From positions 12,225 through 76,224 of the forward strand of contig JAWBRA010000004.1 in the NCBI GenBank assembly GCA_038844785.1: a DNA stretch of 64,000 bases, in the 5' to 3' direction. This DNA is from Candidatus Caldarchaeum sp. GTDB taxonomy: Archaea; Thermoproteota; Nitrososphaeria_A; Caldarchaeales; Caldarchaeaceae. Position 1 is the stretch's first letter; each line of letters opens with the position of its first letter. This document shows positions 1-64,000 of this stretch, piece after piece. The position numbers and the translations under genes were made by a program. The notes below the pieces were generated by a model. It was given only the letters and a program-made list of their open reading frames with translations, made no database searches and was not told the origin of the DNA.

Positions 1-7
1 GTTTAGA

Positions 8-499
8 TTGGACAGGCTGTGGGCGCCTTGGAGAATGAGCTACATAAAGTCGTCGAAAAAAGAGCATGGATGCATATTCTGCGAAGCTGTTAAAACCACT
101 GACGACAGATCCAAATATGTTGTCCACCGTGGTAGCTCTGCTTTAATCATGATGAACCTATACCCTTACAACAACGGCCACCTAATGGTTTCACCTTTCC
201 GCCATATTCCATCCCTAGAGGACATGTCGGACAACGAAATGCTGGAGGTCATGAAGCTGTTGAAGCTGGCTATAGAGCTGACTAAGAAGGTTTTGAACCC
301 TGAGGGCTACAACATAGGGGTCAACTTGGGGAGGTCTGCTGGCGCTGGGATAGAAGACCACATCCACTTTCACGTCGTGCCTAGATGGAGCGGTGACACC
401 AACTTCATGACTACCCTGTCGGAAACGAGGGTCCTTCCTGAAACCATCGACCAAACGTATAACAGGCTTTTGGAGGCTAAGTCCGGTTTAAGCGTGTAG
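8..499 (+). CDS. HIT-family nucleotide hydrolase/phosphorylase
   Basis: LWAPWR N-terminus, CIFC, and HIHFH histidine triad followed by VVPRW. Confidence 0.92.
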   Translation: MDRLWAPWRMSYIKSSKKEHGCIFCEAVKTTDDRSKYVVHRGSSALIMMNLYPYNNGHLMVSPFRHIPSLEDMSDNEMLEVMKLLKLAIELTKKVLNPEGYNIGVNLGRSAGAGIEDHIHFHVVPRWSGDTNFMTTLSETRVLPETIDQTYNRLLEAKSGLSV

Positions 500-1481
500 C
501 GACATCCAGATAATAACGGCTCGAAGGGTTGGCGAGAAGGACAACCCTGCTTACATCATCCTCAACAACTTTCTTAAAGCCTATTAAGCCAGCAAGGTTT
601 TCAGCGAACACCCCTATCTCTTCAACGGATGGCATGTTTGTCTTCTGGAGCCTTAGCTGCGACTCGCCCACATGTGTATAGCCCTTGCATTCTACAAAGT
701 CTGGTGAGGCCAGCTTGATGAGGTCGGCATATTTTTCAGGGCAGTGCATGTTGACGTTCTTGACTAGGGTGAGCCGTATTACCTTCCTGCAGGAGAACTT
801 AGCCATCAGCTCCAGGGATTTGAGCAGCCTCTCCCAGCTGTCTGGAATGAGCGGTTTACATGTCTTAACATGAGTCTCTTTATCTGGTCCGTAGAGGCTT
901 ATGTAGAGAGATGTAGGCTGAGCTTTTTGGATAAGCTCTTCAAGCCTCTCCGGCATCGTTCCGTTTGTTACAAGGAAAGTGGTCATACCCCTGTTGGAAG
1001 CCTCCTGTATGAGGTCGGCGAGATATGGGTAGAGAGTTGGCTCCCCGTCCAGCGAAATCGCTAAATGCTTTGGCGTCATAGCCTCATTAAACATCTGTTT
1101 TGATACTTTGGGGTTGCCGCCGAAGCCTGACAAAAGCTGGCGTTGTTCAGCGATAATCATGTCCAGGAGCTTAGAAGGCTCTTCCCAGCCGCCGTCGAAA
1201 GGCTGAACCCTGTTGAGAGTATGGAAACGCCAGCAGAAGACGCACATCATGTTGCAGTACTGCAGCGATGGAGTCATCTGGATACATCTGTGGCTTTCTA
1301 TCCCGTACCAGCTCTTGTAGCACATCTTTCCCCCGCGCAAAGCGGACTTCGTCCAGTGGCATACTTTGACGGCTGAATGATTTCCCACTATCCTGTATCC
1401 CGCCTGCTTAAACTTCTCAACCTGCTTCACTTCTTTTCGGAAGGGTTTCTCGACTCTAGCGACCTCAATCGTCTGAGCCAT
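477..1481 (-). CDS. taw1: 4-demethylwyosine synthase Taw1/Tyw1 (radical SAM)
   Basis: HSAVKVCHW, YGIESHRCIQMTP, CxxxCxxC (CNMMCVFC), AISLDGEPTLY; start at ATG 1481 or TTG 1487. Confidence 0.93.
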   Translation of the reverse strand: MAQTIEVARVEKPFRKEVKQVEKFKQAGYRIVGNHSAVKVCHWTKSALRGGKMCYKSWYGIESHRCIQMTPSLQYCNMMCVFCWRFHTLNRVQPFDGGWEEPSKLLDMIIAEQRQLLSGFGGNPKVSKQMFNEAMTPKHLAISLDGEPTLYPYLADLIQEASNRGMTTFLVTNGTMPERLEELIQKAQPTSLYISLYGPDKETHVKTCKPLIPDSWERLLKSLELMAKFSCRKVIRLTLVKNVNMHCPEKYADLIKLASPDFVECKGYTHVGESQLRLQKTNMPSVEEIGVFAENLAGLIGFKKVVEDDVSRVVLLANPSSRYYLDVATRLNRT

Positions 1482-1682
1482 TCCCAAACCGTTAAGAAAT
1501 CCGACCCATTAAAAAAGGTTGAGAAAATACATGACTAAAAACCGTCTCTGGAGCGAAGGGGAGGAGAAAACACTTCAGTCCTCAATATTTATAAATAGGC
1601 GTCCAGAAGCACCTTTTTTCCTGTAAACGGTTTGTGTTTTCAACGGAAATTGAAGGTAGGGAAAAATAGGGGGGAGGTTTGG

Positions 1683-1770
1683 CTGGAGGCAACCAGCATG
1701 ACAACACTTGAGGCAAAACGTGTTGGAAACCCAAGCGACCTAACACTGGAGGCAACCAGCATGACAACAC
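1683..1770. repeat. 25-bp direct repeat (CTGGAGGCAACCAGCATGACAACAC), 2 copies 38 bp apart
   Basis: Exact copies at 1683-1707 and 1746-1770. Confidence 0.95.
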
Positions 1771-1911
1771 CTAAGAACCCCCAAAGAAGAGAGAGGCCGG
1801 TATGTTAAATACATAGTCATGTATGGGATTGTGAGACCCATACATGTTAAAGGCTTTGTCATACCGGCTTGGGGTTTTTCTCTGCTGTCTATGGTGGTAT
1901 GACCTCCAGCC
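1746..1911 (-). ncRNA. Candidate structured RNA at the downstream end of the IS110-like element (bridge/seek-RNA-like)
   Basis: 9-bp stem 1796-1804/1860-1868, symmetric 13x13 internal loop, 10-bp stem 1818-1827/1837-1846; imperfect outer pairing 1776-1784/1869-1876 and 1746-1770/1883-1909. Confidence 0.5.
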
Positions 1912-2431
1912 TCTCTCCTGACAGCCTCTCTGATTCTTCTTATCGTTTGTTCCTCGTCTTTGGCCTTTATCCCTGTTCCTCCTTTTGATACCATCGTCAG
2001 ACGCTGTAGCGTTTTTCGGAGATGTCCGTTGAATATCTTCGGTTTTCCGCTTTTCCTGTCTACCTTGTACAGTCTGAGGTAGTCTTTGATTTTTCTTATA
2101 AGTCTATGTATGTCATAAGCTCGGCTAAAGATTCTCTCGCCATCAGATGGTTATCTCCCCCGATTCCCAGAGCCTCGACAACCCTATTGTAGGCGGGTAT
2201 CCTTTTACCCGCCTCAGAGACTATAATCTCCGCCATTTTAGTCATCTTCTCCTCCAAAGACTTGACAGCATCTTTCAAGACCTCTCTTTCAACTCCGCTT
2301 AAAGCCCTCATCCTGTTCAACACGCTTCGACAGCTCTTAAACAGGCCCCTATACCCGCAGGTTAATCTACGCATAACAAGGATGTCTTCATTGACCTCTT
2401 TGAACCCTCTGCTCTCCAAAGCCATCAACAC
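1889..2431 (-). mobile_element. IS110-family-like transposase/recombinase remnant (5'-truncated, frameshifted)
   Basis: ORF 2096-2431 continues after a frameshift near 2098 as IRKIKDYLRLYKVDRKSGKPKIFNGHLRKTLQRL, matching the IS110 C-terminal pattern Y-x-G-L...SG...GN-x-x-LR-x-x-L; N-terminal DEDD domain absent. Confidence 0.65.
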
Positions 2432-2701
2432 CTAGAATATCCCTATGGGTTGAAGACGGAACACCACATTTCAGCTATGGGAAGCCTCTGTTTATTCCAT
2501 CAGGCCGTCAGCCAAATTATGACAGGAGATATTGTAGAAAATGCTGTCAAACCTTCTCCAACAGGGATAAACACCCCAACTACAACAGAATACTAAGGAA
2601 AAAACCAAGAAAAAAGAGAAAAAGAGCGTCTCAGAGCTTTTAACAAGCCCTTTAGGAACTTCCGTAGGCTTTGCAGAACCTGTTGGTGGAGACAGCTGGC
2701 G

Positions 2702-2902
2702 ATGTATTTCGGTGCTGTTCCGGTAGTAAGCGATCACTTCGCCATGCCTGAAATAGTGGGTGACGCCGGTGTCGTGGTAAAGTGCCTAACAGGCTCTGGA
2801 ACGACGATGGAACTCACAACTGGGAGTTTAAGAAAAAGCTGGACGAAGGGCCTTACGAGGAGTTGGTGGAAAGGATTGTGGACGTGGTTCACGTGCTCTT
2901 AG
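2702..2902 (+). pseudogene. Glycosyltransferase (GT4-like) C-terminal fragment
   Basis: AMYFGAVPVVSDHFAMPEIVGDAGVVV matches the GT-B donor-binding motif EAM-x-x-G-x-PVV-x-S-x-x-x-x-x-x-EIV; no intact upstream frame. Confidence 0.65.
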
Positions 2903-2967
2903 ACGACGATTACTGGGAAAATCTTTCCGTCAAACCCATAAATCGAGCAATCTTTTAAAAGAAACTG

Positions 2968-3852
2968 ATGCGGGTTGCTGTGGTGGGGGCCCTCACAATA
3001 GACATCACACACGGTAAAACCTGCATTATCGGGGGCCCACCTTGGTATGCGGGCACAGCTGTACATGCTTTGAGAGCCGACGCCGTGCTATACTCAGCAG
3101 TGGGAGGGGATTTTCCAGACGATTTCATGCTGAAACTGGCGGAAGCTGGGCTTGACACCTCTAACGTCATAAAAGTTGAGGATGCCAGCAGCTATGTCTT
3201 CGAACCCGTTTTTAAAGACGGGGTGAGGGTTCTTAGGCTAGTCTCACAAGGCCCTCCGCTCCCTCAAAACATTCTCGAAAACGTGGACACCGAAGCTGTG
3301 ATAGTTTCGCCCGTGTTCAAAGAGGTTGGGAAAGAACATGTTATGCAACTTCGGTCGAGGACAGAGGTTTTGTCAGTGGATCTGCAAGGTTTTCTGAGGC
3401 AGCGGGACAGCAACGACTACATATTTTTACGCGGTCTTACGTTAACTGAAATATTCAGGGTGGCGGATGTAATCCATTGTTCAGCTGAGGAGGCGGTTGC
3501 CTTGACCGGCCGCGAAAATGTTTTGGATGCTGCCTCTGCCTTGGCGAAGCTAGGGGCGAAAAACTGTTTGGTCGGTTTTACGGATGGGCTTCTCCTCACA
3601 GACTCCCGAAGTTTATCGCTCATTGAGGTAGTTGAACCAGTCATTACGGACGAAGGAACAGGCGCCGGAGACATACTTACTGGCGCGTTCACCACGTTGT
3701 CTGCGGCTGGAACACCTCCTGAAGAAGCTGGCGTTAAAGCCTTGGAGGTTGTCGCGCGCTCACTCAAGAATCCGCCGCCTGACCGTGTTCCCAAAGACTT
3801 GGAGCTCACTGGAAAGCTTTGCCGCGTTGTCTGGAGGAAATCTCTCGCCTAG
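2968..3852 (+). CDS. PfkB/ribokinase-family carbohydrate kinase
   Basis: N-terminal VVGALTID...GGPP and C-terminal GTGAGD anion-hole motif. Confidence 0.88.
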   Translation: MRVAVVGALTIDITHGKTCIIGGPPWYAGTAVHALRADAVLYSAVGGDFPDDFMLKLAEAGLDTSNVIKVEDASSYVFEPVFKDGVRVLRLVSQGPPLPQNILENVDTEAVIVSPVFKEVGKEHVMQLRSRTEVLSVDLQGFLRQRDSNDYIFLRGLTLTEIFRVADVIHCSAEEAVALTGRENVLDAASALAKLGAKNCLVGFTDGLLLTDSRSLSLIEVVEPVITDEGTGAGDILTGAFTTLSAAGTPPEEAGVKALEVVARSLKNPPPDRVPKDLELTGKLCRVVWRKSLA

Positions 3853-4087
3853 CCTTCGAAAAAGCAAACCTAGCTTTAGAGGTAAGCCTAGGATATTTTT
3901 GTCTAAGCGCTGACTCAACTATTTTAGCCAGCTCGTCACTTATGCTGTACCTAGGTATAACGTTTTTTCTGTAGTTCAAGATTGCGGCTGCTAACGGCGA
4001 GTAGAAGGCCAGCCTCGGCTGCTTTAGAGCTTGCTTCACTGCTTCTCGCAGTTTTTTCTCATCTATCTCTTCTTTCTGTTTTTTCAT
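3806..4087 (-). CDS. Small basic protein, possible ribbon-helix-helix-like DNA-binding protein
   Basis: ATG start, TATA-like CTTATAA about 25 bp upstream, strand-helix-helix pattern (RLAFYS / SISDELAKIVESAL), Lys/Arg rich. Confidence 0.6.
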   Translation of the reverse strand: MKKQKEEIDEKKLREAVKQALKQPRLAFYSPLAAAILNYRKNVIPRYSISDELAKIVESALRQKYPRLTSKARFAFSKARREISSRQRGKAFQ

Positions 4088-4143
4088 GATTATTTGGTTT
4101 AATTTTTACCTTATAACGTTTACCTCTTCTTAGCAAATTTTCG

Positions 4144-4163
4144 TTGTTCGAAAAATCGAACAA
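4144..4163. promoter_or_regulatory. Perfect palindrome TTGTTCGA-AAAA-TCGAACAA, candidate operator
   Basis: 8-4-8 inverted repeat between TATA-like boxes at about 4110 and 4173. Confidence 0.55.
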
Positions 4164-4487
4164 AGTATGAGATTAAATAGGAAGGCGTTAATTCAACCAA
4201 GACCGCATCTCAAGGGAGACCGAGTTATTTCCTCTTTGATAAGTAAACGGAGGTTGTTTTAGGTGGTTTTCAGCGGCTATAGAAGCGGGATAACACCCCC
4301 AGAGTCCACTTAAAGCAGGTTCAAGTAAGCAAATCGGTTTTGGGTATCGGACAGTTGGATGAATAATTCGATGCTTGTTTAGTTAACTTTTTGGGTCCGA
4401 AGCCTGTCTTTCCCTAGGCGTTTTAAAAATAAAACAAGGAGCTTTACCTCCGTTAGGCAGTGTATGTTCTGGTAAAAGGTAAAAGTT

Positions 4488-4865
4488 TTACGCCGAAGAC
4501 CTGTCAGCTATATGTTTGACGAATCTTTCTGGACGAAGTCGTTGGACCACAGCCTCGAAGGCTTTCTCCGGCTCTGACTCCTCTCCGCAAGTGTATATGT
4601 CGACTGTGGCGTACCGGTATTGGTGCCAGGTGTGGATGGCTATGTGGCTTTCCTTCACCAAAGCTATGACGGAAACGCCTCCCTTCTCCCCTCCGAACTT
4701 CCACGACCTGATCGAGACAAGCGTCATCTTGGAAATGTTGACTGCGTCCAAGACGGTCTGTCTGAGGAACTTCTGGTCTTTGAGCAGGTTTTCTGGACAT
4801 CCATAAAGGTTGCCGAAGACGTGTTTACCGACAATCTGCTTTTGAATTGCTTTGCTTTCCAGCAT
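4488..4865 (-). CDS. speH: Pyruvoyl-dependent S-adenosylmethionine (or arginine) decarboxylase proenzyme
   Basis: GKHVFGNLYGC, GGVSVIALVKESHIAIHTW (E-SH autocleavage site), DIYTCG. Confidence 0.9.
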   Translation of the reverse strand: MLESKAIQKQIVGKHVFGNLYGCPENLLKDQKFLRQTVLDAVNISKMTLVSIRSWKFGGEKGGVSVIALVKESHIAIHTWHQYRYATVDIYTCGEESEPEKAFEAVVQRLRPERFVKHIADRSSA

Positions 4866-5074
4866 CGCTTACTCTACTTACCTCGCTCGTTTTCAAAAAA
4901 TCATAACTTATAAAGTGTTTGCTTGAAGAAGATTTGACTTCATAGAAATTCACCAATTTTTGTCGGCTGACTAATTTTTTTACCTGAAAAATACGCCGAG
5001 TTACTGATTGTACAGCGATGCAAAATTTTGGCCATCGAAAAAGCTAATTTACCTGTCTTTTACATCAGTGTTTG

Positions 5075-5515
5075 ATGCGAACACCTGAGCCTGGTGTGTA
5101 CAGCAGGGGGGAGCTGAGCTTCACAACTCTGTTTGACTCCGTTTTGAAAGAGGTTTCAGACGGATCATGCGGTGCAGCAGCTTTTTTTGTGGGGATCGTG
5201 AAAAGACGTGGAAGAGGTGTCAAAGATGTGGAGAGCCTTTACATGGAATCCTATCATGAGCATGCGAACAAGGCATTGAGAAAACTGTGCGAGGAAGTGA
5301 AAGCAGAATATGGTTTACGGTTTCTTGGAGTCTGGCATTTGGTCGGCAGCTTCGCAGTCGGAGAGGCTGTGGTGATGGCGGCCGCAGCGGGGGGGAGCAG
5401 GGAAGAGGTTTTCAGGGGCTTGAGATTAGCCGTCGAAAGATACAAAAGAGAGCCTGCCCTTTTCAAAAAGGAAGTCTACGTCGACGGCTCTGGAGCCTGG
5501 CTTGAAGGGGCATGA
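5075..5515 (+). CDS. moaE: Molybdopterin synthase catalytic subunit
   Basis: GAAAFFVGIVK, H-x-x-G-x-x-x-VGE, FKKEVYVDGSGAW; next to MoaD. Confidence 0.88.
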   Translation: MRTPEPGVYSRGELSFTTLFDSVLKEVSDGSCGAAAFFVGIVKRRGRGVKDVESLYMESYHEHANKALRKLCEEVKAEYGLRFLGVWHLVGSFAVGEAVVMAAAAGGSREEVFRGLRLAVERYKREPALFKKEVYVDGSGAWLEGA

Positions 5516-5796
5516 AAATACAGACTAGGTATTTTGCATTCATGAGGGAGAAACTCGGCAGGGATTCCGAGGAGTTTGAACTACATGAAGGCGCAACCGT
5601 CCAAGATTTCATAGAAGTTTTCAAAGCTAAGTATGCCGAAAAGCTCAGCGACCTGTTTGAAGCAGAAGGTCTAAAGACTGGTTTTGCACTAGCATTGAAT
5701 GGTGAAAACCTCGATAAGCCACGCTGGCGTCAAACGAAGCTGAAGGAAGGTGATGTAGTGGTTATCCTTCCGCCTATTGCTGGAGGGTTTACCTGA
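5512..5796 (+). CDS. moaD: MoaD/SAMP ubiquitin-like sulfur carrier with GG followed by FT
   Basis: MKIQTRYFA...LKEGDVVVILPPIAGG-FT; ATGA overlap with moaE. Confidence 0.88.
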   Translation: MKIQTRYFAFMREKLGRDSEEFELHEGATVQDFIEVFKAKYAEKLSDLFEAEGLKTGFALALNGENLDKPRWRQTKLKEGDVVVILPPIAGGFT

Positions 5797-6307
5797 AGCT
5801 GGGAAGCCTAACACCCCTCTGGCCCTGATATCTCCCGCTGTAGGGTTTCTCTACTATCGACGAGAGACGGGCAAAGACAACGTGGAGAAATCTATCGCCG
5901 CTGTACAGCCTAACGGGAAAATCTCCGCCCACTATCTCTATCGTCAACTCCCCCTCAAAGTTTGCGTCAATGATTGTGGGTGGGATTGTGAGCCCTATGC
6001 GGGCGTAGCTGCTCCGAAGGTTTACGAACCCCATCAAATCCTTCGGCAACGCAAGGTACTCCTGCGTATGGAGTAGAACATGTTCCCGCGGGTTTATTAA
6101 GAACGAATCACCTTCCTCGAAGAAGTAGAAATCGGCTGCGGAAGAGGTTTTCGTGTCGAAGATTTTGTCGTTTTTGTTAAACCTGGCGACCTGCCGTCCT
6201 ATCCTGAGGTCTAACCCGTTCTCCCTTACGATGTCTTCGCTGAAAGGCTCTATCTTCAGCCTCCCGCTTCTGATGTAGTTCCACAGGTCGAAGTCTGACA
6301 GAATCAT
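5789..6307 (-). CDS. dcd: dCTP deaminase
   Basis: MILSD, DLRIG, RSSYARIGL, IDANFEGELTIE, YSGRYQGQRG. Confidence 0.9.
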   Translation of the reverse strand: MILSDFDLWNYIRSGRLKIEPFSEDIVRENGLDLRIGRQVARFNKNDKIFDTKTSSAADFYFFEEGDSFLINPREHVLLHTQEYLALPKDLMGFVNLRSSYARIGLTIPPTIIDANFEGELTIEIVGGDFPVRLYSGDRFLHVVFARLSSIVEKPYSGRYQGQRGVRLPSFR

Positions 6308-6329
6308 AGGAGGGCTACGGCAAGCCCAT

Positions 6330-7112
6330 TTATATCTCTATGAAAGCCATGTCCTTGGCTATGATCAGCTTCTCGAGACCAAGGTTTTCCAGAGCTTTCT
6401 TAATCCTGTCCTCCCGCCCCTGCCATGCTGGGTAGAGATGGGTTACAATCAGCACTCTCGGCATTATCTTGGAAACGATGGTCGCTAGCAGTTTTTCAGA
6501 GGTGTGTTTTCCTAACAATTTCTCGTGGGGGAAGCTGCACTCATGTATGAGTATGTCGCAGCCGCGGGCGAGCTTTACCAACCTATCGTCAGGGATTGTA
6601 TCCCCCGAGTAGACAACCGACCCCTCGGTTGTTTCAAAGCGGTAGGCTATGCCGTTGTAGTGCTCAACCTCAGCTGAAGAAACTTTCACCTGCATCAAAT
6701 GCCACGAATCTCCGTCAGCCATTTCCTTCACGGAAGTATACCTTAGACAGCCCATAGTTTTAGAGAGGTATGAGAATGCATCTATATCGACCGCTATGTT
6801 TTGGATAAGTCTTGCGAGTCCGCGGGGGCCGATGAGCCGGAGGGGTTTTGGACTTGGTGACGGGCTGCCGTCGACATCGTACGCCCAAAGCATCAAAAGT
6901 GGAAATAGGTCGGAGACATGGTCTAGGTGGAAATGAGATATAAAAACTGCGTGGAGGTCTTGAGGCTTCTTTCCTAAGCGCCTCAACTTCTCCAGAACTC
7001 CGGGTCCAGGGTCTATCAGAAAGCTTACGCTTGAGGACTCAGCATAGACGCCGCTTCCAAACCTGTCCTCTGTGGGTACAATACTGCCTGAGCCGAGGAC
7101 GATGATTTTCAA
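6330..7112 (-). CDS. Metallo-beta-lactamase-fold hydrolase (RNase Z-like)
   Basis: LGSG, SHFHLDH, YSGDT, LIHECS, KHT, THLY motifs. Confidence 0.85.
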   Translation of the reverse strand: MKIIVLGSGSIVPTEDRFGSGVYAESSSVSFLIDPGPGVLEKLRRLGKKPQDLHAVFISHFHLDHVSDLFPLLMLWAYDVDGSPSPSPKPLRLIGPRGLARLIQNIAVDIDAFSYLSKTMGCLRYTSVKEMADGDSWHLMQVKVSSAEVEHYNGIAYRFETTEGSVVYSGDTIPDDRLVKLARGCDILIHECSFPHEKLLGKHTSEKLLATIVSKIMPRVLIVTHLYPAWQGREDRIKKALENLGLEKLIIAKDMAFIEI

Positions 7113-7639
7113 GCCGGTCTTCCCCTAGCTATGTATACTATGTGCGGTAGCTCAGGCCCGAAAATCTCTAGAGCGAGGCCGACGGCCTCAGGGGAGCCGG
7201 GCAGCGCTATGACTAGTTTTCCGTTGGCGACGCCTGCAATCGTTCTTGAAAGAGCTGCCGCTGGACCTATCCTTTTGTAGCTCTCGAGCCTGAATATCTC
7301 TCCCCAGCCGTCAAGCTCCTTTTCCAGCAAAGGGCGTAAAGCCTCCACCGTCACGTCTCTGGGGGAAACACCCGTCCCCCCTGTGACGAGGATGACGTCA
7401 AACTCTGACTCAAAGGCTTTGACGACCTTGTTCCTTATCATCCAAAGGTCGTCGTTGACAACCCCTAGGTATTCAACATCGTGTCCAAGATTTCTCAAGA
7501 TGGATACTGCTTTGTCGCCTGACTCGTCGGCGAACGGTTGGCCGCCTATTTTCTTGAAGAACCTAGAGCTGCTAGCCGTTATCACCGCTATCTTCAGTTT
7601 TTTCGGGCTTTCGTTCCTATGGTGCTCGTGTGGTTTCAT
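7109..7639 (-). CDS. moaB: Molybdopterin adenylyltransferase MoaB/MogA
   Basis: DESG, TGGTGVSPRDVTVEA, ALPGSP. Confidence 0.92.
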   Translation of the reverse strand: MKPHEHHRNESPKKLKIAVITASSSRFFKKIGGQPFADESGDKAVSILRNLGHDVEYLGVVNDDLWMIRNKVVKAFESEFDVILVTGGTGVSPRDVTVEALRPLLEKELDGWGEIFRLESYKRIGPAAALSRTIAGVANGKLVIALPGSPEAVGLALEIFGPELPHIVYIARGRPA

Positions 7640-8078
7640 CAGCCTTCACCTTAGAAACGACTTTAACGCCGTATATCTCTGTGTTTGGATATTGTCCCTG
7701 TTCGTCTTTTTCATACTGCTTCACGGCATCCCAGATGTTTAGCAATGCGAGGGATACAGCGGTTAACGCCTCCATCTCTACACCTGTTTTCTCAAACGCC
7801 ACGACCTTTACACTAACCTCGACATAGTCTTCTCCGATTTTCTCACGCACTTCTACATTTTCCAGCTTCAGCTGATGGCATAGGGGTAGAAGCTGAGGCG
7901 TTGATTTAGCTCCTAAGATTGCGCCTAAACGGGCCAGCTGAAGTGCGTCGCCTTTCTCCAAAAACCCCTTCCTAATCCTTTCCAGCGTTTCGGGTTTGAG
8001 CTTTATTCTGCCCACTGCCGTGGCCTCCCTCCTCTGCACTGGTTTTCCAGAGACGTCAACCTGTTTAAGGCTCAACAA
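7617..8078 (-). CDS. moaC: Cyclic pyranopterin monophosphate synthase
   Basis: VDVSGK...REATAVG, LLPLCH, KTGVEMEALTAV. Confidence 0.95.
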   Translation of the reverse strand: MLSLKQVDVSGKPVQRREATAVGRIKLKPETLERIRKGFLEKGDALQLARLGAILGAKSTPQLLPLCHQLKLENVEVREKIGEDYVEVSVKVVAFEKTGVEMEALTAVSLALLNIWDAVKQYEKDEQGQYPNTEIYGVKVVSKVKADETTRAP

Positions 8079-8123
8079 ACCACCATCTTTTCAGACGTTA
8101 TGTTGGGAATAAAGCATTATCTC

Positions 8124-8561
8124 TTACACGCGCCTACCCCTGCGGCCTCCTTTCTTCCTGACACTGTCGTGAGGGATAGGGGTTACGTCCTCTATACGTC
8201 CTATAGACACGCCAGACCTTGCAATAGTCCTGATGGCGGCTTGTGTGGCTGGTCCAGGAGTCCTTGACTTAACTCCTCCCGGAGCTCTGACTAGAATGTG
8301 TACGGCGTTTATCCCCGCCGCTTTCGCCGCCTCCATAATATATGCAGCCGCCCGCATGCCTGCGTAAGGCGTAGGCTCAAGCCTGCCAGCGTCCACAAAC
8401 ATCCCTCCAGAGGCCTTAGCTATCGTTTCAGCCCCAGTCAAATCCGTTAGATGTACTATGATGTTGTTGTAGGATGAATATATGTGGACGATGCCCCATT
8501 TCTGCTGTGTTTTATGCTCGGCGGCCTGTTTCTGTCCCTGCGGTTGGCTCTCCTCAGCCAT
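8124..8561 (-). CDS. rps11: 30S ribosomal protein uS11
   Basis: [34 protein letters not shown]. Confidence 0.97.
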
Positions 8562-9069
8562 TTGGGTTGCTCACCTTTGCTCCCGCAACCGCTGGAATAG
8601 TCTCCGCAAGCCTAATGGTTTCCTCCTCATCTCTCATGACATGGTAACTGGGAGCTCTTACTTTTCTACCGCCGACGTAAACTTTACCATGGGTTATCAG
8701 CTGTCTTGCGTGGAAGATTGTTTTGGCTAGTCCAAGCCTGTAGACCATAGTCTGAAGCCTTCTGTCCAGCATGTCTCTGACCGTCAGCTTGAGAACATCA
8801 TCTAGAGTGGCTCCTTGAGGAAGCAGACCTAGACGATAAAGCTTACCCATTAGCTTGGCCTCCAACTGCACACGCTTCTCGCCAACAGCTGTGAATAGAG
8901 ACCTAGCCATAGCTCTGTATTTCCTCAGCTTGCTCAGAGCTCGCCACAGCTCGCGCTTGTTTCTTAGACCGTATTCGCCGACAAGCTTCAGCTCCTCTTC
9001 AAGGTTCTCCCTCCGCCAAGGATGGCCTGGGGTTTCATACTTTTTGCGGATTCTTTTGGGGTCTCCCAT
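8554..9069 (-). CDS. rps4: 30S ribosomal protein uS4
   Basis: [34 protein letters not shown]...ARQLITHG; start placed at MGDPK. Confidence 0.97.
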
Positions 9070-9163
9070 CTTCTGAAGCATGTTGAAAAGCTATGATATA
9101 AATGTCGGCTTTCCTGCAGCGTGTCCAAACAACGTTTAAATAAACTGGGAGTTTAAACCACGC

Positions 9164-10303
9164 ATGCAAGAGCGTGACGTGATAGTCGTCGGGGGTGGTC
9201 CAGCCGGGGTCTCGGCCGCCAAGGCTGCTGCATCCCTGAATGTTGAAGTCCTGCTCTTGGAGAAGTATCCTACGATAATGGCCAACAAACCCTGCGGAGA
9301 AGCTGTGAGCAAGGAAACCCTCGTCACCGCCGGGGTTAAGCCGAGCCCACGAATAGTAATGCATGAGGCCTACGCCCTCGTGTATTCGCCCAGCATGATC
9401 GAGGTTGTAATCCCCCAGATAGGATACAACATAAACAAGTCGTTGTTCATCCAGGAAATAGCTGCTCAGGCCGCTGAATATGGTGCCGACATACATGTAA
9501 GAGAAGAGGTAAATGGAGTCAAGAGGGAGGATTCAAGGGTTGTGGTTAAGACGAACAGGGAGACATACCTTGCCAAAGTAGTGATAGGCGCAGACGGGTA
9601 CAACTCAACAGTTGCAAAAAGCCTGAACATCACGGAGAGGCCTGAGCCCATACCGACTGTCCAATACATAATGGCTAACTGCAAGCTTAAGCACCCTGAC
9701 GCTGTCAGGTTTTACCTCGGCAACAAGGTGGCTCCGGGTGGTTACGCATGGATATTCCCCCGCAGCGAGAAGCTGGCTGAAGTGGGCATCGGAGTCAGAG
9801 GTGGCGTGGCAAAAGAATACCTCGACGCATTCGTAAAGAGGTTCAGCGACGAACTAGGAGGCGCAAGAATAATCGACTACAGAGGGGCTCCAGTTCCCAT
9901 AGGGGGTGCGATATCCGAAAGCGTCTTCGACGGCGTCATGCTTGTGGGAGATGCGGCTGGACATGTAATACCTTTGACAGGAGCTGGAATCCATTCATCT
10001 GTCGCAGCAGGCCTTGCCGCTGGACGCGTTGCCGCCGAAGCTGTAAAAGAAGGCGATACATCCAAGCAAAGGCTTTCACAGTTCTATAAACTCTACGAAA
10101 ACTGGCTGACCAGGATTAGAAAAAGCCTGAAGGCGATGAGGGCTGTTGAGAAGCTGTCGGACGAGGAGTTAGACACATTGGCGAAGATCTTCCAGGCTGA
10201 CGATATACTGGACTTGGCGAACGGCTTGGACGTAGGCAGGGTGGCTAGGAAACTTCTTAGTCATCCGGTTCTGGCTATGAAGCTGGCTCGCCAGCTCTTA
10301 TGA
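9164..10303 (+). CDS. Geranylgeranyl reductase family flavoprotein (DGGGPL reductase-like)
   Basis: GGGPAG Rossmann motif, KPCGE, PGGYAWIFP, VGDAAG. Confidence 0.9.
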   Translation: MQERDVIVVGGGPAGVSAAKAAASLNVEVLLLEKYPTIMANKPCGEAVSKETLVTAGVKPSPRIVMHEAYALVYSPSMIEVVIPQIGYNINKSLFIQEIAAQAAEYGADIHVREEVNGVKREDSRVVVKTNRETYLAKVVIGADGYNSTVAKSLNITERPEPIPTVQYIMANCKLKHPDAVRFYLGNKVAPGGYAWIFPRSEKLAEVGIGVRGGVAKEYLDAFVKRFSDELGGARIIDYRGAPVPIGGAISESVFDGVMLVGDAAGHVIPLTGAGIHSSVAAGLAAGRVAAEAVKEGDTSKQRLSQFYKLYENWLTRIRKSLKAMRAVEKLSDEELDTLAKIFQADDILDLANGLDVGRVARKLLSHPVLAMKLARQLL

Positions 10304-11627
10304 AAACCAGCGCATGATGAGCAACCGACTTCCAGAAATGACTTGCATATATGTTTTCGTTGGGAGCGTGAAGCCTCGACCCAGGATGTGAAAGTGATGT
10401 CAGCATAGCTGTAGGCACTCCCATCTTAGTGAAGTGGTACAGCGGGCCGGTTCCGAACATGTTCGGAAGAATGTTTGGCCTCCTTCCGTAAACCTCCTCA
10501 GCTGCTTTGACGGCGATTTTCACGATGGGCTCGTCTAAACTGATGCGAGAGGGGTAAGCCATCGAATGAACTACGACATCAACGTCGCGCAGCATTCTTT
10601 TCAGGGCTCTTAAAATCTTCTCAGGGTCCTGGTTTGGGACGAGTCTAAAATCTATCTTCACCGAAGCTGTTGAGGGCACTATCGTTTTGGAGCCGGGTCC
10701 TGTATAACCCGATACAATGCCCGCGATGTTGCATGTGGGTTGATAGACAAGGCTCTCCACCAAATCCGTCTTCCTCACCGTCAGTTTTTCGACGCCCAGA
10801 GCTTTTGCGAGCGCTTCTGGCTGCAGCTTCACTGAAGACATCATCTTCCTCTCAGATTTTGTTGGTTTTAAAACGTCTCTGTAAAAGCCTGGGACAGTTA
10901 TGCGGCCTTTTTTATCTTTAAGCTTCAACACCGTTCTTGCCAGCTTCTCGGCTGCGTTTTCAATGATTGGAGCGTACATCGAATGTGCGTCTGCCTGTGC
11001 TGTCTTTACGCTCAGCTCTACGTAAAGCATTCCTTTCACTCCTAGGTAGAAGCTTGGTGTATCGTTTACCATGTCTCCCCCTTCCCACAAACATCCGATA
11101 GAGCCTTTGAACAATGTTGCGTGCTTGGATAAGAGCTCCGGAATGCTGGGGCTTCCAACTTCCTCCTCCCCTTCGATGAACCATTTAATTGTGACAGGCA
11201 GTTTTCCCTGCAGTTTTTCAACGACACGGACAGCCGCTAGCCTTGCAATTATTTCGGCCTTGTTATCGGCGACACCCCTTCCGTATAAAAATCCGTCTCT
11301 CTCAACGAGCTCGAAGGGTTTGGTGTTCCACTGCTCCAAAGGCTCCGGAGGCTGTACATCATAATGGTTGTAAAGCAGGATGGGTTTTTCACCGTCCCTT
11401 TTCTCCGCATATACCGCAGGCCTGCCTGTTTTAGTATCCAGCAGACGAGTCTCAAAACCATCACGTTTAAGAAGCTGTTGGACCAATTCGGCACATTCAA
11501 CTACTCCCTCGTTTCTTGCGGAGACGCTTGGCTGCGAGACGATTTTTGAAAGGTCTGAAAGAATTGTATCCTTCTCGTTCTCGATAAGCTCGTTAATCTT
11601 GGCCAGAATCTCGCTGGAGGCGCTCAC
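10275..11627 (-). CDS. M20-family metallopeptidase (dipeptidase/ArgE-DapE-like)
   Basis: YNHYDVQP, GRGVADNK, EGEEEVGS, HAPNE. Confidence 0.92.
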   Translation of the reverse strand: MSASSEILAKINELIENEKDTILSDLSKIVSQPSVSARNEGVVECAELVQQLLKRDGFETRLLDTKTGRPAVYAEKRDGEKPILLYNHYDVQPPEPLEQWNTKPFELVERDGFLYGRGVADNKAEIIARLAAVRVVEKLQGKLPVTIKWFIEGEEEVGSPSIPELLSKHATLFKGSIGCLWEGGDMVNDTPSFYLGVKGMLYVELSVKTAQADAHSMYAPIIENAAEKLARTVLKLKDKKGRITVPGFYRDVLKPTKSERKMMSSVKLQPEALAKALGVEKLTVRKTDLVESLVYQPTCNIAGIVSGYTGPGSKTIVPSTASVKIDFRLVPNQDPEKILRALKRMLRDVDVVVHSMAYPSRISLDEPIVKIAVKAAEEVYGRRPNILPNMFGTGPLYHFTKMGVPTAMLTSLSHPGSRLHAPNENIYASHFWKSVAHHALVFIRAGEPAS

Positions 11628-11676
11628 GCTGAGTTAGACTGCAACGTTATTATTTTAGAGTTATCTTTCAACATTT

Positions 11677-12267
11677 GTGGCGGACGTGGAAATTCCACAG
11701 CCCCAGAAGGTAAAGCTAAGCCCAAAAGACTCTGGGCTGATAATAGTGGACATGCAGAACGATTTCTGCCACCCAAGCGGCCGCTTATACGTGCCCGCGG
11801 CGCCTTCAACAATACCCGCTGTAAAAAGGCTTTTGGACATGGCCAGGAAGAGCGGCGTGAAGGTTTTCTATACCCAGGACTGGCATGATAAGGGTGATCC
11901 CGAGTTCGCCATATGGGGTGAACATGCTTTGGCGGGCAGCTGGGGGGCTGAGATTGTTGAAGAGCTTAAACCCGTTGCTGGGGAGATTGTTGTTAGAAAG
12001 CTAAGGTACGACGGGTTTTACGGAACACCCCTAGAACACTACCTACGGCTTTACAACGTCAAAAACCTCATAGTCACAGGGACGGTTGCAAACATCTGCG
12101 TCCTTCACACCGCCGGTAGCGCAGCCCTTCGGTGGCTGAACGTCTACATTCCCGTGGACGCCGTCTCCGCCTTGAACGAGTTTGACATGAAAGCAGCACT
12201 AAGACAAGTCACATTCCTTTACAGAGGTATTTTAACACGCTCAGACCTGGTTGAGATAGAACAATGA
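11677..12267 (+). CDS. pncA: Isochorismatase-family cysteine hydrolase, likely nicotinamidase
   Basis: VDMQNDF, K-x-RYDGF, ANICV; co-oriented and overlapping with pncB. Confidence 0.8.
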
Positions 12268-13475
12268 GTAGAAAGCCTTCTCTCTTCGTGGCTTCTCCAG
12301 ATAGAATTAAGAAAGGAGACGTAACCGATATTTACTTTCAAAGGACTAAGGCGATTTTGGAGAGAAACGCCACTTCGGATGTTTCGGTTGTCGCTGAAAC
12401 CCACGCCTATTCTCTGCCGCCGGGCTATGAATGGGCTGTTCTAGCGGGTGTTGAGGAAGTGGCTTGGCTTCTTGAAGGCTTACCCATCAACGTTTACTCG
12501 GTGGATGAAGGAACTATCTTCACTGAGATGGAGCCGGTTATCAGCATTGAAGGCCGTTACACGGACTTCGCTGTCTACGAGTCCTCTCTTCTAGGGATAC
12601 TGAGGCATGCCAGCAGCGTGGCTACAAAAGCCGCAAGGGTTAAGATTGCGGCAGGCGAAAAATCTGTTTTGTTTTTTGGATTAAGATGTGTGCATCCAGC
12701 TGTAACCCCCATGGTTGACAGGGCCGCATATATAGGGGGTTGTGATGCTGTTTCAGGCGTTGTTGGAGCCGAGATGCTGGGCGTCAGGCCAATGGGCACT
12801 ATGCCCCACGCCTTAATAATAGCTATGGGAGATCAGAGGAGGGCGTGGAAACTCTTTCACGAGGTAATGCCCCCCGAGGTCCCCCGTATAGCCTTGGTTG
12901 ACACTTTCTCCGACGAGAGGTTCGAGTCGCTGTTGGCCGCTGAAACGCTTGGAAAAGACCTGTACGGCGTCAGGCTGGATACGCCGAGCTCCAGACGAGG
13001 GAACATCCGTAAAATCATAGAAGAGACGCGCTGGTCTCTTGACATCAACGGGTTCAAGAATGTAAAGATTTTTCTGAGCGGTGGAGTGGATGAGGAGACG
13101 GTTAGGGAGCTGAGGGATGTAGTCGACGGCTTTGGTGTTGGAACATCGATTGCATTCCCAGCCTCCATAGACCTCTCCCTCGACATAGTTGAAAGGGATG
13201 GGAAACCCGTCTCCAAGAGGGGGAAACTGCCCGGAAGAAAGCAGGTTTACAGATGCAGCAGCTATCATGACATTGTTACATTGTGGGGTAAAAGATTAGA
13301 ATCATGTCCTGTATGTTCCTCCGAGGTCAGACCTTTGTTGAAGCCTTTGATAGAGAACGGTGAAATAGTCGGAGAACTGCCATCACCGAACGAGATCAGG
13401 GAATATGTTTTGAGCCAGCTGCGGCAGCTAAGTAAGCCGGGCGTTGTCTTCGGCAGGCCTAAGTTTTTCCTATAA
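12264..13475 (+). CDS. pncB: Nicotinate phosphoribosyltransferase
   Basis: TDIYF, GTMPH, VRLDTP, SGG, GFGVGT; C-terminal Cys cluster. Confidence 0.92.
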
Positions 13476-14862
13476 TGCCTCCTTTCGTCAGCTTCAGAAG
13501 GTCTAGGGTTTTTTCCACTTCAGCAGGCATTAGGATGTTTTCCTCAACCAGAACATCTTTGATGGTCTTGTTTTCTGCAAGCATCTTCTTCGCCACCTTG
13601 GCAGCCGCATCATAGCCTATGAGTGGTGCAACAACTGTTACCAGCGCTGGACTGGATTCCGCAAGCTTTCTGGCCCGTTTGACGTTAACCTTTATGCCTG
13701 CTATGCACTTCGCCGTAAGGTTGTCGCAAGTGTTCGAAAGCGTTGCAATTGATTCAATTAAGTCGTAGGCGATGAGCGGCAGCCCCATGTTTAGCTCCAG
13801 CTCACCTAGCTTGCAGGCCTCCTCAACCGCCTTGTCATAACCTATGACCTGTGCGGCGGCAAGCATAGCTGACTCAACGATAACCGGGTTGACTTTGCCG
13901 GGCATTATTGAAGATCCTGGCTGCACTGCGGGCAGCTCTATCTCGTTGATCCCTGTGTTCGGGCCGGAGGACAGAATTCGCAGGTCGCCGCATATCTTCA
14001 GTAGCGAAACTGCGATGCTTCGTAGGGCTGCGGAGACTTCGAGGCAGCAATCCCGGCTTCCCATGGCTTCAAACCTGTTCTCAGCCAGTCGAAAATCTAT
14101 GCCGGTCATCTGTTTCAGCTTCTCAACTACAAGCTTTCCAAACTCTGGATGCGTGTTAAGCCCGGTTCCTACAGCCGTTCCCCCTATAGGAAGCTCGAGA
14201 ACACTTTCGAAGGCTTTCGTAACCCTCGCCTTACCTTTCCTCACCATGGCTGCGTATCCTGAAAACTCTTGGCCGAAGGTCAGCGGGACAGCGTCCTGGA
14301 AATGAGTCCTCCCAGGCTTGACAACTTCACTGTATTCCTCAGCTTTCTTCGCCAGCTCTCTCTCAAGCCTTTCTAGGGCGGGGACCAGTCTCTCCTTTAT
14401 CAGCATCGCGGTTGAAACGTTTATGGCTGTAGGTATGACGTCGTTGGTCGACTGGCCCATGTTCACATGATCGTTTGGATGAATTATCTTCTTGTCTCCC
14501 CTTTTCTCACCCAGTATCTCCAAAGCTCTGTTGGCTATGACCTCGTTTGCGTTCATGTTGGTTGACGTACCTGACCCGGTTTGGAAAACGTCTACCACAA
14601 ACTCCTTGTCGTGAAGACCGTCTGCTACCTCTATCGCCGCTTTCGCTATCGCCTCGCCTATTCTTCTGTCGAGGAGTCCGAGCTGCATGTTGGCTTCTGC
14701 AGCCGCATACTTGATTAAGCCCAGAGCCCTTATGAAGGGACGTTGAAACCTCAAACCTGATATCGGGAAGTTTTCGACGGCTCTGGCGGTTTGGGCGCCG
14801 TACAACGCGTCCGCAGGCACCCTCATCTGCCCAAGAGTGTCATATTCATACCGGTACGCCAT
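13459..14862 (-). CDS. fumC: Class II fumarate hydratase
   Basis: [30 protein letters not shown] signature. Confidence 0.93.
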
Positions 14863-14894
14863 GCAGGAATTTCGGTACAGGTAGATAATATATG

Positions 14895-15929
14895 TTAGAT
14901 GAGCTGCGTTTCGGACAGGATGTTGACTATCTCTGGCTTGCTGAGCTTTCTTCTGTGGAGAATTGTGTATCGGTCAGGCCTTATCTGCGGCGCTTTTTCG
15001 ACAGCTTCTATGAAAAGATCGGCGTCTACGCCCAATTTCTCGAGGTTGTGGGGTGCGCCCATAATGGCTAGGCTGTCTCTTAGCTTTTTCCAGTTACCTT
15101 TATGGAGGTATGAGGTGAAGACGGCAGCCACTCCGCATCTCTCGCCGTGTAACGGCGGCTTCTCCATCAAAGTTTCTAAAGCGTGTGCGATGAGGTGCTC
15201 GCTTCCGCTGCATGGCCTGCTGCTTCCTGCAACGCCCATCGCAACCCCGGCGCTTATCAACGCCTCCACCACAGTTCGGACGCCTTCCAACGAGCCGTCC
15301 GCTATCAGCCTTGCCGACTTTATTACAACCGACGCGCTCAAGTAGGCGAGATGAGCTGCATACCGGCCGTAATACTCGCCTGTTACCTTGTGCGCCAACC
15401 ACCAGTCCCTTACGGCGCTGTGCTTAGCCAGCAGGTCTCCGCACCCGCTTAACAAGTATCGACGGGGGGCTAGGCTTATCACATCCATGTCCGCGAAGAC
15501 CTCAGACGGCATTACGGATTTTCTCGAGTAGGCTTGGCTGTTCTGCCGGTAGGAAGTCATGGGGCTGGCTATTCCGTCATGTGATGCGACGGTCGGCACG
15601 CTGAAGAAAGGTTTCCCAGCGACCTCTGCAACGACTTTCGAAACATCAGCAACTCTTCCGCCACCCAAGCCCATGACGACGTCAGCAGACCTAGACTCCC
15701 TAGCAAAGTCTTCAAAATTCACCAAAAGCTCGTCGATAAAACTGACCTCAAAGAGCAGGTCGTCACCAGCAGCTTCCACAATCTTAGACCCATACAGCTT
15801 AAACGGTGTTTTGCTGGTTATCATTACACACTTCCGGTAACCGTGTTTCCTCAACCGTTGGACAATCGTCTGCTCAAGCCCCCTGCCTATAGCCACGTAC
15901 CGGGGTAGCTCCATGTCATGCTTATCCAT
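14895..15929 (-). CDS. egsA: sn-glycerol-1-phosphate dehydrogenase
   Basis: GLGGG, PTVASHDGIASP, SSRPCSGSEH, HGE, RPDRYTIL. Confidence 0.93.
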   Translation of the reverse strand: MDKHDMELPRYVAIGRGLEQTIVQRLRKHGYRKCVMITSKTPFKLYGSKIVEAAGDDLLFEVSFIDELLVNFEDFARESRSADVVMGLGGGRVADVSKVVAEVAGKPFFSVPTVASHDGIASPMTSYRQNSQAYSRKSVMPSEVFADMDVISLAPRRYLLSGCGDLLAKHSAVRDWWLAHKVTGEYYGRYAAHLAYLSASVVIKSARLIADGSLEGVRTVVEALISAGVAMGVAGSSRPCSGSEHLIAHALETLMEKPPLHGERCGVAAVFTSYLHKGNWKKLRDSLAIMGAPHNLEKLGVDADLFIEAVEKAPQIRPDRYTILHRRKLSKPEIVNILSETQLI

Positions 15930-15981
15930 CTAAAGTTTTAACATGCCTCTGCTTTATAAACATCCAGCGCGTCTTATAGAC

Positions 15982-16917
15982 GTGTTCCCTCCCTGCGAGA
16001 TTATGGCTAGGTATTTCCTGCCTGCGGTAAGAGGTGTTGTTGTCCACATGCTGAGGAGAAACGGCGTAGGCCAGCCGACCATAGCCAAGATGGTTGGCGT
16101 AACTCAGGCAGCGGTAAGCCAAATACTGCGGCGGGATGAAAGAAGCTACTTGAATGCGTTGGAGAAGATGGGTGTGGAGAGAAACGAAGCATTGTTGCTG
16201 GCTGGAATTCTCTGTGATGCCTTGGCTGAGAACCCGGCCCAGTCCACCGGCATACTTTACTCGTTCTGGCGTGGCCTGCTTTCCGAGGGGAGGCTATGTG
16301 CCTTCCATAGAAGTATGCATCACCAGCTATCCGACTGCGACATCTGCATGTCGCCGTCGCTCGATAGGTTTTTGGATGAGGAAAGGATGGCTGTTCTCCG
16401 AACTCTTGACAGATGTGTTAAAAGGCTTGAGGCATCTGTAACGTTTGAAAAGCTGATACCTGAGGTAGGCTCCAACATAGTATACTGCCTTCGGAAGGCT
16501 GAGACAATAAACGACGTGGCTGGCGTGGCTGGCCGCATAGTGGTGGTCGACGGTCGTGTGAGGTCTGTCGGCAGACCATCTTTCGGAGGCTCACGTCACC
16601 TAGCCAGCGTACTCCTAAGAGTTAGGGTGTACGACCCCTCTGTACGTTCTGCCATCAACATAAAAAACAACCAAGATGTGAGGAGGATTCTTGAGGAGAT
16701 GGGTGTGGAGTTGACTGAGGTTGAGCCGCGTTCCAAGCTTTTGTCAGAGGAGGAGGTTTTGCAGGATGTTGAAAGTTGTTTCAGAGAAAAAGTTGTCGAA
16801 GCCGTGCTTCACGGAGGAGGGATAGGATACGAGCCGGTGACATACCTCTTCGGAAAAAACCCAGAAGAGCTCGTCGAGAAGGTCTTGAAAATGTCGAATA
16901 GAATACTTAAGCCTTAG
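15982..16917 (+). CDS. HTH plus ThiN (thiamine-phosphate synthase-like) domain protein, ThiR-like regulator
   Basis: PPCE...TQAAVSQ HTH, C-x-x-H...C-x-x-C, LIPEVGSN, FGGSRHLA, GYEP; start at GTG 15982 inferred from TTTATAAA at 15953. Confidence 0.85.
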   Translation: MFPPCEIMARYFLPAVRGVVVHMLRRNGVGQPTIAKMVGVTQAAVSQILRRDERSYLNALEKMGVERNEALLLAGILCDALAENPAQSTGILYSFWRGLLSEGRLCAFHRSMHHQLSDCDICMSPSLDRFLDEERMAVLRTLDRCVKRLEASVTFEKLIPEVGSNIVYCLRKAETINDVAGVAGRIVVVDGRVRSVGRPSFGGSRHLASVLLRVRVYDPSVRSAINIKNNQDVRRILEEMGVELTEVEPRSKLLSEEEVLQDVESCFREKVVEAVLHGGGIGYEPVTYLFGKNPEELVEKVLKMSNRILKP

Positions 16918-17291
16918 ACGCAGACGTTGCACGAATCCACGTCTATATCTGGCTCTAGCTTTTTGTGTATCTCGCATAACATACGCATGCTACGTATGTT
17001 TTTAACAGCCTCGTTAATCTTTCTAGCAACCTCTTCCTTTGTCTGGTTTTTCAACACGGCTTCCACGACGAAGTCAACCCACTTGTTCAGCTCCTCGTTC
17101 CTCTCCCATTCGACCGACCATCCACGGACGCCTCTCAAGTAGTTGCTGACGGCTGCCTGAGTAACCCCCAGAACCTTGGCCACCTGTTCCTGCGTGAATT
17201 TTTTCTCGTAAACAAGCTTCTTCGCAGTAAGAGCCCTTATCATCGGTATCGTGACCTTCGACTCTATTTCAGCGGGCAGCAGCATTACCAA
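16914..17291 (-). CDS. HTH transcriptional regulator (COG2522-like)
   Basis: PAE...TQEQVAKVLGVTQAAVSNYLRGVRG, CEIH...CNVC. Confidence 0.88.
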   Translation of the reverse strand: MVMLLPAEIESKVTIPMIRALTAKKLVYEKKFTQEQVAKVLGVTQAAVSNYLRGVRGWSVEWERNEELNKWVDFVVEAVLKNQTKEEVARKINEAVKNIRSMRMLCEIHKKLEPDIDVDSCNVCV

Positions 17292-17333
17292 TTAACATGT
17301 ATTTCATCGATATATAAACGCTTACCAACATAA

Positions 17334-18137
17334 CTAAACTTTGATAACTTCAACGCCGAGCCTTTCGAGTGTTTTAAGCAGGTTGTTACGGTGCTCCGCT
17401 TTCAAGCCATCCCAGTCGACGAGGGCTGTTCGAGGGTTTTCCAAAGTCTTCTCCAAAGCTTGGCTGACCATTCTCTCCGGCAGCGGGAAATGATGTTTCG
17501 AGGCTATGTGGCCTACAGCCGCGTCACCTTTCAAAACCGTCCTGAAGATATCTCTTGCGTAATGGCCTCCGCCAAAGCCGACGGCGTAGGTCTTGGGCTT
17601 TTCGCTTTTTTGGCCGCATACCTTGACACATGCTTCGGCCGTGGCCTCCGCCATTCTCAAGTCACTCCAGCTCTCCGGTGATGAACCCACTTCAACGAAT
17701 ATCAAAGGTTTTTCCGAGTATGGTCCGTGATGTGTTGCCTCTAGTCCGACCTCGACGTTTGTGAGCCCTGCATTTTCGACAGCTTGAAGGCATGCGTGAA
17801 CCGCTCTGTAAACAGCTTCCGCCGAAGTCATGGAAAGCGTCCACGGCCTACCCCCGTAGTCGGCTTTTTCACTCCAGTTACCCGTGGAATGGACTAAAAT
17901 GCATCTTCGCCCTGTTTCTGAAACATGTTTTGAGGCTACGACTATCAGGTCTGCGTTGACTGAGGCAACTACTTTGTCTGCATAGAGCATGGATTCGTCC
18001 ACAACCACCGCTTCCACCTCTTCTCCACGGTAAACGTTTGGAGAAGCATCTTCGACGAACCCAAATTTCTCCCTCAACATTTTTAGAATATTGGCTGCAG
18101 CGATGTCTTCAGAGGACATCATTATGACCGCCTTCAA
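17334..18137 (-). CDS. dtdA: Archaeal D-aminoacyl-tRNA deacylase (DTD2)
   Basis: SKH, VHSTGN, EATHHGP, FVEVGS, GFGGGHYA; start likely TTG 18137, not 18305. Confidence 0.9.
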   Translation of the reverse strand: MKAVIMMSSEDIAAANILKMLREKFGFVEDASPNVYRGEEVEAVVVDESMLYADKVVASVNADLIVVASKHVSETGRRCILVHSTGNWSEKADYGGRPWTLSMTSAEAVYRAVHACLQAVENAGLTNVEVGLEATHHGPYSEKPLIFVEVGSSPESWSDLRMAEATAEACVKVCGQKSEKPKTYAVGFGGGHYARDIFRTVLKGDAAVGHIASKHHFPLPERMVSQALEKTLENPRTALVDWDGLKAEHRNNLLKTLERLGVEVIKV

Positions 18138-18193
18138 CCCGCTGGTTCCCGAGCATGCTTGGTTAAATATTAATGCCTTATCTTTGATTATGT

Positions 18194-19039
18194 TTGTGGA
18201 CGCCTCGAAGTATACCTCTTTTGGCGGGTGTTGAGGCACAGCGAATACTAGGGCTGAAGGGGAAGAAAGGTGAGGCAGAGGTCTCGCTGGACATAGGTTT
18301 GACACGTAAACCCTGTCTAGTGAGCGGGGACGGGATGTTTGTCGGCAAGCTTAAGGTCGGCTGGCGGCAGTTGGAGGAGATGGCGGAAAGCCCAGAGGAT
18401 GTCTTCATACTCAAACGGAAGCCCCAAAGGCTTAGCTGGTTCGACGGCTCCTATTATAGAATGGTCCTCCCCAAGTGGGGGCATGCACCAACCCTTGAGA
18501 TCAACGGCATCAGAATGCATCGAACGGTCGACATCTCTCCTGAGAGGGATGCGTTGCAGAAAGTTAGCCTCCTTCCAAGCCTCAAAAACTCCACAGTCTT
18601 AGACGTTTGCACTGGCCTCGGCTACACAGCCATAGCAGCCCTCAGGAGAGGTGCCTATCGTGTAGTGACCGTTGAAAAAGACCCTAACGTGCTGGAGATG
18701 GCTTCATACAACCCTTGGTCTAGGGAGCTGTTTGACAGACGTGTTAAGATTGTCTTGCGGGATGCTTTAGATTTTCTACCCCGTTGTAGAATGGTATTCG
18801 ATGCCGTGGTCCACGACCCGCCAACCATCAGAATAGCCGGCGACCTATACTCCCTAGATTTCTACCGCGAGCTTCACAGAGTTTTAAGGAATGGAGGTGT
18901 GTTGGTCCATTACGTGGGGCAGCCGGGCGTTAAAAAAGGTGTAAAAATTTACGTGGGGGTTATGGAGAGGCTCAGGATGGCCGGGTTCAAAACCCGCTAC
19001 GTTCCATGGGCTCGCTGTGTATGGGCTGTTAAGGTATAA
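18194..19039 (+). CDS. SAM-dependent methyltransferase (archaeal COG2521-like)
   Basis: PTLEINGIRMH, VLDVCTGLGYTA, VHDPP; start uncertain. Confidence 0.85.
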   Translation: MWTPRSIPLLAGVEAQRILGLKGKKGEAEVSLDIGLTRKPCLVSGDGMFVGKLKVGWRQLEEMAESPEDVFILKRKPQRLSWFDGSYYRMVLPKWGHAPTLEINGIRMHRTVDISPERDALQKVSLLPSLKNSTVLDVCTGLGYTAIAALRRGAYRVVTVEKDPNVLEMASYNPWSRELFDRRVKIVLRDALDFLPRCRMVFDAVVHDPPTIRIAGDLYSLDFYRELHRVLRNGGVLVHYVGQPGVKKGVKIYVGVMERLRMAGFKTRYVPWARCVWAVKV

Positions 19040-19047
19040 CAAATACC

Positions 19048-20643
19048 ATGAAGACCTCCTTTCGGGCAATGGACGAAAAACAAATGATAGGGCTTGGCAC
19101 GTGGATAGACAAGCTGGCTTGGCGGATTGTTGAGAGAGAAAAGTCGTTAGAAAGGAGTCTAGAGATGCTACGGACTGAGGCTGGGATAGCCGCGTCGGGT
19201 TTCGTACACATAGGCAGCATGTCAGATTCTGTCAGGGCTTACGCGGTTTCCCTCGCTCTCAAAAACCTCGGCTACAATTCTGAAATGGTCCAGTTTGCCG
19301 ACGACATGGATGGGCTGCGAAGCGTGCCCGCCGAGATACCCAGAGAATACGAGAGATACTTGCTCCAGCCCGTTTCGCTGATACCCGACCCTTTCGGCTG
19401 CGATGAATCATACGCCGTCCACATGGAAAACATGCTCCTTGAAGCTCTTTCGAAGGCTGGGATGGAGGCTAAGCTTTTACGCGGATACAGAATGTACGCC
19501 GACGGGTCGCTTAAGAAACAAATAACCGCTATACTCTCTAACTGGAAGAGCATCGGCGAAATCATAGAGAAGTTCACAGGACAGCAGAAGTTCAAGACGA
19601 TGCTGCCGTATTTTCCATTATGCCATGCGTGCGGAAGGATTTACACGACGCATGCAGAGGTCTTCGACGAAAAAACCGGCCGCGTGCATTATGTCTGTAA
19701 AGGGGTTGGAATTAAGAAAAGGTGGTTTGATGGATGCGGCTACGAGGGAGAAGCTGATGTTTCGAAGGCCGAGGGGAAGCTCTCGTGGAAGGTGGAATGG
19801 GCTGCTAGATGGGCTGCGTTAGACATAAGGTTTGAGGCATACGGCAAGGATTTAGCGGACTCGGTCAAGGTCAACGACTGGGTATGTAAAAACATTCTTG
19901 GGTTCGAGCCTCCCATGCACGTCCAGTACGAGCTGTTCTTAGATGAGTCTCGAAGAAAAATCTCGAAGTCGAGAGGTGTTTCTGTATTCACGCCCAGCGC
20001 TTGGTACAGGTATGCAAGCCCTCAAAGTCTCGTGCTGTTGCTGCTCAAAAGAATTAAAGGAACACGAGTTGTGTCACCAAGCCTGATACCAGCACTTATG
20101 AACGAGCTAGACCGTCTCGCTCAACAGCACTATTCAGGTAAGGGTGACCCACGTAAAACTGGACTTTATTCTTACGCCTATCTTCTTAATCCGCCGAAAA
20201 CCCCTCCGAACACCATACCGTACAATCTCTTGGTTTTTCTGGCCTCCCTAGCCCCGCAAGGCCGTGAAATCGACTTCATCTTGTCGAAGCTCAAACGCTA
20301 CGGATACAAAGTTGACGAACAGGCGGCAGAACGCGCCCAAATGGCTATAAACTACTACAAGTCATTCGGAGAACCTTCTGTTCAACACGTAGTTTTGGAG
20401 GGGCCGGTTAAAGCCGCTGTTTCAGAGGTTGCTGAAGCCATCAAACAGGCAGCCGACGTTGAAGGGCTGCAGTCCTCAGTTTTCGAAATAGCGCGAAAGC
20501 ACGGAATCAAGCCCCCGATGCTCTTCCAAACTCTTTACAGGATTTTGCTGGGTCAGGACAGCGGTCCACGGTTCGCCACATTTGTGGTTGAAGACCTTGG
20601 GAAGGAAAAGGCTTACGAGATGATCAAAGCCTGCCTAGCATAA
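19048..20643 (+). CDS. lysS: Class I lysyl-tRNA synthetase
   Basis: ASGFVHIGS, KLSWKVEWAARW, KISKSRG, GQDSGPRF. Confidence 0.95.
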   Translation: MKTSFRAMDEKQMIGLGTWIDKLAWRIVEREKSLERSLEMLRTEAGIAASGFVHIGSMSDSVRAYAVSLALKNLGYNSEMVQFADDMDGLRSVPAEIPREYERYLLQPVSLIPDPFGCDESYAVHMENMLLEALSKAGMEAKLLRGYRMYADGSLKKQITAILSNWKSIGEIIEKFTGQQKFKTMLPYFPLCHACGRIYTTHAEVFDEKTGRVHYVCKGVGIKKRWFDGCGYEGEADVSKAEGKLSWKVEWAARWAALDIRFEAYGKDLADSVKVNDWVCKNILGFEPPMHVQYELFLDESRRKISKSRGVSVFTPSAWYRYASPQSLVLLLLKRIKGTRVVSPSLIPALMNELDRLAQQHYSGKGDPRKTGLYSYAYLLNPPKTPPNTIPYNLLVFLASLAPQGREIDFILSKLKRYGYKVDEQAAERAQMAINYYKSFGEPSVQHVVLEGPVKAAVSEVAEAIKQAADVEGLQSSVFEIARKHGIKPPMLFQTLYRILLGQDSGPRFATFVVEDLGKEKAYEMIKACLA

Positions 20644-20695
20644 ACTTATATACTCCACACAACGTGCATAACTGCAAAAAGAGTGAACAAAGGAA

Positions 20696-21124
20696 TTGAG
20701 CGAGCTTGTTAAGATTGGAAGCCTAACCCCGCGTTCTAGGGGTGTAAACCTTGTTGCAAAAATTGTTGAGAAACCAGAGCCACGCATTGTCTCTTCGCAG
20801 TATGACCAGGCTGAGCATCGGCTGACGGAGGCGTTGATAGCAGATGAAACAGGCGCCATAACCTTGGTTCTATGGGACGACAACATAGACATTGTGAGCG
20901 AAGGTGATTCGGTGAAGGTTACTAACGGGTTCATAAAGTTGTTTAAAGGTAGGATGCAGCTGAACCTGGGAAGGTTTGGGAAAATCGAGCCCGCAGACGT
21001 AGAGGTAACAAACGTAAACGTGGAGAACAACCTTTCGCAGAAGGAGAGCTATTTCTCGGAGGAAAGAAGAGGGAGAGGCGGGTTCAGGTCTAGAGGTTTC
21101 CAGAGACGGCGGCCGTTCAGGTAG
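20696..21124 (+). CDS. ssb: Single-stranded DNA-binding protein, single OB fold with R/G-rich tail
   Basis: ADETGAITLVLW, F-x-G-x-x-QLN-x-G-x-FG; tail RRGRGGFRSRG. Confidence 0.9.
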   Translation: MSELVKIGSLTPRSRGVNLVAKIVEKPEPRIVSSQYDQAEHRLTEALIADETGAITLVLWDDNIDIVSEGDSVKVTNGFIKLFKGRMQLNLGRFGKIEPADVEVTNVNVENNLSQKESYFSEERRGRGGFRSRGFQRRRPFR

Positions 21125-22385
21125 CGTTCTCCGGTTCTACGATGAAAACGCCTTTCTCACGCCCAACTATTTTTACCTTTTCCTGCTCCCCCACTTTTTT
21201 GAGAGCTTTCGCCTTCCAATATTCCCCGTCCACCACGATATAGCCTATCCCGCCGGGCTCAATCGGTTCAACAGCCCTGCCATATCTTGACATCCATTCC
21301 CCAGGCCTTTTTTTCTGGGCTCTGTAGGATTTGTAGCCGAGAAACCCTAGGAATGCTGCAGCAAACACCGCAATAGCTATCACGGTTGTCTGGAACCGTG
21401 TGAGCCATTCCTGAGCGACGAATCTAGGAACCGGATTGTATCCTCCCAGAAGTATAATCCCTACTGTGAGGGCGAATATACCACCAGCTCCCGCCAATCC
21501 GAACCCCGGAGACATGAGCTCGTACAGCAGTAAACCGACGCCCACGGCGGTTAGCAGAGCGCCCGCAACGTTGATGTTTAAGCCCTGACCCACCAAGCCT
21601 AGGATTATCATCAATCCTCCAGCCACTTCACCGCCCCAGCCTGGCGAGGTGAGCCCAACAAGAAGGACCAGTATGCCTAGGGTTATCAAAAGGCTTGAGA
21701 CAAGCGGGTCTGAGAGCAGAGCAACAGCACCCGCCGTAATGCTTGGTCCTACCTTCGTAAGCGGCAGGCCTTTCACTCTTAACACTTTCTCACCGGCTAG
21801 GGTTTTAACCACTTTGCCGTCGGCATTTGATAGAAGTTCCTCCACATCGGTGGCCACAGCCTCGATAAGGCCTGCTTGCAAGGCTTTCTGAGGGTTGAAG
21901 TTTTTGTTCTCCAACACTATTTTTACAGCCTCGTCCCTGTTACGGCCTTGGGCCTCTGCAAGGGTTCCCATCTTCTCGGCGAAAAAGTTCAAAACCTTAG
22001 AGTCGGTGACGGGCTCGCCTCCCGACACGGGCTGGGCGGAGCCTATAAGCGTTCCAGGAGCCATGGCAGCATAATGCGTAGCCATAAGGATGTATGTCCC
22101 AGCCGACAGAGCCTTTCCCCCAGCCGGGTAGACATACCCTATCACTGGGACGGGTGAACGCTGAATTGTTTCTACTATCTTCAGCATCGCATCAGCCTGG
22201 CCGCCCAACGTGTCGATGGTGATCAACACAGCTGAGTACTGGGATGCATGTGTGAACGCTTCCTCGACGTAGGTGGCTGTCCCAAGCGAGATGTAGCCGT
22301 TTATCTCAACCCATAAGATGGCATTCTGTTGGCCGGCTGCTGAAAAGACGGCTGCCAGCAAGATAGCCGCGAATAAAAACCTCAT
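21117..22385 (-). CDS. nfeD: NfeD membrane-bound serine protease (long form)
   Basis: Signal peptide, DTLGG, SAGTYI, IGSAQP, TM bundle, C-terminal OB domain GEYWKA; start at ATG 22385. Confidence 0.92.
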   Translation of the reverse strand: MRFLFAAILLAAVFSAAGQQNAILWVEINGYISLGTATYVEEAFTHASQYSAVLITIDTLGGQADAMLKIVETIQRSPVPVIGYVYPAGGKALSAGTYILMATHYAAMAPGTLIGSAQPVSGGEPVTDSKVLNFFAEKMGTLAEAQGRNRDEAVKIVLENKNFNPQKALQAGLIEAVATDVEELLSNADGKVVKTLAGEKVLRVKGLPLTKVGPSITAGAVALLSDPLVSSLLITLGILVLLVGLTSPGWGGEVAGGLMIILGLVGQGLNINVAGALLTAVGVGLLLYELMSPGFGLAGAGGIFALTVGIILLGGYNPVPRFVAQEWLTRFQTTVIAIAVFAAAFLGFLGYKSYRAQKKRPGEWMSRYGRAVEPIEPGGIGYIVVDGEYWKAKALKKVGEQEKVKIVGREKGVFIVEPENAT

Positions 22386-23200
22386 TCCTGTTTTTTGGAT
22401 CCCACGACCCCTAGCATAGTGGCCAGCTCTCTCGCACCGGAATCTGTAACCACAATCATGTTCTTTTCTCTGGCTATCTCGCTCCATGTCTGAAGCTCCC
22501 TTAAACGTAGTGCGATTGGGTGTTGTGCGTAGTAGTCAGCGGCTTGGGCCATTTTCTCAGCGGCCATAAGCTCTCCTTCAGCCGTTATTATCCTGCTCCT
22601 ACGCTCCCTCTCAGCTTCAGCCTGCTTAGCTATGGCACGCTGCATCATTTCTGGGATGACAACATCCCTTAACGCCACTGTGGTAACTTTAATCCCCCAC
22701 GGCTCTGTTGACTCGTCAAGAATTTGCTGAATCCTCTTGTTGAGCTCGTCGCGTCTGGTCAGCAGGTCGTCAAGCTCGACCTGTCCTATCACATCCCTTA
22801 AAGTCGTTTGCGCCAGCAAAGCAGAAGCCGTAAAGTAATCCTTCACCTTCAGCACAGCCATCTGCGGGTCTATGACCCTGAAGTACACTATGGCATCCAC
22901 ATCGACTGTAACGTTGTCTTTCGTAATAATACGTTGTTTGGGGACGTCGAACGTAACAAGCCTCAGGTCTATGATACGGCGTCTATCTATGAATGGTAGA
23001 ATTATCACTACGCCGGGGCCCTTGACGCCGATAAGCCGTCCCAAACGAAAAATGACCGCCCGCTCATACTCGGTGACTATCTTTATCGATGCTGAGAGAA
23101 TTATCAAAAGCAGGAGCAGAAGTAAGAACAGTGGAATTATAGTTTCTGCTCCCAGCAGCAAGGAGAGATAAATTGATTTAACTTCTGGCAGCAAGTTCAA
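22382..23200 (-). CDS. Stomatin/slipin (SPFH domain) protein
   Basis: EYERAVIFRLGR, ITKDNVTV, AQTTLR, QAEAERERR; canonical NfeD partner. Confidence 0.95.
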   Translation of the reverse strand: MNLLPEVKSIYLSLLLGAETIIPLFLLLLLLLIILSASIKIVTEYERAVIFRLGRLIGVKGPGVVIILPFIDRRRIIDLRLVTFDVPKQRIITKDNVTVDVDAIVYFRVIDPQMAVLKVKDYFTASALLAQTTLRDVIGQVELDDLLTRRDELNKRIQQILDESTEPWGIKVTTVALRDVVIPEMMQRAIAKQAEAERERRSRIITAEGELMAAEKMAQAADYYAQHPIALRLRELQTWSEIAREKNMIVVTDSGARELATMLGVVGSKKQE

Positions 23201-23211
23201 TCCACTAAACC

Positions 23212-23293
23212 CATAGATATTTCGAGGTTATTTAGGCTTTCTTTATCGGCGAAATACCTATGAATCATCTTAAAACATATTCGAATTATATGT
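23212..23293. promoter_or_regulatory. Divergent promoter region with two inverted repeats
   Basis: CATAGATATTTCG (23212-23224) versus CGAAATACCTATG (23250-23262), 12/13 complementary; ACATAT-N7-ATATGT at 23275-23293. Confidence 0.5.
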
Positions 23294-23341
23294 AAAAAGA
23301 GGGGAAGTTATAGTCTTATATCATTGCGTTTTGAATTAGAC

Positions 23342-24784
23342 ATGACAACTATGGACGACGGCTCTGAAAGCTTTGGCCAGGAGGCGAAAGGTTTGGAGGA
23401 GGGTGAGACAACCGAGCTTCTAACCGCTTTGAAAAACATGGGAGTAGGCCCTAGTCAGGTAAAGAAGTACGTCAAAGCAGCGTTGAGGCTTAGGGAGCTG
23501 GAGAAACAGTATGGAAAAAGCTACAACGTGCTCGTCAGAGATTATGAGAAAAAGTTCAGGGATAGCGTGAAGCTTGAGTACACCATAAACGAGCTTCTCG
23601 AGAAAAGAAAGCGTATCGAAGACGACTTGAAGGTTTACATGGAGCAGCACAAACTCACGCTCGAGACAATAAACAAAGTCGTCGCCGTCCTCAAAACGCT
23701 TGAACAATATTCTGTTGACGTAAACAACCTCGAAAACCTTGCCAAAACAGCTGCCAAAATGTCTCAGGCAGGGCTTGATGTGAAAACGGTGTTCGAACGG
23801 TTCGCCCGTCTCGAGGAAGCTGAAAACAGCTTAAAGGCTGTTAACGAGAAGATTTTGGAGCAGCAGATGAAACTTTCTCAGATTCAGTCCGAGCTCGCTG
23901 AAAAAGAGGAAAGGCTGCGTAAAATTACCCAGTGGATGCCTGAGCTGGAAAACCTCGAGCAGGTGAGGGAGACGCTGGAAAACAAGGTTTCCGAGCTTGA
24001 AACCAAACATGCCGAACTCTCCAAAAAGCTCGAGAAGATGGCCAAAGAATACGAGACCCTATATGGTTTCAAGGGTGATGCGGAGGCCGTCTTCAAGGCC
24101 ATAGAAGAAAAGAAGGCTGAGCTTGAGAGGCTTAACGATGAAATCGAGAGAAAAAGGGAGACCGTGGAGATTTTGGAAGAAGAAGTCTCATCCGCCCGCT
24201 CGCTGTTGATGCTCCTCCAAAACCCGGAGCTGGTCAGAAGGGAGGATCTCGAGACGCTTTCACGCCAGCTTGCAAACGTAGCCAGCGTTAAAGCTGGTGA
24301 GATACCTATTCTAAAGCCTTTGGAACAACCTCTCGTGGAAAACGTTAGGAAAAGAGTAGTTGAACTCGTTCTTCCAGTGATAAAGAACGACCTCATACCG
24401 CGCTGGGTTTTTGAAAAGCTTGAGAAAGAGTTTAAGGAGGTTGTTGCCAAGAAGGCGCAGCTGGAGGAGGAGAACGAAAAGCTGAAAACCGAGCTGCAGC
24501 GATACACTGCCGCAAAACCCGTCTCATCCGAAGCTGCTCCTACTCAATCTGCCGTCTTCTTCAGGCTTCGGAAGAAAGCGATACTCCTTCAAGACGACAG
24601 AGGTGTCAGGGTTAGGCTTAAATGCCCATACTGTCAATCGACCAATCTTCTGGTCCTTCCTTCTAAGATGGAGTTAGAGAGATGCATGGGCGACGGCGAA
24701 CTGCTGGTGACGACATGTAATGGTTGTGGAAAAGACATCTCAGTGGACCCTGTCTACCTACATGAGAGGTTCTACAAGGGGTGA
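23342..24784 (+). CDS. Long coiled-coil protein with C-terminal Zn ribbon, function unknown
   Basis: Extended E/K/L heptads; CPYC...CNGC; no Walker A/B seen. Confidence 0.85.
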   Translation: MTTMDDGSESFGQEAKGLEEGETTELLTALKNMGVGPSQVKKYVKAALRLRELEKQYGKSYNVLVRDYEKKFRDSVKLEYTINELLEKRKRIEDDLKVYMEQHKLTLETINKVVAVLKTLEQYSVDVNNLENLAKTAAKMSQAGLDVKTVFERFARLEEAENSLKAVNEKILEQQMKLSQIQSELAEKEERLRKITQWMPELENLEQVRETLENKVSELETKHAELSKKLEKMAKEYETLYGFKGDAEAVFKAIEEKKAELERLNDEIERKRETVEILEEEVSSARSLLMLLQNPELVRREDLETLSRQLANVASVKAGEIPILKPLEQPLVENVRKRVVELVLPVIKNDLIPRWVFEKLEKEFKEVVAKKAQLEEENEKLKTELQRYTAAKPVSSEAAPTQSAVFFRLRKKAILLQDDRGVRVRLKCPYCQSTNLLVLPSKMELERCMGDGELLVTTCNGCGKDISVDPVYLHERFYKG

Positions 24785-25164
24785 TGTTTTTGAGAGACGT
24801 TAACCCTGTTGTTAAAATGTTGAAATGGAAGACTAGGTTGTTGACTGAGGAAGAGATCATGCAGGTGTTGGCGGCCGTGGCCAACATCGGTAAAACACCT
24901 TTCACGCTTACCGACTTAACAGACACGCTCGCCGACTCGCTTTCGAAAGACGAGAAAAAGAGGCGAAGCATTTCAACGTTCCTGACAAACTTGGTTGAGA
25001 TAGGCTATCTGTCCAAGCCATCCGAGAGAAAATGGGTGAAGAACGCTGCAAGCTTCAGCAGATACCTAAGCCCGTTACTTATAGAGCTTAACGAGATAGA
25101 GAAAAACCCGCCTGCACGTGAAAGGCAGGAGAGAAAGATTATACAGTTGGAAGGCAGCCGATAG
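24781..25164 (+). CDS. Putative winged-helix protein
   Basis: FTLTDL...ISTFLTNLVEIGYLSK...KW pattern; GTGA overlap with upstream gene. Confidence 0.7.
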   Translation: MMFLRDVNPVVKMLKWKTRLLTEEEIMQVLAAVANIGKTPFTLTDLTDTLADSLSKDEKKRRSISTFLTNLVEIGYLSKPSERKWVKNAASFSRYLSPLLIELNEIEKNPPARERQERKIIQLEGSR

Positions 25165-25172
25165 AGAAGGCC

Positions 25173-25598
25173 ATGCCTAGAAAACCTTCTGACCCGAAGT
25201 CACCCCGCTACAAAGCCAGGATTGGATACGAGGGCGAATACAGTCTGCTGAGAAAGTTTGTGGCCATGGGTGAAAAAGGATTTTACGCTTTGAGGACTCC
25301 CGGAAGCGGCTCTGGGAAGATGGCTAAGCCGGACATTGTGGCAGTGGACGGCGGAGAGTTTCTCGCAGTTGAGGTGAAGAGCAGCGGGAAACCGTATGCC
25401 TTGCTCACTGCTGAACAGGTGGCGAGGTTGATGGAGTTTGTTCAGAGGTTTGAAATCAAATGCCCCCACTGCGGTAAAAGATTTAACCCTAAACCTGTCG
25501 CCGCTATAAGGTTCGTGGGCAGGGGATGGCGTTTTATCGACTTGTCAAAACATACCATCGAGAAAGGAGTTATCGTGAGATGGGATGAAAATGGCTGA
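25173..25598 (+). CDS. hjc: Holliday junction resolvase Hjc-like PD-(D/E)xK nuclease with CxxC insertion
   Basis: G-x-x-x-E, RTPGSG, PDIVA, VEVKS; CPHC insert. Confidence 0.8.
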   Translation: MPRKPSDPKSPRYKARIGYEGEYSLLRKFVAMGEKGFYALRTPGSGSGKMAKPDIVAVDGGEFLAVEVKSSGKPYALLTAEQVARLMEFVQRFEIKCPHCGKRFNPKPVAAIRFVGRGWRFIDLSKHTIEKGVIVRWDENG

Positions 25599-26043
25599 AG
25601 TCGACGATCTTGATAAAAAGATTCTATCAATACTCTACGAGGACGGTAGGGCTTCTTTCGCGGAGATAGGTAGAAGGCTTGGAGTAAGCGAAAACACCGT
25701 TCGTTTTCGTTTCAACCGGATGGTGAAAAACGGCGTGATAAGAAGAGTGACAGCATTGACCGACCATGCAAAGCTAGGGTTGAAAAACTCAGCGGCCTTG
25801 ATGATTAAAATTGAACCATCCGGATTAGAAAACGTCCTTGAAGAGCTTAAATCCTTCAGGGAAGTTTACAACATTTACCAGCTTTCAGGAGATTATGATG
25901 CGATAGCTGTTGTAATAGGCTACGACCTTAACCACGTTAGACAGGTCGTTGAGAGCATAAAGAAGATTAAAGGGGTTTTGTCGGTTAATACCTACGTTAC
26001 GCTGAGGGTTGTCAAGGCTGACACCCGCTACGCTCTTGTGTAA
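25585..26043 (+). CDS. Lrp/AsnC-family transcriptional regulator
   Basis: DDLDKKIL...DGRASFAEIGRRLGVSENTVR, SGDYD. Confidence 0.93.
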   Translation: MKMAEVDDLDKKILSILYEDGRASFAEIGRRLGVSENTVRFRFNRMVKNGVIRRVTALTDHAKLGLKNSAALMIKIEPSGLENVLEELKSFREVYNIYQLSGDYDAIAVVIGYDLNHVRQVVESIKKIKGVLSVNTYVTLRVVKADTRYALV

Positions 26044-26067
26044 AATACAGTAATATCCCTCGATTGT

Positions 26068-27231
26068 GTGTTAAGCAGCATGGAACCTAAACCATATGCC
26101 ATAGTTCTACAGCATGATAGGTATAGACGTGAGTGTCTGAACCTAATAGCCAGCGAGAATGTGCTAAGCCCTGCTGCCAAAAGGGCCCTAGCGTCAGACA
26201 TGGCCTCTAGATACGGCTTCAGACCAGAGTTTTACTCGGGCACTAGTAAGATACATGAGATTTGGATGTTGGCTGAGGAGCTTGGGAAGCAGGTTTTTAA
26301 AGCAGAGCACGTCAACGTCACACCTCTCTCAGGACACGTTGCCTTGATGACCTGTCTATATGTTTTGTGTGGAAAAAATGGAAAGATAGCCTGCGTAGAC
26401 CCTTCAGCTGGTGGTTACCCTGGTCTTTTGCCCGACAAGATTCCGGAAATCTACGGATGTAGGGTTGTAAACATCCCCTATGCCGACGTACATGTTAAAG
26501 CCGAAGAAGCCTTGAGCATACTGGACCGCGAAAAGCCTGATGTGGTTGTACTTGGGGCGAGCCTGTTTTTGTATCCCATTCCCGTCAGGGAGATTTCTGA
26601 ATTCGTTCACTCCTACGGCGGACGCGTGGTATACGATGGTTCCCACGTGCTAGGACTAATAGCGGGCGGAGTTTTTCAAAAGCCTCTCGAAGAAGGGGCC
26701 GACGTGCTGCTAGGTTCTACACATAAATCTTTCTTCGGACCACAAGGAGGCATAATCCTAACAAACGACGAAAAAATTGCAAAACAGGTTGACGTCTCCA
26801 CTTTCCACAAGTTTGTCGACAACATACACTTCAACAGGGTTGCAGCGCTTGCCGTTGCTCTTGACGAGATGAAAAGAAATGGACGCAGGTATGCTGAGAA
26901 AGTTGTGTCAAACTCCGCTGAGCTGGCCCGTTCTCTTGAAAACAACGGTCTTAATCCCTTTAAAACAGTTCATGGATACACTAAATCTCATCAAGTATAC
27001 CTGCCTTTTAAGGAAGATGAGGCTGTTAAAGTTAGGGACGTTCTTGAACGGTCGCGAATACTGGTGGACATGGGGGTTAGGGTTGGAACAGCTGAAGTGA
27101 CGAGAAGAGGTATGGGGCTTAAACAGATGTCAGCGATTGCAAAGCTCTTCAGAAGGGCTTTGAACGGTGAAAAAGTCGCCGCTGAAGCACGAAGCCTCGC
27201 TCTACGTTTCATCGATGTTAAGTTCACGTAG
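26068..27231 (+). CDS. glyA: Serine hydroxymethyltransferase
   Basis: NLIASEN, YDGSHVLGLIAG, GSTHKSFFGPQGG, RVGTAEVTRRG. Confidence 0.93.
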   Translation: MLSSMEPKPYAIVLQHDRYRRECLNLIASENVLSPAAKRALASDMASRYGFRPEFYSGTSKIHEIWMLAEELGKQVFKAEHVNVTPLSGHVALMTCLYVLCGKNGKIACVDPSAGGYPGLLPDKIPEIYGCRVVNIPYADVHVKAEEALSILDREKPDVVVLGASLFLYPIPVREISEFVHSYGGRVVYDGSHVLGLIAGGVFQKPLEEGADVLLGSTHKSFFGPQGGIILTNDEKIAKQVDVSTFHKFVDNIHFNRVAALAVALDEMKRNGRRYAEKVVSNSAELARSLENNGLNPFKTVHGYTKSHQVYLPFKEDEAVKVRDVLERSRILVDMGVRVGTAEVTRRGMGLKQMSAIAKLFRRALNGEKVAAEARSLALRFIDVKFT

Positions 27232-27240
27232 GCGGGCGGT

Positions 27241-28206
27241 TTGAAGGCACGGGCCACAGCCCACACCATGGAGGGCTTAATCAAATACCACGGACTTAAG
27301 GACTGGAGTCTCAGAATACCCTACCACGACAGTATATCTGTAAACCTAGATGCTTTCACAACAGTAACTGAAGTTGAGTTCGGTGATTTTGGAGAGGATG
27401 CTGCTTTCATTGACAACGTGGCTGTTTCGGGTAGAGAGTTTGAAAGAATACGTCAATTGGTTGACCATGTGAAGAAACTCGCCGACATCTCCGAGAACTT
27501 CAGAGTTGTTTCCTTCAACTCTATACCTAAGGGGAGGTTTAAGGGATTGGGTTTTTCTTCCTCGGCGGGCGCGGCCTTGGCAGCAGCAGCCTACAAAGCA
27601 TCTGGCCTGCATAAAATCTATGGATGGGACATGCGTCTTGTCTCGAGAATAGCTAGAAGGCTGGCCGGCTCAGCTTGCAGAAGCGTTGTGGGGAAGTATG
27701 CTAGATGGTTTGCGGGAACTTCGGACGAAGACTCTTACGCTGTTTGCTTTGCCGATGAGAAAGACCTTCCGCTCAAGGTTGTTGTTGTACCTCTTTCGTC
27801 AAAATACTCGACGGAAGAGGCTCACAGGGAAGCCGAGCTATCCACCTTTTTCGAGGCAAGGTTGAAAAACGCCAGCCTTAGATGCGACGTTATGGAGAGG
27901 GCCATCAGGGAGGGTGATTTCAAAACATTTGGCGAGCTCAAGGAGCTCGACGCAATAGAGCTCCATGCAGTCACTGCTACTGGTCCAAAAAGACTCATAC
28001 TCGCTACAGACGAGAGCCTGAGGGTAATCTCTGAAGTCCGACGGCTGAGAGAGGAGGGGGTGGAGTGCTATTTTTCGATGCAGACCGGGCCGACGGTCTT
28101 CATAAACGTACATCCAGAAGACTCTGGCTACGTTTTCGGCATGGTTGAGGACCTTGGGTTCAAGCCCATTCTCTCAGGGGTGGGCGGCCCCGTCAGAGTT
28201 GAGTGA
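27241..28206 (+). CDS. mvaD: Phosphomevalonate/diphosphomevalonate decarboxylase-like GHMP enzyme
   Basis: GLIKYHGL, PYHDSISV, GLGFSSSAGAALA, ARRLAGSACRS; C-terminal SMQTGP. Confidence 0.82.
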   Translation: MKARATAHTMEGLIKYHGLKDWSLRIPYHDSISVNLDAFTTVTEVEFGDFGEDAAFIDNVAVSGREFERIRQLVDHVKKLADISENFRVVSFNSIPKGRFKGLGFSSSAGAALAAAAYKASGLHKIYGWDMRLVSRIARRLAGSACRSVVGKYARWFAGTSDEDSYAVCFADEKDLPLKVVVVPLSSKYSTEEAHREAELSTFFEARLKNASLRCDVMERAIREGDFKTFGELKELDAIELHAVTATGPKRLILATDESLRVISEVRRLREEGVECYFSMQTGPTVFINVHPEDSGYVFGMVEDLGFKPILSGVGGPVRVE

Positions 28207-28244
28207 AGTTATTAAGCAGCTTTAACGTTATATGCGGTGCAAAA

Positions 28245-28412
28245 ATGGTTGAAATATCCGAGGAAGACATACCGTTCTTCGCAGAGGTAACAGCAGGGGG
28301 AAGGATAACAATCCCTGAGGAGATTAGGAAAATCTTCGAGATAAAGGACGGCGACTCGCTGCTGTGCAGGATAAGAATCGTCAAGAGGAAAATACAGCAC
28401 GCCACCACATAA
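28245..28412 (+). CDS. AbrB/SpoVT-like DNA-binding protein
   Basis: GGRITIPEEIRKIFEIKDGD. Confidence 0.85.
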   Translation: MVEISEEDIPFFAEVTAGGRITIPEEIRKIFEIKDGDSLLCRIRIVKRKIQHATT

Positions 28413-28421
28413 CCCTGGCCT

Positions 28422-28697
28422 TCACAGCCTTAGACCGAAAACTGCGGCAAACCTCTCAAAACGTCTGAACTCGGAGAGATAGCTCAACCCTTTCTCAGTT
28501 ATTGTGTACAGGGTTTCAGACTCACCTGTTTTCTCTACCAAGCCTTTCTCCAAAAGTATGTTCAGGTATTTGACAAGCCTGTCGTAGGAGAGGTTGGCGT
28601 CCGTCATAATTTTAGTTGGTCTCGCATATTTTTGTGAGGCGATTGACTCCAGTATGTCGGCGTATATTCTAGCCTTAGAACGATAGTCTTTCACCAT
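28422..28697 (-). CDS. Winged-helix transcription factor (archaeal HTH_45-like)
   Basis: RSKARIYADIL, TKIMTDANLSY, YTITEKG; start at ATG 28697. Confidence 0.88.
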   Translation of the reverse strand: MVKDYRSKARIYADILESIASQKYARPTKIMTDANLSYDRLVKYLNILLEKGLVEKTGESETLYTITEKGLSYLSEFRRFERFAAVFGLRL

Positions 28698-29307
28698 GCA
28701 TGAGCACCAGTAACACAGCTGTGAGGAAGAAAGCCAGCGAGACCATCTGGACAAAATGAGCCACCAGATACAACAGGATCGATAAAGGCGTCAGCAAGAA
28801 GAGTAGATGGCTTACCAAAAGCAGCGAGAATGCTATCAAAACATAGCTCGAACGGTTTTCGCCAGAGACCTTTAGTAGCTGGTAAACGACGAACATCAGC
28901 ATGACGGCCGAAAGAGCTTCGAAGAGAGGGTTGTATATGAAAGATACTGGAGCCAGTAGAGCCGCTCCACTATTTTTCTTCAAAGGATAGGCTGCGTAAA
29001 GATAGAGAAACACAACGTAAGCGCTGAGCCTCACAACCGAGTAAACAAACTCCTGAACCTGAAGGAGTAGGAGTGGAAGTAAACGCAGCGGCGGTGTTGG
29101 GGTAGATGCCGTAAAAGCCCAGCTTACCAAGATGACACGAGCTATCATTGCCGCTGCCATCAGATAGAAACCGAGTGAAAAAAGAAAAAGAGACCTAGCT
29201 CCAACTCTACGCCATGCTAGGAAGGCTATAGACGCTATCATGAAGCTGAATACGAAGCTTACAGCCTCGAACACAATATCCAGTCTTAACAGTGTTGGAA
29301 CTATCAA
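28675..29307 (-). CDS. Multi-pass membrane protein (6-7 TM) of unknown function
   Basis: Hydrophobic segments throughout; internal two-fold repeat (FEAVS / FEALS). Confidence 0.8.
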   Translation of the reverse strand: MIVPTLLRLDIVFEAVSFVFSFMIASIAFLAWRRVGARSLFLFSLGFYLMAAAMIARVILVSWAFTASTPTPPLRLLPLLLLQVQEFVYSVVRLSAYVVFLYLYAAYPLKKNSGAALLAPVSFIYNPLFEALSAVMLMFVVYQLLKVSGENRSSYVLIAFSLLLVSHLLFLLTPLSILLYLVAHFVQMVSLAFFLTAVLLVLMHGERLSF

Positions 29308-29349
29308 CCCATGATCTTGAACTGCAAAGAAAATAAATAGGTGTGGGTT

Positions 29350-29841
29350 TTAGGCTGTGGGAGTTGAGAGGAGATTCTGGGGAAGAATGGCTGAAGCCTC
29401 GACACCAGTTGACAGGTCTGATATGCTTTTGAGTATGCGCGCTGTGGTGATGACTCCGCTTGGCCTGGTCACCGTTATGCTGAGAACAGTGGCTCTAATT
29501 CTGTCGCCTATGTTTAGGCTGTCGTCGGCGAAAAGCTTGAACCAAGTCTTTCTCTGTCCTTGCACTGTCCAGTGATGCGGCGCAGCCAGCCTTACCTCTC
29601 CGTTGTTTGTGTTGACAACCAAGTAGCCCCAGTCAGCGTCAACTATAACGCCTTCCACGGCATCCTCAGACGTTGTCACTCGGGTGTAGTTATGCCAAAA
29701 ACCACCGCCTCCCCTTCCCCATCCCCATCGATGTAGCGGGCCCATGGCATTGGAGGCTGCCAAAGCGTTGACAGCTGCTAACCCAGCCACCAACGCCGCC
29801 AAGGATGCCAGCAAAACCGTTGCAGCGACCATTCTTTTCAT
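29350..29841 (-). CDS. Secreted/surface protein with signal peptide, G/W-rich linker and beta-barrel-like domain
   Basis: MKRMVAATVLLASLAALVAGL, HRWGWGRGGGGFW, LNIGDRIRATV. Confidence 0.75.
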   Translation of the reverse strand: MKRMVAATVLLASLAALVAGLAAVNALAASNAMGPLHRWGWGRGGGGFWHNYTRVTTSEDAVEGVIVDADWGYLVVNTNNGEVRLAAPHHWTVQGQRKTWFKLFADDSLNIGDRIRATVLSITVTRPSGVITTARILKSISDLSTGVEASAILPQNLLSTPTA

Positions 29842-29896
29842 GACTCCCCAGTATGGGATGCCTGTTCTCAGCATATATATGCGATGTATGAAAGGT

Positions 29897-30160
29897 CTAT
29901 GCCAAACCTTTTCTAGAGATTTTCACACGCCAGAACCCATCATACCTGATAACGACGGAGTCCTAGCGGTTCGCAGACGAGAGTATGGAGGTCTTGGCTG
30001 TGGATTCAACGTCTGTTATTATCTCCGCAACATCATCTTGCCCCATCTTCTCCGAGAGCTTTCTCGTCTCAACCATGGAGTACGGACATATCCGACCCCG
30101 TGTATCCAGAGTGACGGATGGCTGCGTCTCGAGAAGTCAGCGCGAGTTCTGGGTGCGCAT
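29897..30160 (-). pseudogene. tusA: TusA/SirA-like sulfurtransferase pseudogene
   Basis: Single frame reads LDTRGRICPYSMVETRK...VAEIITD...DGFWRVKISRK with in-frame TGA and TAG; absent from the ORF track. Confidence 0.75.
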
Positions 30161-30184
30161 GATTTCGACACGCAATCCCCTTAC

Positions 30185-30557
30185 CTAAATGAATATTACG
30201 ATACCTCCGTTTTTCGCCGCGGGCAGGGCCTGTTTTAAGAACAAGCCTAGATCTTCCAAGCCTACGCCATCCTCAACAGTTTCTGCCGTTATGCCTTCTT
30301 TTGTAAGCACATCTCTTGATACAGCGCATGCAAAAACCTTGTCGCCAAGTTTTAAGGCGTCCCGCAAAACTTTGTCAAACGGCGGTAACCCGGCGGCTGT
30401 AAGTTGGCCGCCTTTCGGAGAATGTTCAAGGCCCTCTGGCTATAGTATATCTGTGCCTTCAAACCTATGGACGCAACACCCATCGCGAGCTGGAATGCTG
30501 GATAGACGCGCGGGGGCTCGTCGCTCACCAACACTGTGTGAGCCTCTACTGGCTCAT
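30185..30557 (-). pseudogene. DsrE/DsrF-like protein pseudogene
   Basis: Two frames (30352-30534 and 30185-30367) join near 30388: YPAFQLAMG...PFDKVLRDALKLG..VFACAVS...IVIFI. Confidence 0.7.
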
Positions 30558-30611
30558 TGCTTTAGGCTGGTATAAGCCCATGTTTATATTTAGAAAATTT
30601 TCGTTTGATGT

Positions 30612-31586
<975 letters not shown>

Positions 31587-33542
31587 TCACCCCCCGCTCC
31601 TCTTAACTATCCTAGGGCTGCCCCGAATCACTGCTTCCTTCAACCCGTCTCTCATCTCCGAGAAAGAGAAAGGCCTGCCGTTGTACTTGCATATTAGGTG
31701 GTCTACTTGATATCCTGTTCGGGCTCTCAGTAACGTGGCCAGCTGTCCCGTGTAGTTCTGCTCGACGCAGATGACTTTTCTGTATGAGGAGATTAGGTTT
31801 TGCATGAACCTTGTGGGGAACGGGTTTAGAACTTTTATCTGGGCGAAGGCGAACCTCAGCCCCTCAGTCTGAAGATACTCTAAAGCATCCAGTATAGCTC
31901 CCTTGGTGGACCCCCAGCTTATCACTAGGTATGGAGCGTCGTGGTCCCCGTATATGGCAACTCTCTCGCTGTCAGGGATTTCTGCATCAGCTATCTCAAT
32001 CTTTCTCATCCTCTTCTCCATCATTCTATCCCTGGTCGAAGGTTCTTCGCTTATGTGGCCGAACTCATCGTGCTCGTCGCCTGTGTTCCAGAAAATTCCG
32101 TTCTCAGTGCCTAAAACAGTGCGTGGTGATATGCCGTCCTCAGTAAATTTGAAACGTTTGTAGAGCCCGAGGGAGCTGTCCCAAGAGGTGAGTATCTTCC
32201 CACGGTCTATCAGGACTTTACTGGTGTCAAACACGTCGACTGTCATAGTGCTGTTCGCCAGAGCCTTGTCAAGGATGTGGATTACAGGTGTTTGATATCT
32301 TTCGGCGTAGTTGAACGCCTTTGCCACATCGTAGAAAGCTTCCTCTATGTCCCCCGAGGCCAAGACTATTCTGGGAAACTCTCCGTGTCCGCCGAAGATC
32401 GAGAAGAGTAGCTCTCCCTGCTCGTGTCTGGTCGGGAGACCTGTGCTCGGCCCGCCCCTTTGGTAGAGGGTGATGACTATAGGCACTTCATTCATCCCAG
32501 CCCATCCAATACCTTCAACCATGAGGTCGAACCCTGGACCAGAGGTTGCGGTGGAAGCTCGAACCCCAGCCAAGGCCGCTCCCGATATCATGTTTACAGC
32601 AGCTATTTCGTCCTCGCTCTGGACCACCACAATGGAGCCATGTCCGTTAAGAACCTCAGCCTCCTCGAGATGTGGAAACTCGTTCCTGAGGTTGAAAACT
32701 TGATGGTCCTCAAGGTAAACGCTTTCATCGGCTGCCGGCGTGATGGGGTAGTATGTCTGGAATCTACATCCAGCCACAATTTTTCCAAGAGCGACGGCGG
32801 AGGTTCCGGAGATAAACAGCATTGGTTTTTTCTGTAGTGGTTGGACACGGTATGGGAAGTCCGGTGGAAATGTTTTCTGAGCGAATTCCGTCGCTACCTC
32901 GGCGGCGGTTAGATTGTATTTCACCACTTTCGCCTTGGCTTTGAAAACCTGCGCCAGCGCCGTCTCAAGATGGGTCAACGGTATGTTAAGCAAATGGAGG
33001 GAAACACCAACGGCTATTGTGTTTGTCATTCTTGCGAGAGCGCTGAGCTGTTTCTCACCCGTCAGCCCGCCAACCTTCTTAAGAAGTTCCATGTACGGTA
33101 TTGGGTACAGTCTTACGCCGTTCCGACGCGCCACCTCCAAAACATCTCCAACTGTTTCACCCAGCTGTTCCCGTGTAAGTCTGGCTTGAACCCTTTCGAG
33201 AACGTTTTTCTCCAAAGTGGGGATTGAAGTTATTTTCTCGTTGACGGCCATCGAATCATAGATTATGCCGCCACCCCCAACCACCTCCCACGCATGCCTT
33301 ATGATGGTTTCAGAGTCGAATGTGGCTAGAAGATGAACCTCATCCATGTGAGATCGAACCGGTTTGTCGGAGATGACGACGGAAAAATAGCTATGCTCAC
33401 CTTTTATGTTTGAGTAATATTCTCTTTTTCCGAAAACATACAGGCCGTAGATGGCTGCTGCTCGGGCGAATACGTTCGCGGACGAGTCCACACCGGAGCC
33501 CTGCGCACCTCCTATCATCCAAGAAATTTTTGTATTAGCCAT
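31587..33542 (-). CDS. 2-oxoacid:ferredoxin oxidoreductase alpha subunit (gamma-alpha fusion)
   Basis: GGAQGSG, YYPITPA, EDEIAA, TSGPG, RGGPSTGLPT. Confidence 0.95.
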   Translation of the reverse strand: MANTKISWMIGGAQGSGVDSSANVFARAAAIYGLYVFGKREYYSNIKGEHSYFSVVISDKPVRSHMDEVHLLATFDSETIIRHAWEVVGGGGIIYDSMAVNEKITSIPTLEKNVLERVQARLTREQLGETVGDVLEVARRNGVRLYPIPYMELLKKVGGLTGEKQLSALARMTNTIAVGVSLHLLNIPLTHLETALAQVFKAKAKVVKYNLTAAEVATEFAQKTFPPDFPYRVQPLQKKPMLFISGTSAVALGKIVAGCRFQTYYPITPAADESVYLEDHQVFNLRNEFPHLEEAEVLNGHGSIVVVQSEDEIAAVNMISGAALAGVRASTATSGPGFDLMVEGIGWAGMNEVPIVITLYQRGGPSTGLPTRHEQGELLFSIFGGHGEFPRIVLASGDIEEAFYDVAKAFNYAERYQTPVIHILDKALANSTMTVDVFDTSKVLIDRGKILTSWDSSLGLYKRFKFTEDGISPRTVLGTENGIFWNTGDEHDEFGHISEEPSTRDRMMEKRMRKIEIADAEIPDSERVAIYGDHDAPYLVISWGSTKGAILDALEYLQTEGLRFAFAQIKVLNPFPTRFMQNLISSYRKVICVEQNYTGQLATLLRARTGYQVDHLICKYNGRPFSFSEMRDGLKEAVIRGSPRIVKRSGG

Positions 33543-33606
33543 TCTTGGCCTATGGGAATCGTTGCTTTATTTAACTGTGTTTAAAAAACAAAGAATTTTA
33601 GTCTTG

Positions 33607-34185
33607 TCACTCCACCTTGATTCTCTCGCCCTTAGGTTTGGTGGTTTCCTTCTTAGGAAGGGTAACGCTGAGAACTCCGTTGTTGTATTCGGCTTTAACC
33701 CCCGTGCTCTCAACTTCAGCGGGCAGCTCCAACTCCTTGTAGTATTTTCTCTCAGCCGTGTCAACCCTTATCGTAAGCCTCCTATCCTCAAGCAATAGCT
33801 CAATATCCTCCTTCCTAACTCCAGGCAGTTCCGCAACAACCTTAACAGTCTTGTCCTCGTCTATAATGTCTACCAATGGCTCTCGCTCCGCCCTGACTTC
33901 AACCCCTTTAGGCAGGGCAGAAGGCAGTATGTTTCCGAACTGTCTGAACACAGGTTTTCCGTCGGGGCCTATAGTGATGGAGTAACCGTACACAAAAGGC
34001 CCGTACTGTCTTCTCACACCTGTTGGTGTTCTGGTCTCTCTCACCAGCTCTCTCGGTATGTAGTCCATCATCCTTCTCAGCTCCTCCATAAACTCCCTCT
34101 GCATTTCCTCTATCATAGACTCGAACTCTTCAAAGAAGCTTGCCGGCCTTCTTTTCCTTCTGCTAAACCACCATTCGTCTGACAT
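33607..34185 (-). CDS. hsp20: Small heat-shock protein Hsp20
   Basis: GPFVYGYSITIGPDGKP, EPLVD, AELPGV, YNNGVL. Confidence 0.95.
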   Translation of the reverse strand: MSDEWWFSRRKRRPASFFEEFESMIEEMQREFMEELRRMMDYIPRELVRETRTPTGVRRQYGPFVYGYSITIGPDGKPVFRQFGNILPSALPKGVEVRAEREPLVDIIDEDKTVKVVAELPGVRKEDIELLLEDRRLTIRVDTAERKYYKELELPAEVESTGVKAEYNNGVLSVTLPKKETTKPKGERIKVE

Positions 34186-34224
34186 CGGTTATACTAGCGT
34201 AAAAGTTGTATAAAACGTTTAACG

Positions 34225-35391
34225 GTGAACAAAGTGATGACGGATTTCTTTCAAGTCTTCACCACGACGCTAGCCTTGTTGTTTGTCATCGTATGGGCAG
34301 CTATATTTTGGGCAAAGCTTAGGATATCTCGTGTGGTTGAAAAAATCTGCCGCTATCCATCTGAGCCTGTACAAGACAAAGTTTCTATAATCATACCCGT
34401 GAGAAACGAGGAGAAGACGATCAAAAAATGTATTGAATCGCTGTTGTCCCAGAAGGGTTTTTCGAAAGAGATTATAGTTGTTGACGACAATTCGACAGAC
34501 TCGACATGGGAGGTGGCTAAAACATTCATTGCTGAGGGTGTCAAACTAGTTAGAGTTGGTGACCTGCCTGCTGGATGGGTTGGAAAAACATGGGCCTGCA
34601 ACGTCGGGTATGAAAACTCAACAGGTGAATGGCTTCTTTTCACCGATGCGGATACAGAGTTTTCCGATGATGTGGTGGTACGGGCCTTAAATGCTGCGAA
34701 AAGCTTGAGCGTCGACATGCTCACGTTTTATCCACGTTTAAGGTTCAGCAGTCTTCTCCACAAGACAGTGATGCCCATACTTTTGACCGGGTTGTACTTT
34801 ACGGGTAGGCCGCATGTTTTTTCAAAAGGGAGGTCGGCCTTCGCTTTCGGCAGCTTTATGCTCATAAGAAGACAGGGTTACGAGAGGATAGGAGGGCATT
34901 CAGCGGTCAGAAACGCTGTCCTAGAAGACCGGGCTATAGCTGTTAGGGCTATGAAAACCGGGCTGCGTGCATACTTTATCGACGCTACTGAAAAGCTTAC
35001 TACTTCATGGAACGATGACTCCAGATCGTTGTGGAACGGTATGTTAAGGCTCTTCATACCTCTGTTTCTTAATGCAGATTTGAAGCAGTTTCTGGTCTAC
35101 TTTTCTCTGGCCGCAGCATGCTTTACGATTCCGTTGTCCGTTTTCCTGATGGGAAACTATTTGGCTGGGTTTGTCAGCTATGCTGCGGCTGTGCTGGTTC
35201 TCGGCCATGAAGCAAGACATCATTCGGCATCTGTCTGCCATGGTTTGCTCTGGCCACTGGGTGTAGCTGCTGTGGCGGCGGCCTTGCTAGTCGCATTCTA
35301 TAAGTCGAGGACGAGACCCACGGTTAGCTGGCGAGGTAGAAAATACTTTGTAGAAATGGGCGAGCTCCACGAGGTTGCTACCGTTTGCTGA
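34225..35391 (+). CDS. GT2-family membrane glycosyltransferase (CrtQ/HpnB-like)
   Basis: IIPVRNEE, VDDNSTD, GWVGK, FTDAD, LEDR, WRGR; flanking TM helices. Confidence 0.88.
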   Translation: MNKVMTDFFQVFTTTLALLFVIVWAAIFWAKLRISRVVEKICRYPSEPVQDKVSIIIPVRNEEKTIKKCIESLLSQKGFSKEIIVVDDNSTDSTWEVAKTFIAEGVKLVRVGDLPAGWVGKTWACNVGYENSTGEWLLFTDADTEFSDDVVVRALNAAKSLSVDMLTFYPRLRFSSLLHKTVMPILLTGLYFTGRPHVFSKGRSAFAFGSFMLIRRQGYERIGGHSAVRNAVLEDRAIAVRAMKTGLRAYFIDATEKLTTSWNDDSRSLWNGMLRLFIPLFLNADLKQFLVYFSLAAACFTIPLSVFLMGNYLAGFVSYAAAVLVLGHEARHHSASVCHGLLWPLGVAAVAAALLVAFYKSRTRPTVSWRGRKYFVEMGELHEVATVC

Positions 35392-36515
35392 AGTAAATAA
35401 TGCTTTCACGAGTCTCACCTATTTTCACTACTCTTCTGGTTGTGGCAGCCCTTTTACTAACAGCCACTATCCTGTCTACGGTCAACCCGACATCCTCAGC
35501 GATTTTAGCTGTCTCAACATCTGTTTCCACAACTTTGTCGGGAAAAACTCCTCCCCCGACGACCATCACACCCTTTCCCCCCGGTTTGAGAACCCTGTTG
35601 ATTTCAGCCAACGCCCTCTTCATGTCCTCGAAATAAAGAAAGGCCGCTGGAGGAAGGTCTCCGGAATACTCTGAATAGTTGATTTCTCTAGGCCTGACCC
35701 CTATGTAGGAACGCATGGATGGATGGCCTTCCCCCGAAAAGAAAAGCTCGTATTCGGGCCAGTAGCACTTGGTATACTCGATTTTGTTAAGATAGGGAGG
35801 TGAAGTGATTACGGCGTCAACTGTCTCATCCTCTAAGAAGCTTAAATCTCTGGCATCCCCTAACCTGACCTCCGCCGTCACATTCTTCAGAGGCATAGCT
35901 TCCACGTCTTTTATCATCATGTTGCACACCCTTCTCAAGGCCTTTCTCAACGACGGTATTCTAGGCTTGTCCCTCACCACTTTGACCACGGCCCCATCCC
36001 TATAGATGTAGGATGATCTTTCGGCGGCGGTGATTAAGGCTAGGGTGAAAAACCTTCGGTATTTTTCGTCCTCCACAGTCTGAAGCACTTTTTTGAAGAA
36101 AAAGATGTCTTCGAGGACGGGTTTTGGGAAAAGTTTTTTCAGAAAAGGCTGAACGACATATTTCTGCGGCTGAAACCTTTCACCAAGTATCCTGTCCCTT
36201 AGACTCCTGAGCAGGGCTACGTTGTAGTCCTGGATTTTGACGTCAGCTATGAATTGGAAGAGGGGTGAAACCTCCACCCCCACAGAAGGAATTCCAACCT
36301 CACGGCAGGCCAGGCATGTTGTTCCAACACCCACGAACGGGTCCAAGACTATGTGTTTCTCTGAAAGGTTAAGCTGGGAGATAATTAGTTTGACGAAGGT
36401 GTGCGAAAAACCTTCTTTAAAGAAAAAACCATCTATGACGAGGTATGTTTCTGTTGGGCTTGAAGGTCACCAGAACGCCTAGATCATAACGTTCTTCAAC
36501 CGTGAAAACTTTCAC
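35378..36515 (-). CDS. Amino-DNA methyltransferase (N4-C type, SPPY) interrupted by a +1 frameshift near its N-terminus
   Basis: Motif I DPFVGVGTT, motif IV ITSPPY; GTG 36515 frame reads ...HRWFFL-stop and the +1 frame continues KEGFS...VLDPF. Confidence 0.82.
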
Positions 36516-37018
36516 CGGAATTCACCGGGCTTTATTATTGCTTTTACGAAAAGATGGAGGTCTGAGGGGCCTCTGGACGTTATCAGGTTTCGGTCGACTA
36601 CGACAGGTTTGTCGACGTATTTTGCTCCAGCGTTTTCAACATCGTCTTTTATCGCGGCTGCACATGTAGCCGTATAGCCTTTGAGTGTTTTAGCAGATAT
36701 AAGAAGCTGAGGACCGTGGCATATTGCTGCAACAGTTTTGCCTGCGTTGAAAAACTTCGCGACAAAGTCGACAACTTTTCTGTTTCTACGCAGCCGGTCA
36801 GGCGCCCAGCCGCCGGGTATGACCAAAACATCGAAGTCATCTGGCTTCACCTCATCGATTGACTTTTCAGCTTCAACGTTTATGCCGTTCTTCCCTGTGT
36901 AAACGGTCTTTTCAGGCCCAACCACGGTCACCTCGTACCCCTCCTCCTTCAACCTGATCAGCGGATAGTAAAGTTCCAAGTCTTCAAACTCGGGACCGGC
37001 AAGGATACAGGCTTTCAA
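36512..37018 (-). CDS. pfpI: PfpI/DJ-1 family deglycase/protease
   Basis: FEDLEL, IPGGWAPD, AICHGP, ITSRGP. Confidence 0.93.
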   Translation of the reverse strand: MKACILAGPEFEDLELYYPLIRLKEEGYEVTVVGPEKTVYTGKNGINVEAEKSIDEVKPDDFDVLVIPGGWAPDRLRRNRKVVDFVAKFFNAGKTVAAICHGPQLLISAKTLKGYTATCAAAIKDDVENAGAKYVDKPVVVDRNLITSRGPSDLHLFVKAIIKPGEFR

Positions 37019-37115
37019 CCCGTAGACCTTGATGTTCGCCTAGCTTTAATGGTTTAACCTATGCTTTACGCTAGCTTGCTGCATACTTATATTTACGGAA
37101 TCCGTTGTCTGCTAC

Positions 37116-37421
37116 ATGCCATCAGTCGAGCAAGTGATGGAGGCGTTGAAAAACTGCTACGACCCTGAGATTCCAGTCAATATCGTCGACCTTGGGCTAG
37201 TATACGACGTCAAGATAGTTGACGACAAAACTGTCTATGTAAAGATGACTTTGACCGCGCCCGGCTGTCCTGTGGGAGCGTTTGTAGCAGAGCAGGTGAG
37301 GGAGGCTGTCATGACGCTCGTAGAAGGGGTTGAGAAAGTTGACGTTGAAATAGTGTTCGACCCGCCTTGGACTCCTGACAGAATGAGCGAGGAAGCCAAG
37401 GCTATTCTCGGGTTCGTCTAA
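37116..37421 (+). CDS. DUF59/SufT-like Fe-S cluster assembly protein
   Basis: DPEIPVNIVDLGLVY, TLTAPGCP, PPW. Confidence 0.93.
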   Translation: MPSVEQVMEALKNCYDPEIPVNIVDLGLVYDVKIVDDKTVYVKMTLTAPGCPVGAFVAEQVREAVMTLVEGVEKVDVEIVFDPPWTPDRMSEEAKAILGFV

Positions 37422-37455
37422 ATCTTAAATTGTTCGTCTAAACCGTTCAAAAAGG

Positions 37456-39783
37456 ATGAAGCTTAAGCCCCTCATCGAAGAGAAAGCATGGAACCCTAGC
37501 CTAGAAAAAGACATATTCAAAACTTGGGAAGAGACGGATATTTACAGGTTTAACAGCAAATCTCGGAAGAAAAAGTTCGTCATAGACACGCCTCCTCCAT
37601 ATCCGTCGGGTAGGCCCTGGCATATAGGCGCTGCAGCACAGTACAGCCAAATAGACATGATAGCGAGGACGGCGAGGATGAGCGGCTACATGACGCTGTT
37701 CCCGATAGGGATTGACAGGAATGGGTTGCCTGTGGAGATGTACACCGAGAAAGAGTACGGCATATCACTACGCTCTACACCTCGTGAAAAATTCATCGAG
37801 CTCTGCGCAAAATCTCTCGACGAGCTCGAAGATGAAATGATAGCTATAATGAAGAGGATGGGGTTGAGCGGCGACTTCAAACACCGCTACAGAACTGATT
37901 CGCCGGAGTTCAGGAGGTTGACGCAAGCTACTTTCGCAAAGCTTTGGAAGAAAGGCTTGGTTTACAAAGCGACGCGGCCAAACAACTACTGCCATGTATG
38001 CGGGACGACTATAGCTGACGCAGAGGTGGAGCATGAACCTTTACCAGCCAAACTCCACCATATAAAGTTCGGTCTTGAAGACGGGGACGAATTAGTCATA
38101 GCTACTACGAGGCCTGAGCTAATAGCCTCCTGCAGGGCGGTGGTCGTAAACCCCGATGACGGAAGGTATTCCGGTCTACATGGAGCGAGCGTCATAACAC
38201 CCATATATGGAGAAAAAGTACCCATAATTCCACGGCCTGAAGCCAGGCCTGAATTCGGAACAGGAGCTGTAATGGTCTGCAGCTACGGCGACTACATGGA
38301 CGTCAGGTTGTTCAGAGAGCTGAAGCTAGAGGAGAAGATAGTCATAGGCCTTGACGGAAGGATGAATGAAAAAGCAGGTTTCCTAGCAGGCCTCACGGTG
38401 GAGGAGGCGCGTTCTAGGATTGTTGAGAGGCTTGGGGAGGAGGGTCTCCTGGTGAAATCTGAGGAAATCATACACATGACACCCGTCTGCGAAAGGAGCA
38501 AAAACCCGATAGAAATAATCCCCATGGATGAGTACTATCTTAAACAGCTTGATTTCGCCGAAGACCTTAAAAAAATGGCGTATAAGACGGAGTTTCTACC
38601 TGATGGGTCCCGGCAGCTCCTTATCAACTGGATAAACTCCCTCACCATCGACTGGCCTATCTCAAGACGTAGATATTATGCAACCGAGATACCTGTATGG
38701 TACTGTGTGAAATGTGGCGAACCTTATGTTGCTGACGACGGCAAATATCACAGGCCATGGGCTGAGAAACCGCCGATAGATGCTTGTCCGAAATGCGGCT
38801 TCAATGAATTTGTAGGCGACGATAGAACCTTCGACACCTGGATGGACTCAAGCATCACCCCGCTTTTCATAATAAGCGATAGGAAAACAGGGAAGATCTC
38901 TTGGAACCTTTACCCAGTAACAATAAGGCCTCAAGGCAAGGACATCGTTAGAACATGGCTGTACTACACCATGCTACGCTGCTATCAGCTGACTGGAAGA
39001 CCGCCTTTTAAGAAGGTTTGGCTGGGAGGACTAGGTTTAGACGAACATGGTGAAAAAATGAGCAAAAGCCGCGGGAACGTCATAGACCCAATACCTATTC
39101 TGGAGAAGTATGGAGCGGACTGTTTTAGGTTCTGGTCAGCCCAAGAGGCAAGCCTGGGTGAAAACTTCAGGATCTCCGAGGCGCGGATCGCAGGTGCCGG
39201 AAAGTTTCTGTCGAAGATTTGGAATATCGGAAGGTATGTTTCCATGTTCGCTAGACCGAGAAGAGCTTTTCTACAACCTTCTGACAAGTGGATTCTCTCT
39301 GAACTTTCAAGAACCGTGGACATCTGCTTAAAAGGTTATCGCGAGTTCAACTTCTTCATACCCGCAAACGAGGTGAGAAGATTTGTCTGGAACATCTTTG
39401 CACCACATTACATCGAGATGTCTAAGCCTCGGGCCTACGGGTTAGGCTTCACCCTTGCCGAGCAGAAGGCAGCAGCATACACCCTCCACACAGTCTTCAA
39501 AACAATTCTCCTACTTCTCGCCCCGATAACACCATTCATCACAGAATATCTTTGGCTCAAGCTCTACGGCAAGAAAAGCATACACTTAGAAACTTTTCCA
39601 AAACGGCTATGGCGGAGGGATTTCGCAAGATACACCGAGAGGATTATGGAGTTCAACTCTAAGGTTTGGGCTTATAAAAAGAGTCACGGTCTTTCTCTCA
39701 AGGATGAGGTTAGTTTGGAGGTTCCTCCGGCGCTCAAACTATTTGAGAAGGATTTGAAAGCGATGCATAGGTTGAAAGGTTGA
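37456..39783 (+). CDS. valS: Valyl-tRNA synthetase
   Basis: DTPPPYPSG, HIGA, ATTRPE, GTGAVM, DWPISRRR, DTWMDSS, KMSKS. Confidence 0.93.
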   Translation: MKLKPLIEEKAWNPSLEKDIFKTWEETDIYRFNSKSRKKKFVIDTPPPYPSGRPWHIGAAAQYSQIDMIARTARMSGYMTLFPIGIDRNGLPVEMYTEKEYGISLRSTPREKFIELCAKSLDELEDEMIAIMKRMGLSGDFKHRYRTDSPEFRRLTQATFAKLWKKGLVYKATRPNNYCHVCGTTIADAEVEHEPLPAKLHHIKFGLEDGDELVIATTRPELIASCRAVVVNPDDGRYSGLHGASVITPIYGEKVPIIPRPEARPEFGTGAVMVCSYGDYMDVRLFRELKLEEKIVIGLDGRMNEKAGFLAGLTVEEARSRIVERLGEEGLLVKSEEIIHMTPVCERSKNPIEIIPMDEYYLKQLDFAEDLKKMAYKTEFLPDGSRQLLINWINSLTIDWPISRRRYYATEIPVWYCVKCGEPYVADDGKYHRPWAEKPPIDACPKCGFNEFVGDDRTFDTWMDSSITPLFIISDRKTGKISWNLYPVTIRPQGKDIVRTWLYYTMLRCYQLTGRPPFKKVWLGGLGLDEHGEKMSKSRGNVIDPIPILEKYGADCFRFWSAQEASLGENFRISEARIAGAGKFLSKIWNIGRYVSMFARPRRAFLQPSDKWILSELSRTVDICLKGYREFNFFIPANEVRRFVWNIFAPHYIEMSKPRAYGLGFTLAEQKAAAYTLHTVFKTILLLLAPITPFITEYLWLKLYGKKSIHLETFPKRLWRRDFARYTERIMEFNSKVWAYKKSHGLSLKDEVSLEVPPALKLFEKDLKAMHRLKG

Positions 39784-40235
39784 GTACGAAGATTCCCGAG
39801 CTGACGGTTGGAGCTTTTATAGTAGCTCATGATGGCAGCGTTCTACTTGTCGTAAGCCCCAAATGGGGTTATCTTTACTCTATACCGGGCGGGCACGTCC
39901 GTCACGGCGAGAGTGTTTTTGAAGCCGTCGTCAGAGAGGCGAGAGAGGAGGTGGGGGTTGAAGTAAAACCAGTGAAAGTGATTGCTTTCCAGGAAGTTTG
40001 CCACCCTACGCAGTTCTACGATAGAGACAGGCATTTCATCTTCGTGGATATTTTATGTAGAGCTTCTTCGAAAAAGGTGAGGGTGGACGGGCAGGAGGCA
40101 GTTGGCTACGCATGGGTTATGCCGAGGAAAGCGTTGGAGCTTCCGCTTGAACAATACACCGAAAGACTCATACTTTATTATCTGAAAAGCAGGAGGCTCA
40201 CCAGCCCAGCCTTCTTCCCATCAGCTTTCCAATAG
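39780..40235 (+). CDS. Nudix hydrolase
   Basis: Nudix box GGHVRHGESVFEAVVREAREEVG. Confidence 0.92.
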   Translation: MSTKIPELTVGAFIVAHDGSVLLVVSPKWGYLYSIPGGHVRHGESVFEAVVREAREEVGVEVKPVKVIAFQEVCHPTQFYDRDRHFIFVDILCRASSKKVRVDGQEAVGYAWVMPRKALELPLEQYTERLILYYLKSRRLTSPAFFPSAFQ

Positions 40236-41481
40236 CAACCGCCGAAACAAGACTTACGGCTGCGATGGTTGTCGCCCACCACTCCATATTCTCCCCGACG
40301 ATGTTGGGGATGGAGATCTGGAAGGAGAGTGAGGCCGAAGACCCTATTATGACGACCTTCGTAGACCAGTGTGGGATGTAGAGTACTATCTGAATCCCGC
40401 TGCCGGTTATGGCTAAAAAGTATTTGGGCTCGTTTGAACTGCCTGAAAGAACTTCTGTCACGGTTTGCGCAAGCACTGCTGGAGAGCCGTCCACCCTGAC
40501 CGTGATGTCACGGGTCAGGTAGTTTCTCATGAAGCTTTTGTCCACGTCTATTATCACCAGCTTTCCAGCGTTTTCTCTGGTTGAGGAAAGAACGAGACGG
40601 ACGAGGTTTTGCTCAAAGGCATAGCTTTGGACGACCACGTCGTACTCTGTTTTGTCTAGCTGAAGCTTGTTTGACGGCCTGCTGAGAGAGATCACCGCTC
40701 CTATGGCGGTGTTTTCACCTAAATGTATCTCTTTTTCCTCGTTAGCCGGCCCGACGCTTTTCACGGTCTCCCGCTGTATTATCAACGTGTTACCTAGGTT
40801 TATGAAGGCGTTTTTTGAGACTACGACGGTGTCGTTCGGATAGCGCAGCCTCTCCTCTGTGAAATATACTTTAACAACTTCCCTTGAGGTTGAAATCGAC
40901 GCAATGCTAACTTCTGTCTCTTCCCCTTCGGCCTCACCGGTTCTCCTGACTTTTATGTTCAGCGGTTTGCCGGCTAGAACTGTTTTGACACCCTCCAGAA
41001 GTGTTTCGGCTTTGCTGAGCAAGGATGATGAACCGGCGTCGTCAGAGGCCTGCTCGAACAGTTGTTCTGCTGCGTCAACCAAGGCCGCCGCAACTCCCTG
41101 AGCCATGCTCTTAAGCAGGTAAACATCGCTCAAAACGGACAGAGCTTTACCAGCTTTCTCCGGGTCTTTTTCGTAGAACCTCCAGACCTTTTGGAGCTGG
41201 CGGGAAAGCCTGCTCACTGTTGTCTGCATCTCCGCAAGAACGGTGGACGGGGTTGCAGGATCTTTTAGACGCGTCTCTGCCTGCGTTAGGATGTTTTCGA
41301 AGACTTCAACCTTGAACCCCGCTTCTTTGAGTTTTGTCAGAACGGTGTGAGCGTTGCGGATATTTTCATTCCCCTGTATGCTGAGGGAGAAAGCTGGATC
41401 GGCCAGAGTGAATGCCGAGAAAGCCAGCACCATCACGGCCAGCAAAGTAGCTAACGCGACTCTTACCAAACCTAGCTCCAC
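40198..41481 (-). CDS. Cell-surface protein: signal peptide, helical domain, beta-sandwich, C-terminal TM anchor
   Basis: Hydrophobic N-terminus, IPHWST near the C-terminus, TM helix followed by KLMGRR. Confidence 0.75.
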   Translation of the reverse strand: MELGLVRVALATLLAVMVLAFSAFTLADPAFSLSIQGNENIRNAHTVLTKLKEAGFKVEVFENILTQAETRLKDPATPSTVLAEMQTTVSRLSRQLQKVWRFYEKDPEKAGKALSVLSDVYLLKSMAQGVAAALVDAAEQLFEQASDDAGSSSLLSKAETLLEGVKTVLAGKPLNIKVRRTGEAEGEETEVSIASISTSREVVKVYFTEERLRYPNDTVVVSKNAFINLGNTLIIQRETVKSVGPANEEKEIHLGENTAIGAVISLSRPSNKLQLDKTEYDVVVQSYAFEQNLVRLVLSSTRENAGKLVIIDVDKSFMRNYLTRDITVRVDGSPAVLAQTVTEVLSGSSNEPKYFLAITGSGIQIVLYIPHWSTKVVIIGSSASLSFQISIPNIVGENMEWWATTIAAVSLVSAVAIGKLMGRRLGW

Positions 41482-41512
41482 ACTCTAAAGCCCCTATTTA
41501 TTGAAATTATAG

Positions 41513-41526
41513 TCTAACTAGTTAGA
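41513..41526. promoter_or_regulatory. Perfect 14-bp palindrome TCTAACTAGTTAGA in a divergent promoter
   Basis: Read directly; lies between two divergent starts and TATA-like TTATA elements. Confidence 0.55.
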
Positions 41527-41570
41527 ACAAAACAGTTTATACCCTCCGAGTTCGAAGTTAGAAGGTAAAC

Positions 41571-42434
41571 ATGGCGGCGGAAAAAGGTTCAGATTTAGTT
41601 AGCGTGTCTAATGCATTAGAACAGAAGGATGAAAAACTACTGTTTTATACTCTGCTGAAGAATCCGGTAAGGAGACAGATAATATCCCTTTTAAAGGAAA
41701 ACGGCGCCATGGCCGCCACCGAGCTTAAAAAGATTTTAGGGATTAGCGTGGGAACCCTCTACTACCACCTGGAGTTTATGCATCCATACGTTGTCAAAAC
41801 CTCGAAAAGAAAGTACATGCTGAGCGATAAAGGGTTTCGCTTGGTCGAGTCGATGAAAATATCCGATTTACTCGCCGAGTCGAGCTTAGGAACACTGCAG
41901 GGGCCGAGGAGAATTCTTCTAGCCCTGTCTCTCAACCCGTTGCTTGACAGAATACAGCTTTCCAACGCGACTCTGATACCTGTTTCAGCCCTCTCAGCAA
42001 TCCTCTACATGCTGTTTTCATGGCGTGTCTCCAACAGCCAGCTGCTTTTCCATTTTCGGCAAATGCCTTCCCCAGAGCTGGCTTTGTTGATGTCGGCGGG
42101 AAACATTCTGCTTCTGTTCACGCTTTTAACTTTGGCCGGTCTTGCTGCCAGCATGCGGTTCGGAGGAGAGTCGGTAATACTTGCAACGCTGCCTATCGCG
42201 CTAACCCCCTCGAACATCCTATTGACATACTTTACAGTTCTTTCAGGCTTCGGCCTGCTATCCAACCCTACAGTAGCATCAGCTACCACTTTGGTGTACA
42301 TATTCAGTCACGTGTGGCAGCTAGCAGCGATATCAGCTGTCTTGGTGAGCGCGAAGGGTGTCAGCTGGGAAAAGTCTGTAGCCGTTACAATAGCCCTGTC
42401 ATACGTCAGCCTTTTTATCTCACAGAACTTTTAA
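41571..42434 (+). CDS. ArsR-like wHTH fused to a roughly 5-TM membrane domain
   Basis: LKNPVRRQII...GTLYYHL...YMLSDKG followed by hydrophobic helices. Confidence 0.82.
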   Translation: MAAEKGSDLVSVSNALEQKDEKLLFYTLLKNPVRRQIISLLKENGAMAATELKKILGISVGTLYYHLEFMHPYVVKTSKRKYMLSDKGFRLVESMKISDLLAESSLGTLQGPRRILLALSLNPLLDRIQLSNATLIPVSALSAILYMLFSWRVSNSQLLFHFRQMPSPELALLMSAGNILLLFTLLTLAGLAASMRFGGESVILATLPIALTPSNILLTYFTVLSGFGLLSNPTVASATTLVYIFSHVWQLAAISAVLVSAKGVSWEKSVAVTIALSYVSLFISQNF

Positions 42435-42466
42435 ATTAACGTCTTGAGTCATCTGCGGTTGAAAAA

Positions 42467-43303
42467 ATGAAGGACTACGTCAGGATGACCAAGCCTAAGA
42501 TAACTCTACTCAACATTCTTACGGCTGCAACAGCTCATATACTCGCCGGCTGGCATCCCGCCAGCCTTCTACATCTGGCTGTGGCTGGCTATCTATCTGT
42601 CGGCGGTGCTAGCGCGATTAACCACTACTTTGACAAGGATGTTGACGCCAAAATGGCTAGGACTGCGAAGAGACCTATCCCATCAGGCCGTGTCAAGCCA
42701 AAGTATGCGTTGGCGTTCGGCTGCGGGCTTTTAGCGTTGTCTGCTGTCTACTCGGCGGTTTTCCTGAACCTTTTGACCTTAGGATTCATCATGCTCGGCG
42801 CCTTTATTTACATCTTTGTTTACACGGTTTGGCTTAAGCGCCGGTCTATGTTGAACATCGTGATAGGCGGGGCTGCGGGAAGCTGCTCCCCTCTGGCTGG
42901 ATGGGCGGCTTCCGGAAGAGAGATAACACTCGTTCCGATACTCATGGCCTTGGTCGTATTTCTATGGACGCCGGGCCATTTCTGGGCTCTCGCCATCAGG
43001 GCTGCCAAAGACTATCAGGCTGCAGGAATCCCCATGCTGCCCGTCAAGCATGGTGTGAAAGCCTCGGGTGTAGCTGTTTTGGTGTCGAACTTGGCGGCTG
43101 TAGCTGCAGCAGCAGCCCTCGCCGCATACGTTCAAGACCCGGCAGCATATCTAGCTATAACAGCTCCGGCTTCCGCCTGGCTTTTGTACGAGAATTTTAA
43201 AACAATTCAGCTCTCTTCCATGGCTTATGCTTGGAGGTCTTTCAAAGTATCGAGCCCATGGCTTGCCGCCGTCTTTTCAGCTCTACTCTTATCACTACGT
43301 TAG
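42467..43303 (+). CDS. cyoE: Protoheme IX farnesyltransferase (heme o synthase)
   Basis: TKPKI, NHYFDKDVDAKMARTAKRPIPSG, YTVWLKRR, WTPGHFWAL. Confidence 0.95.
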   Translation: MKDYVRMTKPKITLLNILTAATAHILAGWHPASLLHLAVAGYLSVGGASAINHYFDKDVDAKMARTAKRPIPSGRVKPKYALAFGCGLLALSAVYSAVFLNLLTLGFIMLGAFIYIFVYTVWLKRRSMLNIVIGGAAGSCSPLAGWAASGREITLVPILMALVVFLWTPGHFWALAIRAAKDYQAAGIPMLPVKHGVKASGVAVLVSNLAAVAAAAALAAYVQDPAAYLAITAPASAWLLYENFKTIQLSSMAYAWRSFKVSSPWLAAVFSALLLSLR

Positions 43304-44008
43304 AAAGACTGGGAGGTTTGACGAACACCAGTAGACAGTGCCAAATACGTCCATGTGTGTTTTCACGGCGCGTACTTCGACACCAGCCTCAGCTGCCTTC
43401 AGGAGAAGCTTCCTGATTTTAGGGTCTCCCTCATCGCAGGGGGTGAAAAACTTTGCTAGCGGGTGGGCTGCCACAAAAACAATTATCGAAGGGTTTTGTT
43501 TGCGGAGAGACTCAAGCAGTTGTATGTGGCGTCTCCCCCTCATGGAGACTGTGTCGGGGTACATGGCCGCCCCGTCCTCCCGCAGGTAGACAGCGGATTT
43601 AAGCTCGACGAAAGTTTTTCCCCCTCTCTCGTCTGCAAAAACATAGTCTAGCCGGGTTTTCCCGACGACAACCTCTCTTCCAACCATTTTCAATCCTTTT
43701 AACCATTGTATTAGGCCGTTGTTGAAAGCTGTCTCGAATGCTTTAGATTGAAGCCTTGTGTCGATTAGGGCTGCGTGTTCTCCCACCACAACCCCGACCA
43801 GCGTACCAGCTGTTTTATGGGACTTTTTGGGTATGTACAGTATTTCAGCTCCTTCGACGAGCAAGTCCGTGAGCTTGCCAGTGTTGGTTATGTGCAGGAC
43901 CAGCTTCTCGCCGTCTAGTTGAGCCTGTCCAGAAAACCTGCTGAGCCTCGTGTTGAAACGGGCGCGTCGAACATCGAGTCCGAATAACGGCGTGCAGTCA
44001 CCTTTCAT
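43295..44008 (-). CDS. sfsA: SfsA-family nuclease
   Basis: HITNTGKL, RLDY, FVELKS, YPDTVSMRGRRH. Confidence 0.9.
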   Translation of the reverse strand: MKGDCTPLFGLDVRRARFNTRLSRFSGQAQLDGEKLVLHITNTGKLTDLLVEGAEILYIPKKSHKTAGTLVGVVVGEHAALIDTRLQSKAFETAFNNGLIQWLKGLKMVGREVVVGKTRLDYVFADERGGKTFVELKSAVYLREDGAAMYPDTVSMRGRRHIQLLESLRKQNPSIIVFVAAHPLAKFFTPCDEGDPKIRKLLLKAAEAGVEVRAVKTHMDVFGTVYWCSSNLPVFLT

Positions 44009-45130
44009 CTAGCTGCACATACTTTCTAGGAGACGGGCCAACATAAACAGCTCTCGGCCTTATCACACGGTTATCCTCCCAGTATTCCAGCACATGAGCT
44101 ATCCAGCCCACAGACCTGGCAACAGCAAACATCGGTGTGAATATTTCCTTCTCGAGCCCTAGCAGATGGAAGACAGGCCCCGAGTAGAGGTCTATGTTTG
44201 GAATGACCGATTTCATACCCAGCTCACGCACCATAACCTCCCCCAGCTTGTTAGCTATGTTGAGAAGCGTGTAGTCTTTTTTAATCTCGGACAACTGTTC
44301 AAGGTATTTTTTGTAGATAACGGCCCCAAGGTCAAAGGTCTTGTAAACCCTGTGTCCAAAACCCATTATCTTTTTCTTTGCAACAGGCTGTTCAAGGACA
44401 TATTTTTCGGCTTTCTCGGGAGACCCTATTGACATGAGCATTTCGAGAGCGCGTTCATTTGCACCACTGTGCAAAGGGCCCTTCAAAGCCCCTATCCCAG
44501 CGGTGATAGCTGAGTAAAGGTCTGCCATCGTTGATGCAACCACTAAGGCTGCGGTCGACGAGGCTGGAAGCTCATGCTCCGCATGTAAGATGAACGCCAT
44601 GTCTATAACCTTTGATTCAAAACTGCTTGGCCGCCGTCCAGTAGCCATGTAGAGAAAGTTTGCGGCATGCGGTAGGCTGGGGTCTGGGTCAACGGGTTCG
44701 AGGCCTTTCTTCAACCTGTAGACGGAGGCGGCCAAAGTTGCCAACTTTATTATTCTCACGGCGGCTTTCATCCATGCATCAACACACGTATTTTCAGCGT
44801 CGTTATCATATAGTGATAGTATGTCTAAGGAAGCTCTGACCACGCTTATCATCGGAGCTTCGCGAGGAAGTTCTTTAACAATATTAAGACAGCTGCGGGC
44901 AGTCTTCTTTCATCCCACAGTTTTCTGGAAAAATCTTCCAGCTCTTTCCTCGTCGGCAGCCTGCAGTGTAGAAGCAGGAAACACACCTCCTCGTAGGTAG
45001 AGTGTTCCGCAAGCTCTTCTATAGAGTAACCTAGGTAGTAGAGCTTTCCCCGCTCCACATCTATGTTTGAGAGTATTGTCTGCTTGATGGGGATGTTGTC
45101 GAGCCTTTTGTAAACACCTATGATGCTCAT
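43998..45130 (-). pseudogene. Citrate/2-methylcitrate synthase pseudogene
   Basis: GPLHSGANE, MGFGHRVYK, PNID; frameshift near 44875; conserved DPR reads DLG. Confidence 0.82.
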
Positions 45131-45172
45131 GAAGCGTGTTGAAATGTCGCAGCTATAAATAGATGTAGAAGT

Positions 45173-46879
45173 TTAAGCTTGCTGTTGTTGGGCCTTCTCT
45201 AACACTATTTCCCGTACACGCCTTCTCAACATTTTTCCCACGAGGGTTTTCGGCAACTCGTCGACAAAAACAAACTCAGAAGGTCTCTTGTATTCCGCAA
45301 GCTTCTTGCTACAACGCTCCATCAGCTTCTCCACCTCTTCAGATTTTTTCCTGTCAGGTTTGAGGACAACAGCCGCCACGATCTTCTCACCGACCACAGG
45401 GTCTGGAACACCGACTACGCAGGCTTCTTTGACAGCGTCGCTTTCGTACAAAACTTTTTCAATCTCCGCAGGAAAAACAGTAAAGCCTTTATGCTTTATG
45501 ACATCCTTCGCCCTCTCCACAAAGTAGAAGTAGCCTTCTTCGTCGACGCGGCCGAGGTCTCCTGTCAACAGCCATCTTCTGCCAGCCTCCATTATGAAGA
45601 CATGAGGTTCTCGCATGCCTAAATACCCCTGCATAACCTGCGGCCCTGAGACGGCGATTTCCCCGACCTGGCCTGGAAGGAGAAACTCCCTCGTCTGGGG
45701 GTCTACTATAGCTGCTAAAGTTGAGGGTATCGGTATGCCGAAAGAGCCTTTCTTCGTTCTGTCAGGCGGGTTGACATGGGTCACGGGCGACGCCTCGGTC
45801 AGACCGTAGCCCTCGACAATTCTCTTGCCGAACTTTCTTTCAAATTCATCAGCAACTTCTGCTGGGAGCATGTCAGCCCCTGAGATAACCAGCTTCAAGC
45901 TAGGATACTTCACTTCCTCCGCCAGCTTGTGCTTCGACATAACGTTGAAAAGCGTGGGCACGCCCGGGAAAACGGTGACAGCGTATTTGCTCAGGTCTTT
46001 CATGAATTTTTCAAGCTCAAGCCTCGGGAAGATGATGAGCTTATTCCCTTTCGTGAGACCGGTGCCTATGAGAACTGTTTGGCCGTAGATGTGGTAGAAC
46101 GGGAGTATGGCTGCGAATACCTCCCCAGCCTCCACGACGTAAGGCTTTATCATCTCATACATCTGGAAAATGTTTGACAGAATGTTTGCGTGTGTAAGCA
46201 TGACACCTTTCGGAAAGCCTGTGGTGCCGCCGGTAAACTGCAGAGACGCCAAATCTTTCTCAGGGTCGATTTCCGCTTTCAGCTTTTCCTCCGGAGTTTT
46301 GAGCATGTCTAAATAAAGTTTTATGTAAGGGTGCGATGGAAGTTTTTTAGAAGGTATCTTCTTCAGCAGTTTGCCCAATGTTCTCTTGAAGCTTGGAAGA
46401 TGGTCGGCTATGTTGGTCACAATAATATGTTTAAGATTGGTTTTCGGCAATGCCTCCATTACGCTGTCTACGAAGAGGTCCAAGCATATTATCGCTGACG
46501 CCGAGGAGAGGCTGCAGAGCTGGGCAATCTCGCTCGCTGTGCTTAACGGGTTTATTGGAACGACGGTTGCACCTGTTTTCAAGCTACCGTAGTAAGCAAC
46601 GATAAACTGAACGCTGTTGGGTAGGAGGATGGCAACGTTACTACCTTTACCAACCCCAAGCTTGGACAAGGCCGTCGCAAACCTAGCAACATACTGTTTC
46701 AGAGCAGAGAAGGTGAAGGACGTGTCTAGGAAAACGCATGCAACTTTTTCGCTGTACTGGTCGCAAGCTTGGTCAAAAAAATCTGGCAACGAAATTCGAG
46801 GAGCCGATATGTTCGGGTTAACCGTTTTATCGTAAAACCTTGTCCAAGGTCTACTAAGCACAAACTCTAAACCATTCAT
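45173..46879 (-). CDS. Long-chain fatty acid--CoA ligase
   Basis: FTGGTTGFPKG, EGYGLTEASP, TGDLG, LPKTLVGK; start likely ATG 46879. Confidence 0.92.
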   Translation of the reverse strand: MNGLEFVLSRPWTRFYDKTVNPNISAPRISLPDFFDQACDQYSEKVACVFLDTSFTFSALKQYVARFATALSKLGVGKGSNVAILLPNSVQFIVAYYGSLKTGATVVPINPLSTASEIAQLCSLSSASAIICLDLFVDSVMEALPKTNLKHIIVTNIADHLPSFKRTLGKLLKKIPSKKLPSHPYIKLYLDMLKTPEEKLKAEIDPEKDLASLQFTGGTTGFPKGVMLTHANILSNIFQMYEMIKPYVVEAGEVFAAILPFYHIYGQTVLIGTGLTKGNKLIIFPRLELEKFMKDLSKYAVTVFPGVPTLFNVMSKHKLAEEVKYPSLKLVISGADMLPAEVADEFERKFGKRIVEGYGLTEASPVTHVNPPDRTKKGSFGIPIPSTLAAIVDPQTREFLLPGQVGEIAVSGPQVMQGYLGMREPHVFIMEAGRRWLLTGDLGRVDEEGYFYFVERAKDVIKHKGFTVFPAEIEKVLYESDAVKEACVVGVPDPVVGEKIVAAVVLKPDRKKSEEVEKLMERCSKKLAEYKRPSEFVFVDELPKTLVGKMLRRRVREIVLEKAQQQQA

Positions 46880-46931
46880 GGGTTTAATGTCTGAACAAAC
46901 ACTTAAAAGGATTTTCTCCTCCCTATTAGAC

Positions 46932-47294
46932 GTGGTCGAGATAGTATACAGCCCCGTCAAAGCCATAGTCATACTGGAGTATATCAAGTACTCGACGGCT
47001 GAGGAGCTTATCAGAAACCTGTTGCTTCCGCCAGGCCAGCCCGCTGTCCTCTACTGGGCTGAAGGCGTTGTCTTTTTCCCGATACCTCTGGCTGCCAACA
47101 ACACGAAAGTTGTTGAGGAGCTGATGAACGGCCGGATTTACTGGATGAGCGTCTCATTCGCTCCTATGACCGCTTATACTCCTATGTTGAGCGCTGAGAA
47201 AGGCCCTGAGGCGATGGTTATCAACGTCTCCCGCAGCCAAACTCTTTCACAAGTGGCCAAATGGCTTAAAGAACGGTTACAAGCTGGTTCTTAG
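46932..47294 (+). CDS. Conserved archaeal hypothetical protein
   Basis: Clean globular-looking ORF (LYWAEGVVF); start at GTG 46932 inferred from TATA-like CTTAAAA. Confidence 0.65.
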   Translation: MVEIVYSPVKAIVILEYIKYSTAEELIRNLLLPPGQPAVLYWAEGVVFFPIPLAANNTKVVEELMNGRIYWMSVSFAPMTAYTPMLSAEKGPEAMVINVSRSQTLSQVAKWLKERLQAGS

Positions 47295-48059
47295 GTCTAG
47301 GACCCAGTGCCACAGCTTCGGAGAATAGGATTTGACAGCCCGTTTGCCTTCCAGCTCCAGTTTAAAACCCTGCTCGTCTGCTATCGCCTTACAGCGTTCG
47401 TAAAGATCTTTCCATCCGTCAACTGGTTTAGCCAGCTCGTGGAAATGTATGTGACCGCCCTCAACCTTAACAATCTTTAAAGCCGTCGGAAAACAGTCCA
47501 AAGTGCCGGGAAAATATCCCATTACAACCCTGTTGGCTGAAGCCTCTAAACCGTAGGAAGGAGCCTTCCTGCAGTCGTCCAGGAAAGCCGTCACCTTACG
47601 CTCCACTTTGTTGAGCTTGAGGTTTTCAATGAGGTATCTGTATGCTTCGGGGTTTATCTCGAATGCGTAAACCTTTTCGGCCTGAGACTTGGCCAGTGGT
47701 ATGGTGAACTGGCCGACTCCGGCGAACATGTCTACTATAACCTCTCCTCGCCGAGGCAGGCTTCTCATCCTTCTTCTCTCAAAGCTGTTTCCCAGGGAAA
47801 ACATCAGCTTTTGGACGTCGAGCTTGTAGACGATGCCGTTTTCACGGTGGAGTGTCTCCGTCACAGGCAATCCAGCCAAAACCCTTGTTCTAGGAACCCT
47901 GTGAACCCCTTCTACCCCCTCAATCAAAACCACGGTTTTTACCCTGCTGTTCTCTCTTAGAAGTTTCTGAGCTACTTCCTCCACACTGTCCTTAAACCCC
48001 AGAGGGATACGCATCAGAGCAACATGTCCTAAATATTTGACGCTCGGCCTCGACAGCAC
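47277..48059 (-). CDS. Taw2/Trm5-family SAM-dependent tRNA-modifying enzyme
   Basis: HRENG, MFSLGN-x-x-ER, DMFAGVGQF, EINP, VKSYSP. Confidence 0.88.
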   Translation of the reverse strand: MLSRPSVKYLGHVALMRIPLGFKDSVEEVAQKLLRENSRVKTVVLIEGVEGVHRVPRTRVLAGLPVTETLHRENGIVYKLDVQKLMFSLGNSFERRRMRSLPRRGEVIVDMFAGVGQFTIPLAKSQAEKVYAFEINPEAYRYLIENLKLNKVERKVTAFLDDCRKAPSYGLEASANRVVMGYFPGTLDCFPTALKIVKVEGGHIHFHELAKPVDGWKDLYERCKAIADEQGFKLELEGKRAVKSYSPKLWHWVLDLRTSL

Positions 48060-48129
48060 GGCTTCCCGGAATAAGTTTACGGCAGACAGGTTTTAAGCCT
48101 TAATAGATAAAGACAGTTAAGGAAAGCCC

Positions 48130-48510
48130 GTGAGCGAGGAGAAGAAAAAGAAACCTGAAAAGAAGAAGGCACCTGAGAAGAAGGAGGAGACAGCTCAAAA
48201 AGGGGTTTTAGGCGTGTCCACTCCCTCGTTGGACGAGGTGACCGATTTCCTCAAGGGTGTGAAGGTTGTTACACCTTCTCTTTTTGCGGAGAGGTTCAAG
48301 ACCAGGGTTTCCGTAGCCAAATCGATTTTACGCGACCTCGTCTCCAAAGGCCTGTTACGGGAGGTAGTGGGCGTCAACAGGATACGGGTTTATGAGCCGT
48401 TGGTAAAGGTGCAGGCCACAGCTTCGGGGCCGAAAGTGGTGGAAGCGGAAGTTAAGCCGAAGAAGGCTAAGAAGTCTTCAAAACAAACCGCATCCGAGAC
48501 CCAACCCTAG
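48130..48510 (+). CDS. rps25e: 30S ribosomal protein eS25
   Basis: Lys-rich N-terminus, KVVTPS...SVAKSILRDLVSKGL wHTH. Confidence 0.8.
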   Translation: MSEEKKKKPEKKKAPEKKEETAQKGVLGVSTPSLDEVTDFLKGVKVVTPSLFAERFKTRVSVAKSILRDLVSKGLLREVVGVNRIRVYEPLVKVQATASGPKVVEAEVKPKKAKKSSKQTASETQP

Positions 48511-48841
48511 CTTTCTCCAAAACAACATGCCCAGCGCCTACGGAGCCAATTTTCAAGGTTTGAGCCCTCGGCACATGTTCTCTCAACGATACGCCGACGA
48601 CTCTCTCAGGGGGCCAGTAGAATATGTCTCCAGCGGAGAGCTTGGGTGTTGATTTTTCAACACCCCGCTGCATGTCTGTTACTATGTAGACCGCATTATC
48701 CCAACGTGCCACAAACCCCTCCAAAGGCATTCGCTTAACAATCTCAGCAACAGTCAAGGGTGCTGAAAACCTGTGGAGCTCGCCTTCAACTGGTTCGAGG
48801 CCCTCAACCTGTACAATTATTGGAATGCGTGCGGCTGTCAT
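48467..48841 (-). CDS. Cyclophilin-like fold protein (DUF369-like)
   Basis: APLTV...MPLEG...W, GDIFYWPP. Confidence 0.8.
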   Translation of the reverse strand: MTAARIPIIVQVEGLEPVEGELHRFSAPLTVAEIVKRMPLEGFVARWDNAVYIVTDMQRGVEKSTPKLSAGDIFYWPPERVVGVSLREHVPRAQTLKIGSVGAGHVVLEKARVGSRMRFVLKTS

Positions 48842-50070
48842 TCGCCGAACATCTCAAGGACCCCGAGGTAGTTGGCTATGATAGGCATTAGGTCGACGCC
48901 CCGTATCCTTCCAAGCCCGCCTTGCGAGCATGAGATTTCGTCAAACATATTGACCATGTCCCCCCTCACTTCAGTCCCCCACACAAGCAGCGGAACCGGG
49001 TCTCCTCGATGGTCTCCAATCTCCGAGGGAGTGGTATGGTCTCCGGTCACGCTTAAGTATGTGTTTGACGGTATGCGGTCGACCAAAGCCTCTAACGCCC
49101 CCGCTATCTTCTCTATCATTCTGACTTTTTCCAACGGCTTCCTATCATGGCTAACTGTGTCCGTGGCTTTGACGTGGAGGAGGACGAACTCATGGGTTTT
49201 GAGGGCTTGTAGGGTGGCTTCAACCTTTCCCACGAGGTTTGTGTTAACAGTCCCCGTAGCCCCCTCTACTTCTACAACGTTGAAGCCAGCAGCCTTACAA
49301 ACCCCTTTGTAAAGAGCTCCCCCCGCCACCACGGCAGCATTCAATCCATACTTTTCCTTGAAGCTGGGAATCTTCGGCAGAACGCCTGCGCCGCGGGTGA
49401 GCAGAAAGTTGGCTGGATGCAGCCCCTTCTTCAACCTCGCCAGGTTGACTGGATTGGCTGAGAGCACATCCTTGCTCCATGCCAGAAACTTCGCTAAAAC
49501 CTCTGCAGTAAAACGTGCTTCTTTGCTTCCGTCCAACGGCCTAGGCATCTGCACGGGGACACCGTTTTGATGCGGGTCGACGTTGGAGACTTTGTGCGAG
49601 AGGCCATCGCCCCTCATGACAAGCACGCCCCTGTGCTCTACTGTGTGTTTGATGAAGATCTCCACACCGTCTATGGTTGTTTTTCCGATTTCCTCAGCCA
49701 GCTGACGCCCTTCCTCTGTAGATATCCTTCCCGCTCGACGGTCTATAAGCACGTTGTTCTGGCTGACTGTTCCGAAGTTGCATCGAAAAGCCACGTCGTT
49801 CTCCTTTAATTCAAAACCAGCTCCCAAAGCCTCGAAAGGCCCACGGCCAGTATAGTAGCGGTATGGGTCATATCCTAATAGTGCTAAGTGTCCCGTGTCG
49901 CTTCCGTTGGGAACGCCGGGGGAGACTACGTCGACCAGCCCTGTCTCCCCCTCAGCCGCCAGCCTGTCGAACAACTTTGCCCGAGCAGTTTGAAGAGGGG
50001 TTAAGCCATTTAAAGCCTTGCAACGCCTGTCTCCCAGCCCGTCCAAAACAATCAAAACAGCGTTCATCAC
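48838..50070 (-). CDS. apgM: 2,3-bisphosphoglycerate-independent phosphoglycerate mutase
   Basis: LDGLGDR, GSDTGHL, GRGPFEALG, HVKATD..H, TGDHTTP. Confidence 0.95.
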   Translation of the reverse strand: MMNAVLIVLDGLGDRRCKALNGLTPLQTARAKLFDRLAAEGETGLVDVVSPGVPNGSDTGHLALLGYDPYRYYTGRGPFEALGAGFELKENDVAFRCNFGTVSQNNVLIDRRAGRISTEEGRQLAEEIGKTTIDGVEIFIKHTVEHRGVLVMRGDGLSHKVSNVDPHQNGVPVQMPRPLDGSKEARFTAEVLAKFLAWSKDVLSANPVNLARLKKGLHPANFLLTRGAGVLPKIPSFKEKYGLNAAVVAGGALYKGVCKAAGFNVVEVEGATGTVNTNLVGKVEATLQALKTHEFVLLHVKATDTVSHDRKPLEKVRMIEKIAGALEALVDRIPSNTYLSVTGDHTTPSEIGDHRGDPVPLLVWGTEVRGDMVNMFDEISCSQGGLGRIRGVDLMPIIANYLGVLEMFGE

Positions 50071-50140
50071 CTCAGTCCCAGTAGAGCCCGCTATTAGTTT
50101 TTATAAGCCGCAGTAAAATGTTGTAAATAGGGTTGAAGCG

Positions 50141-51109
50141 TTGACAATAAAGGAAACCCGTTACACATACCTTGAGGAACTTCCCGGCGTAAGCAAGGCT
50201 TTAGCGGACAAGCTGAGGGAGATGGGATATACAACGGTCGAATCCGTCGCCACAGCCACGGTAGCCGAGCTGATGGCGGTAGGTTTTGACGAAAAGCATG
50301 CATCACAGGTCATTGCAGCCGCAAGAGAAGGCATCGAAATCTCATGGGTTACTGCGAAAGAGCTCGCTGAAGTCAAAACATCGATAGGCCGTGTGACTAC
50401 AGGAAGTAGCAGGCTTGACATGCTACTGGGAGGCGGAGTAGAGACTCAGGCTATTACAGAGTTCTTCGGCGAGTTCGGAACGGGCAAGTCTCAGATATGC
50501 CATCAGCTGGCAGTCAACGTCCAGCTGCCTGTCAGGAGAGGAGGGCTGGACGGAGCCGCCTTATACATAGACACCGAAAACACTTTCAGACCCGAGAGAA
50601 TAGTTGCGATGGCGAGAAACGTGGGGCTGGACCCAGACGAGGCTATGGAACGTATAATCTACTCTGAGGCATACACAAGCGACCATCAAATGCTCCTCCT
50701 CGAGAAAGCGGACAAGGTGATAAAGGAGAAGAACGTCAGGCTTATAATAGTTGATTCTCTTACATCGCATTTTAGAAGCGAATACTTGGGCAGGCAGCTG
50801 CTTCCCGAGAGGCAGCAGAAGCTCAACAAACACATGCATAAGCTGGTCAGGCTTGCGAGAGCCTTCAACGCAGCCGCCGTAGTAACAAATCAGGTCATGG
50901 CCAAGCCAGACGATATATTCAGCACATCCGCCGTCTTCCCCGTAGGCGGGCACATAGTAGGTCACACCAGCCACAACAGGGTTTTGCTTAGGAGGGTAGC
51001 TGGAAGAGCCATAAGGATAGCGAGGCTCGTCTCAAGCCCATACCTACCCGAGGGGGAAGCAGTTTTCAAAATAACTGAAAACGGAGTGGAGGATGTAGAG
51101 GATGGCTAG
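50141..51109 (+). CDS. radA: DNA repair and recombination protein RadA
   Basis: N-terminal Hh[32 protein letters not shown]; no intein. Confidence 0.96.
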
Positions 51110-51111
51110 AG

Positions 51112-51474
51112 GTGTTTGAGATGTCGCCGAAAGAGGTTGCTGGGTTTCTCGAGCAGCTTTTCAAAAACAAGTTCGCCGAAGCGGAGCGGATGCTGCAGCA
51201 GCTCGAGGAAAAATATCCAGAAGAGAAGAGGTACATCCACGCACTCAAAGGCATATACCATTCCTATTCGGGTGAGGACCACGACTCACTAATCTACATG
51301 CTCTACTTGAATGAGGAGATTAGGAAACGGAGGCGTGAAATAATCGGCCACTTGGAAAAGCTTTCAAAGCTGTTGGGAAAGGAGGATAGATATTTTACCG
51401 CATGGAGAGACGTTATACAGCTTTCAGACAAGCTTCCAAAACCCGCGAAAGCTTCACCTACATCAGAAGGTTGA
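51112..51474 (+). CDS. Hypothetical helical protein
   Basis: Starts 2 bp after radA; amphipathic helices, ALKGIY. Confidence 0.7.
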   Translation: MFEMSPKEVAGFLEQLFKNKFAEAERMLQQLEEKYPEEKRYIHALKGIYHSYSGEDHDSLIYMLYLNEEIRKRRREIIGHLEKLSKLLGKEDRYFTAWRDVIQLSDKLPKPAKASPTSEG

Positions 51475-51757
51475 AGAAAACAATCCATGAAAGAAGGTAG
51501 ACGCCAGCATATCCTCCAGCCCCGTTCACGTATGATTGCCGTCTACGGACCCGCATGCCACCTGCCCTCCACAAAACTTCAGCCAAAACCATGTACAGCA
51601 AGCAGGCTGAGAACAAGAGTAGGTAGGTGTACAGCGGGGTTTTAAACAGGGCTACGGCGTAGGCGGACAAGTATCCGTAGACCGCAGCCGTCAAAACCTT
51701 TATCCAGTAAACGTAGTCGAAACCCAAAACTATCCGTTGTTCTGCCTTCAAAACCAT
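51458..51757 (-). CDS. Small 3-TM protein, EMC6/Rab5IP-like
   Basis: YW-x-K...G in TM1, basic loop, G-x-x-x-Y-x-x-x-Y-x-x-x-W-x-x-x-FNL C-terminus. Confidence 0.6.
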   Translation of the reverse strand: MVLKAEQRIVLGFDYVYWIKVLTAAVYGYLSAYAVALFKTPLYTYLLLFSACLLYMVLAEVLWRAGGMRVRRRQSYVNGAGGYAGVYLLSWIVFFNLLM

Positions 51758-51814
51758 GAATTAAATCTTGGCTGAACCGAGGTTTTAATCCAACCATGCC
51801 CTAGTTTGTCTGGG

Positions 51815-53713
51815 ATGGTGCAGCTGAGCTCGGCGGAGATAGCCGTGCTGGTTAAGGAGATAGGCCCGATAGTTAGGCAGTCTTTTGTGAAGAACGTTTA
51901 TGGAGTGGGCTCTAATTCCTTGGCGCTCAAGCTTTCCAAGCCTGGCTTCGGTACCTTCGAGCTCTGTCTTGCCGCCGGCTCGGCTTTCTACTACACCGAT
52001 AAAACCCTGCCCAAGCCCGAAAAGCCCAGCGACCAAATAGCTCGGCTGAGGAAGCTGATAACGGGGCTAAAAATAACGGAGCTGGTGCAAAAAGGCTCTG
52101 AAAGAATAGTAGAGTTACGGTTTGAGAAAAACAATCTTTACCTCGTGGTTGAGCTGATGCCTCCGGGCAACATAGTTTTGTTGAAGGATGGGCTGGTTGT
52201 CTGGGCTTTGGAGTTTTATGAAAAGGCTTCTAGGACGGTTAAAAGAGGAGTTGAATACAAGCCTCCCGCTGAAAAGTTCTCTGCCCTGCCTGGGGTCCTT
52301 CCGAAAAACTTTTTCAGCATGCTGAACCCAGGCTCCCCCATCGTCGCCTCCCTGTCAAGAGACCTTGGACTAGGCGGCAAGTATGCCCAGGAAGTGCTTT
52401 TCCGAGCAGGCGTAGACAAACAAGCTAAGACCTCCTCGCTCACGGATGAGGAGAGGCAGAAAATCTCCGACGCTTTGTCAGCTGTTTTGACCGAGGTTGA
52501 ATCGCCTAAGCCAGCCGTCTACTATGTCGGTGATGAAGCGGTCCCATCCGTCATAGAACTGAAGTCTCTGGCTGACGCCAAACACGTCAGTACAAACATT
52601 TTCAGCGAAGCCGTGATGACAGCCCATCTTCATGATATGGCCGAACAAGAGAGGAAACTTTTAAGCAAACAAATAATCGAGAAAATAAAGAATCTCGAGA
52701 AAGAAAAGAACGACAGACTCTATGTTGTGAAAACCCTATCGGAAAAGATGAAAGTCCTGGAAAATTTTATTGAGAAAATACGTTCTGCATCCCACCTACT
52801 CGAGGATGTTTGGACAGATCCTGAGAAAAAGGCCGCAGCTATAGCGGAGGCGGCAGGATGCAAAGCAGTTGTGAAACAGGATCTTTTACAGCTGGAGATG
52901 GGGGAGGCAAAGCTGACCCTTAGGAAAGGCGAGCCACTCCACCGACAGCTGGGTAAGCTTTTTGACGAGATGAAAGCTTTGAGGAAAACGGTCGCTAAGC
53001 TGCAGAACGAGGTTGAACAGCTAGAAACTAGGATTAAACAAGCTGAAGCGGAGAAGCAGGCTTTAGCCGCTTTGGTAACTGTGAGAAAGCCTGAGGCAAG
53101 AAAACCGAGAAAACCTTTCATGGAGTTCAGGACATCGGGCGGTTTCACCGTCATGTTGGGCAGAGACGCTAGCTCTAACGTTCTTCTTCTCAGAAAACAC
53201 CTGTCAGACGATGATTTGGTGCTACATGCCGATATCCCAGGTTCGCCAGCAACCATATTGAAAAATGGAGCAAAAGCCTCGGTTGAGGACATCGAGGAAG
53301 CCGCCCAGATGACAGCTTGCTACAGCCGGGCTTGGCGTGAAATGTTCACAAACGTTTCGGTCTACTACGTTAGCCCGAGCCAAGTTTCGTTCAAACCTCC
53401 TTCCGGACAGTACCTTCCTAAGGGCTCTTTCATGGTGTACGGCAGAAAAACCTACGTTACGGCTGAGCTGCGTCTAGCAGCTGTTTCTCTCGGAGATGGC
53501 TGGCCAGCGGTAGTTCCCTACCTTACCGCCCGTAGACTCAACCTCTCCCACGTGGAGCTGAGGCCTGGGAGGACTAACGCAGCCGAGGCTGCTGGCAAGG
53601 TTCTTGAGCTCTTAAAAATCCCCACCGAAGAAGAGAATGTAAAGGCTCTGGAAGCTCAAATCCCCTACGGGATGTGTTCAGTGTTTTATCAAGACAAGCT
53701 TATTAAGAGTTGA
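51815..53713 (+). CDS. rqcH: Ribosome rescue factor Rqc2/RqcH (NFACT family)
   Basis: NFACT-N, HhH GLGGKYAQE, coiled coil, GRDA-x-x-N, HADIPGSP, GQYLPKGSFMVYG. Confidence 0.9.
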   Translation: MVQLSSAEIAVLVKEIGPIVRQSFVKNVYGVGSNSLALKLSKPGFGTFELCLAAGSAFYYTDKTLPKPEKPSDQIARLRKLITGLKITELVQKGSERIVELRFEKNNLYLVVELMPPGNIVLLKDGLVVWALEFYEKASRTVKRGVEYKPPAEKFSALPGVLPKNFFSMLNPGSPIVASLSRDLGLGGKYAQEVLFRAGVDKQAKTSSLTDEERQKISDALSAVLTEVESPKPAVYYVGDEAVPSVIELKSLADAKHVSTNIFSEAVMTAHLHDMAEQERKLLSKQIIEKIKNLEKEKNDRLYVVKTLSEKMKVLENFIEKIRSASHLLEDVWTDPEKKAAAIAEAAGCKAVVKQDLLQLEMGEAKLTLRKGEPLHRQLGKLFDEMKALRKTVAKLQNEVEQLETRIKQAEAEKQALAALVTVRKPEARKPRKPFMEFRTSGGFTVMLGRDASSNVLLLRKHLSDDDLVLHADIPGSPATILKNGAKASVEDIEEAAQMTACYSRAWREMFTNVSVYYVSPSQVSFKPPSGQYLPKGSFMVYGRKTYVTAELRLAAVSLGDGWPAVVPYLTARRLNLSHVELRPGRTNAAEAAGKVLELLKIPTEEENVKALEAQIPYGMCSVFYQDKLIKS

Positions 53714-54324
53714 GTAGGGGGTTTAACGTAGAAAAGATGGTTAAGCCGACGGCGTTGGTTGACGAGGTAAGGGTTCGGGACGTCATGTCAAGTCCCGTAG
53801 TCGAGGCCAGCGAAAACGCCACCATCGTCGAGGTTGCCGAGCTTATGAGAAAATACGGAATAGGAAGCGTTGTGATTAGCTCAAACGGCAGACCCGTTGG
53901 AATAATCACGAAAACCGACATAGTCTGCCAGGTTGTTGCGAACGGAAGCGACCCCAACACAGTTCGGGCACGTGACATCATGACAACGCCTCTCCAAACC
54001 ATCGAGCCCGACGTCCTTATAGAAGACGCTTTAAACAAGATGAACAGGCTTAAGATAAGCCGTTTGGCTGTAGTCTACAAGGAGAAGCTTGTAGGGGTTG
54101 TAACGATTAAGGACATCCTTCAAGTAACCCCTGAGATACTTACTATCGTGAGGGAGAAGCTCAGGATAGGGCTGGCTGCGGCGGCCCCGTCCAACAACCC
54201 CGTCGAGGGATACTGCGAATCATGCGGCGAATGGTCAGACCTTCTAGTCAGGGTTGAGGACCAGCTTTTATGCGAGGAATGCAGGCTCGAGCTTGAGGGT
54301 AAGGGACTCAAGCCCACGGAATGA
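53710..54324 (+). CDS. CBS-pair protein with C-terminal Zn ribbon
   Basis: Two CBS repeats, CESC...CEEC. Confidence 0.9.
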   Translation: MSRGFNVEKMVKPTALVDEVRVRDVMSSPVVEASENATIVEVAELMRKYGIGSVVISSNGRPVGIITKTDIVCQVVANGSDPNTVRARDIMTTPLQTIEPDVLIEDALNKMNRLKISRLAVVYKEKLVGVVTIKDILQVTPEILTIVREKLRIGLAAAAPSNNPVEGYCESCGEWSDLLVRVEDQLLCEECRLELEGKGLKPTE

Positions 54325-54740
54325 AATTCTTCCTCGACACGATGTTAGGCAACCTCGTAACATGGCTTAGGCTGTTGGGATACGATACAAAATACAACAG
54401 AGACCTGCGTGACGAGGAGGCGATAAAGGCCGCCAAAGCCGAGGGTAGAATTTTCGTCACAAGGGACAGAGCCTTGGCCCAGAAATCGCGTAAGCTTGGG
54501 GTGGAAACAGTCCTACTCCAGACAACCGACACCGTGGAATCCCTGAAAACGATCAAGCAGATAACGGGAATATCTCTTGTCTTCAAAGGAGACAGCAGCC
54601 GATGTCCTGCATGTAATGAGGTGTTGCAGAAGGTTTCTGAAAATCCTTTAAAATGGGAGTGCACCTCATGCGGCAAATCATACTGGGTTGGAGGACATTG
54701 GAGAAACATTAGTAAAACGCTTAAGCTTCTACAAGGGTAG
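54321..54740 (+). CDS. Mut7-C RNase domain protein (PIN-like plus Zn ribbon)
   Basis: DTMLGNL..WLRLLGYDT, TRDR, RCPACN, CTSCGKSYW.G.H. Confidence 0.9.
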   Translation: MKFFLDTMLGNLVTWLRLLGYDTKYNRDLRDEEAIKAAKAEGRIFVTRDRALAQKSRKLGVETVLLQTTDTVESLKTIKQITGISLVFKGDSSRCPACNEVLQKVSENPLKWECTSCGKSYWVGGHWRNISKTLKLLQG

Positions 54741-54744
54741 TGGT

Positions 54745-55362
54745 ATGGAGGATAAAATAGGCGTCATGCTTGTCTCACAGGCTAGAAGGGCTGTTGAGCT
54801 TTTTCTCAGGGATGGAATTCTGTTAAAACCAGAGGACGACCCTGCTTTACAGGAGAAAAAGGGAGTTTTTGTATCGATCTACGTATATCCTTTGAAGGAG
54901 CTTCGAGGATGCATTGGTTTTCCGTATCCTCAAATGCCTTTAGGCGAGGCTACTGTCCGAGCTGCGATAGCCGCAGCTGTTGAAGACCCTAGGTTTCCAC
55001 CCCTCGGCTATGAAGAGCTTCCCAAAGTCGTCTTCGAGGTAAGCGTTCTCACAAAGCCTGAGGAAGTTGACACAGCCTCCAGAAAAGATTTGCCGAACAG
55101 GATTAGAGTTGGAGTGGATGGGCTCATCATCGAAACCCCCTACGGGTCTGGTCTTCTTCTACCCCAGGTTCCAGTCGAGTACGGCTGGGACGCTGAAGAA
55201 TATCTTTCGCAGCTCTGCGTGAAAGCGGGACTGAACCCCACCTACTGGCTGCATGGAAAAATGCGTCTTCTCCGTTATACCGCCGAGGTTTTCGCTGAGC
55301 AAAGCCCCGGGGGAAAAGTTATACGCTTCCAGCCAGTGGAGTGGAGATGCTTGCGCATATAG
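54745..55362 (+). CDS. AMMECR1-domain protein
   Basis: GVFVS, LRGCIG, DPRFPP, EVSVLT, GLLLPQV, C-x-KAG. Confidence 0.93.
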   Translation: MEDKIGVMLVSQARRAVELFLRDGILLKPEDDPALQEKKGVFVSIYVYPLKELRGCIGFPYPQMPLGEATVRAAIAAAVEDPRFPPLGYEELPKVVFEVSVLTKPEEVDTASRKDLPNRIRVGVDGLIIETPYGSGLLLPQVPVEYGWDAEEYLSQLCVKAGLNPTYWLHGKMRLLRYTAEVFAEQSPGGKVIRFQPVEWRCLRI

Positions 55363-56513
55363 CGGTTTGCGGCATAGGGCTTGGACACGTTTCGAGAAGC
55401 CTTGTTGTGGCTAATGAGCTTATGAGCAGGGGGCATAAAGTTTCTTTCTCAGCTTACGGCCAGGCTGTTGAATATCTTATCCGGCATGGTTTTCAACCCG
55501 TTAAAGTACCTGGCGTAAGCTACGGCGTCGGATGGGACGGGGGAATTTCAGTCAAGCAAACCATCAAAAACAATCTGTTTCTCCCTTTCAAGATTGCTTC
55601 GCAGACAGCTGCTGAGATAGCCTGCTTAAACGAGCTTGACGCTGATGTTGTCTTGTCCGACACACGGGCTTCCGCGGTCTTGGCAGCCAAGATTCTCGGC
55701 AAACCCGTCGTCACGATGCTCAACCAGTACAACCTCTTGCTGCAGACAACCAGATACAGGTGGCTGGCTGAGATGACTCAGCATACAGTCCAGGCTCCAA
55801 CACTGGTTTGGAACATGTCGGATATGATCGTTATCCCCGACCTTCCACCACCATATACCATCTCCGAGAGAACGTTAGGCATCCCTGAAAAACAAAGAGA
55901 GAAAACGGTTTTCGCCGGCCCCTTAGTCGAAAAACTTTCTCTTTCTAGAAATGATTTGACGGCTCTTAGAAGTAGTTATGGGGCTGAACACAAACCGCTT
56001 GTAGTGATTGTTGTCAGCGGAGGGCCGTTGGAGAAAAAAGTGTTGGTGGATTGGTTTCTATCCATAGCTGATGGATTGAGCGACGATTATGCATACGTAC
56101 TCTCCACGGCTAACCCTATGTCGTCCGAGACTAGGAAGGTTGGGAGGCTGCGTGTTTACGGCTGGGTTGAGGATTTGGACAGGTTGTTGATGGCTGCTGA
56201 CTTAGTTGTCGGGAGAAGCGGGCTGACCCTAATCTCAAAGTGCATCGCCTACGGCAAGAAGATGCTGCTCATCCCGACACCACACCACGCTGAACAATGG
56301 CACAACGCAGAGAAAGCCATGAAGATCGGAGCCTGCAAAATAATCGACCAAAACAGCCTCAACCCCACATTTTTCGAACGTATGGTGGAGCTTGTGTTTA
56401 AGGACGAGGAGATGGATATATGCCTGAAGATGTTGAAGAAAGTTGTGGAGCAGTCGGGTGGAGCAGCTAAGGTGGCGGAGCTCGTGGAGAGGCAGGTTAT
56501 AAAGGTTTCGTAA
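55341..56513 (+). CDS. GT28/MurG-like glycosyltransferase
   Basis: CGIGLGHVSR, GRSG, HAEQWHNA. Confidence 0.88.
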   Translation: MEMLAHIAVCGIGLGHVSRSLVVANELMSRGHKVSFSAYGQAVEYLIRHGFQPVKVPGVSYGVGWDGGISVKQTIKNNLFLPFKIASQTAAEIACLNELDADVVLSDTRASAVLAAKILGKPVVTMLNQYNLLLQTTRYRWLAEMTQHTVQAPTLVWNMSDMIVIPDLPPPYTISERTLGIPEKQREKTVFAGPLVEKLSLSRNDLTALRSSYGAEHKPLVVIVVSGGPLEKKVLVDWFLSIADGLSDDYAYVLSTANPMSSETRKVGRLRVYGWVEDLDRLLMAADLVVGRSGLTLISKCIAYGKKMLLIPTPHHAEQWHNAEKAMKIGACKIIDQNSLNPTFFERMVELVFKDEEMDICLKMLKKVVEQSGGAAKVAELVERQVIKVS

Positions 56514-56550
56514 AAGACTTAATTTAGGACAGGCCACACCTAAAACACGT

Positions 56551-57072
56551 ATGGGGCAACAGCCTAAAAACTTTCCCCTGGACGCTCGGCTCGGAACCGT
56601 TCTAGGTCTCTTGGAGGTGGTTGTTGCGTATGGAGGCAGGGCGGACCTAGCCTTCATAGCACGCGAGCTGCAGATGGAGGTTGACCAGATACTGCCTGCC
56701 TCGACGGCCGCCGAGATGCTGGGCGTTCTGGAGATACATGACGGCGAAGGGATTGCAACACAGCTGGGCATAAAGGTAAGCAAAAGCCTTGCGAAGGGAA
56801 AGAAGAAAATACTCAGGGAACAGCTGCCGTCGCTAGAGCCTTTCTCCACAGCGCTTTCTCTCGCGAAAGAGAATCCGAAAGGTTTCAGCATAGACGATTT
56901 GGTGAACAGGCTGTCCAACGACCCTAGGTTTGTGGAGTATGCTGAGAACGCAGACAAGCTCAGGGAGCTTTTGATGGATTGGATGATATACACCGAACTG
57001 CTAAGCTACGACGGCAGCTCAGGATTGTTCAAGCTAAAGGCCCGGAAGACTCATCCTAACTCATCAACGTGA
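56551..57072 (+). CDS. Stand-alone AAA-associated C-terminal-type domain protein (NitT/TauT ATPase accessory domain)
   Basis: GLLEVV...[19 protein letters not shown]...AEMLG, W-x-x-Y-x-ELLSYD. Confidence 0.75.
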
Positions 57073-57847
57073 AGATTTGGTCGACATACTCGTAGAAGGC
57101 CGGGCTTCTCCTGTCCCTCGGCTTGTCCATAGATATTATTACCTCACCCTTCACCTGTGCAGGCCTTCCGCTTAAAACCAAAACCCTGTCGCTAAGCTCA
57201 ACAATTTCTTCCACGTTGTGGGATACAAGCAGAACCGATGAAGGGGGAAGGGTTTCATGGGCTCTCAGCATGTCTATTTCACGGCGTAGAGCAACGGCTG
57301 TCAGCGGGTCGACGTTGCTGAAAGGCTCGTCCATCAGCAGAACGTCAGGGTTTGTAACCAGAGCTCTAGCCAGAACAACTCTCTGCTTCATACCGCCGCT
57401 CAGCTCGCCCGGATAAGCATACTCAAAGCCCGACAGCCCCACCATGTCAAGATAAGCTCTAGCCCTTTCAACCATCTCGTCTTTCGAAAGATTCTCAAAC
57501 CTCTTCAAAGCGAGGACAACGTTTTCAAGAACTGTTAGCCATGGGAAAAGGGCAGGCTCTTGGAAGACAAGCGAAATAGCTGGAGTGGGCCCGTTTACCG
57601 GCTTTCCCTTATAGAGTACGATACCGCTCGTTGGCTTCAGAAGCCCCGCCATAATCTTCAGAAGCGTTGTTTTCCCCGAACCGCTCTGTCCAACAACCCC
57701 AAGGAACTCCCCGAACTTCAATTCGATGTTCATATCTTTCAAAACCTCTATGACCATTCCCTTTTTCGTGTAGAAGCTGTGGGAAACGTTGACCACGCTT
57801 AGTAAAGCCTCCAAGGATGTCATCGACCCTAGCCGGCTATCTTCCAA
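57056..57847 (-). CDS. NitT/TauT-family ABC transporter ATP-binding protein
   Basis: [27 protein letters not shown]. Confidence 0.93.
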
Positions 57848-59414
57848 CTTGTTCTTGAATTTTAAGCTTGGAGATAACCGTGTCGTACAATCTTTTCCAG
57901 AACAGCCTGTTCATCAACACAATCAAAGTTGACATTATCGTTATGACAGCTATGCTTCCTACAAGGTTTCCTCTGTAGGTCATGATGGAGAGAAGCTTTC
58001 CAAGACCTGGGAGACGTGTTTCGGCGACGAAATCACCCAGCACAAGCCTCTCAGCCACAACTAAACCATTCCAAGCACCTCCAGCCGCAGTTATGCAGCC
58101 TGTCACCAAAGCCGGCATAGCCCTCGGCAGGTAAACGGTCTTGATTTTGTCTACGGTTTTAAGCCCTAGTAGATCGGCCACCTCAAGCTCAACAGCTGGA
58201 ATGTTTCTAAGCCCAGACAAGACTTGGAAAAAGACGTACCACTGTGTTGCGGATATTATCATGATAAACGCTCTAAGCTCATCTTGTTCTGCGAGAAGGT
58301 TTGCGAAGAGCGGATATACTATGGTTACTGGGATGGATGCAACCACCTGCAGAACAGTTGTGACCGCGGCGGCCGCTTTCGGCCTTCTAGCCACAGCTAT
58401 AGCTGCCGGCAGGCTCCAAGCCACTGAAAAAACCACAGCAACCCAAACCCTTGCTAATGATAAGAGGGATGATTGAGCCAATGTGTCTAAACCAATGGTG
58501 TTGATGGTTTCCGCGATGGCGGCGACGCGTGCGAGGAGCTCCTCACCCCTGGCTACAAACAGGGTTATCAAAAAACCTCCTAGGACGAAGAACAAAACAC
58601 CTCTCAATATCGAGGAGATGAAAGCGACATGTCTAACAAGCCCTACGACCGCTTTGTTGTACTCGGAGAAAGCATGGCCCGGATGGACTGGGATTGTCCG
58701 TGCAACACCCATCAACCTTCTGAAAGCAAGCCTCAAGCCTGAAAACTCTCCACCGTGCTTTCTCTTAGGCTCCGTCAAATGTGTGAGAGGGGTGAAAACG
58801 AAAAAAGTTGTCAGAACTGTCGCTAAGACAAGCATGGCCAGAGTTACGGCAACGCCTACGATGTCGCCGGAAACCGTAAACCTTGAGATTAAAGTCCCCA
58901 GACCGAAAAGCTCGACTTCTGTCTCTCCGAAAGAAAGTATTTCGCTACCAACCAGGAAGAAGATGCCGTTAGCCCACGACGGCTGGATGTTGTGCAGAAC
59001 CCTTGGAAGGCTTGCGGGAATGTAAAGATACCTAAGCTTGTCCAACGGGCTCATCCCAAGAAACCTGGCTGTGTCAAGCAGCTCTGTCTTGATAGTGCGC
59101 GTAGACTCGTAAACGGCGAACGTTATGTTCCAAACCTGGCTTGTGAAGATAAGGAAGATGGCCGCTACTTCAGACCCCACAGCCGGAGAAAGGAAGTAGA
59201 AAAATTGCAGCGCTAAAGGAAAGAAACCGAGTATGGGTATGGACTGGAGAATGTCTAGAACAGGTATGGCAAGCCTTTCGAAGATTCTGTTGGTCCCGGC
59301 TGCCGCTCCAACAATCAGGGAGAAGATTATGGAGAAAAGAAGCGCCACACTCATTCTAGCCCACGATGCCGCGACAGCCGCTGCAGCAACAATCAAGTAG
59401 TCTATCGCCGTCAA
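57837..59414 (-). CDS. NitT/TauT-family ABC transporter permease with duplicated TM domain
   Basis: Two permease halves; [23 protein letters not shown]. Confidence 0.9.
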
Positions 59415-59442
59415 CCGTGCGTGGATAAATGTAAGCTATGGT

Positions 59443-60381
59443 TTAAACCTGGCGACGTGCTTCCCTGATCATCTGTTTAACAAAATACAGGGGGAGGTGT
59501 TGAAGCAATTCCCTGTAAGGTGTTTCGGCTGCTCTCAGCTCCCGGGCTATCCTGACAGCCGACCCGAGCCTCTCAACCATCTGCTTTTTGAGAAAATCTT
59601 CGTGGGGTGAGACGGGGGCTACAGCTCTGAACACGTTCCTCAAACTGCCAGTTCTGGAAGCTATTAGAATGTGTAGAAACCTGTCTCTCACCTCCTGGGA
59701 TACATACATCATCCGCCCCTTTTTCTTTTTGACATACAGCTCGGCGAGGTCGTCGGCTAGCTGGTAGGCGGTCCCCACCTCCAGCCCGTATCTTCTCACC
59801 AAGCCTATGGTTTCCTCGTCGGCTCCTGCGAGAACCGCGCCGGCGTGGGCTGCGGCCTCAAACAACGAGGCTGTTTTCTCCCTGATCATGATCATGTACA
59901 GCCTGTCGGTTAAAGCAGCTTTGTTCAAAACCTCGTCGAGGATTCCTTTAGAGGCTTTGTCCCATGCGTCGATGAATATCCTCGCTATCTCGACTCCTAT
60001 GTTTAACGCTATGTCGAAAGCCATGTTTATTATCCTATGTCCTTGCAGAACTGCTTTTCCCATGCCTATCTGGTACCAGAGGCTTTGAACACCACGCCTT
60101 GTTTTGTCTAGGTCTATGATGTCGTCGTGTACTAGGCTTGCGCTGTGAGCCAGCTCCAGCGCAACGGCCACGTCAAGGGCTTTTTGATACTCTTTTCCGT
60201 CCAAAGCCTTGAAAACCGTCAAGAGCAGTAGGGGCCTTAAACGTTTCCCGCCAGCCACCGCCCTCTCTATCAAGAATCTGTCAGGCCTTTCAGCGATTTT
60301 GCTCCTAAGGTTTTTTTCAAGGTCTTCCCTAAGGGATGCAAGTAGATTTTCTGCCGAGACATTTTTGAGGGCGGTGTCCAT
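59443..60381 (-). CDS. Polyprenyl diphosphate synthase family protein
   Basis: GGKRLRP, ASLVHDDIID..RRG, KTASLF, YQLADD. Confidence 0.88.
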   Translation of the reverse strand: MDTALKNVSAENLLASLREDLEKNLRSKIAERPDRFLIERAVAGGKRLRPLLLLTVFKALDGKEYQKALDVAVALELAHSASLVHDDIIDLDKTRRGVQSLWYQIGMGKAVLQGHRIINMAFDIALNIGVEIARIFIDAWDKASKGILDEVLNKAALTDRLYMIMIREKTASLFEAAAHAGAVLAGADEETIGLVRRYGLEVGTAYQLADDLAELYVKKKKGRMMYVSQEVRDRFLHILIASRTGSLRNVFRAVAPVSPHEDFLKKQMVERLGSAVRIARELRAAETPYRELLQHLPLYFVKQMIREARRQV

Positions 60382-60414
60382 CCGTTATTTTCTTGTACAG
60401 GCTTGTTTTATGTT

Positions 60415-60846
60415 TTATACGTATTGCTGGATACGTAGCTCAAGATATCTTTTCGGCACAGCTCCTACAACCATGTCCACGGGTCTTCCGTTTTTGAAGA
60501 ACAGCAAAGTGGGGATGCTCATTATGCCATATTCCGAGGCTGTATGCGGGTTTTCATCCACGTTGAGCTTTCCGAAGACAACCTTACCCGCATACTGTTT
60601 CGCCAGCTCTTTCACCACGGGTGCTATAGCTCTGCAGGGGGCGCACCACTCAGCCCAGAAATCAACGACGACAAAACTATGCGATGAAATGAACTGCTTA
60701 AAGTTTAGGTCAGACAGCTCCACAGGCTCGGACAAAGGTTGTTGAATTTTTTCTGCTTTCATGCTTGAAAGAAGCTCCGCCAGCTTACGCATCTTTATCC
60801 GCTCCAACTCATCGTCATAAGACATGCCGGCCATCTGGCCATTCAC
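60415..60846 (-). CDS. trxA: Thioredoxin
   Basis: DFWAEWCAPC, SIPT. Confidence 0.95.
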   Translation of the reverse strand: MNGQMAGMSYDDELERIKMRKLAELLSSMKAEKIQQPLSEPVELSDLNFKQFISSHSFVVVDFWAEWCAPCRAIAPVVKELAKQYAGKVVFGKLNVDENPHTASEYGIMSIPTLLFFKNGRPVDMVVGAVPKRYLELRIQQYV

Positions 60847-60903
60847 CGACTAATAAATCTTGGTTGTGAACAATTCTTAAATCAAAGTGATGAAAAACCT
60901 ACG

Positions 60904-61188
60904 ATGTTGAGCGGAGAGGAAACCATCACCGCCATAGTGGTTGCTTTCGACGGAGACGACTGCATCGTTTCAACCACGTCACCCATGAGCTCTGACGAGC
61001 TGGAGAAGCTTGTCGGCTGCGAGGTGCTTTACGAAGACTTTAGAGGTGATATCTGGCGGGGGATTGTTGTGGGACTTTATGAGGGCGATACTTTGAGGGT
61101 TAAGTTCTCGGAGGAGGCCATATCTCAGGGCGGTCCATCGGGGCTAGGTCAGGGAAGCATGGTGACGATAATGCCGAGAAAAGGTTAA
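60904..61188 (+). CDS. Small acidic beta-barrel protein resembling the ribosomal eL33 (L35Ae) fold
   Basis: KLVGCEVLYED-x-x-G-x-x-WRGIVV...LRVKF...G-x-x-VTI. Confidence 0.55.
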   Translation: MLSGEETITAIVVAFDGDDCIVSTTSPMSSDELEKLVGCEVLYEDFRGDIWRGIVVGLYEGDTLRVKFSEEAISQGGPSGLGQGSMVTIMPRKG

Positions 61189-61212
61189 ACATTTGTGATT
61201 CACAGCTGACGC

Positions 61213-61749
61213 ATGGACGAGTTTACCCAATCTTTGGTGAGAGACCACGAAACCATCCTTAAGGCCGTCAACAGACTGGAAGAAAGGGTGGAGGAATGGC
61301 GGCGGCTCAACACAGTGGATGTCGACAGATTGAAAAGGTTTATCGAGTTTGCTAGATTTTTTACCGACAGATGCCATCACGGCAAGGAGGAGAGATGTCT
61401 CTTCCCATGCATGGAGAGACGTGGGATACCGCGTGAGGGCGGGCCTATAGGTGTTATGCTTTACGAGCATGAGCTCGGCCGTCAGCTAATAAGGAGTTTA
61501 GAACAATCCGCTGAATCATATTCCAAAACTGGGAAGGGGCTTGAGAATCTTTTGAGCATCTGCGCAGACTACGTCAGCCTGATTAGACAGCATATCGAGA
61601 AGGAAAACAACATTCTCTTCCCCATGGCGGAGAGCGTGGCGTCAGACGAGGACAGAAACAGCACAATCAGCTGCTACGAAAAGGTCGAGTCAGTAGAGGT
61701 CGGCGTGGAACTGCATCACAGGCTTGAGAAACTGGCAGAAGAAATTTAA
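61213..61749 (+). CDS. Hemerythrin-like domain protein
   Basis: DH, CHHGKEE..LFP, EH, HIEKENNILFP. Confidence 0.92.
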   Translation: MDEFTQSLVRDHETILKAVNRLEERVEEWRRLNTVDVDRLKRFIEFARFFTDRCHHGKEERCLFPCMERRGIPREGGPIGVMLYEHELGRQLIRSLEQSAESYSKTGKGLENLLSICADYVSLIRQHIEKENNILFPMAESVASDEDRNSTISCYEKVESVEVGVELHHRLEKLAEEI

Positions 61750-61754
61750 CATAA

Positions 61755-61854
61755 TGCTCCGGCCGGGATTTGAACCCGGGTCTCCGGCTCGAAAGGCCGG
61801 CATACTTGACCGGGCTATAGTCGGCGGCCTGATTGAGCAAGCCTCTACCGGAGC
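61755..61854 (-). tRNA. tRNA-Glu(UUC) with 25-nt intron at position 10/11 (exons 61854-61845 and 61819-61755)
   Basis: Spliced form GCTCCGGTAG-TATAGCCCGGTCAAGTATGCCGGCCTTTCGAGCCGGAGACCCGGGTTCAAATCCCGGCCGGAGCA folds into a cloverleaf; BHB-type junction; CCA not encoded. Confidence 0.92.
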
Positions 61855-62088
61855 GTCCGAACCGGAGCCGCCAGGTACTTGGTAAGCCGATAGTTTAACC
61901 TTTAGCTGTTGGAAGACGCTGCGACAGCAAGATTAATATTGTAAGCTTTGAGGAAGCTGCCTTACAAGCTTCGAGAAGACATGTTCCATGATGTAAAACC
62001 TGAATCCAGCTTGTCCGTGTGGAGAAATCGCAGGAGCGTTTTTAAGACGGCAGTTGTCTGTAAAATTGTGCCGGTTTTCAAGAGATAC

Positions 62089-62505
62089 ATGAGATACACG
62101 CCCATCAAAGCCTCCGACCTTATGTCTACACCTCCGGTCACGGCTCCAGAAGATACTACGGTTGAGGAGGTCGCTAGGCTTATGTGGGATAAAGGTGTTG
62201 GAAGCGTTTTGATAGTTGACCGTGAACAGCGTCTTGTCGGGATTTTGACGGAGAGGGACATGCTTTACGCGTCATCGCATCTATTGTTCGGTAAAGATGT
62301 TAAAGCAAAGTCAATAATGTCTAAAAACCTTGTAACAGCCTCACCTGATGAAGAGGTTGCCTCAATCGTGGAGAAGATGAAAGATTTTAACATCAGGCAT
62401 ATCCCGGTGGTTGACTCTGGTGGAAAGCCTGTAGGTGTTGTTTCATCCCGTGATGTGCTAGACTTCGGCGTAAGGCTTCTAAGCCTTTTCATGAGGTCAG
62501 GATAG
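62089..62505 (+). CDS. CBS-pair protein
   Basis: Two CBS repeats; start likely ATG 62089. Confidence 0.88.
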   Translation: MRYTPIKASDLMSTPPVTAPEDTTVEEVARLMWDKGVGSVLIVDREQRLVGILTERDMLYASSHLLFGKDVKAKSIMSKNLVTASPDEEVASIVEKMKDFNIRHIPVVDSGGKPVGVVSSRDVLDFGVRLLSLFMRSG

Positions 62506-64000
62506 GAGGGGGATGATTGAAAGCAGTTCGGAAAAACCTCTGTGTCTCCGAGCGTTTAGGTAGGGTTTTTTCAGATCATCCAGCGGGCATGTTTTCCCCG
62601 CATTCCTGCCGGCGAGCATAGGTTCTTCGAGAAATCTTTTCGGCAAAACATCTTGATTCCTTCCGATTCCGTACGCCGTGTTTAGCCAGCTCTCCATTGA
62701 CAGGATTTTCTCTCCCAAATCCGTGAAATCCTACCTGAAGCTCATTCCGTAGAACGCCTCAAATCCTTCAGCATAATCTTCCTGCGAGAATGCGAGGCTT
62801 GAAGAAGCACAGACACCTAACGAATCCAGCACAGCCACCTCCAGCTGCTTTGCGTACACTCTGCCGGCTATCCTCTCTGGGTCAAGGCCGTCATGGTATA
62901 TTGTTTTAACGCCTAGGGATTCGAAGCATTTAACCAGCGTAGGGTAGACCCAGACGTGAACCGCTCCCCCGAAGCTTTCGACGCTGTTAACCAAGCCCCA
63001 TGCAGGCTCGGCTCTAGGGTCAGCGTTTTGGATGCTGATGTTCTTGACGGTGGGAGCTGTGTCAGGGTCGCCGAAAAATTCAGCGGTCGCGAATGCCCCT
63101 CCAGCCAACACCTCTCCCACACCTTCCTTATACGCCGTTTTCTGAATCAAGGAGGCCATAGCTCTGGTCTCCCCAGCTAAGCGTTGGCCTCGCATGTCCT
63201 CTCTCCGACAAGTCGGCGTAAACGGCGAGGGTGTTGCCCATCTCAACCGGGTCGACACCCATTTCATAGCACAGTTGAGTTAGGTAAGCGGTTTGTTCAA
63301 GGTCGTAGACCATGCAGTTCGTCCCGAGGGATGATATCTGCGCGTAATCAGGACCTTCGCCTCTCAAACCATATCCCATGGTTTCACGCCTGCATGAAAC
63401 CGGGCATGTAGAGCATGTAAGCCTAGCTATCAGAACGGATTTTGACAACACGTGCCCGCCCAATCTTTCGTAGCCGTTGAAAGATGTGAGACGATAGTTC
63501 TTCACAGGGATTGCCTCTCCTTTTCCCAAGGCTTCTGCGGCGATGGCTGTGCCGTGGACGGCTAGCAAACCTTTTTCGTGGTTCAGAAGGTTTGAGCTAG
63601 CCATTTTTAAATATTCTAAGCAAGCGTGTGAACCTTAGGGGGTTGTGGGGCCTCCTAAACTCATGTTTACGCCCTTTTAAAACGATGGCCTTCAGGTTTT
63701 TCAAGCCGAAGACCGCTCCGACGCCGTGGCGAACGCCGCTAGCCCTTCCCATGTCGTTTACAACCGTTGAAATTTTAACCATCCTCTCCCCAGCCGGCCC
63801 CATGGCCAGCACACGGCAATCCCCGTAAACCTGCTTCAGCTTCGCGCAAGTCTGAACAGCACCAAGCCCTCGTAGGTTTTCTCCGTCAAACAAGGAGACG
63901 CCTTTCGAACCGATCAAAAGATACGACAGCCTATCTGCGGAGCCTGTGATGACTAAAGCATTTACACCAAGTCCAGCTAATTCGTAGGCCGCATATCCTT
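62497..64000 (-). pseudogene. Aldehyde:ferredoxin oxidoreductase (W/Mo AOR family) pseudogene, runs off the window
   Basis: Fragments in several frames: GPAGE...GVGAVFGLKNLKAI, CSTCPVSC, EGPDY, DSLGVC, DVLPKRF. Confidence 0.85.

Follow-up and report, generated by a model that had tools for sequence, protein, structure and literature searches.

The window, a stretch of 64,000 nt from a Candidatus Caldarchaeum sp. genome, carries near its start a broken gene followed by a long two-fold symmetric hairpin, which raises the question of what this pair encoded when it was intact and whether the hairpin acts as a guide. The first-pass annotation, made without database searches, proposed an inactive IS110-like recombinase remnant followed by the guide RNA of a compact, little-studied archaeal RNA-guided system. 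It also suggested examining covariation within the stems and between the loop and the flanking DNA. The features that we located are listed in Table 1.

Table 1. Features of the element copy in the window (window positions).
Feature	Positions	Strand	Basis
1.4-kb block holding the remnant	1514..2918	.	missing from the two closest relatives
Conserved 3' tail: GCCTCCAGCCAAACC..CCCC box, then T-run	1616..1707	-	many matches in the genome
63-bp tandem duplication in the 3' strand of helix P1	1683..1775	.	1683-1712 and 1746-1775, 93% identical, spacing 63
Structured RNA: helices P1-P4 and inner hairpin	1722..1911	-	covariance model R1, family covariation
Guide module: outer stem, 13x13 internal loop, inner hairpin	1796..1868	-	inverted repeat, conserved in copies
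Guide B, 3' loop strand, TATGTATTT	1807..1815	-	hypervariable columns between UGAC and AAC
Inner hairpin CATGTATGGG / CCCATACATG, 9-nt loop	1818..1846	-	folds in 19/19 family sequences
Guide A, 5' loop strand, AAAGCCTTT	1849..1857	-	hypervariable columns between UGAC and AAC
CDS remnant, residues 202-269 of the 276-aa protein, shifted frame	1911..2114	-	tblastn 72% identity; frameshift near 2100-2114
CDS remnant, residues 93-203 of the 276-aa protein	2099..2431	-	tblastn 80% identity; hmmsearch 4.1e-46
Fragment of a second, divergent small gene, C-terminal zinc-ribbon-like CxxC...CxxC	2433..2648	+	25 copies aligned

The reference for both pieces of the CDS remnant was an intact 276-aa paralogue of the same genome (contig C53), and their identities to it bear out the transposase remnant annotated upstream of the hairpin. 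The copy was also correctly called inactive: residues 1-92 are missing, the frame is shifted at least once and the closing helix carries a 63-bp duplication. This duplication is specific to the window, as 11 of 11 other aligned copies have the segment only once. The small-gene fragment directly abuts the truncated CDS, therefore an internal deletion is implied. The repeat of about 200 bp in that place was also considered as a MITE or an upstream bridge RNA, and both were ruled out since it is the 3' part of the small antisense ORF.

The block around the remnant is composite and consists of a glycosyltransferase C-terminal fragment (2700-2918, without a second copy in the genome), the small antisense ORF fragment, the truncated CDS, the RNA and the tail. 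In the two closest relatives (locus L028 of G007 and L029 of G004), whose neighbouring radical-SAM protein is 94% and 91% identical, window position 2919 is joined straight to 1513, leaving the empty junction GAAAGATTT^AATGGG. Since this is the case in both, the block is private to the window's genome in comparison with these relatives. The guides of the copy in the window did not fit its own flanks. We read the region as the dead remains, with an internal deletion, of a mobile element of about 1.5-1.9 kb that occurs in Caldarchaeales-type archaea.

On the minus strand, the hairpin arms span 1868-1837 and 1827-1796 (32 nt each, apical loop of 9 nt). The perfect stems GCCGGTATG/CATACCGGC and CATGTATGGG/CCCATACATG flank a 13x13 internal loop, just as annotated, and the two loop strands share the frame AC-N9-AA (repeat 1802-1820 against 1844-1862). 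The annotated extension of the pairing onto the last codons was found as well. The outermost helix pairs GGCTGGAGG (1911-1903, in the last CDS codons) with CCTCCAG (1752-1746), and the minus strand of 1740-1940 (201 nt) has a minimum free energy of -76.3 kcal/mol, compared with -55.4 +/- 4.3 for 200 dinucleotide shuffles, none of which was as stable (z -4.9). The covariance model R1 matched the RNA with 133.1 bits (G000:C4:13946-14135, minus strand).

The same RNA recurs in related copies. All three subfamilies of the window's genome share one order downstream of the CDS, namely GGCTGGAGGC in the last codons, helices, outer stem, variable strand, conserved inner hairpin, variable strand and outer stem. 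This is followed by GCCTCCAGCC, the C-rich tail box and a T-run. The guide module was kept in 8 of 12 aligned own-genome copies and in all 19 sequences of the RNA alignment A2, which covers the window's genome and seven others. From this alignment RNAalifold recovered the closing helices together with compensatory changes. In the resulting 35-pair structure 93.6% of cells were paired, and sliding the 3' partner by 1-3 columns left only 32-53%. Two-sided changes were seen in 30 cells (shuffle mean 11.8) and the covariation score was 0.195 (0.136 in shuffles), neither value being reached in any of 500 shuffles, so the covariation of the stems was confirmed. The inner hairpin forms in all sequences despite at least five unrelated stem sequences. 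Only one variable internal loop is present in each of the 19 RNAs and the rest is conserved helix, consistent with the single guide loop described at the outset.

Two observations bear on the nature of the molecule. Two G-U pairs are conserved (17-167 in 17/19 and 30-149 in 18/19 sequences), and the covariance-model scores are 114-165 bits on the sense strand against 36-52 bits on the antisense strand. Because of both, an RNA of the sense strand is favoured over a DNA cruciform. A search of Rfam with window 1400-3000 gave no family, and with seven loci it gave nothing but tRNAs.

The element is widespread in the 1.7-Mb genome from which the window comes. A DNA search placed the hairpin-bearing 3' part at a dozen positions and the tail box at more than 35, and protein searches gave 33 HSPs (tblastn) and 37 ORF pieces (hmmsearch), corresponding to about 28 or more loci. 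They form at least three subfamilies with identities of 28-100%. In a collection of 5.8 billion proteins we obtained 281 matches at E<=0.001. The 120 of these that were listed had no Pfam domain and no name beyond 'hypothetical protein', and the sources named among them were Candidatus Caldarchaeum, Nitrososphaerota, one Thermofilaceae MAG and 'archaeon HR01'. In GTDB species genomes 63 family loci were found, without exception in records of Caldarchaeales type, and a single MAG can have up to about 35. Of 31 related genomes, 14 contain the RNA according to the covariance model. When both strands are counted, a relative has between 0 and 15 matches and the window's own genome 47. This patchy distribution is insertion-sequence-like.

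In L051, L111 and the own-genome copies the order is left end, small antisense ORF, 276-aa gene, RNA and a right-end segment. The latter varies between 70 and 320 nt and contains, or precedes, a tRNA gene at several loci. The small antisense ORF has an AbrB-like-looking N-terminus and a CxxC...CxxC C-terminus, and no Pfam family was found for it. On contigs C56 and C11 about 280 nt separate it from the start of the intact CDS further downstream.

The stems are kept in copies with 76-84% overall identity, while the nine nucleotides between UG(A/U)C and AAC are unrelated on each strand. The second subfamily has GGCU-N9-UAAU and the third UGAC-N9-GAC, with the two-fold layout alike in all. The variable segments had been annotated as N6, which the alignments correct to 9 nt.

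We then compared the guides with the flanks of 37 units (21 + 11 + 5) from 11 genome records, counting exact 9/9 matches and using 300 derangements as the control. Since the units of one genome are kin, the permutation counts are not fully independent. The reverse complement of guide B, rc(B), was present downstream (+40..+700) in 8 of 37 units, and rc(A) was present downstream in 7 different units. The permutation means were 0.14 and 0.18 (maximum 2 for each), and none of the 300 derangements reached the observed counts. Upstream (-3600..-900), guide A was found in sense in 6 units (mean 0.15, maximum 2, 0/300) and guide B in sense in 3 (mean 0.17, maximum 3, 1/300). The other four combinations of side and orientation gave 0, 0, 0 and 2 units, which is the permutation level. 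In units matched on both sides, A upstream was accompanied by rc(B) downstream (L051, L059, L084) and B upstream by rc(A) downstream (L115, L116), and a mixed pattern occurred in none. The left flank is therefore one guide in sense and the right flank the complement of the other, and either guide takes the left. Such a pattern is expected if the module is two-fold symmetric and reads the two strands of a single site.

The guide-flank matches looked alike in an earlier run on 32 units and in a first rough test. No exact downstream match was seen in 22 of 37 units, and an upstream match was seen in only 9, with an upstream window of at least 2 kb available for 25. The flank rule gains support from two more observations. 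The distance from the sense guide to the module downstream of it is consistent in four copies (1,372-1,554 nt). Similarity between C23 and C50, two copies of the window's genome, stops exactly at the start of rc(B) of C23. Genome-wide searches for composite two-guide sites with up to 2 mismatches were too noisy for use.

The insertion site was resolved in G009, a complete single-contig genome. The guides of its unit L111 are A = GCTTGATTT and B = AACCCATAA, with rc(B) = TTATGGGTT. G012, whose flank is 93% identical, and G008 hold the uninterrupted site GC(G/T)TGATTTATGGGTT, and their empty loci read ...GTTGGCGTGATTTATGGGTTGGATGC... in G012 and ...GTTGGTGTGATTTATGGGTTGG... in G008. The occupied locus of G009 reads ...GTTGGCTTGATTT / ATGACTATTC...(element)...CATATGCAGTGAG / TATGGGTTGGATGC..., or in short ...GCTTGATTT/element/TATGGGTT.... 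The target consists of A (9 nt, as top strand) followed by rc(B) with an overlap of 2 nt, 16 nt in total, and the 1,858-bp element (L111:2617-4474) sits at its centre. Together with the flank counts, this empty site bears out the proposed covariation of the loop with the flanks. TATG is present at both junctions and once in the empty site. It may represent either the core of a recombination or up to 4 duplicated nucleotides, within which the exact cut is not placeable. In our reading of the matches, the guide ends of other copies would permit overlaps of 0 to 3 nt. The boundaries of L051 and L114 were not mappable through relatives because the intergenic DNA has diverged.

Next to the RNA, the protein had to be classified. 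Neither Pfam nor NCBIfam had a profile that scored above its threshold with the remnant, with the intact protein or with one of the 40 aligned members. PF01548 (DEDD_Tnp_IS110) matched 0/40 members at E<=0.1 and neither the remnant nor the intact protein. It is absent throughout the window's own genome and present in only 5 of 76 genomes of the class. PF01548, PF02371 and NF033542 all miss the family at their cut-offs, and the sole profile hint was NF033542, 'IS110 family RNA-guided transposase' (E 0.069, 12.3 bits against a cut-off of 140). An hhalign comparison of the family profile with one canonical archaeal IS110 N-terminal fragment was not significant (probability 0.26%); it placed KTARxDxKALM of the family opposite the canonical KSDRSDS. 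A PDB sequence search with the family profile gave noise only.

The structure was more informative. An AlphaFold model from the 40-sequence alignment (mean pLDDT 86.8, pTM 0.82) found ISCro4 and IS621 as the best Foldseek matches (E 1e-5 to 4e-5), followed by TasR (5e-4). The fold overlap with IS621/ISCro4 covers about 250 of 276 residues in both Foldseek and VIA-align. VIA-align rows within 1 Z unit count as tied, and because this was the case here the family protein is equally IS110-like and TasR-like. In the ESM Atlas the nearest named clusters after the family's own unnamed ones carry PF02371/PF01548. The 276-aa protein is thus predicted to have the RuvC-like, coiled-coil and Nop-like fold that is common to IS110 recombinases and TIGR TasR. 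The annotation of an IS110-like protein holds for the structural match and fails for the IS110 profiles.

Invariant in the 40-sequence alignment (A1) are D20, D39, D44, K85, D90, E196 and R234. Judging from the secondary-structure order and the hhalign alignment, D20, D44 and D90 would be the RuvC-type acidic residues, and in our reading of the alignments only three of the four DEDD-type positions look conserved. Judged by column conservation, there is no serine among the invariant or at least 90% conserved columns. The 'KIYSG' position varies between S, N, D, Y, H and C. The SG motif RKSGK that had been pointed out is present in the remnant, but its serine occurs in few members and is not family-conserved. 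The accessible text of the preprint by Vaysset et al. calls a serine site 'essential for IS110 transposition'. Since the family has no conserved serine, a serine-recombinase step or IS110-type chemistry cannot be assumed.

As for expression, the sequence was found in none of the indexed RNA runs. Among three metatranscriptome runs of the same study, a single one contained reads that map to L002:200-1700 (97 reads, identity >=95%). Their first mate lies almost always on the minus strand, the orientation of sense RNA in most stranded libraries. The reads are concentrated at 200-900, and the depth over the RNA itself is only 0.4-3. Two reads, too few to interpret, connect position 1366, the RNA 3' end, with position 342, which directly precedes the conserved N-terminus; 5 letters stand in between. 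A circle or a tandem copy would give such a junction.

How does this element compare with known systems? In IS1111-type elements the guide RNA is encoded downstream of the gene, and in IS621 the loop strands (LTG and RTG) read opposite strands of the target half-sites and share the central nucleotides. The new family resembles IS110/IS1111 (IS621, ISCro4) in its overall fold, in a non-coding guide RNA beside the gene, here downstream, in a two-strand internal loop that reads opposite strands of the half-sites, and in site-specific insertion with a short repeat at both junctions. Unlike IS110, its protein is about 50 residues shorter, has no conserved serine and is missed by the profiles named above. 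It has one programmable loop where IS110 has separate target and donor loops, and no donor guide for the element's own ends was found in the RNA. It also carries a second small gene, and copies within one genome differ in their guides and sites. Since profile membership, a conserved serine and a two-loop RNA are all lacking, the element is placed within the IS110/TasR/Nop superfamily but outside IS110 proper.

With TIGR-TasR the family shares the Nop-domain Tas fold (RuvC and Nop) in its predicted structure, and with TIGR-Tas the use of two short guides that address opposite strands of one DNA target. In the accessible portions of the literature, IS110 elements carry two guide loops (target and donor) and TIGR loci are arrays, mostly in phages, archaeal viruses and CPR bacteria, for which no mobility is described. 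Stem-loop units with two 8-12-nt spacers between box motifs and palindromic edges are described in the available text of Faure et al. According to the available part of the TIGRFinder preprint, the inter-spacer loop of some TIGR clades folds into a hairpin, and the stem-loop TasR studied there have dead RuvC domains and act as repressors. In contrast to TIGR-TasR, the new family has no tandem array and one unit per gene, with single covariance-model matches per locus in the copies examined. Its unit forms part of a larger conserved RNA reaching into the end of the CDS, its guides match its own insertion site as the IS110 target-binding loop does, and it is multi-copy, degenerate and chromosomal in archaea. 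The archaeal box C/D sRNP (Nop5) is a much weaker structural match. Inspection of the new RNAs by eye showed neither canonical RUGAUGA/CUGA boxes nor a K-turn, and the guides match flanking genomic DNA instead of rRNA/tRNA modification sites.

Taken together, RNA-targeted insertion at a site of about 16 nt read by two 9-nt guides is the likeliest mechanism, and we consider it probable. An intact element would encode the small divergent zinc-ribbon-like protein, the 276-aa protein and, on the same strand as the latter, an RNA of about 185 nt that would overlap the last codons and end at the T-run. This RNA would consist of the long closing helix and one pseudo-two-fold module of outer stem, UG(A/U)C-N9-AAC, inner hairpin, UG(A/U)C-N9-AAC and outer stem. 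One N9 would be identical to the top strand of the left half-site and so pair with the bottom strand, and the other would be complementary to the top strand of the right half-site. Both would tile the target of about 16 nt, with an overlap of 2 nt at the only site resolved to the base, and the element would come to lie at its centre. Insertion would occur in both orientations because either guide can read the left side. By analogy with the IS621 and TasR structures, the molecule probably acts as an RNA bound by a protein dimer, and D20, D44 and D90 may carry out the DNA chemistry. Behind this stand the observed RNA covariation, the hypervariable guides, the orientation-specific flank rule, the one exact comparison of an empty and an occupied site and the patchy multi-copy distribution, and the covariation, the flank rule and the empty site also support the originally proposed guide RNA of a compact, little-studied archaeal RNA-guided system. 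Against it speaks the single guide loop without a donor counterpart, which leaves donor recognition unaccounted for, and the fact that copies of 76-84% identity carry completely different guides. The missing IS110 profile match and conserved serine, the units that lack an exact guide match, the guides of the window's copy that do not fit its flanks, the varying overlap in other copies and the thin read cover of the RNA also count against it.

As the main rival, the same guides could instead direct a TasR-like RNA-guided nuclease that cuts empty sites, the element then spreading by repair-dependent copying from an occupied allele (homing) without recombinase or transposase chemistry of its own. 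We regard this as unlikely, since homing alone accounts neither for the many separate sites occupied in one genome (28 or more loci) nor for insertion in both orientations. Nor does it account for the TATG (4 nt) repeated at both junctions, which resembles a recombination core or the duplication left by a staggered cut, and the two reads joining the RNA 3' end to the CDS start hint at a circle or a tandem copy. The wholesale differences in guides between similar copies would be easier to explain if the palindrome acted as DNA, a cruciform or hairpin attachment site bound by the protein whose variable arms are copied from the flanks at insertion, and pair covariation alone cannot separate RNA from single-stranded DNA. 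However, the conserved G-U pairs become A-C mismatches on the other strand, the covariance-model score is strongly strand-asymmetric, a T-run follows the structure, the closing helix begins inside the CDS on the coding strand, and the closest solved relatives all bind guide RNAs. This makes a DNA element very improbable.

We also disfavour, as scarcely credible, the idea that the guides belong to a TIGR-Tas-like system, act in trans for defence or regulation and match the flanks only incidentally. The fold similarity to TasR and TasH and the dual-spacer stem-loop architecture fit such a system, and the window's guides do have an exact two-part match inside glyA (C3:18394). Nevertheless, there is one unit per gene and no tandem array, the flank rule is orientation-specific, far above permutation levels and confirmed by the empty site, and the copies are degenerate and patchy like an insertion sequence.

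One could speculate that this archaeal family, which Pfam does not detect, is a third, minimal branch of the IS110/TasR/Nop5 superfamily. It would be self-mobilising, with one tigRNA-like, C/D-like dual-guide module (half of a bridge RNA), serine-independent RuvC-type chemistry and a 16-nt site written in two 9-nt loops. We hold this only tentatively and find it rather doubtful as a whole. If it were true, the family would be the unsampled archaeal lineage that is said to be missing in evolutionary scenarios connecting IS110 with Nop5, and at the same time a very small system for programmable DNA insertion from thermophiles. The link between IS110 bridge RNAs and TIGR-Tas nucleases is recent and was made through structure. 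A family invisible to profiles that joins the TasR/IS110 fold to one dual-guide unit tracking its own insertion sites is a concrete intermediate, open to testing, for the way in which mobility and guide modules came together, and a compact thermophilic candidate for programmable insertion with a 2 x 9-nt code.

This bears on a statement in the accessible text of Vaysset et al., according to which the search for an extant archaeal clade of IS110 ancestral to Nop5 was negative. That text describes iterative profile HMMs and refers to the preprint's own database. The available part of a 2026 bridge-RNA mining preprint states that loci were chosen by their PF01548+PF02371 architecture, therefore the new family would be excluded from it. 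Our literature searches gave no paper on the family, and the papers listed by one of them do not mention 'Caldarchaeum' or 'Aigarchaeota'; supplementary lists (PMC12045711, the Vaysset and TIGRFinder preprints) could already include it.

Finally, some copies touch tRNA genes. On its right side L037 is flanked by the 5' half of a tRNA-Val gene, which breaks off in the anticodon loop, and read by eye both guides together spell the anticodon arm of this tRNA; therefore at least some targets are tRNA genes. The element was also considered as a tRNA intron. ARAGORN, when run with long introns, called tRNAs with 'introns' of 650-1575 nt, and hmmsearch located the family protein inside only one of them, the Val gene of C47, so this was rejected as a general rule. 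Many family loci of the window's genome sit at contig ends, and the element family accounts for a good share of the assembly fragmentation and repeat content in these archaeal genomes.

Many copies of the family element have a tRNA gene 50-350 nt away. Such copies were seen at loci L037 (1245-1400), L032, L034 and L038 and on contigs C26, C33, C35, C9, C2 and C3 of the window's own genome (G000). At L037, the element is flanked on its right by the 5' half of a tRNA-Val that breaks off within the anticodon loop; the right end of the element itself contains an intact tRNA-Val. Of the four tRNA-Gln(CTG) genes in G000, three come after subfamily-2 copies. Taken together, these arrangements suggest that tRNA genes are targets of the element and that replacement tRNAs are its cargo. 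Several copies of the small-ORF repeat also share a left-end sequence, TAACCATAATATTGGATGG, and immediately before it stand tRNA-like 5' halves that end in the anticodon loop (see the table).

When ARAGORN was run on G000 with long introns permitted, it called tRNA genes with interruptions of 840-1575 nt. The family protein was found in none of the five listed in the table; they may be insertions of some other kind, or ARAGORN may have miscalled them.

Coordinates of the features discussed (contigs are those of G000)
Feature	Location	Strand	Remark
tRNA-like 5' half upstream of small-ORF repeat	C2:~83100
	C12:~41750
	C14:~29750
Interrupted tRNA call (ARAGORN)	C14:35863-37536
	C17:2275-3766
	C17:27051-28599
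	C13:31480-32570
	C27:17870-18793
Near-copy of second guide	L068, about +208 past module		rc(B), 7/9
	C53:1740-1766 (L002)		B in sense, 8/9
GC-rich insert between small-ORF repeat and gene	C12:40700-41500
	C14:27900-29500
GT1-type glycosyltransferase C-terminal fragment	window 2700-2918	+	judged by eye from motifs

Outside the window, both guides of the window RNA have an exact two-part match in G000 (C3:18394-18422; 18/18 bases), within a serine hydroxymethyltransferase-like gene. Its order, rc(A)-N11-rc(B), departs from the A + rc(B) rule, by which the left flank equals one guide in sense and the right flank the complement of the other. By a rough estimate, about 0.01 two-part matches of this kind are expected by chance per unit. 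Separately, in two copies (L068 and C53), the flank beginning with rc(A) also carries, after a further 9-11 nt, an imperfect copy of guide B.

Two copies carry a GC-rich, stop-rich insert of 0.9-1.4 kb between the small ORF and the 276-aa gene, and a related GC-rich stretch lies ahead of the C53 gene. An Rfam search of the parts of these GC-rich sequences that lie within loci L002, L007 and L010 gave no match. On C53, two metatranscriptome reads connect the RNA 3' end (L002:1366) back to the CDS start (L002:342), with 5 letters in between; this join is possibly a circle or tandem junction.

The block that holds the dead element copy in the window probably came in as a composite piece. The glycosyltransferase fragment runs exactly to the edge of the block, and it is the only copy in G000. 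Across the right boundary of the block, window 1503-1571 is 93% identical to C29:11621-11688 of the same genome, and this likeness may be a clue to the block's source.

Follow-up and report, generated by a model that had tools for sequence, protein, structure and literature searches.

Three tightly packed plus-strand genes of a hot-spring Caldarchaeales ("Aigarchaeota") archaeon encode a coiled-coil/zinc-ribbon protein (CC), a winged-helix protein (WH) and the nuclease Hjc, and are tentatively read here as part of a conserved, Caldarchaeales-specific housekeeping neighbourhood of DNA metabolism, not as a defence or SMC-like system (probability about 0.4). Within this SSB/Hjc neighbourhood, CC and WH may form a non-enzymatic DNA-binding pair, a proposal that is held with the same reserve (about 0.4), and a direct partnership of either protein with Hjc is unproven. 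The nuclease itself is, judged from its sequence, a true Hjc with intact catalytic residues.

Regulated or partnered resolvases are a recurrent theme in eukaryotes, and to our knowledge they are little documented in archaea. If WH or CC modulates Hjc, junction resolution would be controlled in a new way; otherwise, WH would remain a candidate for a chromatin or transcription factor particular to the Caldarchaeales lineage. In addition, the locus comprises a clearly derived subfamily of Hjc whose lone CxxC motif is invariant, with a metal site, an inter-chain link and a redox switch as the candidate roles, and a coiled-coil/zinc-ribbon protein that falls outside known families. WH is present in every genome of one archaeal class and in practically no other group, and is therefore presumably important. 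The class was sampled with 76 genomes from four families, f1 (18 genomes), f2 (19), f3 (4) and f4 (35).

Organization of the locus

The three genes occupy positions 23342-25598 of the window (the whole 64,000-nucleotide stretch of DNA that was analysed), as established from the sequence and its list of open reading frames. The CC gene (23342-24784, plus strand) encodes 480 amino acids from an ATG, or 486 amino acids from an alternative upstream TTG at 23324. A TATA-like TTATAT element (23316..23323, plus strand) lies about 20-25 nt 5' of the ATG, which would leave a short leader or none; TTATAT or TTAAAT is found at an equal distance upstream of the CC orthologues within the genus, and f4 carries a TTTTTATAT box. 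The element is a putative promoter of the CC gene. The WH gene (24781-25164, plus strand) encodes 127 amino acids when GTG 24781 is taken as its start, which overlaps the CC stop codon (24782-24784) by 4 bp, and it ends with a TAG at 25162-25164. Alternative starts are ATG 24784 (1-bp overlap) and TTG 24790 (5-nt gap), and the WH orthologues and the ESM Atlas record begin near residue 4; the coupling to CC is tight whichever start holds. The hjc gene (25173-25598, plus strand, 141 amino acids) begins 8 nt past the WH stop, so that the tight coupling described in a first-pass annotation of this DNA, with a 4-bp overlap and an 8-bp gap, is confirmed. The next gene encodes an Lrp/AsnC-type regulator (25585-26043, plus strand) and shares 14 nt with the 3' end of hjc, an overlap absent from that annotation; it comes after hjc in the f1 loci WIN, L113 and L114, and is possibly a fourth member of the transcription unit in the source genus.

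The flanks are made up of housekeeping genes, including LysRS, SSB and SHMT. The OB-fold SSB gene (20696..21124, plus strand; PF21473, 63.2 bits) immediately precedes CC in f4, and in the window an NfeD/stomatin pair is inserted between them. In f1 and f4 the conserved block also includes LysRS and a methyltransferase. In the RNA library of a relative that is ~92% identical, contigs span CC and run across the CC/WH, WH/Hjc and Hjc/Lrp junctions, which is a weak hint only.

The nuclease is a derived Hjc resolvase

The nuclease clearly passes the Pfam profile PF01870 (66.6 bits, cut-off 21.1) and marginally the NCBIfam profile NF040854 (71.2 bits, cut-off 70), and its residues 28-133 align to Pyrococcus furiosus Hjc (1GEF). 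E22, D54, E67 and K69 are invariant in all 37 rows of alignment A3, outgroups among them, and correspond to the 1GEF segments VDLVA and EVK, which we take to contain the catalytic residues of that enzyme. The protein has only two cysteines, C97 and C100, both of them in a CPHC motif; thus, the earlier description of a PD-(D/E)xK nuclease with a lone CPHC holds. The motif lies within a class-specific 11-residue insert (residues 93-103; 25449..25481, plus strand) that faces a gap in 1GEF; a CxxC occurs in 32/32 class members, in none of the five out-of-class Hjc proteins of alignment A3 and in none of the 10 out-of-class ORFs listed. A basic N-terminal tail (MPRKP..SP.YKAR) is likewise conserved class-wide (32/32 class members, 0/5 outgroups). 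The class Hjc proteins form a clade with a support of 99/99 whose stem measures 2.15 changes per site, and protein-query scores are at least 136 bits within the class and at most 46 bits beyond it. The backbone of the Hjc tree is unresolved among f1-f4, and rooting the four families by this tree failed. Hjc is matched by this gene alone in the source genome; a second canonical hjc, the existence of which the first-pass annotation had considered, was not found, which argues that the nuclease is the regular housekeeping resolvase of the cell and not an additional copy.

The lone CxxC had been proposed to complete a zinc site across subunits, together with CC or WH. Such sharing is unlikely, since f2 and f3 retain the loop although their partner genes are unlinked or were not detected, WH has no cysteine and no histidine, and the zinc ribbon of CC already has four invariant cysteines. 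For the Hjc motif, this leaves a metal site between Hjc chains or a disulfide as candidates.

A winged-helix protein restricted to one class

WH was found in 76/76 genomes of the class and is practically absent beyond it, with 7 clusters among 1.84 billion representatives. One distant relative was identified (P0144, E 4e-9), which is a singleton; a further candidate from a metagenome scan, L126, was rejected because its match consists of a low-complexity peptide only. Comparison of the WH sequence with Pfam, NCBIfam and the PDB revealed no relationship, its profile gave nothing below E 0.04 against PDB sequences, and no family could be assigned from PADLOC or PHROGs. For the proteins of the cluster, the ESM Atlas returned only their own clusters or Nitrososphaerota clusters without a name.

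The AF2 model of WH (pLDDT 86.8) has a winged-helix topology, with predicted helices at residues 23-35, 43-47/52-55 and 58-74 followed by strands at 77-81 and 84-87, and thus a modelled three-helix bundle with a beta-hairpin wing. All of its structural neighbours are generic wHTH domains (~200 winged-helix matches at Z of at least 5). The model and these neighbours bear out the first-pass view of a 127-residue wHTH-like protein, which belongs to no known family. Its invariant motifs are an RR pair in the recognition helix and GYLSKPSERKW in the wing, the invariant residues R61, R62, K79, R83, K84 and W85 fall in these two elements, and the protein is basic (pI 9.6), from which we infer that it binds DNA. 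A Walker-A-like string at residues 32-39 is a chance match that is not conserved in alignment A1 and lies within a helix of the model.

A coiled-coil protein ending in a zinc ribbon

Homologues of CC number 23, every one of them from Caldarchaeales- or Aigarchaeota-labelled sources, and searches of Pfam, NCBIfam, PADLOC and PHROGs placed it in no known family, giving only sub-threshold coiled-coil matches. The AF2 model (pLDDT 76, pTM 0.22) is helical to residue 390, followed by a beta-rich zinc ribbon. Two helical regions are conserved: a basic N-terminal one (residues 36-125; 23447..23716, plus strand) with a mean column identity of 0.71, a pI of 9.5 and invariant columns, and a C-terminal one (residues 263-392; 24128..24517, plus strand) with a mean column identity of 0.68, which is retained in the short homologues of f2, where only query residues about 243-473 are covered. 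The ribbon (residues 405-480; 24554..24781, plus strand; pI 8.9) carries CPYC at 428 and CNGC at 459; these two CxxC knuckles are accompanied by strands of the model at 405-468, and C428, C431, C459 and C462 are invariant in 23/23 aligned homologues. Foldseek and phmmer gave weak matches of the ribbon to Rpa12 and eS27-type zinc ribbons, and with the whole model as query, Foldseek gave nothing beyond weak zinc-ribbon matches and spurious Fab hits. Against PDB sequences, neither the N-terminal nor the C-terminal part of CC had a match below E 0.04. No Walker A string is present in CC, and no SMC_N or AAA family was found in Pfam or NCBIfam. The protein therefore fits its initial description as a 480-residue coiled coil that lacks ATPase motifs and ends in CPYC...CNGC. 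Self-association of CC is probable.

Linkage across the class

Adjacency of WH and Hjc, counted from match coordinates and compared by eye, occurs in 57/76 genomes, that is in all genomes of f1 (18/18), f3 (4/4) and f4 (35/35) and in none of f2 (0/19). All three genes are adjacent in the 30 loci fetched from f1 and f4, where CC and WH are arranged like an operon and always run in the same direction with a spacing that ranges from a 4-bp overlap to ~40 nt. WH and hjc share their direction in f1 and are convergent in f3 and f4 (39 of the 57 linked genomes), where their 3' ends abut or overlap, and consequently WH and Hjc are not co-transcribed in most of the lineage. In f3, CC was not found in any of the four genomes with a protein query or a profile query, although WH is unchanged there, which suggests that WH is independent of CC. 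The f3 pair is flanked by other genes (an HPS-like gene and Alba), and other adjacencies of f1 are broken in f3 (MTase-LysRS 0/4, LysRS-SSB 0/4). The 19 genomes of f2 show no linkage among WH, the short CC homologue and Hjc, which are separated by 139-368 kb or located on different contigs, yet WH itself and the CxxC loop of Hjc are fully conserved; WH follows rpoD-rpl18e-rpl13 in three f2 genera, and in the f2 genome G018 the SSB-NfeD-stomatin block is intact and the WH-Hjc pair is broken. Because all of these genomes are kin, the counts stand for few independent events. The conservation of the neighbourhood is thus partial: the trio holds in f1 and f4 and the WH-Hjc pair also in f3, but the former is dispersed in f2 and lacks a detected CC in f3, and the three proteins are not an obligate three-part system. 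A limited search of the literature found nothing that links Aigarchaeota, Holliday junction and coiled-coil, or that cites the locus tags CSUB_C1624-1626.

Possible functions of the locus

In the preferred reading, the nuclease would be a regular Hjc resolvase in a derived class form, with its basic N-terminal tail and 11-residue CxxC loop, and the products of the two upstream genes, CC and WH, would most likely act as a pair. WH would bind nucleic acid via its invariant recognition helix and wing, and CC, a non-enzymatic coiled coil whose N-terminal region and zinc ribbon are both basic, would probably self-associate and bridge or scaffold where it is present. WH may in turn be tied functionally to Hjc in the processing of recombination intermediates or in replication restart alongside SSB. 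WH would be the core component, as no genome of the class is without it, and CC an accessory, as one family appears without it and another has only the short form. This reading is favoured by the tight, co-directional coupling of CC and WH in 30/30 f1 and f4 loci and by the WH-Hjc adjacency in 57/76 genomes, which persists in f3 amid changed flanks; the common range of WH and the derived Hjc features (76/76 genomes; CxxC 32/32 versus 0/5) points in the same direction. The stem of the Hjc clade, the basic character of WH, the SSB gene upstream in f4 and, as a weak hint, the RNA contigs also count for it. Against it, all f2 genes are unlinked, yet WH and the CxxC loop are conserved there, and G018 kept SSB-NfeD-stomatin and not WH-Hjc; furthermore, WH is unchanged in f3 without a detected CC, and where Hjc is convergent (39/57 linked genomes) the genes do not form one operon. 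Searches of Pfam, NCBIfam, the PDB and Foldseek connected neither CC nor WH, by sequence or by fold, with a protein that is known to act in recombination.

LysRS and the methyltransferase, which are functionally unrelated, belong to the same f1/f4 block, and part of the linkage could be due to nothing more than gene order passed down from an ancestor. It is quite conceivable, then, that three independent housekeeping genes are neighbours by chance in part of the order, with WH as an Lrs14-like nucleoid-associated protein or global transcription factor, CC as an unrelated structural coiled coil and Hjc as a lone homodimer. The f2 genomes fit such an arrangement well, since every protein feature is kept in 19/19 genomes without linkage and WH sits behind rpoD-rpl18e-rpl13 in three genera, and so do the failure to find CC in f3 and the alignment of WH with the Lrs14-type AbfR2 and ST1889. 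Chance proximity is harder to reconcile with CC and WH lying at most ~40 nt apart and co-directional in 30/30 loci, with a WH-Hjc adjacency that outlasts the other tested window adjacencies in f3, and with the abutting or overlapping 3' ends of WH and hjc in f3 and f4. Small wHTH genes commonly adjoin their targets, and WH could accordingly be a local transcriptional regulator of CC, itself and/or hjc that takes no part in DNA processing; its basic character, its conserved recognition helix and the promoter-proximal sequence upstream of CC that is conserved in the genus agree with this. We consider such a role unlikely, as WH is unchanged in f2, where it stands beside neither CC nor hjc, and in f3 without CC, its class-wide invariant wing and recognition helix argue for one conserved target, and inspection by eye identified no operator-like palindrome upstream of CC.

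The first-pass annotation favoured an ATPase-independent three-protein complex for DNA processing or defence that resembles Wadjet or Lamassu, with the CxxC zinc site shared with a partner. Besides the adjacency of the trio in 30/30 f1 and f4 loci, this model can draw on a weak JetA match of WH (E 0.07, 12.1 bits, below the cut-off of 26.2) and on the kleisin and JetABC winged-helix domains that occur, at Z 6.3-6.9, among its ~200 generic neighbours. PADLOC, however, gave no match for WH and Hjc and only 15-22-bit matches to coiled-coil segments of CC (LmuB, JetC); the match of CC to ASRP (36 bits, cut-off 300), like that to LmuB (22 bits), is coiled-coil-only, and no ATPase is present. The nuclease is the sole hjc of the genome and stands in a housekeeping context, the trio is split up in f2 and only partly found in f3, the ribbon of CC is self-sufficient and WH lacks Cys and His, and conservation of the CxxC does not depend on linkage to the partners. 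The source genome encodes its own canonical SMC and ScpB at other loci, which also rules out WH as a stand-in for ScpB. Hence an SMC-like or defence role is unsupported, the PADLOC matches being noise, and a single complex of this kind is highly improbable. A three-chain prediction of CC, Hjc and WH (ipSAE values of 0.12 and 0.08, where the mark is 0.32) was run without controls and outside the calibration of the tool, with the coiled coil as a monomer, and is uninformative either way. It would be a bolder and rather doubtful step to regard WH, with CC where present, as a subunit specific to this lineage that targets or regulates a remodelled Hjc and that arose on the stem branch on which the resolvase acquired its CxxC loop and basic tail. 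In this scheme, the loops of two Hjc chains or dimers would share zinc as in the Rad50 hook and tether the resolvase on DNA held by a CC-WH scaffold. We know of no resolvase holo-complex of such kind described in archaea.

Comparison with known systems

SMC-ScpAB, Wadjet JetABCD, Lamassu LmuB and Rad50 resemble the locus in combining a long coiled coil, a winged helix and a nuclease; however, SMC-type systems have ABC ATPase heads, whereas CC has neither head halves nor a Walker A motif, and no hinge or hook was identified in it. In the Rad50 zinc hook, one zinc is held jointly by two CxxC motifs from two chains. Hjc likewise has a lone, strictly conserved CxxC that is unable to make a four-ligand site within one chain, but the hook is found at a coiled-coil apex and the Hjc motif in a loop of the nuclease core.

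WH shares an arrangement of helix, wHTH and C-terminal helix with the Lrs14-type AbfR2/ST1889, the BlaI-like Rv1846c and the winged helix of TFE-alpha. Such small archaeal wHTH proteins align with it at Z 6.4-8.2 over 84-98 residues (Z 6.4-6.6 and 91-98 residues for AbfR2/ST1889, without a Pfam or NCBIfam sequence match), and WH is similarly basic. As no match rises above the generic winged-helix background, this likeness is one of fold only.

Hjc is usually viewed as a free-standing dimer. The Hjc of this locus shares its profile scores, catalytic set and single copy with the family (PF01870/NF040854; solved structures 1GEF, 2WCZ and 1HH1), and differs from other Hjc proteins in the CxxC insert, which precedes the strand that follows helix 2, in its conserved basic N-terminal tail and long stem branch, and in lacking the C-terminal helix that is present in other Thermoproteota Hjc. 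Its gene is further set apart by the lineage-specific WH gene that lies alongside it in 57 of the 76 genomes.

Gene layout and expression

In the window, the coiled-coil/zinc-ribbon gene CC (23342-24784, + strand, 480 aa) shares 4 bp at its stop with the GTG start of the winged-helix gene WH (24781-25164, + strand, 127 aa from that start). ATG at 24784 and TTG at 24790 are other possible starts, and in the WH orthologues and the Atlas record the protein starts around residue 4. The nuclease gene hjc (25173-25598, + strand, 141 aa) starts 8 nt past the WH stop, and its own stop lies within a 14-nt overlap with an Lrp/AsnC gene (25585-26043). A TATA-like box conserved in the genus lies 20-25 nt ahead of the CC start, and this DNA also turns up in hot-spring metagenomes. 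Going by the names given to homologues, the source belongs to Ca. Caldarchaeum / Caldarchaeales ("Aigarchaeota"). Contigs of a relative (~90-93% identical) from one metatranscriptome library cover CC from 23412 to 24631 and span the CC/WH, WH/hjc and hjc/lrp junctions. Such contigs are no proof of a single transcript, and carry-over of DNA is possible. ARAGORN predicted no tRNA genes in the whole 64-kb window (1-64000).

Distribution and linkage across the class

The WH profile matches a single gene in each of the 76 genomes of the class (families f1 to f4); against 1.84 billion representative proteins it matches no more than 7 clusters. PF01870, the Hjc family, is likewise present in 76/76. 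CC was found in 53 of the 61 genomes searched: all 17 of f1 plus the window's own genome, 19/20 of f4 and 16/19 of f2, where the matches are frames of 258-337 aa spanning the C-terminal half only; in f3 the count is 0/4, and the CC profile likewise had no match in these four genomes (89-98% complete). The first-pass annotation had described a three-gene module, and the three genes are indeed all adjacent in the 30 fetched f1 and f4 loci, with hjc co-directional in 18 (f1) and convergent in 12 (f4). The trio is not obligate: WH is universal, and in two families CC is either dispensable or reduced to a truncated form.

When WH and PF01870 match coordinates were compared by eye, WH adjoined the best Hjc match in 57/76 genomes: co-directionally in f1 (18/18), convergently in f3 (4/4) and f4 (35/35), with the 3' ends touching or overlapping in the latter two, and never in f2 (0/19), where the genes lie on separate contigs or 139-368 kb apart. 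The f4 order is methyltransferase, LysRS, SSB, CC, WH and hjc facing back to WH; in f1 an NfeD/stomatin pair separates SSB from CC, and hjc is inverted relative to f4 and followed by lrp and SHMT. With SSB directly preceding CC in f4, NfeD/stomatin looks to have been inserted or lost at this junction. The SSB-NfeD-stomatin block is common to f1 (window 20696-23200) and the f2 genome G018 (C1:513729-516263). The f3 pair is flanked by an HPS-like gene and Alba, and in three f2 genera WH comes after rpoD-rpl18e-rpl13.

As a rough baseline, seven flanking genes of the window were located in four f3 genomes and one f2 genome. Neither methyltransferase-LysRS nor LysRS-SSB is adjacent in f3 (0/4 each); SSB lies about 12 kb from LysRS in two genomes of the f3 genus g6 (G019, G022) and was not found in a third (G025), and no NfeD, stomatin or MVD-like gene was located in any of the four f3 genomes. 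G018 keeps SSB-NfeD-stomatin, the other tested genes, WH-hjc among them, being dispersed. By these counts the WH-hjc linkage proves more durable in f3 than the other pairs tested, which is not the case in f2.

Several variations were also observed around hjc. An Lrp/AsnC gene follows hjc in f1 loci and stands divergently beside it in the f2 genome G044 (L075 3252-3794); the pairing of hjc with lrp may predate the trio. The hjc frame of the f2 genus g5 extends to 240-265 aa (L072 2477-3199, L076 2945-3706) by a putative Arg/Gly-rich low-complexity tail, which may be real or due to a missed stop or frameshift; it reaches ~250 nt into the 5' part of the SDR gene downstream. A second PF01870 match, mostly weaker, occurs in 38/76 class genomes (table counted by hand); g6 has a canonical-type second Hjc of 122 aa with no CxxC insert, two genes from SHMT (L127 1593-1961, G019). 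About 1.2 kb upstream of the f3 WH-hjc pair, a 266-287-aa protein (L066 2999-3799, L067 383-1246) carries tandem coiled-coil repeats of EGQNKLWE type and a C-terminal segment resembling a PD-(D/E)xK core.

The CC and WH proteins

CC and WH are uncharacterised families limited to the class lineage. Family scans of CC gave coiled-coil matches only, all sub-threshold, and its sequence has no Walker A motif. Its model is helical to residue 390 and ends in a zinc ribbon, whose four cysteines are invariant in 23/23 sequences. Conservation peaks in a basic N-terminal region (36-125; 0.71, pI 9.5) and in the helical C-terminal region (263-392; 0.68); the middle, which has a 38-residue insert in some f4 members, is the least conserved part (0.49).

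WH matched no family in Pfam or NCBIfam. Its model is confident (pLDDT 86.8) and runs helix, wHTH, wing, helix. Foldseek (best E 0.03) and VIA (best Z 8.2, some 200 chains reaching at least Z 5) both yield winged-helix domains of a generic kind, none standing out; the broadest coverage comes from Lrs14-type proteins and TFE-alpha (Z 6.2-6.6). The protein is basic (pI 9.6) and devoid of Cys and His, and both an RR in the recognition helix and the wing GYLSKPSERKW are invariant.

Possible roles of the cluster

An ATPase-independent complex for segregation or defence had been proposed. Several features speak against its being a defence island or standing in for an SMC: the flanking genes are housekeeping genes, hjc is single, the cluster proteins belong to no PADLOC family, and a canonical SMC and ScpB are encoded elsewhere. 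In the window's own genome these are a full-length SMC (1176-aa frame) closely followed by ScpB (C33:1830-6313), and there are also a 606-aa SMC-like protein (C3:10476-12071) and a 769-aa Rad50-like protein (C10:28845-31031). A literature search on the cluster found no publication, as judged from search results alone.

Our leading reading, to which we give a probability of roughly 0.4, is that CC and WH would form a DNA-binding pair inside a conserved neighbourhood of SSB and Hjc, and that WH may be tied to the remodelled resolvase. Only slightly less probable is that the gene order is simply inherited among independent housekeeping genes, WH acting as a chromatin protein or regulator specific to the lineage. 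WH and the Hjc CxxC are unaltered where the genes are unlinked, and few independent events lie behind the linkage counts, because all genomes compared are relatives.

Comparison with known Hjc resolvases

The nuclease scores 66.6 bits against PF01870 (curated threshold 21.1) and 71.2 bits against NF040854 (threshold 70), can be aligned with P. furiosus Hjc (1GEF), and is the sole PF01870 match in the window's own genome (95.5% complete). The 37 aligned sequences, 32 of them class members and 5 outgroups, all share E22, D54, E67 and K69. The CxxC, formed by the only cysteines of the protein (C97 and C100), occurs in 32/32 class sequences and 0/5 outgroups, and is missing from all 10 out-of-class ORFs listed. 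Since WH has neither Cys nor His to contribute and the CC ribbon is already complete, a zinc site completed across subunits by CC or WH, as had been suggested, is unlikely; an Hjc-Hjc zinc site or disulfide is possible. In the Hjc tree the class is a clade (support 99/99) whose stem measures 2.15 changes per site, and the protein query, which matched in 83/151 phylum genomes, scores 136 bits or more within the class and no more than 46 bits beyond it. Within its known family the enzyme represents a new form: compared with other Thermoproteota Hjc, that of the class has a basic N-terminal tail and an 11-residue insert bearing the CxxC, and lacks the C-terminal helix.
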